Source of the DNA: Promethearchaeota archaeon | GTDB lineage: Archaea > Asgardarchaeota > Lokiarchaeia > Sigyniarchaeales > SOKP01 | Assembly: GCA_048940645.1 (NCBI GenBank) | Contig: JBHLOI010000026.1 | Span: 1-48,470 of the forward strand | Direction: 5' to 3' | DNA length: 48,470 bases | Part shown: positions 1 to 48,470 of the stretch, in pieces | How positions within the stretch are numbered: the stretch's first letter is position 1 | Layout of the letters: every line of letters starts with the position of its first letter | The notes under the pieces: model-generated | What the model was told of the DNA's origin: nothing | The model's input: only the letters and a program-made list of their open reading frames with translations | Databases searched by the model: none | Translations under genes and position numbers: made by a program

Positions 1-627
1 AGAATGTTATTTAACATGACTGAAGCAGAATTTGATGATGTTATTGCTGTGCATTTAAAAGGTACTTTCAATATGACACGTCACGCAGCTGCGTATTTTA
101 GAATGAAAGGTAAAGAAGATGAATCGCTTGGGAATTTTGGTAGAATCATAAATACCGCATCAGATGCTGGTTTATTAGGAAATATGGGGCAAACTAATTA
201 TGGAGCGGCTAAAGCAGGGATTGCCGCTTTCACTATAATTTCTTCAATGGAGCTTAAGAAATATGCTACAGTTAATTGTATCGTTCCATTAGCACGTACT
301 CGTTTGACTGTAGATGCTACACCGCAAACAGCCACATTTATGGAAAAACTTGATGAGACAGGGATGGACGTGTTCCACCCATCGAATGTGGCACCGATGG
401 TTGCATTTTTAGCATCGGATAATGCTAAAAAAATTAGTGGAGAAGTCTTTAGAGTTGTTGGTGATCGAATAATGCTATTCCAAGGATGGCATACTGTTAA
501 TCAAATTAAAAATGATCATAAACCATTCACACCACAATTAATCACCGAAAGAATAAGGGAATTAATGAAGGGAGCACCTAAAAAGGAAACCCTGATGGCT
601 CTTTTAGGAGACATGGTTAAAGTGTAA
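1..627 (+). CDS. Short-chain dehydrogenase/reductase (3-hydroxyacyl-CoA dehydrogenase/FabG-like), 5'-truncated by the window edge
   Basis: GRIINTAS, GNMGQTNYGAAK (YxxxK catalytic motif) and VAFLAS are present. The N-terminal Rossmann GxxxGxG lies outside the window. Confidence 0.9.
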   Translation, partial: RMLFNMTEAEFDDVIAVHLKGTFNMTRHAAAYFRMKGKEDESLGNFGRIINTASDAGLLGNMGQTNYGAAKAGIAAFTIISSMELKKYATVNCIVPLARTRLTVDATPQTATFMEKLDETGMDVFHPSNVAPMVAFLASDNAKKISGEVFRVVGDRIMLFQGWHTVNQIKNDHKPFTPQLITERIRELMKGAPKKETLMALLGDMVKV

Positions 628-681
628 TTTAGAAAAACGATTTTTAACGGTAGAAATTATATTCTTTTTTCAAATATTTTT

Positions 682-966
682 TTATTCTAGGTTTTCTATA
701 ATATTTTTAAAGGTTTCATAGATAAACCTGATAACTTTATCAAAATCTGATTCAGTTAAATCACTATCATTATTTTTTAAAACATTTAAGAGATATTCGA
801 GCTTTTTTAAGCCTGTTTTAATTTGATTTTCCGGATCATTTAATTTGTATTTATTAATTTGTGTTTTTAAGAATATTATTTCACATAGGAGCATGTTAAT
901 TAATTTCTCTCTTCTTAACTGATTGCTAAAGAAATCATTATATCTCCATTTAATAACCTTACTCAT
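682..966 (-). CDS. Hypothetical small helical protein
   Basis: 94-aa ORF filling the intergenic space; no recognisable motif. Confidence 0.55.
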   Translation of the reverse strand: MSKVIKWRYNDFFSNQLRREKLINMLLCEIIFLKTQINKYKLNDPENQIKTGLKKLEYLLNVLKNNDSDLTESDFDKVIRFIYETFKNIIENLE

Positions 967-1112
967 TTGTAATTCAACTCTTTCTTATTCTAATTTCAAA
1001 AATTAAAGGAAATATAAATCTCTTTAAGAGTCCAATTTTTACTTTTTTATATGAATAAATCTATTGAAAGATTTTCTAAACATATTTGATTTTGTAATGA
1101 TGTTAAATTACT

Positions 1113-2267
1113 TTATGGAAATCCTAATGAGAGGTATGTTGGCACAAAGAGACTTTTTTCTGGTTTCGAGATTTTTAATTCATCTTTTAATTTTAGTATC
1201 ATAATACTATGTTCTTGAAGTTTGAAGAAATTATATGCTTTTAAACATCTTCTTAATATATAATTTTTAGAGCTTACTTCAACTAATAACAATCCAAGAA
1301 ATCTACGACTTGCTGCTTTTAAAAGTTTATCGATTATATAGAGATAGCCATTAAAAAACTCATTTTCATTATTAAATTGAGTTTTATCTAAAAAGAATTC
1401 ATGTGTAATACCAATTCTGATTTTCAACCCATATTTAAATGAGTACACATTACAATGGGTTAAAATCACTCCTCCAATAGTTATACCATCTTTTTTAATA
1501 GTTATATAAGTAGGTTTATGTCTTTTTGAAGATACTTTAATTCTTGCCCAAATTATTTTCCGTTTGTCAAAGGAGGGATACCCTGAATAAATATTCTTGA
1601 AAACTTTCTTGACAGATTCCATATATTCAAAATGGTGAGTATTAAATGCAATTTCATAATTAAATCTTTTAAAATATGAATTTAATTTGATGCGAATTTT
1701 ATTAATTAACCGAGGAATAAATGAAAAAGTAAATAATAACGGAAAAAGAAAGCTTGCAGCTGGTAAATCCCGTATTAATTTATATAAATTAGGAAAGCTT
1801 ACATAACCAAAATATCTATCAAAATCTTTATATCCAAACTTTGAATATAATCTTTTTCTTGGAAAACCCTTAAAACCTGTAAGTAATAAGGAGATATCAC
1901 ATTCTTTTTTCCGCATATACTCTAAAGACATCTTCATTAATCTTTTTGCAATTCCTTGTCTTATATAGTCTGGATGACATGCAACATCATTTATATTACC
2001 ATTCAGATATGTTATGCCATTCAAATTAACTTTTTCAACTGGATTTACGCAGATCATTCCAACGATCTTGTTATTTTCAATATCCTCCGCGATTTGGATC
2101 ATATCTGCTTCAAATCCAGGTGAATTGAAATACCTCCATTTCCAATTTTTGGGTGTTCTAACAAAACCAAACCCATTCATTTGAAATGCTCTATTGAAAA
2201 GATCAGCAAGTTGTTCATCGTCTCCTTTTTGGTAATGACGATAAATGATATTAACCATAGAACTCAC
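1113..2267 (-). CDS. GNAT-family N-acetyltransferase (Eis-like tandem GNAT)
   Basis: Acetyl-CoA motif A (DVACHPDYIRQGIAKRLM) and LYSKFGY; the C-terminal half resembles a second, degenerate GNAT domain. Confidence 0.85.
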   Translation of the reverse strand: MSSMVNIIYRHYQKGDDEQLADLFNRAFQMNGFGFVRTPKNWKWRYFNSPGFEADMIQIAEDIENNKIVGMICVNPVEKVNLNGITYLNGNINDVACHPDYIRQGIAKRLMKMSLEYMRKKECDISLLLTGFKGFPRKRLYSKFGYKDFDRYFGYVSFPNLYKLIRDLPAASFLFPLLFTFSFIPRLINKIRIKLNSYFKRFNYEIAFNTHHFEYMESVKKVFKNIYSGYPSFDKRKIIWARIKVSSKRHKPTYITIKKDGITIGGVILTHCNVYSFKYGLKIRIGITHEFFLDKTQFNNENEFFNGYLYIIDKLLKAASRRFLGLLLVEVSSKNYILRRCLKAYNFFKLQEHSIMILKLKDELKISKPEKSLFVPTYLSLGFP

Positions 2268-2442
2268 AGAAATATTCTTGCATTTAAAAATTTAATATTT
2301 TGATACTTAAATATTTTTAAATCTTAGATATCTATTATATTATCATAAGGTTATTTATAAAATAATAATAAATAATATATTTTTTACATTGAAATAAATA
2401 TATTGGAGTCCAAAAAGCTATTATGTAAAAGAGATGACCTAA

Positions 2443-2796
2443 ATGGGAGAAAGAATAGAGGAGATCCTTGAAAGTTTGAAATCAATTAAAGGAGTTCATG
2501 GCGCTGCCTTAATAGAGAAATTCGGATTAATTAGGGGGAGCGCTCTACCAGGATGGGTAGATCCAGAGGCCGTCGCTGCTATGGTTACCCTGATTTTAAA
2601 AGCTTCTCAAAGAGCTACAAAAGAACTTGAACAAGGCCAATTTTTTATGGCCACGATAGAAAGTGCAAAAGGAAGGATTTTGTTTTCTGAAGTTGGTGGT
2701 AATATATTGTGTATCATAACCACTGTAGAAGCACAGTTAGGGATAATTAATTTAAAACTAAGTGCCGCAGTAGATACGCTTAGAACGATGCTATAG
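2443..2796 (+). CDS. Roadblock/LC7 (MglB-like) protein
   Basis: N-terminal helix, GVHGAALIEKFGLIRGS, AVAAM helix and C-terminal QLGII pattern typical of roadblock domains. Confidence 0.85.
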   Translation: MGERIEEILESLKSIKGVHGAALIEKFGLIRGSALPGWVDPEAVAAMVTLILKASQRATKELEQGQFFMATIESAKGRILFSEVGGNILCIITTVEAQLGIINLKLSAAVDTLRTML

Positions 2797-2836
2797 ATTA
2801 TTATAATTTTTCTCTTTTTTTAGTAATTTTATTCGT

Positions 2837-4282
2837 CTAATATAATAGATTCTTTAATAATTTCCTAGTGATCTTGGGATCAGCTTGGCCCCCTGTTTTA
2901 GCCATTACTCGTCCTATTAATGCTTCAAAGGCTTTTGGGTTTTTTTCAAAATCTTTTACAATGTTAGGATTTTCTTCAATTGCCTCCTTACAATATTTTT
3001 CGAGAACAAGTTCATCTGAAATCCGTTTTTTATCTTTATCTTCTAATACTTTTGAAATTGTCTTTCCTTTCATCATATCACTTATCATTGATTTCGCGAT
3101 TTTAGTAGTTATAGTCCCTTTTTTAATATTTAAAATTAAATCAACAATATAATGGGGTTTTAATTTAGTTTCAATAATTTTACTATTGTTTTCATTTAAC
3201 CAACCTACAATATCATTCATTAACCAATTACAATACAGTTTATATTCAGTAGGACCAAATGTCGGATCTGAATTAACACCATTTTCATAAAAATCAGCAA
3301 TATCTTTATCCAAGATGAGATTTTCAGCATCAAATTCTGATAACATATATTGGCGTTGTAAACGAGAAACTCTTTCATATGGCATTTCTGGCAGACTTTC
3401 TCTAATTTCATCAATATATTTTTTAGTAATTATAATCGGAACCAAATCTTGTTCCGGAAAATACCTATAATCTTTCTCAAACTCTTTTGTTCTTAAGGGT
3501 ATAGTGACTCTTCCGTCCCAATGTCTTGTTTCCTGAATAATTTTTTTTCCTTTTTTTATATCATTCTTTTGCCTCATTATTTCATAAATTAATGCACTTT
3601 CAACTTCTTTGAAGCTATTTATGTTTTTGACCTCTGCTCTAGGATGTCCCTTGATTGAAATGTTAGCATCTACTCTTAAAGAACCTTCTAAACTTAAATC
3701 TGAAATCCCAGTATACTGAACAATTAATTTTAATTGGTTTAGGAACTCTCTTGCTTCTGCTGGTGAACTTAAAACCGGCTCAGTAACTATTTCTATTAAA
3801 GCGATTCCAGAACGATTATAATCTACTAGGGTATAGGGTGATGTCCTTATACTACCCTTATGAACTAACCTTGCAGGATCCTCTTCGAGATGTATTCTAT
3901 CGAGGAGAATATCTTTTTTATTGGAATTTAACCTAATTGTTATTTTTCCACCATCTGCAAAAGCTTTACCTCCTGCTTTATTATATTGTGATATCTGAAA
4001 ACCTTTGGGAAGATCTGGATAAAAGTAATTCTTACGAAAAAAGTACATTACTTTATTAATCTGGCAATTTAATCCTAAGGCTAGTTTTGTTGCAAATTCT
4101 ATTGCTTTATTGTTGATAACGGGTAATGTCCCTGGTAATCCAACGCAAATAGGACATAGATGGGTGTTAGGTTCCGCATCTCTGTAATCACTATTACAAC
4201 TACAGAATAATTTAGTTCTTAAATTGGTAAGTTGAATATGAACTTCCAATCCAATTATTATTCTCGGGTTTTTAAAGCTTAT
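2837..4282 (-). CDS. gatB: Asp/Glu-tRNA amidotransferase subunit B (start extended to ATA at 4282)
   Basis: IGLEVHIQL, KLFC, CPICVGLPGTLP, YFYPDLPKGFQISQ, HLEED, EIVTEP and YRYFPE motifs. The conserved IIGLEVH begins upstream of the TTG at 4249 used by the ORF track. Confidence 0.95.
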   Translation of the reverse strand: MSFKNPRIIIGLEVHIQLTNLRTKLFCSCNSDYRDAEPNTHLCPICVGLPGTLPVINNKAIEFATKLALGLNCQINKVMYFFRKNYFYPDLPKGFQISQYNKAGGKAFADGGKITIRLNSNKKDILLDRIHLEEDPARLVHKGSIRTSPYTLVDYNRSGIALIEIVTEPVLSSPAEAREFLNQLKLIVQYTGISDLSLEGSLRVDANISIKGHPRAEVKNINSFKEVESALIYEIMRQKNDIKKGKKIIQETRHWDGRVTIPLRTKEFEKDYRYFPEQDLVPIIITKKYIDEIRESLPEMPYERVSRLQRQYMLSEFDAENLILDKDIADFYENGVNSDPTFGPTEYKLYCNWLMNDIVGWLNENNSKIIETKLKPHYIVDLILNIKKGTITTKIAKSMISDMMKGKTISKVLEDKDKKRISDELVLEKYCKEAIEENPNIVKDFEKNPKAFEALIGRVMAKTGGQADPKITRKLLKNLLY

Positions 4283-4283
4283 T

Positions 4284-5765
4284 TTACATCCCTCCTTTGG
4301 TTAATGCAGGAATTTTCCTAAAAATATTTAATTTTTGTTCTAGTTGATATCCAACATTAAGAATTACGCTTTCATCAAAATAATTGCCAATAATTTGAAA
4401 ACCAATAGGTAATTCATTATTATCAAAACCACAAGGGATTGAAAGAGCAGGTAAACCTGCTAAATTAACTGGGCATGTTAATATATCTATTGTGTACATC
4501 TGAATTGGATCATTTATTAATTCTCCTATTTTAAATGCTGTACATGGCATTGTAGGGCCGATAATAACATCACATTTCTTATATGCCTCTTGAAAATCGT
4601 TTTTAATTAATGTCCTGACCTTTAGTGCCTTGATATAATATTGGTCATAATAACCAGCTGATAAAGCATATGTGCCTAAAAAGATTCTTCTTCTTACTTC
4701 TGCCCCAAACTTCTCACCTCTGGTTCTATTGAAAACATCAAATACATCCCCTTCTAGATTTTGGCTCATTTTTCCATACCTTTGTCCATCATACCTCGCT
4801 AGATTCGAACTCGCTTCACTCATACAGAGTATATAATAAGTAGCAATAGTGTATTCAAGATGAGGGATTGATATTTCTGTTGAAGATACTCCCAAACTTT
4901 CCAATTCTTTAATCGCGTTTTTTACAGAATTTTTTACCGCTGGCTCAATTCCATCACTAAAAAATTCTTTTGGAATTCCAATTGTTTTCTTTTCAATAGG
5001 GTTTTTGATTTCTTCAGTATATTTATCCACTTTAATATCCACTGATGTAGAGTCCTGTGGATCCTTTCCTGATATAATTTCAAGCATCAATGCTGAATCA
5101 TACACACATTTAGTAATGGGACCTATTTGATCTAGTGAATTTGCAAACGCAATCAATCCATACCGTGAAACCCTACCATATGTAGGTTTTAATCCTACCA
5201 CTCCACAAAAGGATGCAGGGCATCTAATGCTGCCTCCTGTATCACTTCCAAGAGCAATTGATGCTTGTTTTGATATAATGGATGCTGCTGCTCCCCCGCT
5301 CGACCCTCCCGGAACTCTATCTAAATCCCAAGGATTATAAGTAGGACCATAACAACTCGTTTCCGTAGAACTCCCCATTGCAAATTCGTCCATATTTGTA
5401 TTTCCAATATGAATTGCTCCTTCTTGTTCTACTATCTTTTCAATAACGAATGCGTTATATGGTGGTTGGTAACCTTGTAAGATATTCGAACAACAAGTGG
5501 TAAGGAAATCCTTTACACATATAAGATCCTTATTAGCAAACGGTAAACCATAAAGTCTGCCAATCTTCCTACTTTTTTGTATATTTGAATCAAAATTTTT
5601 TGCTTTCTTGAGTGCTTTTTCCTTTGAGAGATTAACAAACGAATGAATGAGATTATCATATTTCTCAATTCTATCAAAAGTATCATGAATTACGTCCTGA
5701 ATAGTAATTTCTCTATTTTTAATTTTTTCAAGTAATTCATATGCCATATGATTATTGAGTTCCAT
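4284..5765 (-). CDS. gatA: Asp/Glu-tRNA amidotransferase subunit A
   Basis: Amidase signature: TNMDEFAMGSS, PGGSSGG, GSDTGGSIRCPAS, EASSNLARYDG. Adjacent to gatB. Confidence 0.96.
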   Translation of the reverse strand: MELNNHMAYELLEKIKNREITIQDVIHDTFDRIEKYDNLIHSFVNLSKEKALKKAKNFDSNIQKSRKIGRLYGLPFANKDLICVKDFLTTCCSNILQGYQPPYNAFVIEKIVEQEGAIHIGNTNMDEFAMGSSTETSCYGPTYNPWDLDRVPGGSSGGAAASIISKQASIALGSDTGGSIRCPASFCGVVGLKPTYGRVSRYGLIAFANSLDQIGPITKCVYDSALMLEIISGKDPQDSTSVDIKVDKYTEEIKNPIEKKTIGIPKEFFSDGIEPAVKNSVKNAIKELESLGVSSTEISIPHLEYTIATYYILCMSEASSNLARYDGQRYGKMSQNLEGDVFDVFNRTRGEKFGAEVRRRIFLGTYALSAGYYDQYYIKALKVRTLIKNDFQEAYKKCDVIIGPTMPCTAFKIGELINDPIQMYTIDILTCPVNLAGLPALSIPCGFDNNELPIGFQIIGNYFDESVILNVGYQLEQKLNIFRKIPALTKGGM

Positions 5766-5895
5766 TTATAGTAAGCCAAACTTTTGTATAACTTAGAATT
5801 AGTATCTCTTAAAAAATTCAATGATAATAATTCTGGATTTCTAAAAAATTTGACTGAATAAGGTCAATAAGAAATAGTAAAATTAAATTTCTTTA

Positions 5896-7197
5896 TTAAG
5901 GCGTCTTTCTTAGCATAGTTCTAGGGAATGGAATAGCATCTTTAATATTATCTAATCCACAAATCCAAGAAACAACTCTTTCTACACCTACACCATAACC
6001 GGAATGAGGAACACTTCCATACTTTCTTAATTCAAAATACCACTCATAGATATTTGGATCTTCACCATCTGCTTCCAATCTATTTATCATGTCATCGATT
6101 AGCAAACTTCTTTCTGATCCACCAACAATTTCACAATATCCTTCAGGAGCTAGCATATCAAAACATAATGCTTCTTTAGGATTTTCTTCGCTTGGGGGTT
6201 TATAAAAACCCATAATTTCGGTTGGATAATGCGTAACCACTACTGGTACCTTAAAATGGTCAGCTATTTTTGCTTCTTCAATGGTTCTTAAATCCTTACC
6301 CCAAGGAACATCCATCTGGTACTGATTATTCAAAATATCTAAAGCTTCTGCGTACTTAATTGAAGGGTATTCTGCTTCTGCATAGTGTTCTAATAATTTA
6401 ATGTCTCTCTCTAAAATTTCTAATTCTTTTTTATTATATTTCAATACTTGTTGAATAATATATCTGATTTCATCTTTAGCAACGTCAGTAACTTCATCAA
6501 GTTTCATCCATGCTGCTTCCATTTCAGCCATCCAGAATTCAGCTAAATGTCTTGATGTTTTGGATTTTTCTGCTCTAAATGTTGGCCCCATATTATAAAT
6601 TTTCCCCAGTGAAAATATACCTGCCTCAGCGTATAATTGCCACGTTTGGCTTAGATAGATTTTGTCTTCAAAGTATTTAACTTCAAATAAAGTAGCTCCA
6701 CCTTCAGATTGGCTAGGTTGGAATATTGGCGCATCAAATTCAAAATAACCATGACTCCTGAAAAATTCATGAATTGCTCCAACAATAGTATGCCTTATTT
6801 TTAATACTGCGTTCAATTTCCTTGATCTTAACCATAGATGCCTATTGTCGTATAAAAGCTCAGGAGATTGATGTTCAGTAATTGGAAAAGGTTCTGCAAT
6901 TTGTATAATTTCCAAATCAGATACAGATACCTCATAACCAGTAGGAGCCCTTTCATCTTCCTTTAGTTTACCTAAAACTTTAACTGAGGATTCAATGGTT
7001 AATTTCTCAGCTTTTTCAAATGCTTCTGGATTTTTACTTTTAGAAATAACACATTGTATTATATCCGATTCATCTCTTAAAACTATAAATACAAACTTAT
7101 TTGACTTCCTTTCTCGATATACCCAACCTCTTAGACTTACTTCACCAGAACCTTTTTTCAGAGCTTCTTCAATTGTTATATATTTTGATTCTTTCAT
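5896..7197 (-). CDS. asnS: Asparaginyl-tRNA synthetase (class IIb)
   Basis: OB-fold N-terminus (RGWVYRER...FIVLRD), YLSQTWQLY, FRAEKSKTSRHLAEFWMAEME, and VPHSGYGVGVER motif 3. These fit the AsnRS pattern rather than AspRS. Confidence 0.88.
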   Translation of the reverse strand: MKESKYITIEEALKKGSGEVSLRGWVYRERKSNKFVFIVLRDESDIIQCVISKSKNPEAFEKAEKLTIESSVKVLGKLKEDERAPTGYEVSVSDLEIIQIAEPFPITEHQSPELLYDNRHLWLRSRKLNAVLKIRHTIVGAIHEFFRSHGYFEFDAPIFQPSQSEGGATLFEVKYFEDKIYLSQTWQLYAEAGIFSLGKIYNMGPTFRAEKSKTSRHLAEFWMAEMEAAWMKLDEVTDVAKDEIRYIIQQVLKYNKKELEILERDIKLLEHYAEAEYPSIKYAEALDILNNQYQMDVPWGKDLRTIEEAKIADHFKVPVVVTHYPTEIMGFYKPPSEENPKEALCFDMLAPEGYCEIVGGSERSLLIDDMINRLEADGEDPNIYEWYFELRKYGSVPHSGYGVGVERVVSWICGLDNIKDAIPFPRTMLRKTP

Positions 7198-7350
7198 TCT
7201 CGAGATAAAACCTTTTCAAAATGATATATATGAAAGGATAGGATTTCTAAAAAATTTCACTAAAAACAATATTTATTTTTAGAATTAAATCCTTTTAGAG
7301 AATTAAAAAATTTAAAATAAAAGAAAATATGAATATCGAAAAAATTAACA

Positions 7351-7899
7351 TTATAATATAAAAATCGCTGCGGCTACAACCGAAGCCCACTCATCTTCAT
7401 CTCGAACAGTTGCAGATGCTGTAATATTCTTAGTCTCTACAATTTTCCCTCCCATTTTAAAAACTTCTCGTTTTTCGTCATAGTTAGCATTAGGGTCAAA
7501 TTCTATTCCTAAAGTAGTAGCCAACATTTCTGCGGCTAGATCCTCGGCAGTATCTCCTGCTTTTTCTGGCTTAACACCATAAGTATGATGTTCACTTAAA
7601 TAGCCATATTGACCTTTATCCGCAGGTTTTGCAACACCAATTGAAGCACAAATTAAACGATTATATTCATTAGAATCAACTCTAGCGATAACAGCAAATA
7701 CAATCTGCCCTGGTCGAAGTTGTTTTAGACCATCCTCTTTATTTATTTCGATACAATATGGTGGTAAGATAGAAGATACATTAACTAAATTATATTTTTC
7801 AATACCAGCATCTCTAAGTGCTTCTTCGAATGCTGCTAATTTGGATTTATGATATCCTTTGCCATTTACAAAAAATACTTTTTTTGGAACGAGTGACAT
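7351..7899 (-). CDS. pdaD: Pyruvoyl-dependent arginine decarboxylase
   Basis: AFEEALRDAGIEKYNLVNVSSILPP, including the Ser-Ser autocleavage site; GYLSEHH. Confidence 0.93.
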   Translation of the reverse strand: MSLVPKKVFFVNGKGYHKSKLAAFEEALRDAGIEKYNLVNVSSILPPYCIEINKEDGLKQLRPGQIVFAVIARVDSNEYNRLICASIGVAKPADKGQYGYLSEHHTYGVKPEKAGDTAEDLAAEMLATTLGIEFDPNANYDEKREVFKMGGKIVETKNITASATVRDEDEWASVVAAAIFIL

Positions 7900-8250
7900 C
7901 TCTTAATTTAGGTGTATATTCTCATTATTTATTATAATAATAGTAAATACTAAAATTATTTAAATTTAATCAAATTATATTAATAGACTAAAATTATGAT
8001 GGAGTAGAAATTATTTATTTAACTGAATATCTAAAATATTCATCAAAATATTATTATTTGATAACTAAGTTTATAGATTTTAACTTCAAGCCAATATGAT
8101 GAAAAGCATAATTTAATTGGATTATTGGAAATACTTTTGCCACTATAAATTGCCTATAATCGCAATTTTTATCAATTAATGAAATCATATCTAATTTTTT
8201 AAATGACAATTTAGATTTATTTAAAAAATTTAAAGCATTTAACTTAATCT

Positions 8251-9240
8251 ATGAATAAAAATCATAAAGAAAAGTATCTCACTAAAAAAATCTCTCCATT
8301 TAGTGTTTATAAAATTAAAACTATCGCTGATCTGTTAAAGGATCTAAAGAATTGTGGATTTCAAGGAAGAAACCTAGGAAGAGCTCTTGATATATTATAT
8401 AAAATGGTTACCAACGATAAAATTCTAACTGTTTTAACTCTTTCAGGAGCAATGGTTCCAGCAGGTATGGGTGATTTAATATGTGCCTTGATTGAAAATA
8501 AACTAATTGATGTTATAGTAAGTACTGGAGCTAATACTATTCATGATTTAGTCGATGCTGTTTCAGACATTGGGCATTACATTGGAAGCCCAAATGTTGA
8601 TGATAATGAGTTATTTAAAGCCCGAATTAACAGAATTTATGACACTTTTTTACCAGAAAATAACTATAAACGTGCAGAAAACGTCTTATTGGATATTATC
8701 CATGAAAAATTTAACTCAAAAGACGTAAATATTACCCCTTCAGACCTAATGAAAAAAGTAGGAGAAAGTGTAAAGGAAAGATGTATTCTTTCTATTGCAG
8801 CTGAATATAATGTACCTATATTTGTACCTGCGTTTTCTGATTCTGAATTTGCATTGAACTTAATAAAATTTTCTGTGAGAGAAGGCTATAAATTTAATTT
8901 AGATATCTTTGGCGATGTTCTTACATTTGCTGATATTATAAGAAAATCTGAAGAGTTTGGAACATTCATTATAGGAGGTGGTGTTCCACGAAACTGGGCT
9001 CAACAAGTATTTCCACTATTAGATCAAATAGATAATGTTGAAACTATGGGTTATAACTACTCAGTTAGAATTACAAGTGCGATAGAATATGATGGAGGGT
9101 TATCAGGATGTACGATAAGTGAAAGCAAATCATGGGGGAAATATTCTTTAGAATCAAAATATATCACAGTATGGTGCGATGCAACTATTGCATTACCAAT
9201 ATTGATTACTGGCTTATTTCAACGTTTAAATATTATTTAA
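8251..9240 (+). CDS. dys: Deoxyhypusine synthase family protein, paralog 1
   Basis: GFQGRNLG, SGAMVPAGM, STGAN..HD, DSE, GGGVPRNW, DGGLSGCTISESKSWGK (catalytic Lys retained), DATIALP. Confidence 0.92.
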   Translation: MNKNHKEKYLTKKISPFSVYKIKTIADLLKDLKNCGFQGRNLGRALDILYKMVTNDKILTVLTLSGAMVPAGMGDLICALIENKLIDVIVSTGANTIHDLVDAVSDIGHYIGSPNVDDNELFKARINRIYDTFLPENNYKRAENVLLDIIHEKFNSKDVNITPSDLMKKVGESVKERCILSIAAEYNVPIFVPAFSDSEFALNLIKFSVREGYKFNLDIFGDVLTFADIIRKSEEFGTFIIGGGVPRNWAQQVFPLLDQIDNVETMGYNYSVRITSAIEYDGGLSGCTISESKSWGKYSLESKYITVWCDATIALPILITGLFQRLNII

Positions 9241-9292
9241 TTCATAAAAAATAGTCCAATAATTTTAAAATGGCTGATTTATTACATCTAAT

Positions 9293-10294
9293 ATGCTTAA
9301 CTCTCGAAAAGAAGATTATCTTATTAGAAAAATCTCTCCTTTTGATATCAATAATATTAAAAATATTGATGATGTTTTAAAGTCATTGAAACTCTGTGGT
9401 TTCCAAGGTAGAAATTTAGGTATAGCTGCTGATATTTTATATGAAATGTTTAAAGATAAAAGTTGTTTAACCATTCTAACCTTAAGTGGAGCAATGATCC
9501 CAGCTGGAATGGGATATTTAATATGTGAATTAATCGAAAACAAATTTGTTGATGTCATTATCACAACAGGGGCTAACATTACTCACGATTTTATTGATAG
9601 CATTTTGAATGGAGGCCACTACCAAGGAAGTGAGGATGTAGATGATGAAGATTTATTTAAACATCGAATAAATAGGATATATGATGTTTTTCTTCCTGAA
9701 GACAACTATATTACCGCAGAAAAAGAATTACTGAAAATCTTGTTAAATAAATTTCCTAATAAAAAATTTGAAATTACTCCATCTGAATTCTTTAAAATTA
9801 TTGGAAAAGAACTAAAAAGGAGAAGTATTTTATCAAGTGCAGCTAAGAATGATATTCCAATATTTGTTCCAGCTATTTCTGATTCTGAATTTGCATTAGA
9901 TTTGGTAAAGTTCACGGATACCGAAGGATTTGATATTGATTTTCGAGTACTTAAAGATGTCAAGAATTTTGCTGAAATTATTAAGAAAGCAGACTCATGT
10001 GGAACCTTTATTATAGGAGGTGGTGTTCCTAGAAATTGGGCTCAGCAAATTTATCCATATATTGAAAATATTGAAAGATTAACAAGGATAGATTATGAAT
10101 TTGGCTATAAATACGCTGTAAGAATTCACACCGCAACAGAGAAAGATGGTGGCTTAAGCGGGTGTACTTTAAGCGAAAGTAAATCTTGGGGCAAATATGC
10201 GATAGATGCTAGATTTATAAGCGTATGGTGCGATGCTACTATTGCCCTACCATTATTAATTACTGGAGTTCTACAAAGATTAGAAAAAATTTAG
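9293..10294 (+). CDS. dys: Deoxyhypusine synthase family protein, paralog 2
   Basis: Same motif set as paralog 1, including SWGK; tandem paralog. Confidence 0.92.
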   Translation: MLNSRKEDYLIRKISPFDINNIKNIDDVLKSLKLCGFQGRNLGIAADILYEMFKDKSCLTILTLSGAMIPAGMGYLICELIENKFVDVIITTGANITHDFIDSILNGGHYQGSEDVDDEDLFKHRINRIYDVFLPEDNYITAEKELLKILLNKFPNKKFEITPSEFFKIIGKELKRRSILSSAAKNDIPIFVPAISDSEFALDLVKFTDTEGFDIDFRVLKDVKNFAEIIKKADSCGTFIIGGGVPRNWAQQIYPYIENIERLTRIDYEFGYKYAVRIHTATEKDGGLSGCTLSESKSWGKYAIDARFISVWCDATIALPLLITGVLQRLEKI

Positions 10295-10324
10295 ATTTTT
10301 TTAGTATTATTATTGAACTAATAA

Positions 10325-11110
10325 TTATGATTCTTCTTTCTTCCTAAGAAGATATTTTGAGAAAATATTCATATAAAGACATTCTTCAGGAGGCATCTCC
10401 ATCGTTAGTTTCGGATTTTCCGTAAATTCCATGTCTGCTCCTCGAATAATTACGATAGGCGTTTGTTTGTCTGCTTCGCTTAATAGGAATTGAGCAGCAC
10501 TAGCAAGATCATCAGCTATAGCTCTCATGGTTATTTCTAAAGGTCTATTAAATAGATCTGGTTTACCTCGTAAATCCTCAATCGGTTCAAATCCCGCAGT
10601 AGCTATTGCAATTCCAATTGTACCTTTTCTAAGGGGTTGAACACGAGAATCCGCTATAATAATCCCTAAATTATTTATTTTGAATTGATCTTTTAATTCC
10701 CTCCAATATCTCCAAACCACTTTATTTAGATTTTTTGGAAGTAGTACCACATTCCCTGCTCCTGCATTAGATTGATCAATTCCTGCATTTGCGATTAAAA
10801 AATCATTTACTTTAGTCAAAATAACATGGGTCATTCCTCCTAAAATCATAGAAGCCTCATTTAAAATCAACTGAACATATCTTTCATCCATATCATATTG
10901 TTTAGACAACTTTTTTGCTTCATTTGAGATACTTTTTACTTCTGATAATTTTATAACTCTACCTTGGGAAGTTGCAACTACTTTTTCAGCAATAACAATA
11001 ATATCTCGTTCTTTTAGGGAACCGATTGCCTTTTTAATATTCTCAATGATAATTGTAAGTAGATCGTTGTTTTCTTTAATGAGAGGAAGTTTAATTGCAA
11101 ATAATTCCAT
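10325..11110 (-). CDS. cofE: CofE-family gamma-glutamyl ligase (F420-0 ligase or folate glutamylase)
   Basis: LPLIKENNDL, EKVVATSQGR, ANAGIDQSN, IIIADS, DLRGKPDLFNRPL, ADDLASAA, TPIVIIRG. Confidence 0.88.
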   Translation of the reverse strand: MELFAIKLPLIKENNDLLTIIIENIKKAIGSLKERDIIVIAEKVVATSQGRVIKLSEVKSISNEAKKLSKQYDMDERYVQLILNEASMILGGMTHVILTKVNDFLIANAGIDQSNAGAGNVVLLPKNLNKVVWRYWRELKDQFKINNLGIIIADSRVQPLRKGTIGIAIATAGFEPIEDLRGKPDLFNRPLEITMRAIADDLASAAQFLLSEADKQTPIVIIRGADMEFTENPKLTMEMPPEECLYMNIFSKYLLRKKEES

Positions 11111-11166
11111 TGTAGATTAAAAAAATTAAACTTATTTGATATAGTTTTTTACAATTCTAGATATAT

Positions 11167-12030
11167 ATGAAAAAAATTTATACCAAATTCTTTGATTCTT
11201 TAGAAATTGGTGATGAGTTCCCTACGGTTATAATGGGAGTACTAAATTTAAGCCCTGAATCTTTCTATAAAGGTTCTGTGTATAATGATCTAAGCCAGAT
11301 GAAAACTGCTGCATTAGAGATGATAAATAATGGAGCAAATATTTTAGATTTAGGTGCAAGATCAACGGCTCCATGGTCAGAAAAAATTACGATTGAAGAA
11401 GAAATTATTAGACTAACACCTGCTATGGAAAACTTATGTGAGACAATACCTGAAAATGTAATTATCTCAGTTGATACCCAATTTAGTCAAGTAGCCCAAA
11501 AAGCTTATAAAATTTCAAAAAAGTATAATAAAAAAATAATAATAAATGATGTTAGTTGTTTGAAAACCGATCCTAAGTTAATGCATTTCATAATTGAAAA
11601 CGAGATACCCATTATAATGATGGCGTCAAAAAAATTACCAGGCGATTTATTAACTATAGAAGAAATAATTAGGGAGTTTAAGTTTACTATTAATGAATTG
11701 GCACAAAAGGGCTATGATGAGACTAAAATCATTATAGATCCAGGTATAGGGCATTGGGTTGAAGAAAAAATTCATATATATGATTTGACGATAATTCACA
11801 ATTTATCCAAATTAAGAACTTTAAATAAACCAATATTAGTGGCAATATCAAGAAAATCCTTTATAGGTACAACCTTGAATAAGCCTGATCCAAATGATCG
11901 CTTAAATGGCACTTTATCTGCTACTAGTATAGCTGTTTTCAATGGTGCTCATATAGTTCGCACTCATGATGTTGATAATCAATTATTAGAAATTGTTAAA
12001 ATGGCAAGAGAGATAAGAATCAATTATTAG
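11167..12030 (+). CDS. folP: Dihydropteroate synthase
   Basis: MGVLNLSPESFY, DLGARST, ISVDT, IINDVS, IIDPGIG, ISRKSFIG, IVRTHDV. Confidence 0.93.
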   Translation: MKKIYTKFFDSLEIGDEFPTVIMGVLNLSPESFYKGSVYNDLSQMKTAALEMINNGANILDLGARSTAPWSEKITIEEEIIRLTPAMENLCETIPENVIISVDTQFSQVAQKAYKISKKYNKKIIINDVSCLKTDPKLMHFIIENEIPIIMMASKKLPGDLLTIEEIIREFKFTINELAQKGYDETKIIIDPGIGHWVEEKIHIYDLTIIHNLSKLRTLNKPILVAISRKSFIGTTLNKPDPNDRLNGTLSATSIAVFNGAHIVRTHDVDNQLLEIVKMAREIRINY

Positions 12031-12372
12031 TTTTTTGATTTTTGAATTAAACTTGAAAATGTTAAAGGCTTTAAAAAACCAAACAATTATTTGAAAGAAA
12101 TCTTATTAAGCTTTTCAATTCTTTATTTTTTTTAATAGTCAAAAATAGCGCCTATCTAATTAATTCCTTTAAGATTTAAAGCCAAACTAAAAATATTGAC
12201 TAACTTTCATTACAAGATTTGAAAGAAGTTTAAGAAAATTAATTTTTTTTTTATTTTAGTTGATAAAAAACTGTGCTTATATTTAAATTTGCGGAATGAC
12301 TTATATTATATGTAAAAAGTTAAATTATCACATTAGTTCAACTAAGAATTGATTAATTTAACCCTACATTAG

Positions 12373-14400
<2,028 letters not shown>

Positions 14401-14448
14401 TTCTGTCCTATTTATTTATAATCATTTAAAATAGAAAGGGTGTTATAA

Positions 14449-16887
14449 TTGACTTCAGAACAGATTGAAGAAATTTTATTAAAAGAGGAAATGAAAAGCA
14501 GTTATATCGATTATGCCATGAGCGTAGTCGTTGGACGTGCAATCCCAGATGTCCGGGATGGCTTGAAGCCTGTCCATAGGCGTATTATTTACGCAATGGC
14601 GACAAATAATTGGTATTTTACAAGTTCTCATGTTAAATGCGCCAAGATTGTTGGCGAGACACTTGGAAATTATCATCCTCATGGTGATATGGCTGTGTAT
14701 AACGCATTAGTGAGAATGGGACAAGATTTCTCATTAAGATATCCTCTAATCCATCCACAGGGAAATTTTGGATCTATTGATGGAGATCCACCAGCTGCTT
14801 ACAGATATACTGAAGCAAGATTATCACTGATATCTAATGAGTTAATTGAAGATATAGATAAAGAGACTGTGGAGTTTCAACCTAATTTTGATAATAGTAC
14901 TTATGAACCAATGTATTTACCCGCAAAGCTTCCTAATATGTTATTAAATGGCACTAAAGGAATTGCCGTAGGAATGGCAACTTCTATGCCACCTCACAAT
15001 TTAAGCGAAGTTTGTAAAGGAATTATAGCAACTATTAATGACCCTGAAATTTCTATAGAAGAATTAATGGAAATCATAAAGGGTCCTGATTTTCCAACAG
15101 GGGGAATTATTACTGAGACAAATGGAATCTATAATGCATATACTACTGGAATGGGAACGATAAATATTAGTGGAAAGGTGGAAACTGAGACTAAAGGAAA
15201 CAAAACTAGTTTAATAATTACAGAAATTCCATATCTAGTTAACAAGACAGATCTAATTGAATCTATAGCTAGGCTAATTAAGGATGGAGTACTTAAAGAT
15301 GTTAGAGATTTGCGTGATGAATCCGATAGAAAGGGGATGCGTATTGTATTGGACTTATCTAAAAATGCTCAACCGGTTATAATAAAAAATATCCTCTTTA
15401 AAAGAACTAGGCTTTTGACGACTTTTAACACAACAAATCTTGTTTTAATCAACGAGGGAAAACAACCAAAAATTCTCAATTTAAAAGAGATTATTAATGA
15501 GTATATCGAACATCGTTTAATTATCATTTATAAAAGAACCGAATATCTTATTACGAAAGCAAAAGATCGACTTCATAGAGTAGAAGGGCTCTTAATTGCC
15601 TTGAATGATATAGATAATGTGATAAATATAATTAAGAATGCTAAGGATGTTAATGAAGCAAAATTAAACTTAAAAACTACCTATAAGTTAAGTGATATTC
15701 AAGTTCAATCTATATTGAGTATGCCTTTATCACGATTAACTAATTTAGAACAACAAAAGTTGGTTGATGAACAAAAATCACTAAAATCCAGTATTAAGGA
15801 ATATAACAAAATTCTGAAAGAAAGGGAAATCCGTTTAGACATAATTAAAAACGATTTAATTGAATTAGAGAAGAAATATGGAGATGATAGAAAGACTGAA
15901 ATTAAAATGGTTGATCATCACCAAGTAAAAGAAATTGAAAGAAAAGATTTAATAAAAAAGGAACCTACAATTGTTATTTTTACTAAAAATCAATATATTA
16001 AACGAATCTCACTGGAAGAATATCAAGCTCAAAGGCGTGGAGGTCGTGGAAAAAAAGGTATGACTGTACGCGAAGAAGACTTTATTACCGATTTATTTGT
16101 AGGCTCTACCCATGATACTATTTTAATATTTACATCAAAGGGTAGAGTATATTCTATTAAATGCTATGATATTCCTTTACAAAAGAGAACCGCTAGGGGT
16201 AAACCGATTATTAATTTAATTCCTTTACAAGAGGGAGAAAAAATAGCTGATATGATTCCGATAAATAATTTCAATACAAATGAAATGTTAATCATGACAA
16301 CGAAAAATGGAATTATTAAAAAAACACCTTTAAAAGATTTTTCTAAATTTAGAACTACAGGTGTTAAAGCTCAGAGAATACGTGCGGGTGATAAATTAGT
16401 AAGCGTTAAAAGGCTTTCAAATGAATTGCAAGATATATTTATAGCCACAAAATTAGGTTATGCAGTTAGATTTGATGAATCAGAATTACGAGAGTTAGGA
16501 AAATATTCGATGGGCGTTAAAGGAGCGGAGTTAAGAGAAGATGATGAAGTTATTGATACTCTTTTAGTAACGAATGATGATATTATTCTGACTTTAACCG
16601 AAAATGCCTACGGCCAAAGAACACCAGTTAAAGAGTATCGAAAGACTGGTAGAGGGGCCAAAGGAGTAAAAAATATCACATTAGATTATTCTAAAAGCGA
16701 TCGGGTTATTGCAACCAAAATAGCTAAGCATATGGACATTTTGATAGGAACAGAACAAGGGCAAATGATAAGGGTTCCTGTAGATTCTATTCGAATTACT
16801 CATAGGAAAGCAAAAGGAGTCAGAGTAATAAAGCTATACGAAGGAGATTCTGTAGTTGCTATTGGGAAATGTGAAAAAGAACATTAG
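14449..16887 (+). CDS. gyrA: DNA gyrase subunit A
   Basis: DGLKPVHRR, YHPHGD, AAYRYTE (catalytic Tyr), GPDFPTGG, GyrA-box QRRGGRG and C-terminal beta-pinwheel repeats. Confidence 0.97.
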   Translation: MTSEQIEEILLKEEMKSSYIDYAMSVVVGRAIPDVRDGLKPVHRRIIYAMATNNWYFTSSHVKCAKIVGETLGNYHPHGDMAVYNALVRMGQDFSLRYPLIHPQGNFGSIDGDPPAAYRYTEARLSLISNELIEDIDKETVEFQPNFDNSTYEPMYLPAKLPNMLLNGTKGIAVGMATSMPPHNLSEVCKGIIATINDPEISIEELMEIIKGPDFPTGGIITETNGIYNAYTTGMGTINISGKVETETKGNKTSLIITEIPYLVNKTDLIESIARLIKDGVLKDVRDLRDESDRKGMRIVLDLSKNAQPVIIKNILFKRTRLLTTFNTTNLVLINEGKQPKILNLKEIINEYIEHRLIIIYKRTEYLITKAKDRLHRVEGLLIALNDIDNVINIIKNAKDVNEAKLNLKTTYKLSDIQVQSILSMPLSRLTNLEQQKLVDEQKSLKSSIKEYNKILKEREIRLDIIKNDLIELEKKYGDDRKTEIKMVDHHQVKEIERKDLIKKEPTIVIFTKNQYIKRISLEEYQAQRRGGRGKKGMTVREEDFITDLFVGSTHDTILIFTSKGRVYSIKCYDIPLQKRTARGKPIINLIPLQEGEKIADMIPINNFNTNEMLIMTTKNGIIKKTPLKDFSKFRTTGVKAQRIRAGDKLVSVKRLSNELQDIFIATKLGYAVRFDESELRELGKYSMGVKGAELREDDEVIDTLLVTNDDIILTLTENAYGQRTPVKEYRKTGRGAKGVKNITLDYSKSDRVIATKIAKHMDILIGTEQGQMIRVPVDSIRITHRKAKGVRVIKLYEGDSVVAIGKCEKEH

Positions 16888-16921
16888 TGGATCTTTAATT
16901 AGAGAAAGTAAATTATTTAGA

Positions 16922-17278
16922 TTATTCTTTAAGATAAGGAATGAGGCATAAAAAAACTAAATTTTCAGATCCAGAATTATTTATTCCATGTTTTTCATTT
17001 GGAGGAATATAAACAACATCACCAGGATTTACTATTTCTTCTTGTCCTGAATCATTATAGAAAACTCCATTTCCGGTTAATATATAAATTTCATGATCTT
17101 GAATATGGCTATGCAATGGTACTTTAGCACTTGGTTTAATTTCAAATCTTCTCATGGCAAAATTTAGTGCTCCATCATTTTCATCTATTAACCATCTTAC
17201 AAATACATCTTTGACTGGAGTTCCATCTGTTAATGTTGCTGCTTTATTTTCTACATCTTTAAAATACTTTTTCAACAT
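16922..17278 (-). CDS. Cupin-domain protein
   Basis: PLHSHIQDHEIYIL and GDVVYIPPNEKHG cupin metal-binding motifs. Confidence 0.92.
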   Translation of the reverse strand: MLKKYFKDVENKAATLTDGTPVKDVFVRWLIDENDGALNFAMRRFEIKPSAKVPLHSHIQDHEIYILTGNGVFYNDSGQEEIVNPGDVVYIPPNEKHGINNSGSENLVFLCLIPYLKE

Positions 17279-17345
17279 AACTTAAATAGTTTTTAATCTA
17301 ATAAAACAATATCTTATATTAAAAATAAAAATAAATCGATAAATT

Positions 17346-18275
17346 ATGAGTACTGAATTTAATATTGGTTTTGATTATTCACACAAGAATAAATTTGTAA
17401 TTGAAGATCCAGCTTTTAACGATTTTATTGAGTTTCTTTTTAATTCTGATCTTAAATTGGGAAAGATTGAGGAAGGTATAACATATGAAAAACTATCAAA
17501 ATATAATATTTTTATAATTGGGGTTCCTATTGCTCAATCTTTCTTGGGTAATCAGGAAATTGATGATTTAGTAAGCTATGTTAAGGATGGGGGCTCCTTA
17601 TTAATTCTAAATGATAACGGCGGAGATTTAGCAAATAAGAATAACCTTTCTGATTTAACAAAGCATTTTGGTGTTAAATTCAATTCTGATCAATTATTCG
17701 ATAATAAATCTTTTTCAAAAGACAATTCTCGTCCAATTATAAAAAATTTTAAACCACATTTTCTTACTCGTGATATTACCCAAATTATCCATTCTAATGG
17801 TTGTACTCTAGAAGTTATTAAAGATATTGATGACAAAGATTTAGATATTATCACTATAGCTTTTTCCTCTGATGACTCTGCCTGGCATAAAACTTTTACT
17901 GGAGAGGAATGGTTTGATGAACCTGTTCAGAAATCTCCTATTATTACTGCTGCACATTATGGACTTGGTAAAGTTGTAGTATTAGGAAATTTATCCCTCT
18001 TTTCAAGTTTTCATGATGCCTACGGTATTCATGCAGCAGATAATTTTAAACTAATCTCAAATATAATTTCATGGCTTATGAATAAAGCTTATTCAGAACA
18101 AGCTCAATTAACTCAGCCAATCTATACTACAATTCCAATTGAACAAGACATATATTATTGGATTAAAGGAAAGATTGATGAAGGAAGATGGAAAAATATT
18201 GAAGAAGTTATTAATTTTTCATTAAAAGTTGTAAAATTTAGAATGAAAAAACAAGATACCATAGAAGAGGAATAA
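17346..18275 (+). CDS. GIFT/DUF4350-like (GldG/IFT52 N-terminal-type) domain with a C-terminal ribbon-helix-helix-like domain
   Basis: IGFDYSH start, YVKDGGSLLI, FGVKFNSD, GKVVVLGN and DNFKLISNIISWL fit the class-I-GATase-like GIFT pattern. C-terminal TIPIEQDIYYWIKGKIDEGRWKNIEEVINFSL resembles RHH. Confidence 0.65.
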   Translation: MSTEFNIGFDYSHKNKFVIEDPAFNDFIEFLFNSDLKLGKIEEGITYEKLSKYNIFIIGVPIAQSFLGNQEIDDLVSYVKDGGSLLILNDNGGDLANKNNLSDLTKHFGVKFNSDQLFDNKSFSKDNSRPIIKNFKPHFLTRDITQIIHSNGCTLEVIKDIDDKDLDIITIAFSSDDSAWHKTFTGEEWFDEPVQKSPIITAAHYGLGKVVVLGNLSLFSSFHDAYGIHAADNFKLISNIISWLMNKAYSEQAQLTQPIYTTIPIEQDIYYWIKGKIDEGRWKNIEEVINFSLKVVKFRMKKQDTIEEE

Positions 18276-18319
18276 GACTAGTTTAAGTTAAAACCTTATT
18301 AGATATTGAGGGTAAAGAT

Positions 18320-18862
18320 TTGATCAAAACAGACAAAAATGAATTATTAATTGGAGTTCTCTCGGATACTCATGTTCCTCATAGAGCTTCCTCAGTACCA
18401 AAAAAAGTTTTAGATGATTTTAAAAGGAGAAATGTTGACTATGTTTTTCATTTGGGAGATTTTACTTCCGTTGAGGTTTATGAAACGCTTATTAATAGTT
18501 TTGGTAAAGATAAAGTAATCGCTATTCATGGAAATATGGATTTTGATCCGAAATTGAGAAAAACTTTGCCTGATAAGTTGGAATTGGAAATTTTTAGTCA
18601 TAAAATTCTACTACTTCATGGAATGGGAGGTCCTAACATGATAGTTAGACGCTTGATTAAGAAATTAGATCTTCCTAATTCTGATTATGATGTTGTTATC
18701 TTTGGCCATACTCATAGACCAGTCAATGAAAAAAACAATAATATCTTATTTTTTAACCCAGGAACTACCACACCTATCGATAATAGGCTAACAGTAATAA
18801 GTTCCTATGGTTATCTGAAAATTTCTAAAAAGAAGGTTGAATTTGAAATTGTAAACCTTTAA
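18320..18862 (+). CDS. YfcE/MJ0936/Vps29-family metallophosphoesterase
   Basis: SDTH, HLGD, HGNMD, LLHG, FGHTH, NPG motifs. Confidence 0.93.
   Translation: MIKTDKNELLIGVLSDTHVPHRASSVPKKVLDDFKRRNVDYVFHLGDFTSVEVYETLINSFGKDKVIAIHGNMDFDPKLRKTLPDKLELEIFSHKILLLHGMGGPNMIVRRLIKKLDLPNSDYDVVIFGHTHRPVNEKNNNILFFNPGTTTPIDNRLTVISSYGYLKISKKKVEFEIVNL
18803..18837 (+). repeat. Direct repeat, copy 1 (35 bp, 1 mismatch versus copy 2), inside the 3' end of the phosphoesterase gene
   Basis: tcctatggttatctgaaaatttctaaaaagaaggt; the 30-bp core 18808-18837 is identical to 20112-20141. Confidence 0.9.
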
Positions 18863-18940
18863 CTATTACTAATAATGGAAATATCTAGCTAAAATCTATA
18901 CAAAGTAACTATTTTAAATAAATTATAGAGGGAGGAAAAA

Positions 18941-19234
18941 GTGGCAAAAAGTCTCATAAGTAATGTTTTAAATTTGTTGGCAATTATGGCAATGATTGCT
19001 ATAATTTTATTTCTAGGCCCAAATGCATTAGGAATAACCTTAGCAATATTAGTTGGTGTGGGGATATGCTTTTTTGATTTTTGGATATTCTATGCAAAAA
19101 GAGGTATTCAAAGATCTATTCGTAAGAAACGGCAAGAACAGCTAGTACCGCAAAAGTACGTTATATGTCCAAGGTGTAAAATTCCAGTTGAAATAGAATT
19201 AGGTATATGTCCTAAGTGTAAGAATAGAGTTTAG
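18941..19234 (+). CDS. Small membrane protein with a C-terminal zinc ribbon
   Basis: Two hydrophobic helices, a basic linker, then CPRC...CPKC; GGAGG Shine-Dalgarno upstream. Confidence 0.75.
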   Translation: MAKSLISNVLNLLAIMAMIAIILFLGPNALGITLAILVGVGICFFDFWIFYAKRGIQRSIRKKRQEQLVPQKYVICPRCKIPVEIELGICPKCKNRV

Positions 19235-19323
19235 AAAAATAAAACAAAATAGTCTAATTCCAAGTCTGTAGCTCCACATTTTACACATTTATGAAGATAA
19301 TCTTCAAATAAAACTTTCCCAAA

Positions 19324-19899
19324 TTATTCCTTTTTTCCATAGAAAGCGGGGTATTTTTCGACTATTTTATCGTAATCTCTCGCAATACGTATCATAATCT
19401 TCTCTGTTTCAACAAAGTTTTTGTACATCTTTTTTATTTGACTTTTTTTAAATTCTCCTGGATTTGCTTGCATTTCATTTAATCGTTCTCTTTTTGCTTC
19501 CAATAAATAAGGACTATACTTATATGCAAACTCCGTATTACGTTTTGTAAAAGTCTCTATTGTCTCAAAATTTTTTTCCCATCGAAGATCAAATCTTATA
19601 AAAGGACGCCTTTTATATTCAATCCCACCCTGTAAAGACCGGACATTATAATAAAAAGACCGGACAGTATATAATGGCACACAATAGATTTCTGGAGATT
19701 TACTCCTTCGAGCTCTTGTATATGCAAACGATTTTGGCGTAAGAAGAATATGAGAAATCCAACTTGCTGTATAACTACCATAGACCGCAGAACCACCAGA
19801 TTCTATAACATCCGCTAAAGAACTATAAATAATTTCTTCTCCCGGTGGAATTAATCCTTTTAATAACGAACTATCTATGGGTACATAAATGCCTGTCAT
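19324..19899 (-). CDS. Hypothetical protein (possible PH-like fold)
   Basis: 191-aa ORF; the GEEIIYSS...HILLTPKSFAY pattern is reminiscent of bacterial PH-like domains. Weak assignment. Confidence 0.55.
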   Translation of the reverse strand: MTGIYVPIDSSLLKGLIPPGEEIIYSSLADVIESGGSAVYGSYTASWISHILLTPKSFAYTRARRSKSPEIYCVPLYTVRSFYYNVRSLQGGIEYKRRPFIRFDLRWEKNFETIETFTKRNTEFAYKYSPYLLEAKRERLNEMQANPGEFKKSQIKKMYKNFVETEKIMIRIARDYDKIVEKYPAFYGKKE

Positions 19900-20106
19900 C
19901 TTAATATTTTACCTTTAAATGTATTTTCCCTTAATTAATTTTTTTTTTGAATAGAGTTATGCTGTCATAAATTTAAATCTATCTTGAGAAATACTAAAAT
20001 TATTCACTAAGGTGTTAACTAGTAAAAGACCAACATAATTTCATCTTATCAAAAAGATGATTCTTTTTATAAAATTAATTTTAAAAAAAACTTGTATTTA
20101 AAAACC

Positions 20107-20166
20107 TCCTTTGGTTATCTGAAAATTTCTAAAAAGAAGGTGCAGCCCGAAAAAATCTATTTATAG
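20107..20166 (+). pseudogene. Direct repeat copy 2 plus a displaced or duplicated 3' end of the phosphoesterase gene
   Basis: Translates as SFGYLKISKKKVQPEKIYL*, versus the gene end SYGYLKISKKKVEFEIVNL*; identical length to the stop codon. Confidence 0.75.
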
Positions 20167-20205
20167 AATAATAACTACAATTAAAGATTAAAAAAAAGCT
20201 TGTAT

Positions 20206-20820
20206 CTAAAAGCCTTCCATAGGTTTTCCTGAAAGCTTTTTATAATGATTTAACACTGCTTGACGAGAGGCATACACAAATGCTCTTTTTACATTCACTC
20301 CTTGAATCGCAATTGTTTCATATACTAAACAATGGTTGAGCTTAGCAGTGTCTAACACCTGTCTGATTTTAGAGATTTCAACTATTTCATCCAAGTCCCT
20401 CTTATTAGCCAGTAAAACCATCGGGACTTCAGGAGGCTCAAACTGGGCAGGTGGTTGGAGTTTATCACCGTAGAATTTTAATAACTCTTTAAGAGACCAT
20501 ATATTCTCTTGCCATTGATCAATGAGAGAATCCCAAGTAAAAATAACAGCGTCAGTGCCCTTTAATACCGTTTGTCGTTGGAATTTATGGCGTCTTTGCC
20601 CTGCTACTGTATAAACCTGAAAAACAACATTTGAAACACGTGCTACAACACGATCAAAAAACAATGTTCGTCCAGTAGGATCCTGTATTTGTTGCATATC
20701 TCCACTAGCTAAACCCTCTTTATGGTAGACCCATTCTAATGCTGTAGTTTTGCCTCCCAATGAAGGACCATAAAAGCAAATTTTGAAAACTAAAGTTCCA
20801 TCTCCACGTCGACTTGGCAT
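20206..20820 (-). CDS. MglA-like small GTPase
   Basis: KICFYGPSLGGKTT (G1), RTLFFD (MglA-type switch I with intrinsic Arg), YTVAGQ (G3 variant), NKRD (G4). Confidence 0.88.
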   Translation of the reverse strand: MPSRRGDGTLVFKICFYGPSLGGKTTALEWVYHKEGLASGDMQQIQDPTGRTLFFDRVVARVSNVVFQVYTVAGQRRHKFQRQTVLKGTDAVIFTWDSLIDQWQENIWSLKELLKFYGDKLQPPAQFEPPEVPMVLLANKRDLDEIVEISKIRQVLDTAKLNHCLVYETIAIQGVNVKRAFVYASRQAVLNHYKKLSGKPMEGF

Positions 20821-21035
20821 TAATTAATACCTCGATAATATTTTCCTATAACTCAAATTTAATTTTAAACATCTAATAACAATAATTATATTTTAAATTT
20901 TGTAAATCAAAAACTTTGCCATTTTTAAATTTATATTTTAGATTACAGAAATGTATTTAATTCTAATATATAAATATCACAAATTAATCTAGGTAAACTA
21001 TTTCAGTATAAATTTTATTTACATTAGTTAATATT

Positions 21036-22184
21036 TTAATAGAATGGATTATGATATTTGGAGGTATCTTTTTTTTCTAACGTCCTTTGAATAATCTCTT
21101 TATTGATTAATCCTTCTATTTGGCATAAATACTCATACTCTTCTTTTAAGCATAGCATTATTGCTGTACCGCGTTTATTCATCCGCGATGTTCTTCCGAT
21201 TCGATGAACATAATTATCAGGATACTTTGGAACGTCATAATTAATAATATGGCTTATATTATCAATATCCAGTCCTCTCGCAGCTACATCTGTGGCAATT
21301 AACATATTAATCTTCCGATGCTTAAAAGCCTTTAAGATTGTTTCACGTTGATATTGAGATAATTTGCCTGAGATTAAATTCACTTTGTAATTTAAATTCT
21401 TATTTGATTGTAGCTTGTTTGATAGCCAAGATGCGGTTTTTTTAGTATTCACAAATACTAAGGTGTGTTTTGGTCTCTCTGCTTTTAAAATCTCCAGAAA
21501 TGTTTTATACTTCTCTTCAAATCGATCTATTAAGTAGTAATATTGTTTAGTATTACTTACAGTTAAATCATCTTTACTTAGATTTATAAATTCAAATTTA
21601 TTTTTTGAATATTTCTTAACTAACCTTCTTATTTGCGAATATAGCGTGGCAGAAAATAGCATAAACTGATAGTTACTGTGAATTTGCTTTAAAATGTAAT
21701 TGACATCTGGTGCAAAGCCCATATCGAATAAACGATCTGCTTCATCTATTACAACAAATTTTATATTCCGTAGATTTAATTTTTTTCTTTTATAAAGATC
21801 AATAATTCTTCCGGGTGTTCCACATATAATATTTACACCTTTTTCTAACTGCCTAATTTGATTATCAATTGAAACCCCACCATAGATCGTCATAGATTTG
21901 ATTGTATGATTTCCTAATTCTTTTAATACTTGATCAACTTGCTTTGCAAGTTCCCTTGTTGGTTCTAAAATCAAAACTTCATTAGGTTCGTTATTCAATT
22001 TCTCAATAATAGGTAGTAAGAAAGCTAGTGTTTTTCCACTTCCAGTTTTAGCTTGAACCATTACATGATGTCCATCCAAAATAACAGGAATAGCAACCTT
22101 TTGGACTGGGGTTGGTTTATTAATATTTAATTTTTTCAAGGTATTAATTAAAAATTCATTAATACCTAATTCTTTAAAACTCAA
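21036..22184 (-). CDS. DEAD-box RNA helicase
   Basis: Q motif, AKTGSGKT, PTRELA, TPGR, DEAD, SAT, ARGLD, HRIGRTSR. Confidence 0.97.
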   Translation of the reverse strand: MSFKELGINEFLINTLKKLNINKPTPVQKVAIPVILDGHHVMVQAKTGSGKTLAFLLPIIEKLNNEPNEVLILEPTRELAKQVDQVLKELGNHTIKSMTIYGGVSIDNQIRQLEKGVNIICGTPGRIIDLYKRKKLNLRNIKFVVIDEADRLFDMGFAPDVNYILKQIHSNYQFMLFSATLYSQIRRLVKKYSKNKFEFINLSKDDLTVSNTKQYYYLIDRFEEKYKTFLEILKAERPKHTLVFVNTKKTASWLSNKLQSNKNLNYKVNLISGKLSQYQRETILKAFKHRKINMLIATDVAARGLDIDNISHIINYDVPKYPDNYVHRIGRTSRMNKRGTAIMLCLKEEYEYLCQIEGLINKEIIQRTLEKKDTSKYHNPFY

Positions 22185-22332
22185 TTTTATTATAACCTTA
22201 ATATTCTAGTATTTCTCTCTCGACATTTAACAAAATTTTCCATAAAAGAAAAAGCTTTTCAATTTATTTTATTAAATTTAGCTAAATTTAATGAATTAAC
22301 TATATTATTTTCTCTAATTATTTTATTATTTA

Positions 22333-24504
22333 TTACTTATGTTTAATTTCCAATCCAAATACGACTTTTTTTGTTAAGAGTTCCAGTTTTTCAAGTTTTT
22401 TTTTAATAAAAATTCTTACTTTTGCTGGACTAATTTTTGGATTATTAAAAAAAAGATCCTGAACTAGAGTCTCATTTTTTTTCCCCTTATTAGCTAGTTT
22501 TCTATGAAGGGGATCCTCATTATCATAAAGAGGTATAGGAAATGAAAAAGGCCTTTTATGAATGTGCCTGCTTGATTTAATTAACTTTATATTTTTCGTG
22601 AGTATTGGAGAATTGAGAACTGATGAAAGATAATATGCTTCATTAAGTATATCAGTTGAGAAATAATAGTTTTCTGAGGCAATGATAATATCTTTTTCAT
22701 AGTTATCAATAACAGCTGCTTTAATCATTGAACCACTCGCATTATATACAACAATAAAACGTTTATTGTAATATTGTTTTGACAGCTTATTCCAGTAGTT
22801 AAGATTTGAGAATAATGTTTCAATTTTACTTGTTGTTTTTTTCCTGTCTTGATAAATATTATTCAATTCATTATAAAATTCATGAGCTTTTGCATATTTT
22901 ACCAGATAATTCACATCAAATTCATAACTTTCATTAATAGGTAAAAAAATATCGCGAAATCTTTTAATGTAAAATGGAATTAAATCTTTGTTCAATAATG
23001 TTTTAAACCTAAATCTTTTTTCAATGGTTTTGTTTTGAAATTTGAAGATCCAATTTTTCTTTGCACGAGAAAGAATATCAGTGTCTGAAGAAATTATTAA
23101 ATTTCCATCTTTTTCAATATGAATGTTGAAAAATACAAGAGTTCTAGGAACAAGCGTGGCTCCTTGAAAAAATAAATCTTTATACTTGCTAAATGATAGA
23201 TTATTAAGAGTTCTTAGCTCTTTTTCTGGGAGTATTATTTTAACCCCTTCTTTTTCTATCTTAATACTGTTATATCTTGTCTCTTCCTGGAGATCTAAAT
23301 TGCTATTAAACAATTTTGCAGTAATAGGATATTTTTTCGAGAGAGGAATATTACTATTTTCTCCAATATACTTTGCTTTTAGGCAAATATGATTTATATT
23401 AAACAAATAACTATTTGGAAAATCCCAAATTTCTAACTCATTAAAAATGGAAAACTTTCTGAATTTATAACAGTGATCTCCGTTTAATACACTTTTAGTA
23501 ATCACAAAAAATATTTTTCCATTAAGTTTCAAGAATCTTTTGGGAATAGCATAGAAAAATATAGTTGCTAACTCAATATGAGTAATATATTGGCTAGGTG
23601 GCTTAATATTCAAAGATTCAGCTAAAGTTCTGATTTTAGTCTGATAACTCTTATCTTGAATATCCTTATATGTTAACCACGGTGGATTCCCAATAATTAA
23701 ATCAAAAGAATTTTTTAAATTTTCCCTACTAATGTAATTCTTTTCATTCTCTTTAGTAGGGAAGAGTGAATTCATGAAAACAACTTTCTGCTCACAAGTA
23801 TCTAATTCATTATATTCAAAGAAGTCCATTAGAATTAATACTAAATTAGTTTTAGTTGTTAATGTTGCTAAAGGATTAATATCAAATCCATACACATTAT
23901 CAATCGCATTTTTTTTTAATTCTTTTGGATATTTTGATTTTAAGATTTTCAAGAAAATTTCAACCAAAAAACTCCCTGAACCACATGCGGGATCTAGAAT
24001 TTTATTCCCAAATTCGTAAAAATCTTTAACCATCATCTTTACTAGAGTTTGGGAAGTATAAAATTCTCCTAATCGGTGTCTTATTATTGGAAAAAAAATT
24101 TGTTGATAAAGACTCTGAAATAAATCTTGATGTGAAAAAACACCATGATCTAATATTTCAAATATTTTTTCATGTAAAGTGCTATCTAAATGATAGTATA
24201 ATAACTCATTAAATTCATTGAATTCGACTTCTTTTTTAGTGTGATGATCTCTTAATTTTTTATTTAGTATCAATCTAAGAATTAGAACATAATAGGCTTG
24301 TTTAAGAAGTAAATCTTTGGAGGGAATAACGTTATAAATTTTTTTATAAAATGATTTTCTTCTTTGTAAATGCTCTAGATATTTGTGCTTTTCTTCTTTT
24401 ACTTCTTTTTCAAGGTATTGAATTGCTTCTTTATAGATTTGTGAGTTTAATCCAAAATATTTAACTATAAACTGAGAATCTACTACTTTTTTATTCTCAA
24501 CCAT
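22333..24504 (-). CDS. N6-adenine DNA methyltransferase with C-terminal target-recognition region (type IIG/Eco57I-like, no evident nuclease domain)
   Basis: LGEFYT, DPACGSGSFL (motif I), GFDINP, GNPPW (motif IV), and a TRD-like YYLSSVLNS segment. Confidence 0.9.
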   Translation of the reverse strand: MVENKKVVDSQFIVKYFGLNSQIYKEAIQYLEKEVKEEKHKYLEHLQRRKSFYKKIYNVIPSKDLLLKQAYYVLILRLILNKKLRDHHTKKEVEFNEFNELLYYHLDSTLHEKIFEILDHGVFSHQDLFQSLYQQIFFPIIRHRLGEFYTSQTLVKMMVKDFYEFGNKILDPACGSGSFLVEIFLKILKSKYPKELKKNAIDNVYGFDINPLATLTTKTNLVLILMDFFEYNELDTCEQKVVFMNSLFPTKENEKNYISRENLKNSFDLIIGNPPWLTYKDIQDKSYQTKIRTLAESLNIKPPSQYITHIELATIFFYAIPKRFLKLNGKIFFVITKSVLNGDHCYKFRKFSIFNELEIWDFPNSYLFNINHICLKAKYIGENSNIPLSKKYPITAKLFNSNLDLQEETRYNSIKIEKEGVKIILPEKELRTLNNLSFSKYKDLFFQGATLVPRTLVFFNIHIEKDGNLIISSDTDILSRAKKNWIFKFQNKTIEKRFRFKTLLNKDLIPFYIKRFRDIFLPINESYEFDVNYLVKYAKAHEFYNELNNIYQDRKKTTSKIETLFSNLNYWNKLSKQYYNKRFIVVYNASGSMIKAAVIDNYEKDIIIASENYYFSTDILNEAYYLSSVLNSPILTKNIKLIKSSRHIHKRPFSFPIPLYDNEDPLHRKLANKGKKNETLVQDLFFNNPKISPAKVRIFIKKKLEKLELLTKKVVFGLEIKHK

Positions 24505-24689
24505 CCTTTCTCAAATATCCAATCCCAATCAAATTTATCTTCAGATGAATTTTCAATGCTTTCATTTTGAGAAGAATTAACACCCTTAGAATTTATAATA
24601 GATTTTTTATCTTTATAATGATGGATTTTCGTGCGGAAATTAGATTTAATATTATTTTCTTTTTTAGCTTTAGACTTATTCATATCCAT
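24483..24689 (-). CDS. Small disordered hypothetical protein with an acidic/Trp-rich C-terminus
   Basis: 68-aa ORF between the PLD-like gene and the methyltransferase, overlapping the methyltransferase start; ends EDKFDWDWIFEKGWLRIKK. Confidence 0.45.
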   Translation of the reverse strand: MDMNKSKAKKENNIKSNFRTKIHHYKDKKSIINSKGVNSSQNESIENSSEDKFDWDWIFEKGWLRIKK

Positions 24690-24726
24690 CGCAATATTAA
24701 TTATTAGACTTTAAAGAAGTAAGATA

Positions 24727-25263
24727 TTATGTTCTCATAAAAGATGGAAGCATCAAAGTAAAGATTTCTGCTATTGTACGCAACTTGGTAGTTTCTTGGA
24801 TAGAAGTAACTATTAAAATAGATTTTTCAAGCTCATCTTTATCTAGTGATCCTCCTGAGTAAATTGCCTTTTCAGAATTAAATGCCAATAAATATCGAAC
24901 ATTTGGATTGTTTATAATACTTATTCCGCCGGTTTGCTTTAAGTCATCGTAAATCTCTTGATAACCTTTTGGAAGCCCTCCCCTATCATTAGTGATTATT
25001 AAAATAGGGATTCCTTGGTCTGCTAACTTCTTTAACTCATTAGCATAGAATTTGCCTATTTTAGGAGAAACAATATTTAGTTGGGTAGTAGTTGAGGTAA
25101 TTAACTCAATCAATAGGTCATTTAATAGATTCTTTTTATCCGAACCTCCTGATGATTTTAAATCTACCATCCCTACTAGTGATAATACCTTACTTTCTAA
25201 ATCTTGTACCTGTTTTTTGAGATTTTGATTCTCAAACCGAAGCTCAATTAATCTGTCTGACAA
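24727..25263 (-). CDS. Coiled coil plus degenerate phospholipase-D-like (HKD-less) domain
   Basis: N-terminal heptad helix; QLNIVSPKI...LADQGIPILIITND scaffold. The expected HxK-x4-D..GSxN region reads VRYLLAFNSEKAIYSGGSL. Confidence 0.65.
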   Translation of the reverse strand: MSDRLIELRFENQNLKKQVQDLESKVLSLVGMVDLKSSGGSDKKNLLNDLLIELITSTTTQLNIVSPKIGKFYANELKKLADQGIPILIITNDRGGLPKGYQEIYDDLKQTGGISIINNPNVRYLLAFNSEKAIYSGGSLDKDELEKSILIVTSIQETTKLRTIAEIFTLMLPSFMRT

Positions 25264-25345
25264 AATAAATCGGTTATAAATTTAATTTTTATATATTAGT
25301 TAATATACTAAATTTTTAAAAATATTTGCTAAAGGAAATTTGATT

Positions 25346-27931
25346 TTAATTAAGTTTTTTCCAAGGTTTCCCGAATAGCATATAACTTGAAATTGCTAAA
25401 GAATTTTGTAAATCTATACTCACACTTCCTTCCTTGTCGCTTAGATCTTTAAATTTTTCTTCTACAAGTTTAGTCATCTTATTTGCCATACATACTTGTT
25501 TTGCCTTTAACAGTGAAATCCCTTGACTCGTGTTCTTAAATAAATTAATATAGAAATTAGCAATAATTTCCTTTGTTTCATTGTCAAATATCGGATAATT
25601 TCTAGATATTATTCCTAATATCTTGTCATAATCAAATTGTTCTGTGATTTCACCAAAAGTTTTTAGGACATTTCCCATTTTTTTTCCGTTTACATCATAA
25701 ATTTGTGTATTAAAAAATAAAAAGGGTTGTTTAGTTTCTCTGTTGAAGTTTTTTGTTAACGAATTATAAATCTCTCTAATCGTAACTATTTGATTATCAT
25801 TTGTAATAAAGAAACTATCATTAGGGTTCCACTTTGAATAAAAAATATTACCAACAAAATGTATGATATGATTTGTACCCTTCGATATATTAGATAAAAT
25901 GGCTTCCCTTGTTGATTGTTTATTGGAAAGTACTGTTATTGTTTTAACCTCTTCCCTTTCATTAAAGAATTTTGTAATAAAGTCTAATTCATTTGCTCCA
26001 GCAGAAAAAGGAAAAATTAACTCTTTATTTTTAATTGAATCGTTCCATTTGAATGGTCCCAAAGCATTTATTGAATCTATTAATAAGACATTATATTGGT
26101 TTAATTCACTAGTTTCTTGCACCCCTTTTTCACCAAGTTCAAAAGCAACTCCGCCTAAAGGTGGTTCACCAATAATATATCCTATTGAATATTTCAATAA
26201 AAAGAAATTGTTATCGTAAATCAATTCAAAAGGGATGGTCATGTGTTCTAATATGAAATATATCTCAGGTATGAAAGTTAAAGCCTTTATTTCAAACTGT
26301 TTTAAAAGTTTTCGTATAATTTTTGGAAGAAATATATATAATAATTTTCCAAATTCCATAAGATTAAAATCAAATCTTTTCTCTTCACCTTCAGAGAAGA
26401 TTTCATTATAGAGTTCTATAATTTGTGCATCATTCCAAAACTCATTTAATATTTTTCCATCAAATATTTCACCATCTTGAGACATTATCCTATAAGAAAT
26501 TAGACCCTGCCCATCTATTCTAAAAATCATTTGTTTTATTATGAACTTTTCTGCCTCAAAATGGAATTCCTCTGATTTAAATGAATATATATTTTCGTGT
26601 AATGCTTCTGTTTCATGATACAATATTGCAGGATCTAATATTATTGATTTAAGATGTTTATCTAAATATGGAATAATTTTACGAGCAAGATTATAATTCT
26701 TTTCTTCAAATAAGGCACGATAAAACATCATACGCCAAAAGTCTCGAGGTTCTAAAGAAAAAAACATAGATTTAAACTGCCAAAGATAATTGCATGTATA
26801 GAAGTAATGAAATAATTGAGCATTAGTTTGAGGAATCTTTAAATGGGTATTTAATTTCTCAAGAGATTGTAAAAGATATTTCTTTTCCTTCATATCTACA
26901 AATCTTTTGCATGCTTCAACCCACAATTCAATTAATAAGTTATCATATCCCAAATCTGTTTGAGACATAAAAAGATCTTCAAGAAAGTCATAAATATCAA
27001 ATGCTATTTCGAAACGATTTCGTGATATAGAAAAGTCAATAAATTTTCTAATATAAGTCACAGCATCACCAAATGATTGAAACTTTCTGATTTTTGCGAA
27101 TAGATTCTTTATAATTACTATAATCCATGAAAATTCTCCTATATTATTTAAATAAAGTATTAAATCTTCAAGATCTACTAATATTCCGTCGAAATTTCTT
27201 TCATTTATCGTTACTCGACTTAAATTACTAAATTCATTTTTTAGATATCCTGGGAGGCGATTTATTAGAATTTTATTTATTTTTTGAACAAATTCAGGAG
27301 AATTTTCTAATAATTGGTAGTTGTTGTTAATATTTTCCAAAAAAATATATAAAAATAAAGCTCTTTTATTAGGTTCCAGTTTAAATATTGTTCTACCTAA
27401 AATTTCCATACTAAAATGAAAAAATTCTTGAGGAAAAACAGATTTCCTTAAATACATTAATAAAATTTGTAATTCTATTAACTTCTGATATTCTTTTCTT
27501 TCACTTACTTTTACACAATAAGAATTTATAAATTTAGTAATACCAGATTGAGATAAGTCTTTCACAGTTATGAATGACTTTAAAAGGTTAGTTACAAAAT
27601 TATTAAAAATATAAAAATCATCCAATTTTGATAGAAAGGAAAAGAATCTTTTATATGCATCAATATATTTAATCATATCAACATCTATTTTTCCCTCAGT
27701 TCTATGAATCAATGAATTAATGTACATCCACCAAGAATTTGAAATTACCATTATTAACTGGTGCTTCTTTTGGATGTCTAACCATTCATTTTTTTCAATC
27801 TCGAAATATAAATCGGTTAATAGTCTATCTGCCCATCTATGATTACCAAATTGCAATAAACGCCTACTCTGTATAACTTTTTGTTGGAAAACCTCTAAAA
27901 AATTACTTTCTGTAGATAAATTGACAGTCAT
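25346..27931 (-). CDS. Alpha-solenoid protein with a C-terminal catalytically inactive CHAT (caspase/separase-fold) domain
   Basis: FGKLLY..LP, IPFELIYD, ANELDFI, HIIHFVGNI (in place of HFxGHG), FLFFNTQ (in place of FLNAC), NFYINLF, SYMLFGKP. Confidence 0.75.
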   Translation of the reverse strand: MTVNLSTESNFLEVFQQKVIQSRRLLQFGNHRWADRLLTDLYFEIEKNEWLDIQKKHQLIMVISNSWWMYINSLIHRTEGKIDVDMIKYIDAYKRFFSFLSKLDDFYIFNNFVTNLLKSFITVKDLSQSGITKFINSYCVKVSERKEYQKLIELQILLMYLRKSVFPQEFFHFSMEILGRTIFKLEPNKRALFLYIFLENINNNYQLLENSPEFVQKINKILINRLPGYLKNEFSNLSRVTINERNFDGILVDLEDLILYLNNIGEFSWIIVIIKNLFAKIRKFQSFGDAVTYIRKFIDFSISRNRFEIAFDIYDFLEDLFMSQTDLGYDNLLIELWVEACKRFVDMKEKKYLLQSLEKLNTHLKIPQTNAQLFHYFYTCNYLWQFKSMFFSLEPRDFWRMMFYRALFEEKNYNLARKIIPYLDKHLKSIILDPAILYHETEALHENIYSFKSEEFHFEAEKFIIKQMIFRIDGQGLISYRIMSQDGEIFDGKILNEFWNDAQIIELYNEIFSEGEEKRFDFNLMEFGKLLYIFLPKIIRKLLKQFEIKALTFIPEIYFILEHMTIPFELIYDNNFFLLKYSIGYIIGEPPLGGVAFELGEKGVQETSELNQYNVLLIDSINALGPFKWNDSIKNKELIFPFSAGANELDFITKFFNEREEVKTITVLSNKQSTREAILSNISKGTNHIIHFVGNIFYSKWNPNDSFFITNDNQIVTIREIYNSLTKNFNRETKQPFLFFNTQIYDVNGKKMGNVLKTFGEITEQFDYDKILGIISRNYPIFDNETKEIIANFYINLFKNTSQGISLLKAKQVCMANKMTKLVEEKFKDLSDKEGSVSIDLQNSLAISSYMLFGKPWKKLN

Positions 27932-27949
27932 GGTTTTTGAAATTTTATA

Positions 27950-29095
27950 TTATTGTAAATTTGGATTTTCTACCCAACCCTTGTTTAATTTTTCTTTTGA
28001 GTATAGAATTGAAGCCCCTATCCAACCCATATTATCTCTTCCAGAGGCAGCAATTACTTTAATTTTGTTTTTTAATTTTTCTGAGAAAAATGCTTGTAAC
28101 TCAAATTCTAATCTTTTATCTAATCCGGGGATGAGACTTCCACCACCTGATAAGATAATATTAGGGATTAATTCCTCCCAATTCTCTCTCTCCCACGTCT
28201 TTATTACTTTTGAAACGGCTTCTGCTAACCCAATATAATCAACATGAGCTAATCTTGGATTAAATAAGGGTTCTGTTAATAAAAAGCGTTCTAAATTAAT
28301 CTTTAAATTAGATCCATCTGGAAGATCAATAATTCTATCATATTTCGTTAATCCTTCTTTTACTCTTTTTTGTTCTTCTTTAGGATCTAATAAACATAGT
28401 GATAATTTTTCTTTAATTTCTTTTGCAATTGATTTATCAATATAAATACTTTTTTTAGTCCCGATTCGACTTAATATTAAATTTAAGAAGTAATCTGTTA
28501 ATTGTTTTCCAGAAATAGGGAAAACATCGCGGGCCATTATATTAGTAAATCCATGAAAAATTGTTGAGATATAAGTAGAAGATTCACCCATATTTACAAC
28601 AACGCCACTAGATTTTTGTAATGTAGAAAGAATCGCCTGACTTTCATGTAAGAAGAGAAGTGAAGGAAAATTTAATGTTTTAAAAAATAATTCTTGTAAT
28701 TTTGATTTCTCTAAATCAGATATGAAAAAGGGTGTTAGGATAATTAAGGGTTGCCCAAATTGATATTGTTCATCAATTTTCAGTTCTTTATAATAATGCA
28801 AAAAAAATTTAAGCAGTAAATTATAATTCTTTTCCTTTTTAAACTCGTGAATTCGTAATATATTCTGATATTTTAACGCCTGATGACCTACCAGATGTGT
28901 AATTGGACTTTCTTCAAGAAATAATTCTTCTAATCCTTCAATAATATCAGAAGTGAATATATAATCAGAAATGTCCACATATACACTCGGAGCAATTATA
29001 TCCGGAAAATCATCACCTGCCCATCCTATCCTTGAAATAGCTGAACCGAAATCAAGAATTAAAGGACGTGTTTGGTCTTTTGGTTTCAAGGACAT
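27950..29095 (-). CDS. Divergent actin-family protein (Asgard actin/ARP-like)
   Basis: LILDFGSAISRIGWAGDDFP (phosphate 1), GVVVNMGESSTY (phosphate 2), GKQLTDY, IKEKL, LPDG..ERF..EPLFNP, ILSGGGSLIPG, WIGASIL. Confidence 0.93.
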   Translation of the reverse strand: MSLKPKDQTRPLILDFGSAISRIGWAGDDFPDIIAPSVYVDISDYIFTSDIIEGLEELFLEESPITHLVGHQALKYQNILRIHEFKKEKNYNLLLKFFLHYYKELKIDEQYQFGQPLIILTPFFISDLEKSKLQELFFKTLNFPSLLFLHESQAILSTLQKSSGVVVNMGESSTYISTIFHGFTNIMARDVFPISGKQLTDYFLNLILSRIGTKKSIYIDKSIAKEIKEKLSLCLLDPKEEQKRVKEGLTKYDRIIDLPDGSNLKINLERFLLTEPLFNPRLAHVDYIGLAEAVSKVIKTWERENWEELIPNIILSGGGSLIPGLDKRLEFELQAFFSEKLKNKIKVIAASGRDNMGWIGASILYSKEKLNKGWVENPNLQ

Positions 29096-29143
29096 AAAAA
29101 ATCTTCAACTTTTTAGTTAAGAATGTTATTTAATAATAGAACC

Positions 29144-29881
29144 TTAGAGAGGTCTTTGTTGATGAACATAATCATCCGCTAGGCGCTTAAGTTGATATTC
29201 CTTAATTTGTAATTCCAATAAGCCTAATACTTTTTTAAACTCACTTGACATAGATTCAATATCAACATCCGTCAACTTTTCAACCTCATCTCGCTTAATT
29301 TTAAACTGCCCTAAATTAAACTGAATTTTTTCATGTAATGTATTAATTGAATTCACTAAATCCTCTGTATTCTTTTTTGTTATTTTTCTCATCTTTCTTA
29401 AAATTGCTAAAATCGATGAAACTGAATTTTCCCACATTCCATAACGATCGCCATAACCTTGAAATACCTTTTCAAAAAACTGAGATAAATTAAGATAAAC
29501 ATTATCCTTTTTAGAAAATGAAGGTTTTATTACGGTTTTAGGCATTTTTTCTTCCTTTTGCTCTTCTAGAATTGCTGTTGATTTTGCTTCCTCCATTGGT
29601 GCTATTATTGTTCTTTCTTTCGTTTGTCCTCGTTCTGATAAAGGAATCTCTTCCATCATATAATCCTCAGCAATCTTTTTTTTAGTCTCATACGAAAGTT
29701 GAGGCTCAATTTTTTTCTCTTCTTCCCTAGGTGCTACATATCCTGTATCTTCTGAAAAAGCTTTAAGTAATCCCTGTAGAGTAGATTCCGTTTTTTTAGA
29801 ACTTTTTAATGCTGTATCTAGAGTATAACTAGATACCTCCTCTTTTTCTTTCTTTTTATCTTTCTTCTTTTTTTTAGCCAT
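29144..29881 (-). CDS. Hypothetical protein: Lys-rich N-terminus, charged disordered linker, C-terminal coiled-coil bundle
   Basis: Begins MAKKKKKDKKKEKEE; heptad-like helices in the last ~110 aa. Confidence 0.7.
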   Translation of the reverse strand: MAKKKKKDKKKEKEEVSSYTLDTALKSSKKTESTLQGLLKAFSEDTGYVAPREEEKKIEPQLSYETKKKIAEDYMMEEIPLSERGQTKERTIIAPMEEAKSTAILEEQKEEKMPKTVIKPSFSKKDNVYLNLSQFFEKVFQGYGDRYGMWENSVSSILAILRKMRKITKKNTEDLVNSINTLHEKIQFNLGQFKIKRDEVEKLTDVDIESMSSEFKKVLGLLELQIKEYQLKRLADDYVHQQRPL

Positions 29882-29909
29882 TTGAATTATTCAACAAATT
29901 TTTTTTAAC

Positions 29910-30311
29910 TTAATCTAATGGAAGAACCTCTACCTTTAGGGCATCGCCTTTTTCTTTCAGAATTCTTTTAAGGCTTTCGAGATTATCAGGACTCTCTGAT
30001 ATAACAGTCCACTCAGCAGTTTTATCTTTTTCTATAATCACTGCTTCACTATACATCATACTTAGACCTTGTTCTCCATATGTATTTGCAAGTTTAGCAA
30101 GTGCCCCAGGAATATCTCTCATAGTGATCCGGAGCTTAATTGGATTTTTCTCATCAGCTAAACCTATGGGTGTAATTTTAATCTCTTTACTTTCCGAATC
30201 TGCTACAAGCATTAACTGTGAGTTCGTAGTGAGACCCAAGCTCTTTCGAATTAACTGAGGAATTACAATCCGGCCTCTATTGTCAATGGTGATTACTCTA
30301 ACTTCTTTCAT
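29910..30311 (-). CDS. AbrB/MazE-type DNA-binding domain fused to an ACT domain
   Basis: IDNRGRIVIPQLIRKSLGL (AbrB) and ITMRDIPGALAKLANTYGEQGLSM (ACT). Confidence 0.88.
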   Translation of the reverse strand: MKEVRVITIDNRGRIVIPQLIRKSLGLTTNSQLMLVADSESKEIKITPIGLADEKNPIKLRITMRDIPGALAKLANTYGEQGLSMMYSEAVIIEKDKTAEWTVISESPDNLESLKRILKEKGDALKVEVLPLD

Positions 30312-30466
30312 AGAATCAACTTATTGTAATTTTAGTTATAATTATTATTAAGTTTCAAATATAAAAATTTTATACAAACAAATTACCTATTGAAAGAAGT
30401 ATAAAAAAAAAAACAATTGAAATTCACAAAGAAAAATAGGGATGTTTGAAAAAATAGTATAGTTGA

Positions 30467-32614
30467 TTACATATCATGTTTATGTGCCTTTAATTTAACC
30501 GTTAAATCACGAGCTCTCTTTGAATACCAAATCAATAGCTCCCCCGCATCTTCTGGTTCAAAATACTCTCCACCGCATAATGAAGCAGCACGGATCATCA
30601 ATTCACGATCAGGATTCCCAAGTCCTACGATATAAATAACTACGTTTGGATTTTCTGCAAAGAGCTTAACTGATTTAAAGAAGTCATCACCATCGGTGGG
30701 AACTCCATCTGTGAGGAGAACAACCATAGTAGGTTGATCGGGGTTAATTTTATCAAATTCTGTAAGAACTTGGTGCGCTTTTGCCATTGCTGATCCCATA
30801 TTAGTTGCCTGACCATAAGCATTTCCAATACGGTCTACAATCATGCGTGCTGCATCTTCAAGCACACCTTTTTTTCCACTGGCAGAGTCCATATAAAAGC
30901 TATCCGTAAACGGTAATATTTGAGCCTCGTCTGCGAATCGTATCACCGAGACTTTTTCTCCAAAACCTCTACCTACTTTTTCACTTAGAAATAAAACTGC
31001 CGCAAACGCCGCAGCTATACGTCTAGGGATGTTAACTCCAGGCTTGAAATGGACAAGAAATTCCTGAATTTCACGTGATTCCATTGCTGCTTTAATTCCT
31101 TCAATAGCAGGGGCGATATTAGTAACAAATACATCTCTGGCCATCATCGAACGGCTGATATCAATTATTAGTATCGCATTGAATGGTATTAGACCAGTTG
31201 GAGTTAAATTTATCGCTGTATTTCCAGTAATTTGAGCAAAAATATCACCAGTTAAATCTGGAACGGTATTTAATAAAGAGCATGCAATATTAACTGCGCT
31301 CCATCTCAACTTAATACCCTTGAAGATGATATAATTGGCTAGCCATCCTTTTAAGGAAGCAACGTTTTGACGTGCTGTGCTAATAATTTCCCACATATTT
31401 TCCCCACTAATAGGAGAGATACCTAGTGCTACATTTTGTAGAGGGATAACTGGACGGAGATTTTTATATACCTTCACTTCAAAACTGCCAATTCCAGAAG
31501 CCTCTAATATTTCACTATCAATAGTAATCGAATTATCCGGAGTGGCTTCAGAGATTTCGACTTTTGCTGCTCCTATTGCTCCGGTAAGCTCATCCTCGAA
31601 AGCCATAATATCATCTGGTATTAATGATAATACATATTGAGTTCTAGGACTTACTAGGCAATATCCTAATAGGTTAGGCTGAGAGTGGACTTCCAGCATA
31701 ATTTCAGATGCTTTTTGGATGGGAGGTTCAGTAGAATATACAACTACTTGCTGGGCATGAATATTGGTATCTTCTTTAGTATTTCTTCCCATTCGTATTT
31801 CAGTAGGACTTATCATAGCTTCGTCAATTCTAGCTGAGCCCATTGATCTAGTTAGTGGGTCTTCCCATGCTACAAGTAAACCAGCACCAAGACCCAATTG
31901 ATGAATAACAGTACTATTAAGTTGTATTCTCCCTCCTTCAATAGTATTATCAACAACAGGTGTTAGGATAATACCTGCCTTTTGACTTTGGAGCATCTTT
32001 ACATCAATTCTATTAGGGTATGGTTCTGCCGTTGGCGCTTGAGGAACTGATGGTTGAGGGGGGATAGATGATGGTGGTGTTGGAGCAGGTGTAGGTTGTG
32101 GAGGTGGAGTGTATGTTGGCTGAGGTGTCGGAGTGGGTTGAGGGGGCGGAGTATATGTTGGTTGAGGTGTTGGAGTGGGTTGAGGGGGTGGAGTCGGCAC
32201 ATACTGGGGGGTAGGAGCTTGAATTGGCTGTGGAGTAGGTTTAGGAGGAGGTGTTGGAAGGGGTGTAAGTCCTGGTTGGGCTTGGGGTTGTTTTTGAGGG
32301 GTTGGTTGCGGAGCAGGTACCTTTGGTATCTGTAATTTAGGAGTTACTAAACCAGTACTACTCATAGGTCTTATTATTAATTCTACTCCACTAAATTGAA
32401 GCTGATCTATGATATTTTTAGAGATTTGAGCTGCAAAATCTAAAACCATATTTGAGACTTCTATAGTGCCTGTAGTTTTCGTATTATTATCTGGATTTTC
32501 TATTTCAACTGATGCACCATTAGATACTCTTAATTTATTTGCATTTTCTTGACATATAACCACTTTTCCAGTGGTGTTTTCATTAACATCAACAAAAATT
32601 TTTAATTCAGACAT
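30467..32614 (-). CDS. Multidomain protein: CDC48-N-like double-psi barrels, Pro-rich linker, C-terminal vWA domain
   Basis: vWA MIDAS motif intact (IIDISRSM, ATNMG, LLTDG). Three repeats such as RIQLNSTVIHQLGLGAGLLVAWEDP. About 100-aa P/T/Q-rich linker. Confidence 0.8.
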   Translation of the reverse strand: MSELKIFVDVNENTTGKVVICQENANKLRVSNGASVEIENPDNNTKTTGTIEVSNMVLDFAAQISKNIIDQLQFSGVELIIRPMSSTGLVTPKLQIPKVPAPQPTPQKQPQAQPGLTPLPTPPPKPTPQPIQAPTPQYVPTPPPQPTPTPQPTYTPPPQPTPTPQPTYTPPPQPTPAPTPPSSIPPQPSVPQAPTAEPYPNRIDVKMLQSQKAGIILTPVVDNTIEGGRIQLNSTVIHQLGLGAGLLVAWEDPLTRSMGSARIDEAMISPTEIRMGRNTKEDTNIHAQQVVVYSTEPPIQKASEIMLEVHSQPNLLGYCLVSPRTQYVLSLIPDDIMAFEDELTGAIGAAKVEISEATPDNSITIDSEILEASGIGSFEVKVYKNLRPVIPLQNVALGISPISGENMWEIISTARQNVASLKGWLANYIIFKGIKLRWSAVNIACSLLNTVPDLTGDIFAQITGNTAINLTPTGLIPFNAILIIDISRSMMARDVFVTNIAPAIEGIKAAMESREIQEFLVHFKPGVNIPRRIAAAFAAVLFLSEKVGRGFGEKVSVIRFADEAQILPFTDSFYMDSASGKKGVLEDAARMIVDRIGNAYGQATNMGSAMAKAHQVLTEFDKINPDQPTMVVLLTDGVPTDGDDFFKSVKLFAENPNVVIYIVGLGNPDRELMIRAASLCGGEYFEPEDAGELLIWYSKRARDLTVKLKAHKHDM
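32086..32211 (-). repeat. Coding tandem repeat, about 3 x 42 bp (PQPTYTPPPQPTPT)
   Basis: Protein reads PQYVPTPPPQPTPT-PQPTYTPPPQPTPT-PQPTYTPPPQPTPA; G-rich repeated DNA on the + strand. Boundaries approximate. Confidence 0.85.
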
Positions 32615-32719
32615 TATCCATCAATAATTTATTATAATCTGATATAAAAATATGTTCTATTTATCTTACTTTTCAAAAATTTATTAATAAACGTAATCTC
32701 AATTTAAAATAACCAAAAA

Positions 32720-33109
32720 TTACATAAGAGGATATCTTTTCGAAATTTCAGCTGAATAATATCGAAACACGGAAACAATTTTCCCTAAATCTTCAACCTT
32801 ACGACTGGCACCCATAAGAAAAAATCGACCTGCTGCACTTAGGATTATAAATGCATTTTCGCCTCTTAATACAACTTCAAGTAGATCTGTATATCCAAGT
32901 GAATCAATAGCATCTTGACCGCTCTGCATTACCACTGCACTTAAGCTAGAAAATAAATCAGGTTCTACTTCATAATCTGGAATGCAAGAAAAAGCGAGTC
33001 TCAGACCATCCCGAGTAACTAACGCGAGGGCTTCTAATTCTGTGTATTCAGTTATACTTCCAAGAAATTTAGATAAGCTGTGAGCTTCTTCTGGGCTTAA
33101 ATCACTCAT
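32720..33109 (-). CDS. Roadblock/LC7 protein
   Basis: LEALALVTRDGLRLA...LFSSLSAVV...LLEVVLRGENAFIIL..DLGKI. Confidence 0.85.
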   Translation of the reverse strand: MSDLSPEEAHSLSKFLGSITEYTELEALALVTRDGLRLAFSCIPDYEVEPDLFSSLSAVVMQSGQDAIDSLGYTDLLEVVLRGENAFIILSAAGRFFLMGASRKVEDLGKIVSVFRYYSAEISKRYPLM

Positions 33110-33253
33110 ATAAATAACTCTGGTTATTTTTTTGAATTAGATATTTTTATATAATTAATAATTAATAAAAACTTCAGACTTAAAAATTTATATTTCTAAT
33201 CCTAACTTTAAGATAGGTTATAAAATTAAAAGCAAAGAGATTAAAAAAAGAAT

Positions 33254-34102
33254 TTATTTTTTGCTTTCTAATTGTGTTTTAATTTGATCTTTTAAAATTT
33301 CTTTTTTAGTTTTATATTCAATGGATTTACCTTCAGGTCCTCCAGCTCGTTTTAAAAATTCAATTGCTAGAATTTTACCATTCTCAGATAATATACGTGG
33401 TGAATAATTTTCAGCAAAAAAAACTCCTTCAGGTACAGTCCCTACTTTAGAAATCTCTTTTGAAATTTCCTTCTTGCCTAAAAATGTTTGAACTTTTTCA
33501 ACAACTGAATAGGCGTGATTGCCAATAATAATCAATTCCCTTTCGAATCCATCAGGTATCTTAATCTCTTCCAGTTTTTGCATAATTTGTTCAAAATTTA
33601 CATGTGTTTCATCCTGCATAAGGGATGCTAAAGATTCTTTACCAGTATAAAGCGGACCAGTATTTTGAGAAGCGCGATCTCTACTTCCTGCTATATTCAT
33701 TCCCTCAGCAGGTCTAGGAGCACCAAAGGGATCTTTTTCCCTTAAAGGATGCACAGCAGGGGCTGCCCTTGTTACTGGTTTTTCATCAACCTTTATTTCT
33801 TTTGCGATTCCACCTTCTGTTTTTCCACCAATCAATTTTAAAAACTCTGCATCTTCCTCACCCTCATCTTGAGGCACAACAGCATAATGCATACCAACTT
33901 GTCCACGTATTTCTTGGCTCCTTTTTGCTCCGATAAATTTCGACCTCACATTACTTTCTACACCTTTCCATAGATACACTTTGCGAACTTCATCTGACAC
34001 TAAGACATAGCATTCTTCGGTTTTTAAGATATCTTTAATGGAACCATCAGTTTTTAGTTCGCTTGTCGTTCCGTCCATATTAATTTTGAAGACTTGTGTC
34101 AT
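33254..34102 (-). CDS. Single gelsolin-domain protein with an additional C-terminal domain (1DGelX-like)
   Basis: LKTEECYVLV...VYLWKGVESNVRSKFIGA...DEGEEDAEFLKLIGG matches the gelsolin repeat consensus. Probable start is ATG at 34102, downstream of GAGGA. Confidence 0.85.
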   Translation of the reverse strand: MTQVFKINMDGTTSELKTDGSIKDILKTEECYVLVSDEVRKVYLWKGVESNVRSKFIGAKRSQEIRGQVGMHYAVVPQDEGEEDAEFLKLIGGKTEGGIAKEIKVDEKPVTRAAPAVHPLREKDPFGAPRPAEGMNIAGSRDRASQNTGPLYTGKESLASLMQDETHVNFEQIMQKLEEIKIPDGFERELIIIGNHAYSVVEKVQTFLGKKEISKEISKVGTVPEGVFFAENYSPRILSENGKILAIEFLKRAGGPEGKSIEYKTKKEILKDQIKTQLESKK

Positions 34103-34257
34103 TTTACTATTCCTCAACCGAGTATCATTATCAATAAAAAAACAAAGATAACTTTTTACTATAATAATAGGTAAAGAATTAATAAATTTTTATCTTCAGA
34201 TATTATTTTGTGTAAATTAATATTGCAAGTAAGAGGTAGAATTTTCTCCCAAAAGAG

Positions 34258-35823
34258 TTAAAATTTTTGTAGTGTTAAAATTGCATTATTTATATTTTCA
34301 ATCATATTCATCGCTGTAAATCGTGGTCCTATGTTCTCTTTGCAGTATTCACCAATATAACCATTTAAAAATGCTGCAGAGCAAGCAGCCTGAAAAATAT
34401 CATTATTGGTGGCTAAAAAAGAACCACAAAGTCCTGCCAAAACATCTCCTGTTCCACCAATTGACATTTCTGGACAACCAGTTCTATTAATCTTTAGTTT
34501 AACACCATCACTAACATAATCATAAGGACCTTTAACTAAAAGAGTCACCTTTAACTTTTTTGCGAGCTTAAAAATCTTTTGCCCTCTTTCTTCAATATCA
34601 TCATAAGGGGGTAAATCTATATTGGTTAGGATTTTTAATTCTCCTTCATGAGGTGTTAAGATAACATCTTCGCTTTTAATCAAATTGAGGTGTTTCTTAA
34701 TTAATTTTAACGCATCTGCATCAAGCACATACTTTTTTTTATTAACTTTTAGATATTCAAGAAGTTGTATCAATAATTTTTCAGTTTCTTCTTCCAAACC
34801 TAAACCTGGACCTATTATCAATGCATTTGACCAATCTATTAAAGATTTTAACTCTTCAAGCGAGCCAACTGTTAACCAATCCCCCGGATTAGTTCTCACA
34901 ATTAAATTTGGAGAATAACTCCTAATCACTTCCCCAACAATTTCAGGAACGTAAGTTATAACTAAATCACAGCCAAAATTAATACATGTAAGGGATGAAT
35001 ATGCAGGTGCTCCAGAATAATTTTTTGACCCTCCAATCACTAATACTCTCCCAAATTGCCCCTTATGATAATCTATTTCTCTAATCTTTAATGTTGGAAG
35101 TAAATCACCCCGACCAACAAATAAAGCAGCTTCTTGAGGAATTCCTATTGATCTAACTAATAATTCATTTATATATTCAGTCTTAGGATGTAAACCAATT
35201 TTAAGTTTATGAAAAGTAATTACTAAATCTGCCTTTATTGCCTTATCCAAAACCTCACCCGTATTAGGATTTAGTCCACTTGGTACGTCAATTGAAATTA
35301 CCTTAACATTCAATTGGTTTCTAACTTCATTGATAAAATCTATTATTGTGGCAGTTGGTTCTCTAACCCTCCCTTTTATTCCAGTGCCTAATAATGCATC
35401 AACAATTACTTTAATATTTTTATCTTGTTCTAACAATATTCCTATTTTTCCAATTTCAGTCGAATCTTTTATTATTTCAACTGTTAATGCAATTTCTAAA
35501 TTATGCCTTATAATCTCCCAATTTAATTTTGCTTCTTCAGTTGTAATTTTTTCAGGATCACCTACTAAAACAACGATGCTTTTTACTCCAAATGAATTCA
35601 AATGACGAGCGACAACAAAACCATCGCCCCCATTATTTCCAGTTCCACAAAATATTAAAACTTTAGAATATGAATCCAAATTAAATTTATTGATGATTTC
35701 TGATGCGAATGAATACCCTGCACATTCCATTAAATGACTTTTGGGAATGCCTAACCACTCAGAGTTATTATCTAAAATTGCCATCTCTTCAGAAGTAATC
35801 CTTTCAGAATTATATCCCTCCAT
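34258..35823 (-). CDS. nnr: Bifunctional NAD(P)HX epimerase/dehydratase
   Basis: LMECAG, GNNGGDG, DALLGTG, DVPSG, HKGQFG, GPGLG, LDADAL, TPHEGE, GGTGDVLAG. Confidence 0.95.
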   Translation of the reverse strand: MEGYNSERITSEEMAILDNNSEWLGIPKSHLMECAGYSFASEIINKFNLDSYSKVLIFCGTGNNGGDGFVVARHLNSFGVKSIVVLVGDPEKITTEEAKLNWEIIRHNLEIALTVEIIKDSTEIGKIGILLEQDKNIKVIVDALLGTGIKGRVREPTATIIDFINEVRNQLNVKVISIDVPSGLNPNTGEVLDKAIKADLVITFHKLKIGLHPKTEYINELLVRSIGIPQEAALFVGRGDLLPTLKIREIDYHKGQFGRVLVIGGSKNYSGAPAYSSLTCINFGCDLVITYVPEIVGEVIRSYSPNLIVRTNPGDWLTVGSLEELKSLIDWSNALIIGPGLGLEEETEKLLIQLLEYLKVNKKKYVLDADALKLIKKHLNLIKSEDVILTPHEGELKILTNIDLPPYDDIEERGQKIFKLAKKLKVTLLVKGPYDYVSDGVKLKINRTGCPEMSIGGTGDVLAGLCGSFLATNNDIFQAACSAAFLNGYIGEYCKENIGPRFTAMNMIENINNAILTLQKF

Positions 35824-35925
35824 AACAATTATTTTAAGTTATAGACATAAAAAAGGATTATCCAAAATTTTTAATCAAAAAAATATTAATCGAAATAAAA
35901 AAAGAAATTTTAACTCTAAAAGAAA

Positions 35926-36378
35926 ATGAATGATTTTAATTTAGGAAAATACAAAATTACTCAATTAGGATATGTATATAGAGATATTAAAATGCATGTA
36001 GATCTCCTAGAATCAACTTTGGGGTTTCCAAAATTTGCATATTTTGAAAACAATGGGGTAATTTATAAATATCGGGGCAAAGATACAAAAATTTGGAACA
36101 AATTAGCTCTAAGTAAAGGTTTTGGCCTTCAAATTGAATTAATTCAAATGATTCGTGGTGAATGCATCTTCAGTGAATTCATTAATGAGGGGAAGGAAGG
36201 CCTACATCATTATGCGATCTTTCTTGATAAGTTAAAACCCGTCAAAGAAAATCTTTTAAGAAAGGGATTTGAGATTGTACATGAGGGAAGTACAGCTACA
36301 GTTAATACTGTACATTTTGATACTACCCATCTTTTAGGAGTATATCTTGAGTTTCAAGAATCTCGTAAAAAGAAGTAA
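35926..36378 (+). CDS. VOC/glyoxalase-family protein (methylmalonyl-CoA epimerase-like)
   Basis: TQLGYVYRD, QIELIQ, EGLHHYA, GVYLEF. Confidence 0.85.
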   Translation: MNDFNLGKYKITQLGYVYRDIKMHVDLLESTLGFPKFAYFENNGVIYKYRGKDTKIWNKLALSKGFGLQIELIQMIRGECIFSEFINEGKEGLHHYAIFLDKLKPVKENLLRKGFEIVHEGSTATVNTVHFDTTHLLGVYLEFQESRKKK

Positions 36379-36426
36379 TAATGTTGGTGTTCTGATTTAA
36401 AATAAAAAAAAAAATAGAAAAATTGA

Positions 36427-36942
36427 TTATTGCCACTTTATCTCTAATGTAGATAATTCTAATCCATTGACATGTTCTGTAGTAGTTTTAATATGAGTTT
36501 TGATGATTTTATACATTTCAAGTATACCCATATATATTCCTTCATAATAAGCAGGAAATCCATCTGAATCTAATTTTATTGTTATAAAATCATCGCCAGA
36601 GTCTAGTATTTGCGTTTTATGCCAATCTTCCTTCCTAAAATCTTCTTTTGGGTCATTCTTAACCGCAAATTTAAGTAATTCTACAGGTTTCTCGAACATT
36701 TCGAGTATTTGAGCAAAATCTTGCCCTTTAGCATTAATCACTTTCTTTCCAAGTACTCTCTGAGCAGGTTCACTCACTTTAGACAAATATTTTTGAAGAT
36801 TTTTAAAATCATACCAACCTTCTTCTGTCATATTATTAGTTTCTGTGTCTAATTCTTTTCTAGCAACTTCTGCAATTTCAGGATTGAACTCATTTAATAA
36901 TCTATCTATCATTAAAATATATCTACCTCTTACTTCTGCTAT
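36427..36942 (-). CDS. V4R/HNOB-like fold protein, paralog A (probable ATA start)
   Basis: AEVRG...EGWY...LGKK...FPAYYEGIYMGIL resembles V4R/heme-NO-binding-like ligand domains. The ORF-track GTG lies inside the GAGGTGA Shine-Dalgarno. Confidence 0.6.
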   Translation of the reverse strand: MAEVRGRYILMIDRLLNEFNPEIAEVARKELDTETNNMTEEGWYDFKNLQKYLSKVSEPAQRVLGKKVINAKGQDFAQILEMFEKPVELLKFAVKNDPKEDFRKEDWHKTQILDSGDDFITIKLDSDGFPAYYEGIYMGILEMYKIIKTHIKTTTEHVNGLELSTLEIKWQ

Positions 36943-37000
36943 AATTATCACCTCTTCAAATTAAATCTAAATTTAGTACATTTAAGCTATAAAAATAATT

Positions 37001-37095
37001 TTGAGCGTGATATTTAAAATCAGGATTTTCAAAAAACTCATATTTAAACTTGGGGTTTTTTTAAATTAATAATAAAAGTTTACAATCTTTTCTTA
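37001..37095 (-). promoter_or_regulatory. Duplicated promoter with two TATA-like boxes 30 bp apart (copy A)
   Basis: Minus strand reads AAAACCCCAAG-TTTAAATA (TATA 37041-37048) and AAAATCCTGAT-TTTAAATA (TATA 37011-37018). Confidence 0.65.
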
Positions 37096-37135
37096 AAAGG
37101 AAAAAAGGGAAAATTTTATTAACTAAAATGATTAC

Positions 37136-37651
37136 TTATTGCCACTTTATTTCTAAAGTGGAAATTTCCAATCCGTCAACATGTTCTGTTTTAGTTTTAA
37201 TATGAGTTCTGATGATTTTACACTTTTCAAGCATACCTAAATATACTCCTTCATAAAATGCTGGAAAACCATCGGAATCCAATTTAAGAGTTACAAAATC
37301 ATCTCCCGCGTCTAATACTTGCGTTTTATACCAGTTTTCCTTTTTAAAATCTTCTTTTGGATCATTTTCAACTGTGAACTTAATTAAATCTACTGGATTT
37401 TCGAAAGATTCAACTATTTCATCAAAAGCCTCGCCTGCGGCATAAACCATTTTTTTTCCCAATACTCGCTGAGCAGGCTCACTCACTTTAAATAAGTAAT
37501 TTCGAAGATTTGCATTACTATACCATCCATCTTCTTTCATTTCAGTAATATCTCTATCAAGTTCTTTTCTAGCGATTTCCGCAATTTCAGGATTGAATTC
37601 ATTTAATAGTTGGTCTACCATTAAAATATATCTACCTCTTACTTCTGCTAT
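37136..37651 (-). CDS. V4R/HNOB-like fold protein, paralog B (probable ATA start)
   Basis: Same length as paralog A and highly similar; AAGGTGA-TAATT-ATA start context. Confidence 0.6.
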   Translation of the reverse strand: MAEVRGRYILMVDQLLNEFNPEIAEIARKELDRDITEMKEDGWYSNANLRNYLFKVSEPAQRVLGKKMVYAAGEAFDEIVESFENPVDLIKFTVENDPKEDFKKENWYKTQVLDAGDDFVTLKLDSDGFPAFYEGVYLGMLEKCKIIRTHIKTKTEHVDGLEISTLEIKWQ

Positions 37652-37705
37652 AATTATCACCTTTATTTAATTAATTTTTTTTTATTTTAAGTTAAAAATG
37701 TAATT

Positions 37706-37798
37706 TTGAAATTCATATTTAAAACTGGGATTTTCCTAAAACTCCTATTTAAGCTTGGGGTTTTTTTAATTAATAAAAGAAAATTGACAATCTTTTCT
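37706..37798 (-). promoter_or_regulatory. Duplicated promoter with two TATA-like boxes 30 bp apart (copy B)
   Basis: Minus strand reads AAAACCCCAAG-CTTAAATA (37746-37753) and AAAATCCCAGT-TTTAAATA (37716-37723). Confidence 0.65.
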
Positions 37799-37821
37799 AA
37801 ATAAAAAATAAAGGAGATATT

Positions 37822-39351
37822 TTACTCAACAAAATATTTTTTAACTAAAAATCCTACATCTTGCCAGTTTTCAATGTCATTACAAGTATTATCGATATCA
37901 TTAATAAGAACCATGTAGGTTGAATCAAATTCTTGAATTAAGGAAGATAATTTACGTTCATAAATAGTAAAGCTCTCTTTTACAATTAGAACAAATATAA
38001 TCTCCTTTGATTTATTTAAGTCAAATATAACCGTGCGATCTCCGTGATCAATTGACTTAATGTGAGTATCTCCTTGAAGAATTGCCTTTAAAATAGTCAT
38101 TAGTCCAATAATTCCACCTGAAATCAAAGATGAATCTCGATATTTCTCCGATCTTTCAAAGGAATAATCAAATAAAGGTATTCCTGATTTGCATATTATA
38201 AAAAGGCTAATTAAATTATCCTTCCATCTCTTAATAGGGATTTGAATTTTAATACACAATTCCTGTGGGATTTTATTGTCATCAATTACTATTTCCCAAT
38301 TATGTAATTTGAATATTTTTTTTGAAAACGAATTTATTATGGGTGTTAATGGGACAATTGACTGTTCTAAACTACAATTAACCTGTATATCTCCAACATT
38401 GTTATCAATTCTCGCTGATATTATAATATCTTTAACCTTATTACTTTCTAATAGATTCATCAATAAATCTTTGAAAGCTTTGTCCATTCGTAATTTATCG
38501 AAAGTTGAATATAGATCCTCACTGATATTCAAGCTAAAATTGACAGGATACGTTTCAAATTCCTTATTTACGAAGTTTATTGACTCGATTAAAACTTGTG
38601 TTAAATTATTAATTTTTTTGTTTAATATCAAATTATCTGACTCTGTTTCAGAAATGTTAACAATTTTTCCAACTAAATTTAAAGAATTTTCGCTACCTTC
38701 TTTAATCAAATCTAATAGATTCAAAGCTTCTTGATCTAAGAATTTCCTATAATCACTAATAAGAATTTCTGATGCATTTGCCATTATATTTAAAGGTGTT
38801 TTTAATTGCTCCGAAGTTTTAGCGGTCATATCTTTTTTTATAGAATTCATTTCCTTTAATCTTAGATTCTCATCTTTAATTATCTTTTCTACGATTTTTT
38901 TTTCGGTTATATCATATAATATAATTTGGATGAACTTTTTTTTTTTAATTTTTATCGAAGAGAAAAACAATTCTATCCAAGTTTTTAAACCCTTTTGATT
39001 GATAAATTCTAATTCAAAAACCTCAGAAAAGTCAATTGAAATTACATTATCGATTATTTCATCAATTCTTAATTTCCTTTCTTCCGTGATAATAAACAGG
39101 TCATAAAAAAATTTCTTTAATAGATTATCTGAAGATTTTTGTAAGTATAGTTCTGTGGCTTTGTTACAATAATATATTTTCTTATTCAGATCTAATAAAA
39201 TGATGGAAAGTGGAAAACAGTCCAATAAAATCTGAAAATTTTCTTCGCTATCAATATTAAGTTCCTGAAAAGATTCTGTCTGTTTATTTACATTAGAGTA
39301 TTTATCAATAGTTACATCACTTTTCATTAAGTATATTGAGATTAATCCCAT
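37822..39351 (-). CDS. PAS + pseudo-histidine kinase (His-less DHp, truncated ATPase) + longin-like domain
   Basis: PAS/PAC present (YCNKAT...IILYDITEKK). H-box reads SEQLKTPL instead of SHELKTPL, and no DxGxG/GxGL boxes. The C-terminal SLFIICKSGIPLFDYSF..SSLISGGIIG..IKSIDHGDRTVIF region is longin-like. Start may be the ATG at 39327. Confidence 0.75.
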   Translation of the reverse strand: MGLISIYLMKSDVTIDKYSNVNKQTESFQELNIDSEENFQILLDCFPLSIILLDLNKKIYYCNKATELYLQKSSDNLLKKFFYDLFIITEERKLRIDEIIDNVISIDFSEVFELEFINQKGLKTWIELFFSSIKIKKKKFIQIILYDITEKKIVEKIIKDENLRLKEMNSIKKDMTAKTSEQLKTPLNIMANASEILISDYRKFLDQEALNLLDLIKEGSENSLNLVGKIVNISETESDNLILNKKINNLTQVLIESINFVNKEFETYPVNFSLNISEDLYSTFDKLRMDKAFKDLLMNLLESNKVKDIIISARIDNNVGDIQVNCSLEQSIVPLTPIINSFSKKIFKLHNWEIVIDDNKIPQELCIKIQIPIKRWKDNLISLFIICKSGIPLFDYSFERSEKYRDSSLISGGIIGLMTILKAILQGDTHIKSIDHGDRTVIFDLNKSKEIIFVLIVKESFTIYERKLSSLIQEFDSTYMVLINDIDNTCNDIENWQDVGFLVKKYFVE

Positions 39352-40207
39352 TTATTAATTCATAATATCTAGCACGGAGGGTAGAATCGGAGATCCCCAC
39401 GATGTCACTAATCCTTTTTTGTCCTATTCTTTTTCCATTAAATTTTGAAGCGAGATATATTGCGCCACCACATATGCCATTAGGATTAGTTCCATCAATT
39501 GAATTACTCTTTAGATATTCATCTAATATCTTATAGGTCAATTTTTCTATGGCAAATTCTAATCCTAAATCTGTAATAAATTTTGAAACCCTCGCAATAG
39601 GATTCTGAATTGGAATTTTTAAATTTAAAACTTTAATTAAACTGCTATAATAACGATTAAATCTTTTTTCATTTATTGAAGTTTCATCAAGAAATTCACT
39701 TAATGCTCTCGGAATGTTATGTATTTTGCAGATGTAATATAAACAAACAGTTATTATACCTTTAATTGTTCTACCTTTTATTAAACTCTTATTAAGTGCT
39801 TCTTTATAGAGTTTAAAGGCTTCCTTGACAAAATAACTAGGTAAACTTAATTTATTATTTAATCTCTTTAATTCTATTAAAGCTATTAATAAATTCTTTT
39901 TATCCCAAGGTAAATGTGAGTTTAGTTTCAATGCTCTTTTTAAATTAGGATCATTAGCTTTTTTTTTTGTAATCAAATAGAGTCCCATATTTGGAAATTG
40001 TGAAGATACAGATCTATTTATTTGCTCTTTAGAGGAAATTTTAGGCTCATTAAGGGAATCAAGAAAAATCTTATCATCTGAGATTAATCCACACTGACAA
40101 CATACAGTTTCTCCTTTTTCAATTATTGTTATCAAAGGACCATTACATTCTGGGCAGAATTGTGAGCCACGATATTCTATTTTTTCAATTAGAGTAAATT
40201 TTATCAC
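39317..40207 (-). CDS. tfb: Divergent transcription factor B (TFB/TFIIB) paralog
   Basis: CPEC..GETVCCQCG zinc ribbon and two cyclin repeats (LIKGRTIKG..YYICK..IPRAL; GTNPNGICGGAIYLAS..SDSTLRARYYEL). B-reader is degenerate. Start uncertain. Confidence 0.88.
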   Translation of the reverse strand: MIKFTLIEKIEYRGSQFCPECNGPLITIIEKGETVCCQCGLISDDKIFLDSLNEPKISSKEQINRSVSSQFPNMGLYLITKKKANDPNLKRALKLNSHLPWDKKNLLIALIELKRLNNKLSLPSYFVKEAFKLYKEALNKSLIKGRTIKGIITVCLYYICKIHNIPRALSEFLDETSINEKRFNRYYSSLIKVLNLKIPIQNPIARVSKFITDLGLEFAIEKLTYKILDEYLKSNSIDGTNPNGICGGAIYLASKFNGKRIGQKRISDIVGISDSTLRARYYELINGINLNILNEK

Positions 40208-40243
40208 CTACCTTAGTTCAATTTTTATAAAAATGAAAGAAAT

Positions 40244-40705
40244 CTACACATCAGATGGAATTTCAACATTGATCTTGTCTTCTTCATTCGATTGAAAAAA
40301 ATTTAGGAGTTTTTGAGCGATTTGCTTTAATTCAAAAAGAATTACACTAATATTCAAATTCACAGAAAATAACGTTAAAAGAGATATATCATCCTTAACA
40401 TTTTCCATTAAAATGATAAAACTATCATTATCTAATTGATGACCTGCTTGTATTGTTAAATTTTTTACGCAATGGGTATTATTTAGTAGATTTATACCTG
40501 AATTAGCTAGCGAGATAATAGTTGCGTTCACAGCAGCTATGTTTTGATCAAAATGTTTATTTTTATTTACTGAAACTCCTTGATCCACTGCAATTTCTAG
40601 ACCATCATTGTTAAATAGAATTGTATAATTTGTCCCTGTCCTTTCTCTGAATGATTTAAGAATTGATGTGATCTTCTCTTCTATACTATAGCTTCCATTA
40701 TGCAA
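40244..40705 (-). CDS. Roadblock/LC7-like protein
   Basis: TILFNNDGLEIA..IAAVNATIISLA..NLNISVILFEL. Probable TTG start 5 nt after GAGGTGA, overlapping the GTPase stop. Confidence 0.75.
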   Translation of the reverse strand: MHNGSYSIEEKITSILKSFRERTGTNYTILFNNDGLEIAVDQGVSVNKNKHFDQNIAAVNATIISLANSGINLLNNTHCVKNLTIQAGHQLDNDSFIILMENVKDDISLLTLFSVNLNISVILFELKQIAQKLLNFFQSNEEDKINVEIPSDV

Positions 40706-41336
40706 CAGCTTCACCTCTTAATTTTACCTCATCAGAATCATTAATTATTGTTTTAAGTATTTCTATTATCGCATCTTTGATTCCGATATTATTTTTTGCT
40801 GATCCTTCATAGACATTCTCCCCTATCATTGTTGAGATCAATTCTCCTCCATTATAATCCTCTCTATCTGACTTATTAGCTATAATCTTGAGTGGTATAT
40901 TTTTCTCTAAACTTATTCTTACTTCCTCAAGTATTGCCATTGCATTTCCGATATTGCCTAAATCACATCCGTCAATTAACATAAGGACACCATCACTTCC
41001 TTTAGCTAATACTTTTCGAACAGTTTTAAATTGTATTTGACCAGGACTTCCCTTGATTTCAAAATCTAAAACATGCCATCCAATATATTCATTTTTATCT
41101 CTCAAGTATTCTACTTTGCTCATAATAACACCCTCAGTTTCTTTATTTAAATTCGGTCTAGCCCAAACAAGTCTTCCTAAATCAAATCCAGTTGTTGTGT
41201 GTGTTTTACCAGGTTCATATTCTTCAGCTAATTTAGTTTCTACAGATATTGCTTTATCATCAAGAGTATGGATTAGAGTTGTTTTGCCAGCATTGAAAAA
41301 TCCTGTAACAAATATTTTTAACTTTTTTCCTTCCAT
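40698..41336 (-). CDS. Small GTPase (MglA/CvnD-like group) with an inter-switch insertion
   Basis: GFFNAGKTT, TTTGFDLGRL, GSPGQ, NKSD, SAK. Confidence 0.88.
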   Translation of the reverse strand: MEGKKLKIFVTGFFNAGKTTLIHTLDDKAISVETKLAEEYEPGKTHTTTGFDLGRLVWARPNLNKETEGVIMSKVEYLRDKNEYIGWHVLDFEIKGSPGQIQFKTVRKVLAKGSDGVLMLIDGCDLGNIGNAMAILEEVRISLEKNIPLKIIANKSDREDYNGGELISTMIGENVYEGSAKNNIGIKDAIIEILKTIINDSDEVKLRGEAVA

Positions 41337-41587
41337 ATTCTTAAAATCCCCAAATTTCGATTAAAATAAAATTATAATTTTATAAAAATAAATTTTGATT
41401 TATAGATATAATTCTCTCTTCGTAAAATTCTTATAAAATTATTAAAATAATCTAGGAATTTATATATAAACTTTTTTAAACTTTTCGATAATTCGAGATA
41501 TTTATCAAAAAACATATATTTAAAAACAAATTCTTTCACATTTTATATAAATTAATTATAAGAATATAAAAATTGGAGGATCTTTAT

Positions 41588-41953
41588 ATGAGTGCAAAAA
41601 TAGAGAAAATGGTTTCTATCTTGAAAGAGTTAGAAAAAAATTGTGAAATTGATAATAGTGCCTTAGTTTCATTAAAAGGTCAGATGATGGCAAGTGCTTT
41701 ACACAACGATGTTGACGAAAAAGGTTTAGCAGCTATGACTGCAGCATTATCATCTGTAGGAAACAGAGTAGCTGATACCTTACAATCCGGTAGAACTGAT
41801 TCAATCACTTTAGCTGGTCAAGATAAATTAATAATCTTACATCAGTTAACAGATGCAGTGTTAATAGCTTTAGCTCCAGCGGATGCTAAAATAGGATTAA
41901 TCGATTTTGAAATAAATATGGCATTGGATAAAATTAGGATGGTTTTGGGTTGA
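41588..41953 (+). CDS. Roadblock/LC7 protein
   Basis: SALVSLKGQMMASAL..LAAMTAAL..AKIGLI; ATG at 41588 downstream of GGAGG. Confidence 0.88.
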   Translation: MSAKIEKMVSILKELEKNCEIDNSALVSLKGQMMASALHNDVDEKGLAAMTAALSSVGNRVADTLQSGRTDSITLAGQDKLIILHQLTDAVLIALAPADAKIGLIDFEINMALDKIRMVLG

Positions 41954-42039
41954 AATCTTCAAAAATTTAAATATTTTTTATTAACATTGAGAGCCTGGAT
42001 TGAAAAATTTAAATTAATTATAAATAATGGGTGTGAAAT

Positions 42040-42489
42040 ATTAGCGAAATAAGAGATAATCTGATTAATTTACTAAATGATTTGAGTAAAGAAATTCCTA
42101 TCATTAGTTCTAGTTTAATAACTGAAGATGGAATAGTAATTGCTGGAAATAGTAACTCAAATGATTTTGACGAAGAAATTAGGATGAATTTCGCAGCAAT
42201 ATCGGCAAGTATTTTATCCATGGCTGAAAGAGGTATAGAAATTATTAACAACAATAAAATTCTAGAACAAATCAAAATAGATGCGGGTTTAGATGAGAAT
42301 AGAGATGCGGATTTCACAATATTAATCACTAGAGTCTATTCCAATGTGCTACTACAAGTTATTTTTACAAAATCAACAAATATTGGATTAATTCAATATG
42401 AAGCGAGTAAAATAATAAAAAAAATTAAAAGCTTTTTAAGTAATGACACGTCTAGGGAATTTTTCTTAAGTTTAGGTTCTCTCACGTAG
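42040..42489 (+). CDS. Roadblock/LC7-like protein (probable ATT start at 42040)
   Basis: SSSLITEDGIVIA..FAAISASILSMA..TNIGLI. The N-terminal helix SEIRDNLINLLNDL is encoded upstream of the TTG at 42082. Confidence 0.8.
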   Translation: MSEIRDNLINLLNDLSKEIPIISSSLITEDGIVIAGNSNSNDFDEEIRMNFAAISASILSMAERGIEIINNNKILEQIKIDAGLDENRDADFTILITRVYSNVLLQVIFTKSTNIGLIQYEASKIIKKIKSFLSNDTSREFFLSLGSLT

Positions 42490-42540
42490 TATAAATATAT
42501 TAACAATTACAAACTAAAAAAATGAGGTTTATTAATTCAA

Positions 42541-44025
42541 ATGACGGAAAAGGAAGAAGGAAAAGAATTAAACAGTAAGTCTGAGTTAATAATTGTAAAA
42601 GAAAAGTTTTACGAAGAAGAAAACATCAGTCCTGAAGTACAGAAAGTACTTGATGAAGTGTTTAACGATATGATTGTTAATGAACCTCATAGGTTTGAAT
42701 TTGAAGAAAATTGCCAGCAAACATCTGATAATAACGAATCACTTCAGAATAAAGAAGATATTGATCTAATTAAAGAAAAGGAGAAATTTTACAGTGAAGT
42801 TAATCTCAGTTCTGAGGTAAAGAAAATACTCGATAGTGTATTTAATGAGATGATCTCTCCTGAAGCAAATCAATCAATTACGGTATCCAATGATCAAAAG
42901 ACAAATAAAATTATCAAAGTGGCAGAACCTCTAATAAAAGCTACAAAAGGTAAAGCTGATGAAAAATCAAAACAATCCCTCTTAAAAATTGAAGAAATAA
43001 TACAAAAGGAATTAGAGTTAGAAAAAGCAATAGCAAAATATCAAGAATTAATTTCCAATTTTGAACAAAAGACAAAAGCAACTGAAGAATCAAAATTAAT
43101 GTTTGAGAATCGTTTAAAAGAATTAGAAGAGACTAAATTGGAATTTGAAGAAAGGGGTATGAAGCTTGAACAAGCTAGGAATTCCTTTATGCAATTAAGT
43201 ACTAAAGTTGAAGAAAGAAAACTTGAACTTGAGCAACGAGAAAAGAACGTAAGTCAGATCCAGAGGGAGTTAGAAGGATCAAGGATAAAGTTTGAACAAG
43301 AAAAGAAAACTTGGGATAAAATTCAAAGAAAAAATAGGAAAATGCAAGCTAAAAATGCTGAAACTGTTTTAGAACAGATAGAAACTGATATTATTGATTA
43401 TTCAGAACCTGTTTATACAACTGACGCGACTCAACTTACTTCGGAAATTGTTCAAATGGAACGAGGAAAAGTTGAAATATTAAAAGATATTCTCCAACAA
43501 TTATCATACCAAGGAAATTTCCAATCTTGCTTTTTAATTGATGGGCAAGGAATGATCATTTCTGAATATTCTAAAACAGAAATGGATGCTCTTGCTATAG
43601 GTGCTATGTTTTCTTTAGTTTGCACAACTGTTTTAAGAACTGTAAGAAGTTTAAGTTTGAATGAATTAGAATACTTTAAATTATCTTCTCTAAATGGGGA
43701 ATTTATTATTAGAAATATTGATATCCTTAATTATGAGAGAAACTTTATCCTTTTAGCTTATTATAACGATCTTGATTCAGACTTACCTTCAAATTCAGGT
43801 TTTAAATTAAATAAAAAACAGATAAAAAGAATTATTAAAAGCATTAAAACAGATTTTTATGACTTAAGAAAATCTACTAAGATTTCTTGGGTTTTTGATA
43901 ATATTATAGAAAAGGTTGATTTTTTAAAGCAAAAATATAATCATGTTGATGGGGATATCAATTTAATTAGATTAAATCTCATGAACAAGGCATCAATAAA
44001 AATACGAGAATTGTTCGAAAGGTAA
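42541..44025 (+). CDS. Protein with tandem N-terminal repeats, a long coiled coil and a roadblock domain
   Basis: KEKFY..N(I/L)S.EV.K(V/I)LD.VFN(D/E)MI occurs twice, 60 aa apart. E/K-rich heptads follow. CFLIDGQGMII..AIGAMFS is roadblock-like. Confidence 0.75.
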   Translation: MTEKEEGKELNSKSELIIVKEKFYEEENISPEVQKVLDEVFNDMIVNEPHRFEFEENCQQTSDNNESLQNKEDIDLIKEKEKFYSEVNLSSEVKKILDSVFNEMISPEANQSITVSNDQKTNKIIKVAEPLIKATKGKADEKSKQSLLKIEEIIQKELELEKAIAKYQELISNFEQKTKATEESKLMFENRLKELEETKLEFEERGMKLEQARNSFMQLSTKVEERKLELEQREKNVSQIQRELEGSRIKFEQEKKTWDKIQRKNRKMQAKNAETVLEQIETDIIDYSEPVYTTDATQLTSEIVQMERGKVEILKDILQQLSYQGNFQSCFLIDGQGMIISEYSKTEMDALAIGAMFSLVCTTVLRTVRSLSLNELEYFKLSSLNGEFIIRNIDILNYERNFILLAYYNDLDSDLPSNSGFKLNKKQIKRIIKSIKTDFYDLRKSTKISWVFDNIIEKVDFLKQKYNHVDGDINLIRLNLMNKASIKIRELFER

Positions 44026-44074
44026 TATATATCAAATTTAAAATAAGAAATAATAAAAAAGGAGGAAATTAAAT

Positions 44075-44464
44075 ATGACTGAAAGTGAAGTAAAATTTGT
44101 TGAATCTATGAAATTGAAATATGAGCAATTGAACAGTAAGGAAAATTTTAAAGAAAAATGGAAAGATGAAAAGTTTAAAATTCTCCTGAATCCTAAGGAT
44201 TCAGATCATGCTGCTCTAATTTCAGTTGAAAAGGGTAATATTTCTGTTCAAGGAATAAAAAATAACCCTAAAAACAACATTGAGAAAGAATCACTAAATT
44301 GGGATGCATTAATGCAAACAACTCTAGAAATATTCGCACAAATGAACGAAGGGAAACTCTCAAGGGGGGATATAACAAAAAAAATGATTACTGGTAAGAT
44401 TAAACTTAAAAATCCCACTTTTTTAGCGAAACTTTCTGATTTAGATGCTTTATTAAAAGAATAA
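44075..44464 (+). CDS. SCP2 sterol/lipid-binding domain protein
   Basis: ISVEKGNISV...DALMQTTLEIF...MITGKIKLK pattern; GGAGG Shine-Dalgarno. Confidence 0.7.
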   Translation: MTESEVKFVESMKLKYEQLNSKENFKEKWKDEKFKILLNPKDSDHAALISVEKGNISVQGIKNNPKNNIEKESLNWDALMQTTLEIFAQMNEGKLSRGDITKKMITGKIKLKNPTFLAKLSDLDALLKE

Positions 44465-44696
44465 ACAAGATAGTATTTCTTTTTTTTTTAAAATTTAATA
44501 ACTATCTAGTCTTCATTTTTTATAAAAAAAGTCAATTAATAGTATTTAATCACAATTTAACCTATTATCAGTCTCATTATAGAATTTTTTGGTTTTAATT
44601 ATATAAATTTTTATAAACAAACTGTATAAATATATAATCCAAAACTACTTTTTTATATATAAATATTTTTCACCAATTGAATTAGTGATTCTGTTT

Positions 44697-45527
44697 ATGG
44701 AAGAATTAAAGAAGACAAAAGATATGGAGCGCTATGAGAAAGAAACCGGTAAAAAAGCAATCTGGCATGGTAATATAACTGAAAGCTATAAAAAGTGGCA
44801 AAAAGAGAAAGAAATTTATGGGATAGGAAAGAAGGGTATTGGAATCTTAATAAATAACGATATTAAAAAAAAATGGAAGAGGTTAGCTAAAGATAACAAC
44901 TTAACCCTCACTAATTTCATTATAAATGCCGTTGATTTTTATATTAAGAATAAATTAAAACGAGATATTGAAAAAATCTTTAATAAAGTATCTCACGATT
45001 TAAAGGAATCGTTAACGGCTATTCAAGGTTATTCTCATTTAATTATTGAGAATGAATCGAAAGATTTAAATCCATCTGTATTAACTAAAATAAACGAAAT
45101 ATATACACATAGTCTTTCTCTAGAACAAAAGATAAATGAGTCTTTTTTTTCAGTTGAACCAGTACAAATTGACTATAAAATATTAATTGTAGAGGATGAT
45201 ATTACAACTTTAGCAATTTTAAACGATTTTTTTCAATCTAAAGGATATTCATCTAAAGGAGTAACCTCCGCAAATCAAGCATTATATGAATTAACCCGAG
45301 TTCATCCAAAAATTATTCTCTTAGATATTATTTTACCCGATATTGATGGTTTTGAGTTATGTAGTAAAATTAAAACGGATGATCAATTAACCAACATTCC
45401 AGTCTATTATATCACGGCAATACAAGAATCAGAAGTCTTAAAAAATTTAGAAGAAACTAGAGCAAATGGTTATTTTCTAAAGCCATTTAAATTTAAACAG
45501 TTTGAAGAGATATTTCCATTGCTTTAA
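44697..45527 (+). CDS. Response regulator with RHH-like + DHp(HisKA) + receiver domains, no kinase ATPase domain
   Basis: IKKKWKRLAKDNNLTLTNFIINAV (RHH-like); SHDLKESLTAIQGY (H-box); ILIVEDD, LLDIILPDIDG, KPF (REC). Confidence 0.8.
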   Translation: MEELKKTKDMERYEKETGKKAIWHGNITESYKKWQKEKEIYGIGKKGIGILINNDIKKKWKRLAKDNNLTLTNFIINAVDFYIKNKLKRDIEKIFNKVSHDLKESLTAIQGYSHLIIENESKDLNPSVLTKINEIYTHSLSLEQKINESFFSVEPVQIDYKILIVEDDITTLAILNDFFQSKGYSSKGVTSANQALYELTRVHPKIILLDIILPDIDGFELCSKIKTDDQLTNIPVYYITAIQESEVLKNLEETRANGYFLKPFKFKQFEEIFPLL

Positions 45528-45572
45528 ATTAATTATCTTCAGAATTGAGTTAAACTTTATTTAAATGTAAAA

Positions 45573-47654
45573 TTAGTGTTTTGGTAATTTAACTATAAAA
45601 TTAGATCCTTTATTTCGACCCTCAGACTCAACAATAATCGTCCCTCCATGTAAATCTACAATTTTTTTGCAAATAAATAATCCTAATCCAATACCCTCAG
45701 TATTAAGTAACATTCCTTGCCCATACCTCTCAATCTTTCCAAATTCTTTAAATATCCTTAATTTTTCTTCATCAGTAAACCCGATCCCGGTATCTTTAAT
45801 AGAAATTTCAATGAAATCTAAACTTAAATCTTTTATGTTTATAAAAATCCTCCCCTGTGGAGGTGTGTACTTGATAGCATTCATTAATAGATTAGTAATA
45901 ACCTCTTGTATTTTATCATTATCAAGATTAATATTATAGGAATTTTGTTCAGTAAAATTTACTTTTATATTTCTTTCGTTTGCTAAAAATTTTACTTCTT
46001 CAATTGAATCAAAAATTATTTTTGTTAAATCTTCAATCGTTTTGTTTACTTCTATTTTTCGAGATTCTAACAGTGAAACATCAATTAGTGACTCAATGAG
46101 CCTTTTAAATCTAATTCCTCCACTCTGAATTATATTTAGATAATACCCTACTTTCTCATCAAAATGACTTTTATAGTTATTTAAAAGAAGGTCTACTGAA
46201 CCTATAATAGAAACCAAAGGAGTTCTAAGCTCATGGGAGGCTCTTCTCAATAACTCTCCTTTCATTCTATTCAATTCTATTAATTCTTTTTCAGCTTTCA
46301 ACCGTTCTGTGATATCTATAAATGAAATGCATATACTTGTTGGTGAGATGTAAAAAGCATGTACTTCATAAGTATTTTTATTGTAAGAAATTTGATCCGG
46401 CTTAATAGATTTCCGATCTAATGCTAAATTTGAGAAATTATCAGCAATTTTAACTCCTATAAAATCTGGAAAAGCCTCTTCTATAGTTTTATCAATAAAT
46501 TGTGCGTGGTTCAATCCAAGTACTTTATCCGCAGCAGGATTTGCTCCTCTAAAAATTAATTTTCCATCTTCTTTTAATTCATATATGTGCATACCTGCAG
46601 GGTTTGATTCAAAAATTTGTCTAAATTGGTCTTCAGCTTGCTTTTGTTTTTCTTCTGCTAATTTACGCTCAGTTATATCAACTCCCGAACTTAATATTCC
46701 TTGGATATTCCCACTATTGTCATAGATTAATGCATTATACCATTTAATCAACCTTATTTCCCCACTTTTAGTTAAAATTTCATTTATATAATATCGATCA
46801 AAATCTAAACCTTCGTTAATTGATTGATTAAATGCCTTTCTTAAACGTGCCCTTATCCTGCGTGGAATAAGCTTATTAAAATAATCTTGGTTAATTAATT
46901 CATCTTTTTTATATCCAAAAATTTCATAACCTTGTTTATTTAACAATACAATTTTTCCGCTTAAATCTAATCCAAGCATTATATCTCCTGCTAATTCAAA
47001 GTACATATTAGCTCTTGATTTTTCAATTTCTAAATTTTCTTTAAAAGTATTCAACTCCTCTTCAAAATAAATAAGAAATGGAAAAAATAAATAATAGACT
47101 GCAAATACTATATTGGCTACATAACTAAATTCCCACGCTCCTGGGAGATCTATTGAGGAAATTATTGTTGCAATTTCAGTTATTAAAGCAACTACTAATA
47201 ACATTAGCAAAGAAATATGCCTTAATCTTCTAAATCTTAAATAAAGTTTAAAATTTAAAAAAATAGCCAGAAGTATTAAACCTAAAATTATAATCTGGAT
47301 AGATATTATTAAAATAAGGTATGGACTTAAAAGAAATATTGGAAATAATACATTACTCTTATTAATTAATTCATTAGCGCTTTTTTTTGGAAAATAACGA
47401 AGATATTCATAGAAAAAGCTTATAATTAAAAATATTAAACTTATTAAAAAAATAAGATTTCCAATGATTCTATAAATATTGCTAATAAATTGCAAGAATA
47501 TAAATAGAGACCCAACCGGTAGTAGGATATACATGGGTAGATAAATTAACATTCTTTTTATCCTAATAGATATAACAACAAAAAATATTGTTCCAATAAA
47601 CATCAGCATGGCAATCTGAAAATTTAATGCTAATTCATTCAGCACGGTTATCAT
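45573..47654 (-). CDS. Membrane-bound PAS-PAS sensor histidine kinase
   Basis: About 6-7 hydrophobic segments, two PAS/PAC domains (DITER twice), SHELRTPL, NLLMNAIKY, DTGIG, GIGLGL. Confidence 0.95.
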   Translation of the reverse strand: MITVLNELALNFQIAMLMFIGTIFFVVISIRIKRMLIYLPMYILLPVGSLFIFLQFISNIYRIIGNLIFLISLIFLIISFFYEYLRYFPKKSANELINKSNVLFPIFLLSPYLILIISIQIIILGLILLAIFLNFKLYLRFRRLRHISLLMLLVVALITEIATIISSIDLPGAWEFSYVANIVFAVYYLFFPFLIYFEEELNTFKENLEIEKSRANMYFELAGDIMLGLDLSGKIVLLNKQGYEIFGYKKDELINQDYFNKLIPRRIRARLRKAFNQSINEGLDFDRYYINEILTKSGEIRLIKWYNALIYDNSGNIQGILSSGVDITERKLAEEKQKQAEDQFRQIFESNPAGMHIYELKEDGKLIFRGANPAADKVLGLNHAQFIDKTIEEAFPDFIGVKIADNFSNLALDRKSIKPDQISYNKNTYEVHAFYISPTSICISFIDITERLKAEKELIELNRMKGELLRRASHELRTPLVSIIGSVDLLLNNYKSHFDEKVGYYLNIIQSGGIRFKRLIESLIDVSLLESRKIEVNKTIEDLTKIIFDSIEEVKFLANERNIKVNFTEQNSYNINLDNDKIQEVITNLLMNAIKYTPPQGRIFINIKDLSLDFIEISIKDTGIGFTDEEKLRIFKEFGKIERYGQGMLLNTEGIGLGLFICKKIVDLHGGTIIVESEGRNKGSNFIVKLPKH

Positions 47655-47905
47655 CTATTCTGGTTCAAATTAATAAAATCAAAATTTACATTTTTCTAGA
47701 AAATAAAGAAAAAATTCTATTTATGTTATTACAATTTTTAACAAGGTTGTTATACTCACTCAAAAAAATAAAAATGATTATTTTTATGTTATTTTAGCAT
47801 TTTCATCCAATATCGAATTTCAAGAAAGCGCAAAAAGAAGAAAAAAATAATTTCTTCCCTAAAAAATATTGAAAATTAGAATAAAACTATTAAAAAAGAA
47901 AGAAG

Positions 47906-48011
47906 TGCCGGTGGTGGGATTTGAGCCCACGACCTCCAGAGATCATCTGTCTGACCCAATTCTTCAGAAGGATTATGAGTCTGGCGCTATAACCAGCTAA
48001 GCCACACCGGC
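47906..48011 (-). tRNA. tRNA-Met(CAT), elongator type, with a 32-nt intron (probably at 38/39; 47941-47972)
   Basis: Acceptor stem GCCGGTG/CACCGGC plus A73; anticodon stem CCAGA/TCTGG with loop CTCATAA; T stem GTGGG/CCCAC; CCA not encoded. Confidence 0.9.
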
Positions 48012-48289
48012 ATATTTTTGAAGTTTTAATAAGTTATTATATTAAGAATTACTATTATTTTTTATGTTTTATAATTGAACTAATTTTCTAAAATTTAGAT
48101 TACTCCTTTTAATTATAAAATATTTAGTTTTATAATGGTTTGTGATTGAAAGAATCCATTATTTTCAACCTAAAATCATCTACAATTTTTTGAAAAATTC
48201 ACTGTATCTGGAAAAACAGTAAAAAAATACTGTATGAAATGGGGAATTAAAATACCAATCCACGGTTTCTGGGTTAGAAAAAAAAATTA

Positions 48290-48422
48290 AGCCCCGGGCG
48301 GGAATTTCCATGAAAAAAGTAAGGTTTTTCACTTTTGAACCCGCGACCTTTGCCTTACCAAGGCAATGCTCGTAGCTAAAATTGCTAAATGCTATTTTAT
48401 CTACCAGCTAAGCCACCGAGGC
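48290..48422 (-). tRNA. tRNA-Thr(GGT) with two 30-nt introns (22/23 at 48371-48400; 59/60 at 48304-48333)
   Basis: Acceptor stem GCCTCGG/CCGGGGC plus U73; anticodon arm TTGCC-TTGGTAA-GGCAA; T stem GCGGG/CCCGC. Removing both inserts restores a standard cloverleaf. Confidence 0.9.
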
Positions 48423-48470
48423 GTGTAATAAATTATCTAATAAACTTACTAATAATTATTAAATTAAAAA

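Follow-up and report, generated by a model that had tools for sequence, protein, structure and literature searches.

A conserved gene block around a divergent actin-related protein in one Lokiarchaeial order, with CHAT- and PLD-fold proteins that lack catalytic motifs

Eukaryotic actin-related proteins (ARPs) function in complexes such as Arp2/3, dynactin (Arp1/Arp11) and the HSA-helix modules of INO80/SWR1, and nuclear Arp4-Arp9 act on HSA helices of remodellers. Among archaea, 'Ca. Lokiarchaeum ossiferum' has three 'ARPs', one of which is UYP47647.1; the homologues of this organism were placed among 'Asgard and eukaryotic ARPs', with no more detailed assignment, and RT-qPCR showed a transcript level of UYP47647.1 below that of Lokiactin (PMC9834061). 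Published work on UYP47647.1 covers phylogenetic placement and transcript level, without partners or function. Gelsolins act on actins, and in 1DGelX, a thorarchaeal gelsolin architecture, a C-terminal extension follows a single gelsolin domain (PMC7444086).

The DNA analysed here is a stretch of 48,470 nucleotides from a Promethearchaeota archaeon (GCA_048940645.1 JBHLOI010000026.1:1-48470), which is referred to as the window. An initial annotation had described nine consecutive minus-strand genes at positions 24483-34117 as one cytoskeletal/remodelling cluster. All nine ORFs were present as annotated, and the spacers of 28 nt (AbrB-CC), 48 nt (CC-actin) and 18 nt (actin-CHAT) were exactly those given there. 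The features are as follows.

24483..24689, minus strand: 68-aa ORF without family, doubtful gene
24727..25263, minus strand: coiled-coil pseudo-PLD protein, 178 aa (AF2 model and Foldseek)
25346..27931, minus strand: TPR-pseudoCHAT protein (CHAT861), 861 aa (Pfam CHAT, AF2, Foldseek, VIA-align)
27950..29095, minus strand: divergent actin-related protein (ARP), 381 aa (Pfam Actin and tree)
29144..29881, minus strand: orphan coiled-coil (CC)/helical protein, 245 aa (conserved C-terminal domain; without Pfam family)
29910..30311, minus strand: AbrB/SpoVT-type protein with ACT-like C-terminus, 133 aa (TIGR01439, PRK08577)
30467..32614, minus strand: Pro-rich vWA protein, 715 aa (Pfam VWA; trio block)
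32720..33109, minus strand: Roadblock/LC7 protein, 129 aa (Pfam Robl_LC7; trio block)
33254..34117, minus strand: one-domain gelsolin with C-terminal extension, 287 aa (PDB phmmer; trio block)

The nine-gene limits of this cluster are arbitrary. The minus-strand run extends beyond them: Nnr lies upstream, and the genes that follow downstream are those of a methyltransferase, a DEAD helicase and an Arf-like GTPase, together with a 191-aa ORF. Within the run, two independent units were distinguished, which adjoin only in the family of the window: Unit A (24727-30311) and Unit B (30467-34117, plus Nnr).

Unit B appears to be an ordinary Asgard gelsolin (1DGelX-type)/roadblock/vWA trio with its own promoters. 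The 287-aa gelsolin matched weakly in Pfam, and a phmmer search of PDB aligned its residues ~6-99 to the Loki 2DGel structure 7whg (E 1.7e-7); it also matched a one-domain gelsolin (E 4.5e-7), and ~190 further residues were without family. In architecture it resembles thorarchaeal 1DGelX (PMC7444086), with one gelsolin domain and a C-terminal extension; the gene differs in having a fixed place in an Nnr-Gels-Robl-vWA block. The 129-aa roadblock protein scored 27.3 bits with Pfam Robl_LC7 (cut-off 23), and in every case its gene is flanked by those of the gelsolin and vWA orthologs. In the 715-aa protein, the C-terminal vWA domain (Pfam VWA 38.7 bits versus 23.8) carries the DxSxS (MIDAS-type) motif as D-I-S-R-S, and a Pro-rich repeat linker (~residues 95-200) separates N-terminal and middle regions that were both unassigned. 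A CDC48N domain, proposed in the initial annotation, had no match in Pfam (E up to 0.1), and residues 195-475 had no PDB sequence match. The vWA orthologs adjoin Gels-Robl in families f2 and f1, the latter being the family of the window.

A single nine-gene cluster, with the divergent actin as working partner of the gelsolin, roadblock and Pro-rich vWA proteins, would be in keeping with the action of gelsolins on actins (PMC7444086) and with the adjacency of the two blocks in most f1 genera. Gene order across the order nevertheless makes this reading very improbable. Nnr-gelsolin-roadblock-vWA is an order-wide conserved block that in two closed genomes (L. ossiferum and G038) is separated from the ARP block by ~310 kb, is found on other contigs than the ARP block in f3, and is present in a closed genome, G032, that has no ARP block. 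Even in f1, the junction is often interrupted by 1-7 kb insertions or broken (median vWA-AbrB distance 236 nt, with up to 7 kb inserted). Moreover, the housekeeping gene Nnr is as tightly linked to the trio as the trio members are mutually, and terminator-like T-runs, with a TATA-like element, follow each of the gelsolin, roadblock and vWA genes in the window. For the trio, membership of the proposed cluster is not supported.

In Unit A, by contrast, CC-ARP-CHAT-PLD was contiguous in all ~30 loci read in which all four genes were matched. These loci span three families of one Lokiarchaeial order (several genera of f1, as well as f2 and f3), with 22-45% identity between families; those of f2 include the 6,035,313-bp genome of L. 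ossiferum. Full-length CHAT861 was found in 117/134 f1, 7/14 f2 and 1/1 f3 genomes, and in 0/266 genomes outside the three families. Median spacers across loci were 23 nt (ARP-CHAT), 48 nt (CC-ARP), 82 nt (CHAT-PLD) and 38 nt (AbrB-CC), and the ARP and CHAT861 genes overlapped by 4 nt in three loci. In closed genomes, ARP and CHAT861 were either both present or, as in G032, both absent. Purifying selection acts on the four core genes, whose dN/dS values are 0.12-0.15 (AbrB, 0.03). The core block is single-copy, vertically inherited at a conserved position and restricted to one order. AbrB opens it in f1 and f3; f2 has no AbrB, which indicates that it is not an obligatory part. The genes next to the block differ by family: methyltransferase and DEAD helicase in f1, Hef and PHP in f2.

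Such co-location might reflect descent or shared regulation only, with proteins that act separately. Consistent with this reading, no fused (Rosetta-stone) ARP-partner proteins were found, and spacers of 48-82 nt could hold promoters; the PLD gene could be transcribed separately, since the 82-nt CHAT-PLD spacer of the window contains a T-run and a TATA-like element. On the other hand, order and tightness have been kept at 22-45% identity in three families while the surroundings changed, and both the 4-nt ARP/CHAT861 overlap and the joint presence or absence of these two genes argue against it. We therefore regard separate action as unlikely.

The 381-aa ARP scored 167.2 bits with Pfam Actin (PF00022; cut-off 27) and 118-128 bits against eukaryotic actins (phmmer). 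It was the most divergent of six actin-family matches of this genome, which also encodes, on another contig, a true Lokiactin (433 bits). In the phylogenetic tree, the ARP and its orthologs formed a clade of their own (SH-aLRT 98) on long branches, apart from Lokiactin and two other paralog groups; Lokiactins formed a separate group with a support of 100. The ARP is thereby placed outside the Lokiactin clade. The ARP orthologs are monophyletic, and their tree matches family taxonomy. Their clade includes UYP47647.1 (32% identity to the window protein), in whose L. ossiferum locus (L077) both published RT-qPCR primers map within the ARP ortholog. This locus has the same CC-ARP-CHAT-PLD neighbours as the window, but is without an AbrB gene upstream.

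Actin-family proteins have a phosphate-2 loop DxGDGxT(H) as well as equivalents of the catalytic residues Gln137/His161. The ARP loop, NMGESSTY, departs from this standard and varies among orthologs (NLGEQ, SLGDR, DIGHY, DFGHF), in which the catalytic Gln position is also unconserved. The phosphate-1 (DxG) and adenosine (SGG) loops were retained, with D15 nearly invariant and G17 and G317 invariant; the adenosine loop reads LSGGGS in f1 and is more degenerate in f2. The ARP probably still binds a nucleotide and would be impaired in its hydrolysis.

The 861-aa protein, CHAT861, scored 28.2 bits with Pfam CHAT (cut-off 24). Its AF2 model (pLDDT 84.9, pTM 0.78) has helices across residues 5-448, and Foldseek returned Csx29, DdvA and separase as top matches (E 7e-11 for Csx29, 7zoq). 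With VIA-align, residues 464-861 matched the separase protease domains ctSPD 5fby/5fc2 (Z 15.3-15.5, rmsd 4.0, 282-286 residues) and the C-terminal half of Csx29 (Z 15.3, 283 residues), with rmsd values of 3.5-4.0 across Csx29 and separase; scores were Z 16.3 for SAVED-CHAT (rmsd 3.1, 190 residues) and Z 11-12 for caspases. The model thus confirmed a predicted helical-repeat (TPR-like) N-terminus and a CHAT/caspase fold. As modelled, the protein has the separase layout of helical N-terminus, pseudo-protease and protease domains, which is a likeness of fold only. Csx29, of the type III-E CRISPR 'Craspase', and eukaryotic separase share with it a helical-repeat N-terminus and, after this, a caspase-like CHAT module. 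Unlike these, CHAT861 is without both catalytic residues, has only ~10% sequence identity to them, and has an actin relative as partner gene instead of a Cas7-11, securin or cohesin context.

The His/Cys dyad was missing in 21/21 CHAT861 orthologs: Cys was absent, and Asn, or Ile in one ortholog, stood in place of His. Where the nearest paralogs retain FAGH and NAC, CHAT861 has GN(I/L)F at the position of their GHA, and FFNTQ and variants at that of their NAC. From these sequences, activity as a separase or clan CD cysteine protease is not expected. Despite loss of the dyad, the replacing Asn and its flanking NP..S..T motif are conserved.

The Csx29 match, the best structural one for CHAT861, could also point to a relic of a conflict system, in which a Craspase-like TPR-CHAT protein, a PLD nuclease and an AbrB antitoxin-like gene lost their activities and now serve as sensor or decoy. 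Defence islands often contain PLD nucleases and AbrB/MazE folds, and a type IIG-like methyltransferase adjoins the block in f1. However, a PADLOC-DB 2.0 search (E up to 0.01) gave no match for eight proteins, including the core proteins, and only the neighbouring methyltransferase matched type IIG models. Neither the genes around the block in the window nor those of the f2/f3 loci included cas families, and the Craspase context (Cas7-11/gRAMP, Csx30/31) was absent. Vertical inheritance as a single copy in a conserved place, together with a tree that matches taxonomy, is likewise at odds with a conflict origin, as is purifying selection on proteins whose two catalytic sites are dead in all members. 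To our knowledge, an actin-family subunit is not among known defence components. Taken together, these observations make a conflict relic highly improbable.

The 178-aa protein scored below the cut-off of Pfam PLD (18.6 bits versus 27). Its AF2 model (pLDDT 83) shows an N-terminal coiled-coil helix and a PLD-fold domain; this predicted fold was confirmed by Foldseek matches to NucT (E 1.2e-8, TM 0.62-0.69) and further to Nuc (1byr), Zucchini, the FAM83 pseudo-PLD and the TrmB/TrmBL2 C-terminal domain. The catalytic motif HxK(x)4D was absent: its position, placed by sequence pattern and not by residue-level superposition, reads N-V-R/K in 10/10 aligned orthologs, within NPNVR(Y/K)LL, of which N121 is invariant. 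PLD folds without a working HKD motif are used for binding in FAM83 DUF1669 and in the TrmB/TrmBL2 C-terminal domain (5qhm, 5lzk, 5bqt, 2f5t), and TrmB-family proteins also have a coiled coil ahead of the PLD-fold domain. In contrast to these, the 178-aa protein has no wHTH domain and no kinase-docking context, and identity is only 10-15%.

The 245-aa protein has a lysine-rich N-terminus, a variable low-complexity linker and a ~115-aa C-terminal helical domain, to which conservation across families is limited. A Pfam search assigned no family. An exhaustive profile search of 1.84 billion proteins yielded 81 representatives of this domain (E up to 0.001), and the strong matches were short proteins of ~200-350 aa, or fragments, in which the domain is C-terminal. 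The 133-aa protein matched TIGR01439 (32.2 bits, cut-off 28.3), Pfam MazE/AbrB (26 bits) and, over its full length, PRK08577 (E 3e-25). Its ACT match was weak (Pfam 15 bits, E 0.022). The domain calls of the initial annotation held for gelsolin, roadblock, Pro-rich vWA, AbrB, divergent actin, dead CHAT and dead PLD; that of ACT was weak and that of CDC48N was not confirmed.

These properties bear on whether the ARP belongs to a DNA- or chromatin-associated complex rather than a cytoskeletal one, with the basic tail and the PLD-fold protein as DNA-contacting parts. Among the best fold matches of the PLD-like protein are three nucleases (NucT, Nuc and Zucchini) and TrmBL2, an archaeal chromatin protein matched in its C-terminal domain; these point away from a role in the cytoskeleton. 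A run of lysines opens the 245-aa protein, AbrB is a DNA-binding fold, and nucleic-acid enzymes adjoin the block in both the f1 (methyltransferase/DEAD helicase) and f2 (Hef/PHP) settings. Since the neighbours differ between families, however, this nucleic-acid neighbourhood may be due to chance. In addition, the TrmB/TrmBL2 match covers the non-DNA-binding part, the HKD motif required by the nucleases is absent in the 178-aa protein, and domain searches of the four core proteins found no DNA-binding domain. A DNA- or chromatin-associated role appears unlikely.

The best explanation, to which we assign a probability of about 50%, is that Unit A encodes a scaffold complex without catalytic activity, organised around a fast-evolving actin-related subunit. 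None of the CC, ARP, pseudoCHAT and pseudo-PLD proteins is likely to have enzyme activity. The ARP would pair with the separase-shaped scaffold, whose gene would be translationally coupled to that of the ARP, and the 245-aa and 178-aa proteins would join via their helical or coiled-coil parts. A membrane, a nucleic acid or another acidic surface could serve as anchorage, with the lysine-rich tail of the 245-aa protein as the tether. The most likely task of the complex, judged from Arp2/3 and dynactin as analogues, would be docking on Lokiactin filaments, capping them or anchoring them, or else holding a ligand in the retained pseudo-active-site pocket. The AbrB-ACT protein would set transcription of Unit A. 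The eukaryotic ARP complexes named above may share this logic, in which a divergent, slowly or non-hydrolysing actin-fold subunit is fixed by non-actin scaffold subunits. Their partner families are all different.

The core of the earlier proposal, an ARP unit with the solenoid/pseudo-CHAT and coiled-coil proteins, is supported by a tight inherited block in three families, extended by the pseudo-PLD gene and with AbrB-ACT directly upstream in two of them; the complex itself we infer. Synteny, called for by the same annotation, extends to the four core genes and, for the junction with the trio, to the window's family only. Its view that this is an undescribed context for an Asgard actin paralog agrees with the literature searched, in which no published description of the core block was found. 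Unit A names testable partners for an archaeal actin relative.

At the downstream end of the run, the 68-aa ORF is doubtful as a real gene. A family search found none, tblastn matches were confined to the four nearest genomes and mostly partial, and the ORF shares 22 nt with the start of the methyltransferase ORF.

Nine minus-strand open reading frames, which the initial annotation had interpreted as one candidate cytoskeletal and remodelling cluster, were present at the reported positions, and the reported spacers of 28 nt (AbrB to CC), 48 nt (CC to actin) and 18 nt (actin to CHAT) were exact. The co-directional run exceeded nine genes: upstream it included Nnr, a gene for NAD(P)HX repair, and downstream the genes of a type IIG-like methyltransferase, a DEAD-box helicase and an Arf-like GTPase as well as an open reading frame of 191 aa. 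The genes discussed here are the following.

34258-35823, minus strand, Nnr, bifunctional NAD(P)HX epimerase/dehydratase
33254-34117, minus strand, gelsolin
32720-33109, minus strand, roadblock
30467-32614, minus strand, vWA protein, 715 aa
29910-30311, minus strand, AbrB-ACT protein (AbrB), 133 aa
29144-29881, minus strand, orphan protein CC, 245 aa
27950-29095, minus strand, divergent actin-related protein (ARP), 381 aa
25346-27931, minus strand, TPR-pseudoCHAT protein (CHAT861), 861 aa
24727-25263, minus strand, pseudo-PLD protein (PLD), 178 aa
24483-24689, minus strand, open reading frame of 68 aa
22333-24504, minus strand, N6-adenine methyltransferase of the Eco57I/type IIG kind, 723 aa, to which PADLOC type IIG models matched over the methylase part only

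The 68-aa open reading frame, counted earlier as a cluster member, was not conserved. A TFIIB gene and eukaryote-like signature genes indicated that the genome is that of a Loki-type Asgard archaeon, with MAGs labelled Promethearchaeota or Promethearchaeia (e.g., Loki_b31, Loki_b32 and the ABR series) as close relatives.

Neighbourhoods were compared in 20 genomes via the actin ortholog and in 14 more via the CHAT protein, with all window genes mapped. Three families of one Lokiarchaeial order carried the block. In f1, the window's own family, AbrB-CC-ARP-CHAT-PLD was contiguous across more than ten genera, the single exception being one locus where 4.3 kb had been inserted between AbrB and CC. 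In f2, which includes 'Ca. Lokiarchaeum ossiferum', and in f3, only CC-ARP-CHAT-PLD was kept, at 22-45% identity and flanked by Hef and PHP (f2) or HpaB (f3); AbrB was present in f3. The ARP-CHAT spacing had a median of 23 nt, with a 4-nt overlap in three loci (one in each family) and a distance of 3 nt in another f2 locus. The junction with the vWA gene in f1 was loose (median gap 236 nt; 10 of 21 loci carried insertions of 1-7 kb), and in several f1 genera the trio of gelsolin, roadblock and vWA was missing or lacked vWA.

Outside f1, the trio was not linked to the block. In L. ossiferum, Nnr, gelsolin, roadblock and vWA lay together at 4.894-4.898 Mb and the ARP block at 4.584-4.588 Mb; the respective positions in the closed genome G038 were 1.315 Mb (trio) and 0.997 Mb. 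In f3 the two were on different contigs, and a closed 4.36-Mb genome (G032) contained the trio while both ARP and CHAT861 were absent. The linkage of gelsolin to ARP is therefore no closer than that of Nnr, a housekeeping gene, to ARP. Thus, the proposed single cluster held for the five-gene core, with its conserved contiguity, and not for gelsolin, roadblock and vWA, a separate block in synteny that should not be counted within the ARP system. Each gene of the trio was followed, in spacers of 105-155 nt, by T-runs of 5-10 nt and a TATA-like element, which, judged from the sequence, fits separate transcription of the trio genes; the AbrB-to-CHAT spacers in the window were too short for such elements.

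The gelsolin, roadblock and vWA domain assignments were confirmed. The N-terminal ~100 residues of the gelsolin matched Loki 2DGel (E 1.7e-7), and its architecture of one domain plus extension is of the 1DGelX type (PMC7444086). Roadblock, vWA (with DxSxS) and AbrB all scored above curated cut-offs; for the proposed AbrB-ACT fusion, the ACT match was weak. The CDC48N assignment in the vWA protein was not confirmed, and a sequence search with its residues 195-475 against solved structures yielded no match. G+C content was 0.36-0.37 across the vWA, roadblock and gelsolin genes (window 30001-34000), versus 0.26-0.30 in the rest of the window, partly because the vWA protein contains a Pro-rich (CCN) repeat linker, whose length varied among relatives. 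Nnr was linked to gelsolin-roadblock-vWA order-wide (window and loci L187-L190), a stable pairing that places a metabolite-repair gene in unexplained company with cytoskeleton-type genes.

Phylogenetic analysis, suggested earlier as a means to separate Lokiactin from divergent clades, placed the block-linked ARPs in a clade of their own (SH-aLRT 98), whose branching order follows the families and whose branches exceed Lokiactin branches many-fold in length. Relative to the nearest relative (dS 0.2-0.3), dN/dS values were 0.14 for ARP, 0.14 for CHAT861, 0.12 for PLD, 0.15 for CC and 0.03 for AbrB. The values of 0.12-0.14 for CHAT861 and PLD imply that these 'dead' proteins are maintained by selection. 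Spacing, distribution, tree and dN/dS together point to the five-gene core as a probable functional unit. An apparent ARP-CHAT fusion in G018 ('open frame of 1256 aa') was rejected, as a stop codon separates both genes, and a length-bounded search for fused ARP relatives of 668-2000 aa, which is weak evidence, found none. Joint gene loss in the same-genus genomes G014, G022 and G004 was also rejected, as the PLD gene at the very contig end indicated assembly breaks. Their contigs (G014:C83, G022:C252, G004:C153) end exactly at the PLD/CHAT junction, a region that seems to break assemblies repeatedly and could mimic loss in presence/absence surveys.

The predicted model of CHAT861 (pLDDT 84.9, pTM 0.78) consisted of helical repeats (residues 5-448), then a small beta unit, then a caspase-like module. 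Its top Foldseek matches were Csx29 (TPR-CHAT), the anti-sigma factor DdvA and separase; residues 464-861 gave Z 15.3-15.5 (rmsd 4.0 over 282-286 residues) when aligned with the protease region of separase, and Z 15.3 with Csx29. A sequence search of the family profile against solved structures returned only designed helical repeats (E > 0.2). Among 21 orthologs examined, the catalytic His was replaced by Asn (Ile in one ortholog), and none had a Cys at or near the catalytic Cys position. The replacing Asn and a following NP..S..T motif were nearly invariant, which suggests that the dead-site pocket may have been retained for binding. Unlike CHAT861, its nearest CHAT paralogs, from other orders of the class, retain 'FAGH' and 'NAC'. 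The full-length family occurred in 117/134 f1, 7/14 f2 and 1/1 f3 genomes and in 0/266 genomes sampled elsewhere in the phylum, where only ~555-aa CHAT proteins with an intact dyad were found, some adjoining an Arf-like GTPase. The nearest of these outside relatives (L169-L172, in G163 and G165-G167; ~555 aa, His and Cys intact) belong to other orders of the same class. In G165 and G163, an Arf-like small-GTPase region directly precedes the CHAT part in one ~555-aa reading frame, and this may represent a distinct fusion or pairing of GTPase and CHAT.

That the core block is the relic of a defence system is unlikely, given its vertical single-copy inheritance, the selection acting on its dead sites and the absence of PADLOC matches to the core proteins (E up to 0.01) and of cas genes nearby. 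The block is an unusual putative operon of nearly all pseudo-enzymes under purifying selection.

Of the six actin-family matches in the genome, ARP diverged most; it scored 167 bits against Pfam Actin, compared with 433 bits for Lokiactin. In f1 its phosphate-1 and adenosine loops were retained. The phosphate-2 loop (DxGDG in actins) read NMGES in the window ARP and varied between families, and the equivalents of Gln137 and His161 were not conserved. Judged from these residues, nucleotide binding by ARP is plausible and efficient hydrolysis unlikely, a pattern that would be typical for structural Arps and not for treadmilling actins. G038 carried two more actin-family genes, both very divergent (L206 1360-3328 and L212 579-2580; 84 and 96 bits), which grouped sister to the CHAT-linked ARP clade; the start of each is overlapped by an upstream open reading frame of ~290 aa without convincing family.

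The PLD model combined a long N-terminal helix with a PLD fold that matched NucT (E 1e-8), Nuc, Zucchini, the FAM83 pseudo-PLD and the TrmB/TrmBL2 C-terminal domain; its HxK position reads N-V-R/K. The C-terminal domain of CC was an orphan. When 1.84 billion proteins were searched exhaustively, 81 representatives were recovered at E up to 0.001; the strong ones were short proteins, or fragments, that carried the domain at their C-terminal end, and a look-up in the ESM Atlas gave no usable match. The nuclease and TrmBL2-like fold matches of PLD, together with the basic tail of CC, make a DNA-associated role of the core block a serious rival to a role in the cytoskeleton.

In the cytoskeletal reading, the core proteins would form a stoichiometric, non-catalytic complex. 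The separase-shaped scaffold would hold ARP, the two small proteins CC and PLD would attach via their helical parts, and the lysine-rich tail of CC would tether the assembly onto an acidic surface; AbrB-ACT would control transcription of the block in f1 and f3. Such a complex would most likely dock on or cap Lokiactin filaments, or present a ligand. We assign a probability of roughly one in four to a dedicated Lokiarchaeales ARP complex in which the pseudo-protease scaffold holds one end of a non-polymerising ARP and thereby caps, nucleates or anchors Lokiactin, or gates a ligand in its dead pocket in a securin-like manner. If correct, it would represent the first archaeal ARP complex to be defined, with partners unrelated to those in eukaryotic Arp complexes. 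Alignment-based complex prediction of ARP with CHAT861 residues 250-861 (N-terminal 249 residues left out) scored 0.00, which speaks neither for nor against binding.

Asgard archaea encode several actin paralogs, among which, to our knowledge, Lokiactin is the only one with a known role. In full-text literature searches, no paper was retrieved that connects an actin homologue from Asgard archaea with a CHAT or separase-like protein, and the core block places an Asgard ARP in a context that is undescribed and testable. It assigns three specific candidate partners to one Asgard ARP and occurs in a species already in culture, which opens to experiment the role of archaeal ARPs and the question of whether ARP complexes arose before eukaryotes. 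The three non-Lokiactin homologues of L. ossiferum were previously treated by phylogeny and RT-qPCR only (PMC9834061). Both published RT-qPCR primers for one actin homologue of this species, UYP47647.1, map within the f2 ARP ortholog, in the single-contig genome of L. ossiferum Loki-B35 (6,035,313 bp). At this locus (L077 10700-11800), the conserved N-terminus with the phosphate-1 loop precedes the first ATG/GTG/TTG of the open frame, and the first canonical start would cost ~45 conserved residues, which points either to a non-canonical start, at an Ile codon directly following the in-frame stop, or to faulty annotation.

The 723-aa methyltransferase gene directly followed the PLD gene in most f1 genera; in two it was inverted and more divergent. 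It was absent from f2 and f3 loci and may encode an orphan methylase.

Follow-up and report, generated by a model that had tools for sequence, protein, structure and literature searches.

An MglA-type GTPase and roadblock module combined with an accessory TFB and two-component genes in a locus of a Lokiarchaeia archaeon

Asgard genomes encode dozens of small GTPases, roadblock proteins and longins, for which hardly any partners or outputs have been described. TFB3 and the haloarchaeal TFBs are specialised archaeal TFB paralogs; to our knowledge, no such paralog lies within an operon of GTPase or two-component genes. In the present study, we analysed an island containing all of these components, located in a window of 48,470 nt (the whole stretch of DNA examined).

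The closest described systems are the MglA-MglB switches of Groups 2–5 (PMC4316618), which share with the island (i) a single-domain GTPase, (ii) a Thr replacing the G2 arginine, (iii) a GxPGQ-type G3 and (iv) coupled roadblock proteins with an Asp-Gly pair (here RB1 and RB3). The likeness is one of motifs, and the island differs in its four roadblock domains, an insert of ~35 residues in the GTPase, a longin pseudokinase and a TFB. The actinobacterial conservon CvnABCD likewise unites a kinase-like protein, a roadblock protein and an MglA-type GTPase in one operon, and the analogy with conservons and MglAB drawn in the initial annotation of the window fits. However, G4 and G5 of the conservon GTPase are NxFD and DAR, whereas the island GTPase has the canonical NKxD and SAK; CvnA is a membrane HAMP kinase with LPxR, whereas the island encodes a soluble PAS pseudokinase with a longin domain; and the conservon contains CvnC and no regulator, whereas in the island no CvnC was seen and an RHH-HisKA-REC regulator is present.

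Rag-Ragulator and the Asgard Rag-like GTPases (PMC10933270) resemble the island in that one small GTPase is accompanied by a set of distinct roadblock proteins; in contrast to Rag, the island GTPase has no fused roadblock/longin domain, no Gtr1_RagA match and no G3 aspartate. Longin domains fused to two-component domains, and a roadblock-GTPase-DENN operon, have already been reported in Asgard archaea (bioRxiv 10.1101/2020.10.19.343400); that paper makes no mention of TFB, and no DENN gene was recognised in the island. TFB2 of Sulfolobus (bioRxiv 10.64898/2026.09.06.749720) is comparable to the island TFB as a paralog that may serve a separate group of genes and may be regulated through its expression. 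The RHH-HisKA-REC regulators of Lokiarchaeum have the same architecture as the regulator found here, and their description (PMC5847659) contains no mention of TFB and draws no connection between them and TFB paralogs. In the literature searched, we found no description of this gene arrangement or of the TFB link.

Organisation of the locus

An ORF check recovered all seven ORFs of the region originally delimited (37822–44025), and the conserved locus was found to extend further. Its features are as follows:

37822–39351, minus strand: PAS–pseudo-histidine kinase–longin protein; His changed to Glu, G boxes gone
39317–40207, minus strand: accessory TFB, from a clade that evolves fast and is linked to signalling; intact Zn ribbon, two intact cyclin folds
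40244–40714, minus strand: roadblock RB1; MglB-like, Asp-Gly pair present, paralog of RB3
40698–41336, minus strand: MglA-type small GTPase; G1–G5 intact
41337–41587: divergent intergenic region between the GTPase and RB2
41588–41953, plus strand: roadblock RB2; best conserved of the roadblocks (83% to G005)
42040–42489, plus strand: roadblock RB3; listed start TTG 42082, ATT 42040 inferred
42541–44025, plus strand: 494-aa protein; acidic N-terminus, coiled coil, roadblock domain, helical tail
44685–45527, plus strand: RHH-HisKA-REC response regulator; retains His and Asp, belongs to the conserved locus
45573–47654, minus strand: membrane PAS histidine kinase; position conserved, gene convergent with that of the regulator

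The overlap between the GTPase gene and RB1 measures 17 nt if RB1 starts at GTG 40714 and 8 nt if it starts at TTG 40705, the likelier site; a gap of 36 nt separates RB1 from the TFB (GTG 40207), and the TFB overlaps the pseudokinase-longin gene by 35 nt (ATG 39351) or 11 nt (ATG 39327). The four coupled minus-strand genes of the initial annotation, with their gap and overlaps, were thus reproduced, as were the three roadblock-domain genes running divergently from 41337–41587, whose roadblock ties were established by Pfam or profile comparison. The limits given to the locus were too narrow, since they omitted the regulator (44685–45527) and the convergent kinase (47654–45573), i.e. 44685–47654.

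The divergent layout is almost limited to one Lokiarchaeia family. The signalling locus is conserved, and the exact gene order was found in 2 loci. In most relatives the divergent region contains a 156-aa gene and one for a three-Cys microprotein, both absent from this copy, and in most family loci a GNAT gene follows RB1. The GNAT, 156-aa and 220-aa genes have been lost in this copy and in G005, both of which retained the TFB. Two 174-aa genes gave no BLAST match to the absent 156-aa gene and were rejected as its homologs.

The GTPase, roadblock and longin components

The GTPase (212 aa, a single domain) matched Pfam Ras (9e-08), and its profile retrieved a mixture of Arf-like and MglA entries from the PDB (E 1e-15 to 1e-11). 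G2 carries a Thr in place of the arginine finger, with T47 and T48 invariant in 43 sequences; G3 (GSPGQ) lacks an Asp and has invariant G96 and G99, P98 and Q100 conserved at ≥90% and a variable second position; G4 and G5 are NKSD and SAK, with N154, K155 and D157 invariant. The insert is conserved and lies between G2 and G3. By its G2/G3 motifs the protein is classified as MglA-type (Groups 2–5 type). Rag identity was rejected on these motifs, the single-domain structure and the lack of a match to Gtr1_RagA (PF04670), a family that is hit by the Rag-like protein of a relative, and the description of the module as Rag/Ragulator-like, with no Rag architecture behind it, is not supported. The subfamily was detected in 66 of 400 genomes of the phylum, usually surrounded by roadblocks; roadblock genes adjoin the GTPase in most loci, and none were found beside the copies of genus g21.

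Among the roadblock proteins, RB2 matched Pfam Robl_LC7 (1e-07), and RB1 and RB3, with weak Pfam matches (0.048 and 0.019), were tied to RB2 through profile comparison (E 4e-08 and 3e-10). The C-terminus of the 494-aa protein was connected to RB2 via a fourth, ancestral family of roadblocks (E 4.6e-18, then 4.5e-13). The probable start codon of RB3 is ATT 42040; the product would then have 149 aa, as in its orthologs.

The product of 37822–39351 gave Pfam matches to PAS_9 and HisKA. Its orthologs occur in 19 of 161 genomes of the class, and each of the 14 that were aligned has Glu at the phospho-His site and lacks the G1/G2 boxes. The kinase fold is retained. The model of the longin domain (pLDDT 81) displayed a five-strand sheet with the longin helix order; the top VIA matches were all longins, including 7q3d_C (Z 14.1, rmsd 2.5, 122 aligned) and synbindin (Z 12.8). 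These data upheld the original PAS/pseudokinase/longin assignment, the longin fold being confirmed on the structural model.

The accessory TFB and its genomic linkage

The TFB (Pfam TFIIB 2.9e-28, plus a Zn ribbon) has two cyclin repeats with a C-terminal HTH; its start codon is uncertain. The clade to which it belongs formed one group in two trees (support 99/98, and 100/99 with the G093 and G008 copies left out), sister to the C86-type TFB (93/97 and 96/96). Alternative placements were rejected by AU tests (p 0.004, 7e-05 and 0.016), which ruled out recent copying from the C117 or C57 paralog. Branches in the clade are long, and the G068 copy, too diverged to be placed, was omitted from the careful trees. 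With this copy counted, clade TFBs occur in at least 10 of 135 family genomes, a lower bound because single-protein and HMM searches cannot separate them from the conserved paralogs.

One rather unlikely reading is that this TFB is impaired or inhibitory: it would bind TBP or the polymerase, recognise the BRE poorly and so dampen transcription, or else be near loss under relaxed selection. In its recognition helix the equivalent of Pyrococcus V280 is Ser, and those of T278 and E279 are also changed, all three being invariant in 35 C86/C57-type paralogs; the substitutions vary among clade members, with no single new code in common. Moreover, the second G-K/R motif has Thr at its basic position, and the B-reader is six residues shorter. 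The canonical B-reader (PEWRAF) and B-linker are absent; a short B-reader peculiar to this protein was rejected, since three conserved paralogs of the same genome have it, and the variant is further eroded in this copy. Repeated losses, the extreme divergence in G068 and several clade copies without a canonical start point the same way. Against this reading, the frame is intact, the four Zn-ribbon Cys and the equivalents of Q268, T281 and R283 are kept, dN/dS is ~0.2 versus G005 (dS near saturation), and the divergence from G005 (52%) is ordinary for the island (42–53% for RB1, the pseudokinase, the coiled-coil protein and the regulator). A pseudogene was rejected, and the clade is, judged from these sequence comparisons, fast-evolving under purifying selection.

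The GTPase and the TFB dissociate both ways among relatives. Among 18 scorable GTPase loci of the family, from genomes that are incomplete and related to each other, 7 contain the TFB and 11 lack it (5 changes on the GTPase tree); in G135 it is reduced to a 36-codon remnant, and none was seen in any ancestral-layout locus examined. Three genomes, G008, G088 and G128, keep the TFB, and this GTPase was not found in any of them; G088 has a bare kinase-regulator-TFB-kinase shell that includes close homologs of the island flanking genes, with no GTPase or roadblock in it. Of 11 clade-type TFB genes, 8 sit in a GTPase locus and 9 have a gene for a kinase, a pseudokinase or a receiver protein as immediate neighbour, an adjacency partly expected because kinase genes are common in these genomes. 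The C86-type sister lies beside RHH-HisKA-REC regulators in 13 of 14 loci and is oriented divergently from this regulator family. The TFB tracks two-component genes more closely than it tracks the GTPase.

The TFB is supported as a distinct lineage tied to the signalling locus and not a random neighbour, and was probably present ancestrally in the divergent layout. G000 and G005 pair in both the TFB and the GTPase tree, which speaks, like the 8 of 11 TFBs in GTPase loci, against the reading favoured below. Of the self-contained switch with a TFB output, the signalling locus stands, and the output is weakened by the 11 of 18 loci without TFB, the three TFB genomes in which this GTPase was not found and the DNA-binding-type RHH regulator already in the island.

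It is also quite improbable that the MglA-type GTPase, gated by the roadblocks and the PAS-pseudokinase-longin sensor, directly controls this dedicated general transcription factor, and no less doubtful that a TFB bound by the GTPase (or by its roadblock/longin platform) is set free or activated according to nucleotide state, as in sigma/anti-sigma partner switching. The tight coupling of the four genes, the single origin and probable ancestral presence of the TFB, and the conserved insert, which could be an effector surface, would fit such control, as would the winged-helix genes often adjoining ancestral-layout cassettes and the conservon GTPase of Mycobacterium, which binds the product of an adjoining gene (PMC4316618). 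However, the GTPase is 61–72% identical across the family with or without the TFB, clade TFBs share only ~42% identity among themselves, and the TFB persists in the three genomes named above. Complex prediction of the TFB with the GTPase, longin or regulator scored 0.00, uninformative either way.

Proposed relation between the two modules

An action of the GTPase module on cell shape, polarity or protein acetylation, with the TFB as co-regulated cargo outside the pathway, would suit the polarity role of MglA-MglB in Myxococcus (PMC10933270), the coiled-coil-roadblock protein and the usual GNAT gene, and is hardly probable given that this copy and G005 kept the TFB while losing the GNAT, 156-aa and 220-aa genes, and that the TFB lineage has long been tied to two-component genes.

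The explanation we favour, with a probability of roughly 0.5, is that an MglA-MglB module is nested in a two-component/TFB unit, the TFB being an optional co-expressed transcriptional output. The first module would be a pan-Asgard MglA-MglB-type switch, in which roadblock dimers would set the nucleotide state of the GTPase and the PAS-pseudokinase-longin protein would act as a non-phosphorylating sensor, with input through its longin domain or through pairing with a true kinase. The second would be the two-component unit (kinase, RHH-HisKA-REC regulator and TFB paralog), and a single Lokiarchaeia family has the first module located between regulator and TFB. Most probably the TFB serves as an optional amplifier: made once the putative left-arm operon is switched on, it would then shift initiation at a limited group of promoters. 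Its control would be by expression, as with other archaeal TFB paralogs, rather than by GTPase binding.

TGTGT, a motif that lies upstream of the C86-type sister TFB, was not enriched in 41337–41587 (0.08 per 260 nt versus 0.15 background), so that the sequence lends no support to a regulator acting on the left-arm operon. Apart from TATA-like AT words, no motif was enriched in this region, and motif analysis yielded no island-specific promoter motif for a TFB regulon; a sigma-70 promoter/terminator scan, ill-suited to archaea, did not exceed shuffles.

The island supplies candidate partners for Asgard GTPases, roadblocks and longins. It also reveals that two TFB lineages of Loki archaea are linked to two-component genes and to regulators of the RHH-HisKA-REC type. 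Since DNA-binding regulators are rare in archaea (PMC5847659), the route from two-component sensing to transcription is poorly understood, and the TFB tie offers a concrete one. Direct control of the TFB by the GTPase, if true, would constitute a new kind of transcription switch, sigma-like and operated by a G-protein, in an Asgard archaeon.

Gene content and layout of the island

Inspection of the open reading frames bore out the gene positions, the 36-nt gap and the overlaps of the initial annotation. The island (37822-47654) comprises:

39351-37822 (-), PAS-pseudokinase-longin gene
40207-39317 (-), TFB
40714-40244 (-), roadblock gene RB1
41336-40698 (-), small GTPase
41337-41587, divergent region
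41588-41953 (+), RB2
42040-42489 (+), RB3
42541-44025 (+), coiled-coil roadblock
44685-45527, RHH-HisKA-REC regulator
47654-45573, convergent kinase

The TFB, the GTPase, PAS/HisKA and one roadblock have outright Pfam support, and the remaining three roadblock domains were tied in via profile comparisons. A longin fold is predicted for the final 133 residues of the 39351-37822 product, the kinase part of which retains its fold; in 14/14 aligned orthologs Glu occupies the phospho-His site and the ATP-lid glycines are gone. The GTPase motifs (G1, G4 and G5 intact, G2 of TTT type, G3 GSPGQ) agree with the definition of MglA Groups 2-5 in PMC4316618, but not with the conservon subgroup (NxFD, DAR). 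The suggested Rag-like nature of the module was not sustained, as the GTPase does not match the Rag architecture.

Only with a start at ATT 42040 (42030-42082) is RB3 as long as its orthologs, and the sole canonical start of the TFB (40185-40215) is a GTG within a GGTGA ribosome-binding motif. The lack of a canonical start within eight codons in 13 of 30 such genes of the host genome suggests that non-AUG starts are common.

In one Lokiarchaeia family (f1) the cassette consists of two divergent arms: (i) a left arm with the GTPase, RB1 and a variable set (GNAT, 220-aa protein, TFB, kinase, pseudokinase-longin), and (ii) a right arm with a 156-aa gene, a Cys microprotein, RB2, RB3, the coiled-coil roadblock and the RHH-HisKA-REC regulator, the kinase being convergent. 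The window has a stripped layout, which keeps the TFB and has lost the GNAT, 220-aa, 156-aa and microprotein genes; an identical reduced order occurs in genome G005. A second copy in the host genome (contig C85) contains GNAT and a left arm without TFB, and a regulator-kinase pair on contig C75 may be its other half.

A 129-aa gene (44075-44464), missing from related loci, is inserted ahead of the regulator; its product resembles, by eye and without Pfam support, an SCP2-like lipid-binding domain. Downstream of the left arm lies a tandem pair of 174-aa paralogs (36427-36951 and 37136-37660), with one homolog in the same place in G005; they have no Pfam match and resemble, in the Atlas, hypothetical proteins of Myxococcota, one cluster of which has DUF2378 in 14%. 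An extra roadblock-like gene (32720-33109), weakly similar to RB2 homologs, is found 5 kb off the island, outside the conserved layout.

The GTPase subfamily is present in 25/161 genomes of the class and 66/400 of the phylum. Outside f1 the usual order, all in one direction, is 156-aa gene, roadblock, GTPase, roadblock, roadblock, also in Ca. Harpocratesius repetitus FW102 and Thorarchaeota. Winged-helix proteins, V4R proteins or kinases are frequent neighbours; the one-directional loci inspected outside f1 showed no TFB. In genus g21 (loci L083, L084, L087) the same GTPase lies near a regulator-kinase pair, and the stretches examined contain no roadblock gene.

Lineage of the TFB and its two-component neighbours

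The host genome (G000) contains nine TFB-like genes. That of the window sits in a Loki expansion and shares a shortened B-reader with the paralogs on contigs C86, C117 and C57. One fast-evolving clade (support 99/98) unites six island TFBs with three others, and its sister is the C86 paralog (93/97); a metagenome-locus TFB joins the clade (100/99), the sister relation then being 96/96. Grouping with C117 or C57 was rejected by AU tests, to be read with caution given the long branches.

The C86 paralog adjoins RHH-HisKA-REC regulators, in divergent orientation, in 13/14 loci (L040:8028-11564 of the host and L267-L279, usually with a tandem regulator pair), and thus each of the two sister lineages has a tie to two-component genes. 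TGTGT/ACACA words were detected upstream of C86-type TFBs in 13/13 loci (3.0 per 260 nt versus a background of 0.15). These words are candidate RHH sites, and a regulator-to-TFB cascade is a candidate at all sampled loci of the family. A second, independent TFB-GTPase adjacency occurs in genome G068 (L277:1316-6871), where a 461-aa Rag/Arf-like GTPase comes directly after a C86-type TFB, with a regulator and a kinase on the flanks.

Purifying selection acts on the window TFB (dN/dS about 0.2, with dS near saturation). Its recognition helix departs from 35 conserved paralogs at positions where these do not vary, among them the equivalent of Pyrococcus V280, which, with Q268 and R283 (Pyrococcus numbering), we take to be a BRE-contact residue. 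No single substitution pattern is common to the clade, and the differences would fit drift and divergent specificities equally well. An impaired or inhibitory TFB is a rather unlikely reading, though the foremost of the alternatives.

Association of the TFB with the GTPase

Among 21 divergent-type loci of f1 genomes, a TFB is present in 7 and absent in 11, contig ends cutting 3; five changes are needed to map its presence on the GTPase tree. The exact order GTPase-roadblock-TFB-pseudokinase was found in two loci. Although the GTPases of G135 and G127 hardly differ, G135 retains of the TFB only a 36-codon Zn-ribbon remnant (L069:5879-5986; 81% identity to the G127 island TFB), so the gene was deleted in place. 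At L080:3384-4250 (G068) an RB1 roadblock is fused to a pseudokinase-longin fragment, followed by an extremely diverged TFB.

Conversely, G008, G088 and G128 (completeness 92-100%) carry clade TFBs, and the island-type GTPase was not found there. The G088 locus (L265:4169-12215) is a shell of kinase, regulator, divergent TFB and kinase, close homologs of the outer island genes with neither GTPase nor roadblock between; it may represent the state either before insertion or after deletion.

Because presence dissociates both ways, the TFB is a genuine though optional part of the island, and neither gene needs the other. Its proposed role as the GTPase output is weakened (11 loci lack the TFB, and in three genomes with the TFB this GTPase was not found), and direct control of the TFB by the GTPase is improbable. 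That the TFB is unrelated cargo is equally improbable.

A proposed signal pathway

Asgard longin domains fused to two-component domains (bioRxiv 10.1101/2020.10.19.343400), the RHH-HisKA-REC architecture (PMC5847659), Asgard MglA-like GTPases with roadblocks (PMC10933270) and specialised TFB paralogs have each been described. The literature searched contains no account of these parts combined, or of a link between TFB and regulator; the TFB link appears to be the new element.

We infer all interactions, the co-transcription and the regulon of the island. The divergent region 41337-41587 showed no regulator-type motif, which is one weak point of a one-pathway reading. The likeliest reading, to which we give a probability of about one half, is a single pathway in which the kinase-regulator pair would read signals together with the PAS-pseudokinase-longin/roadblock/GTPase switch, and in which the TFB, made along with the left arm, would widen the transcriptional response.
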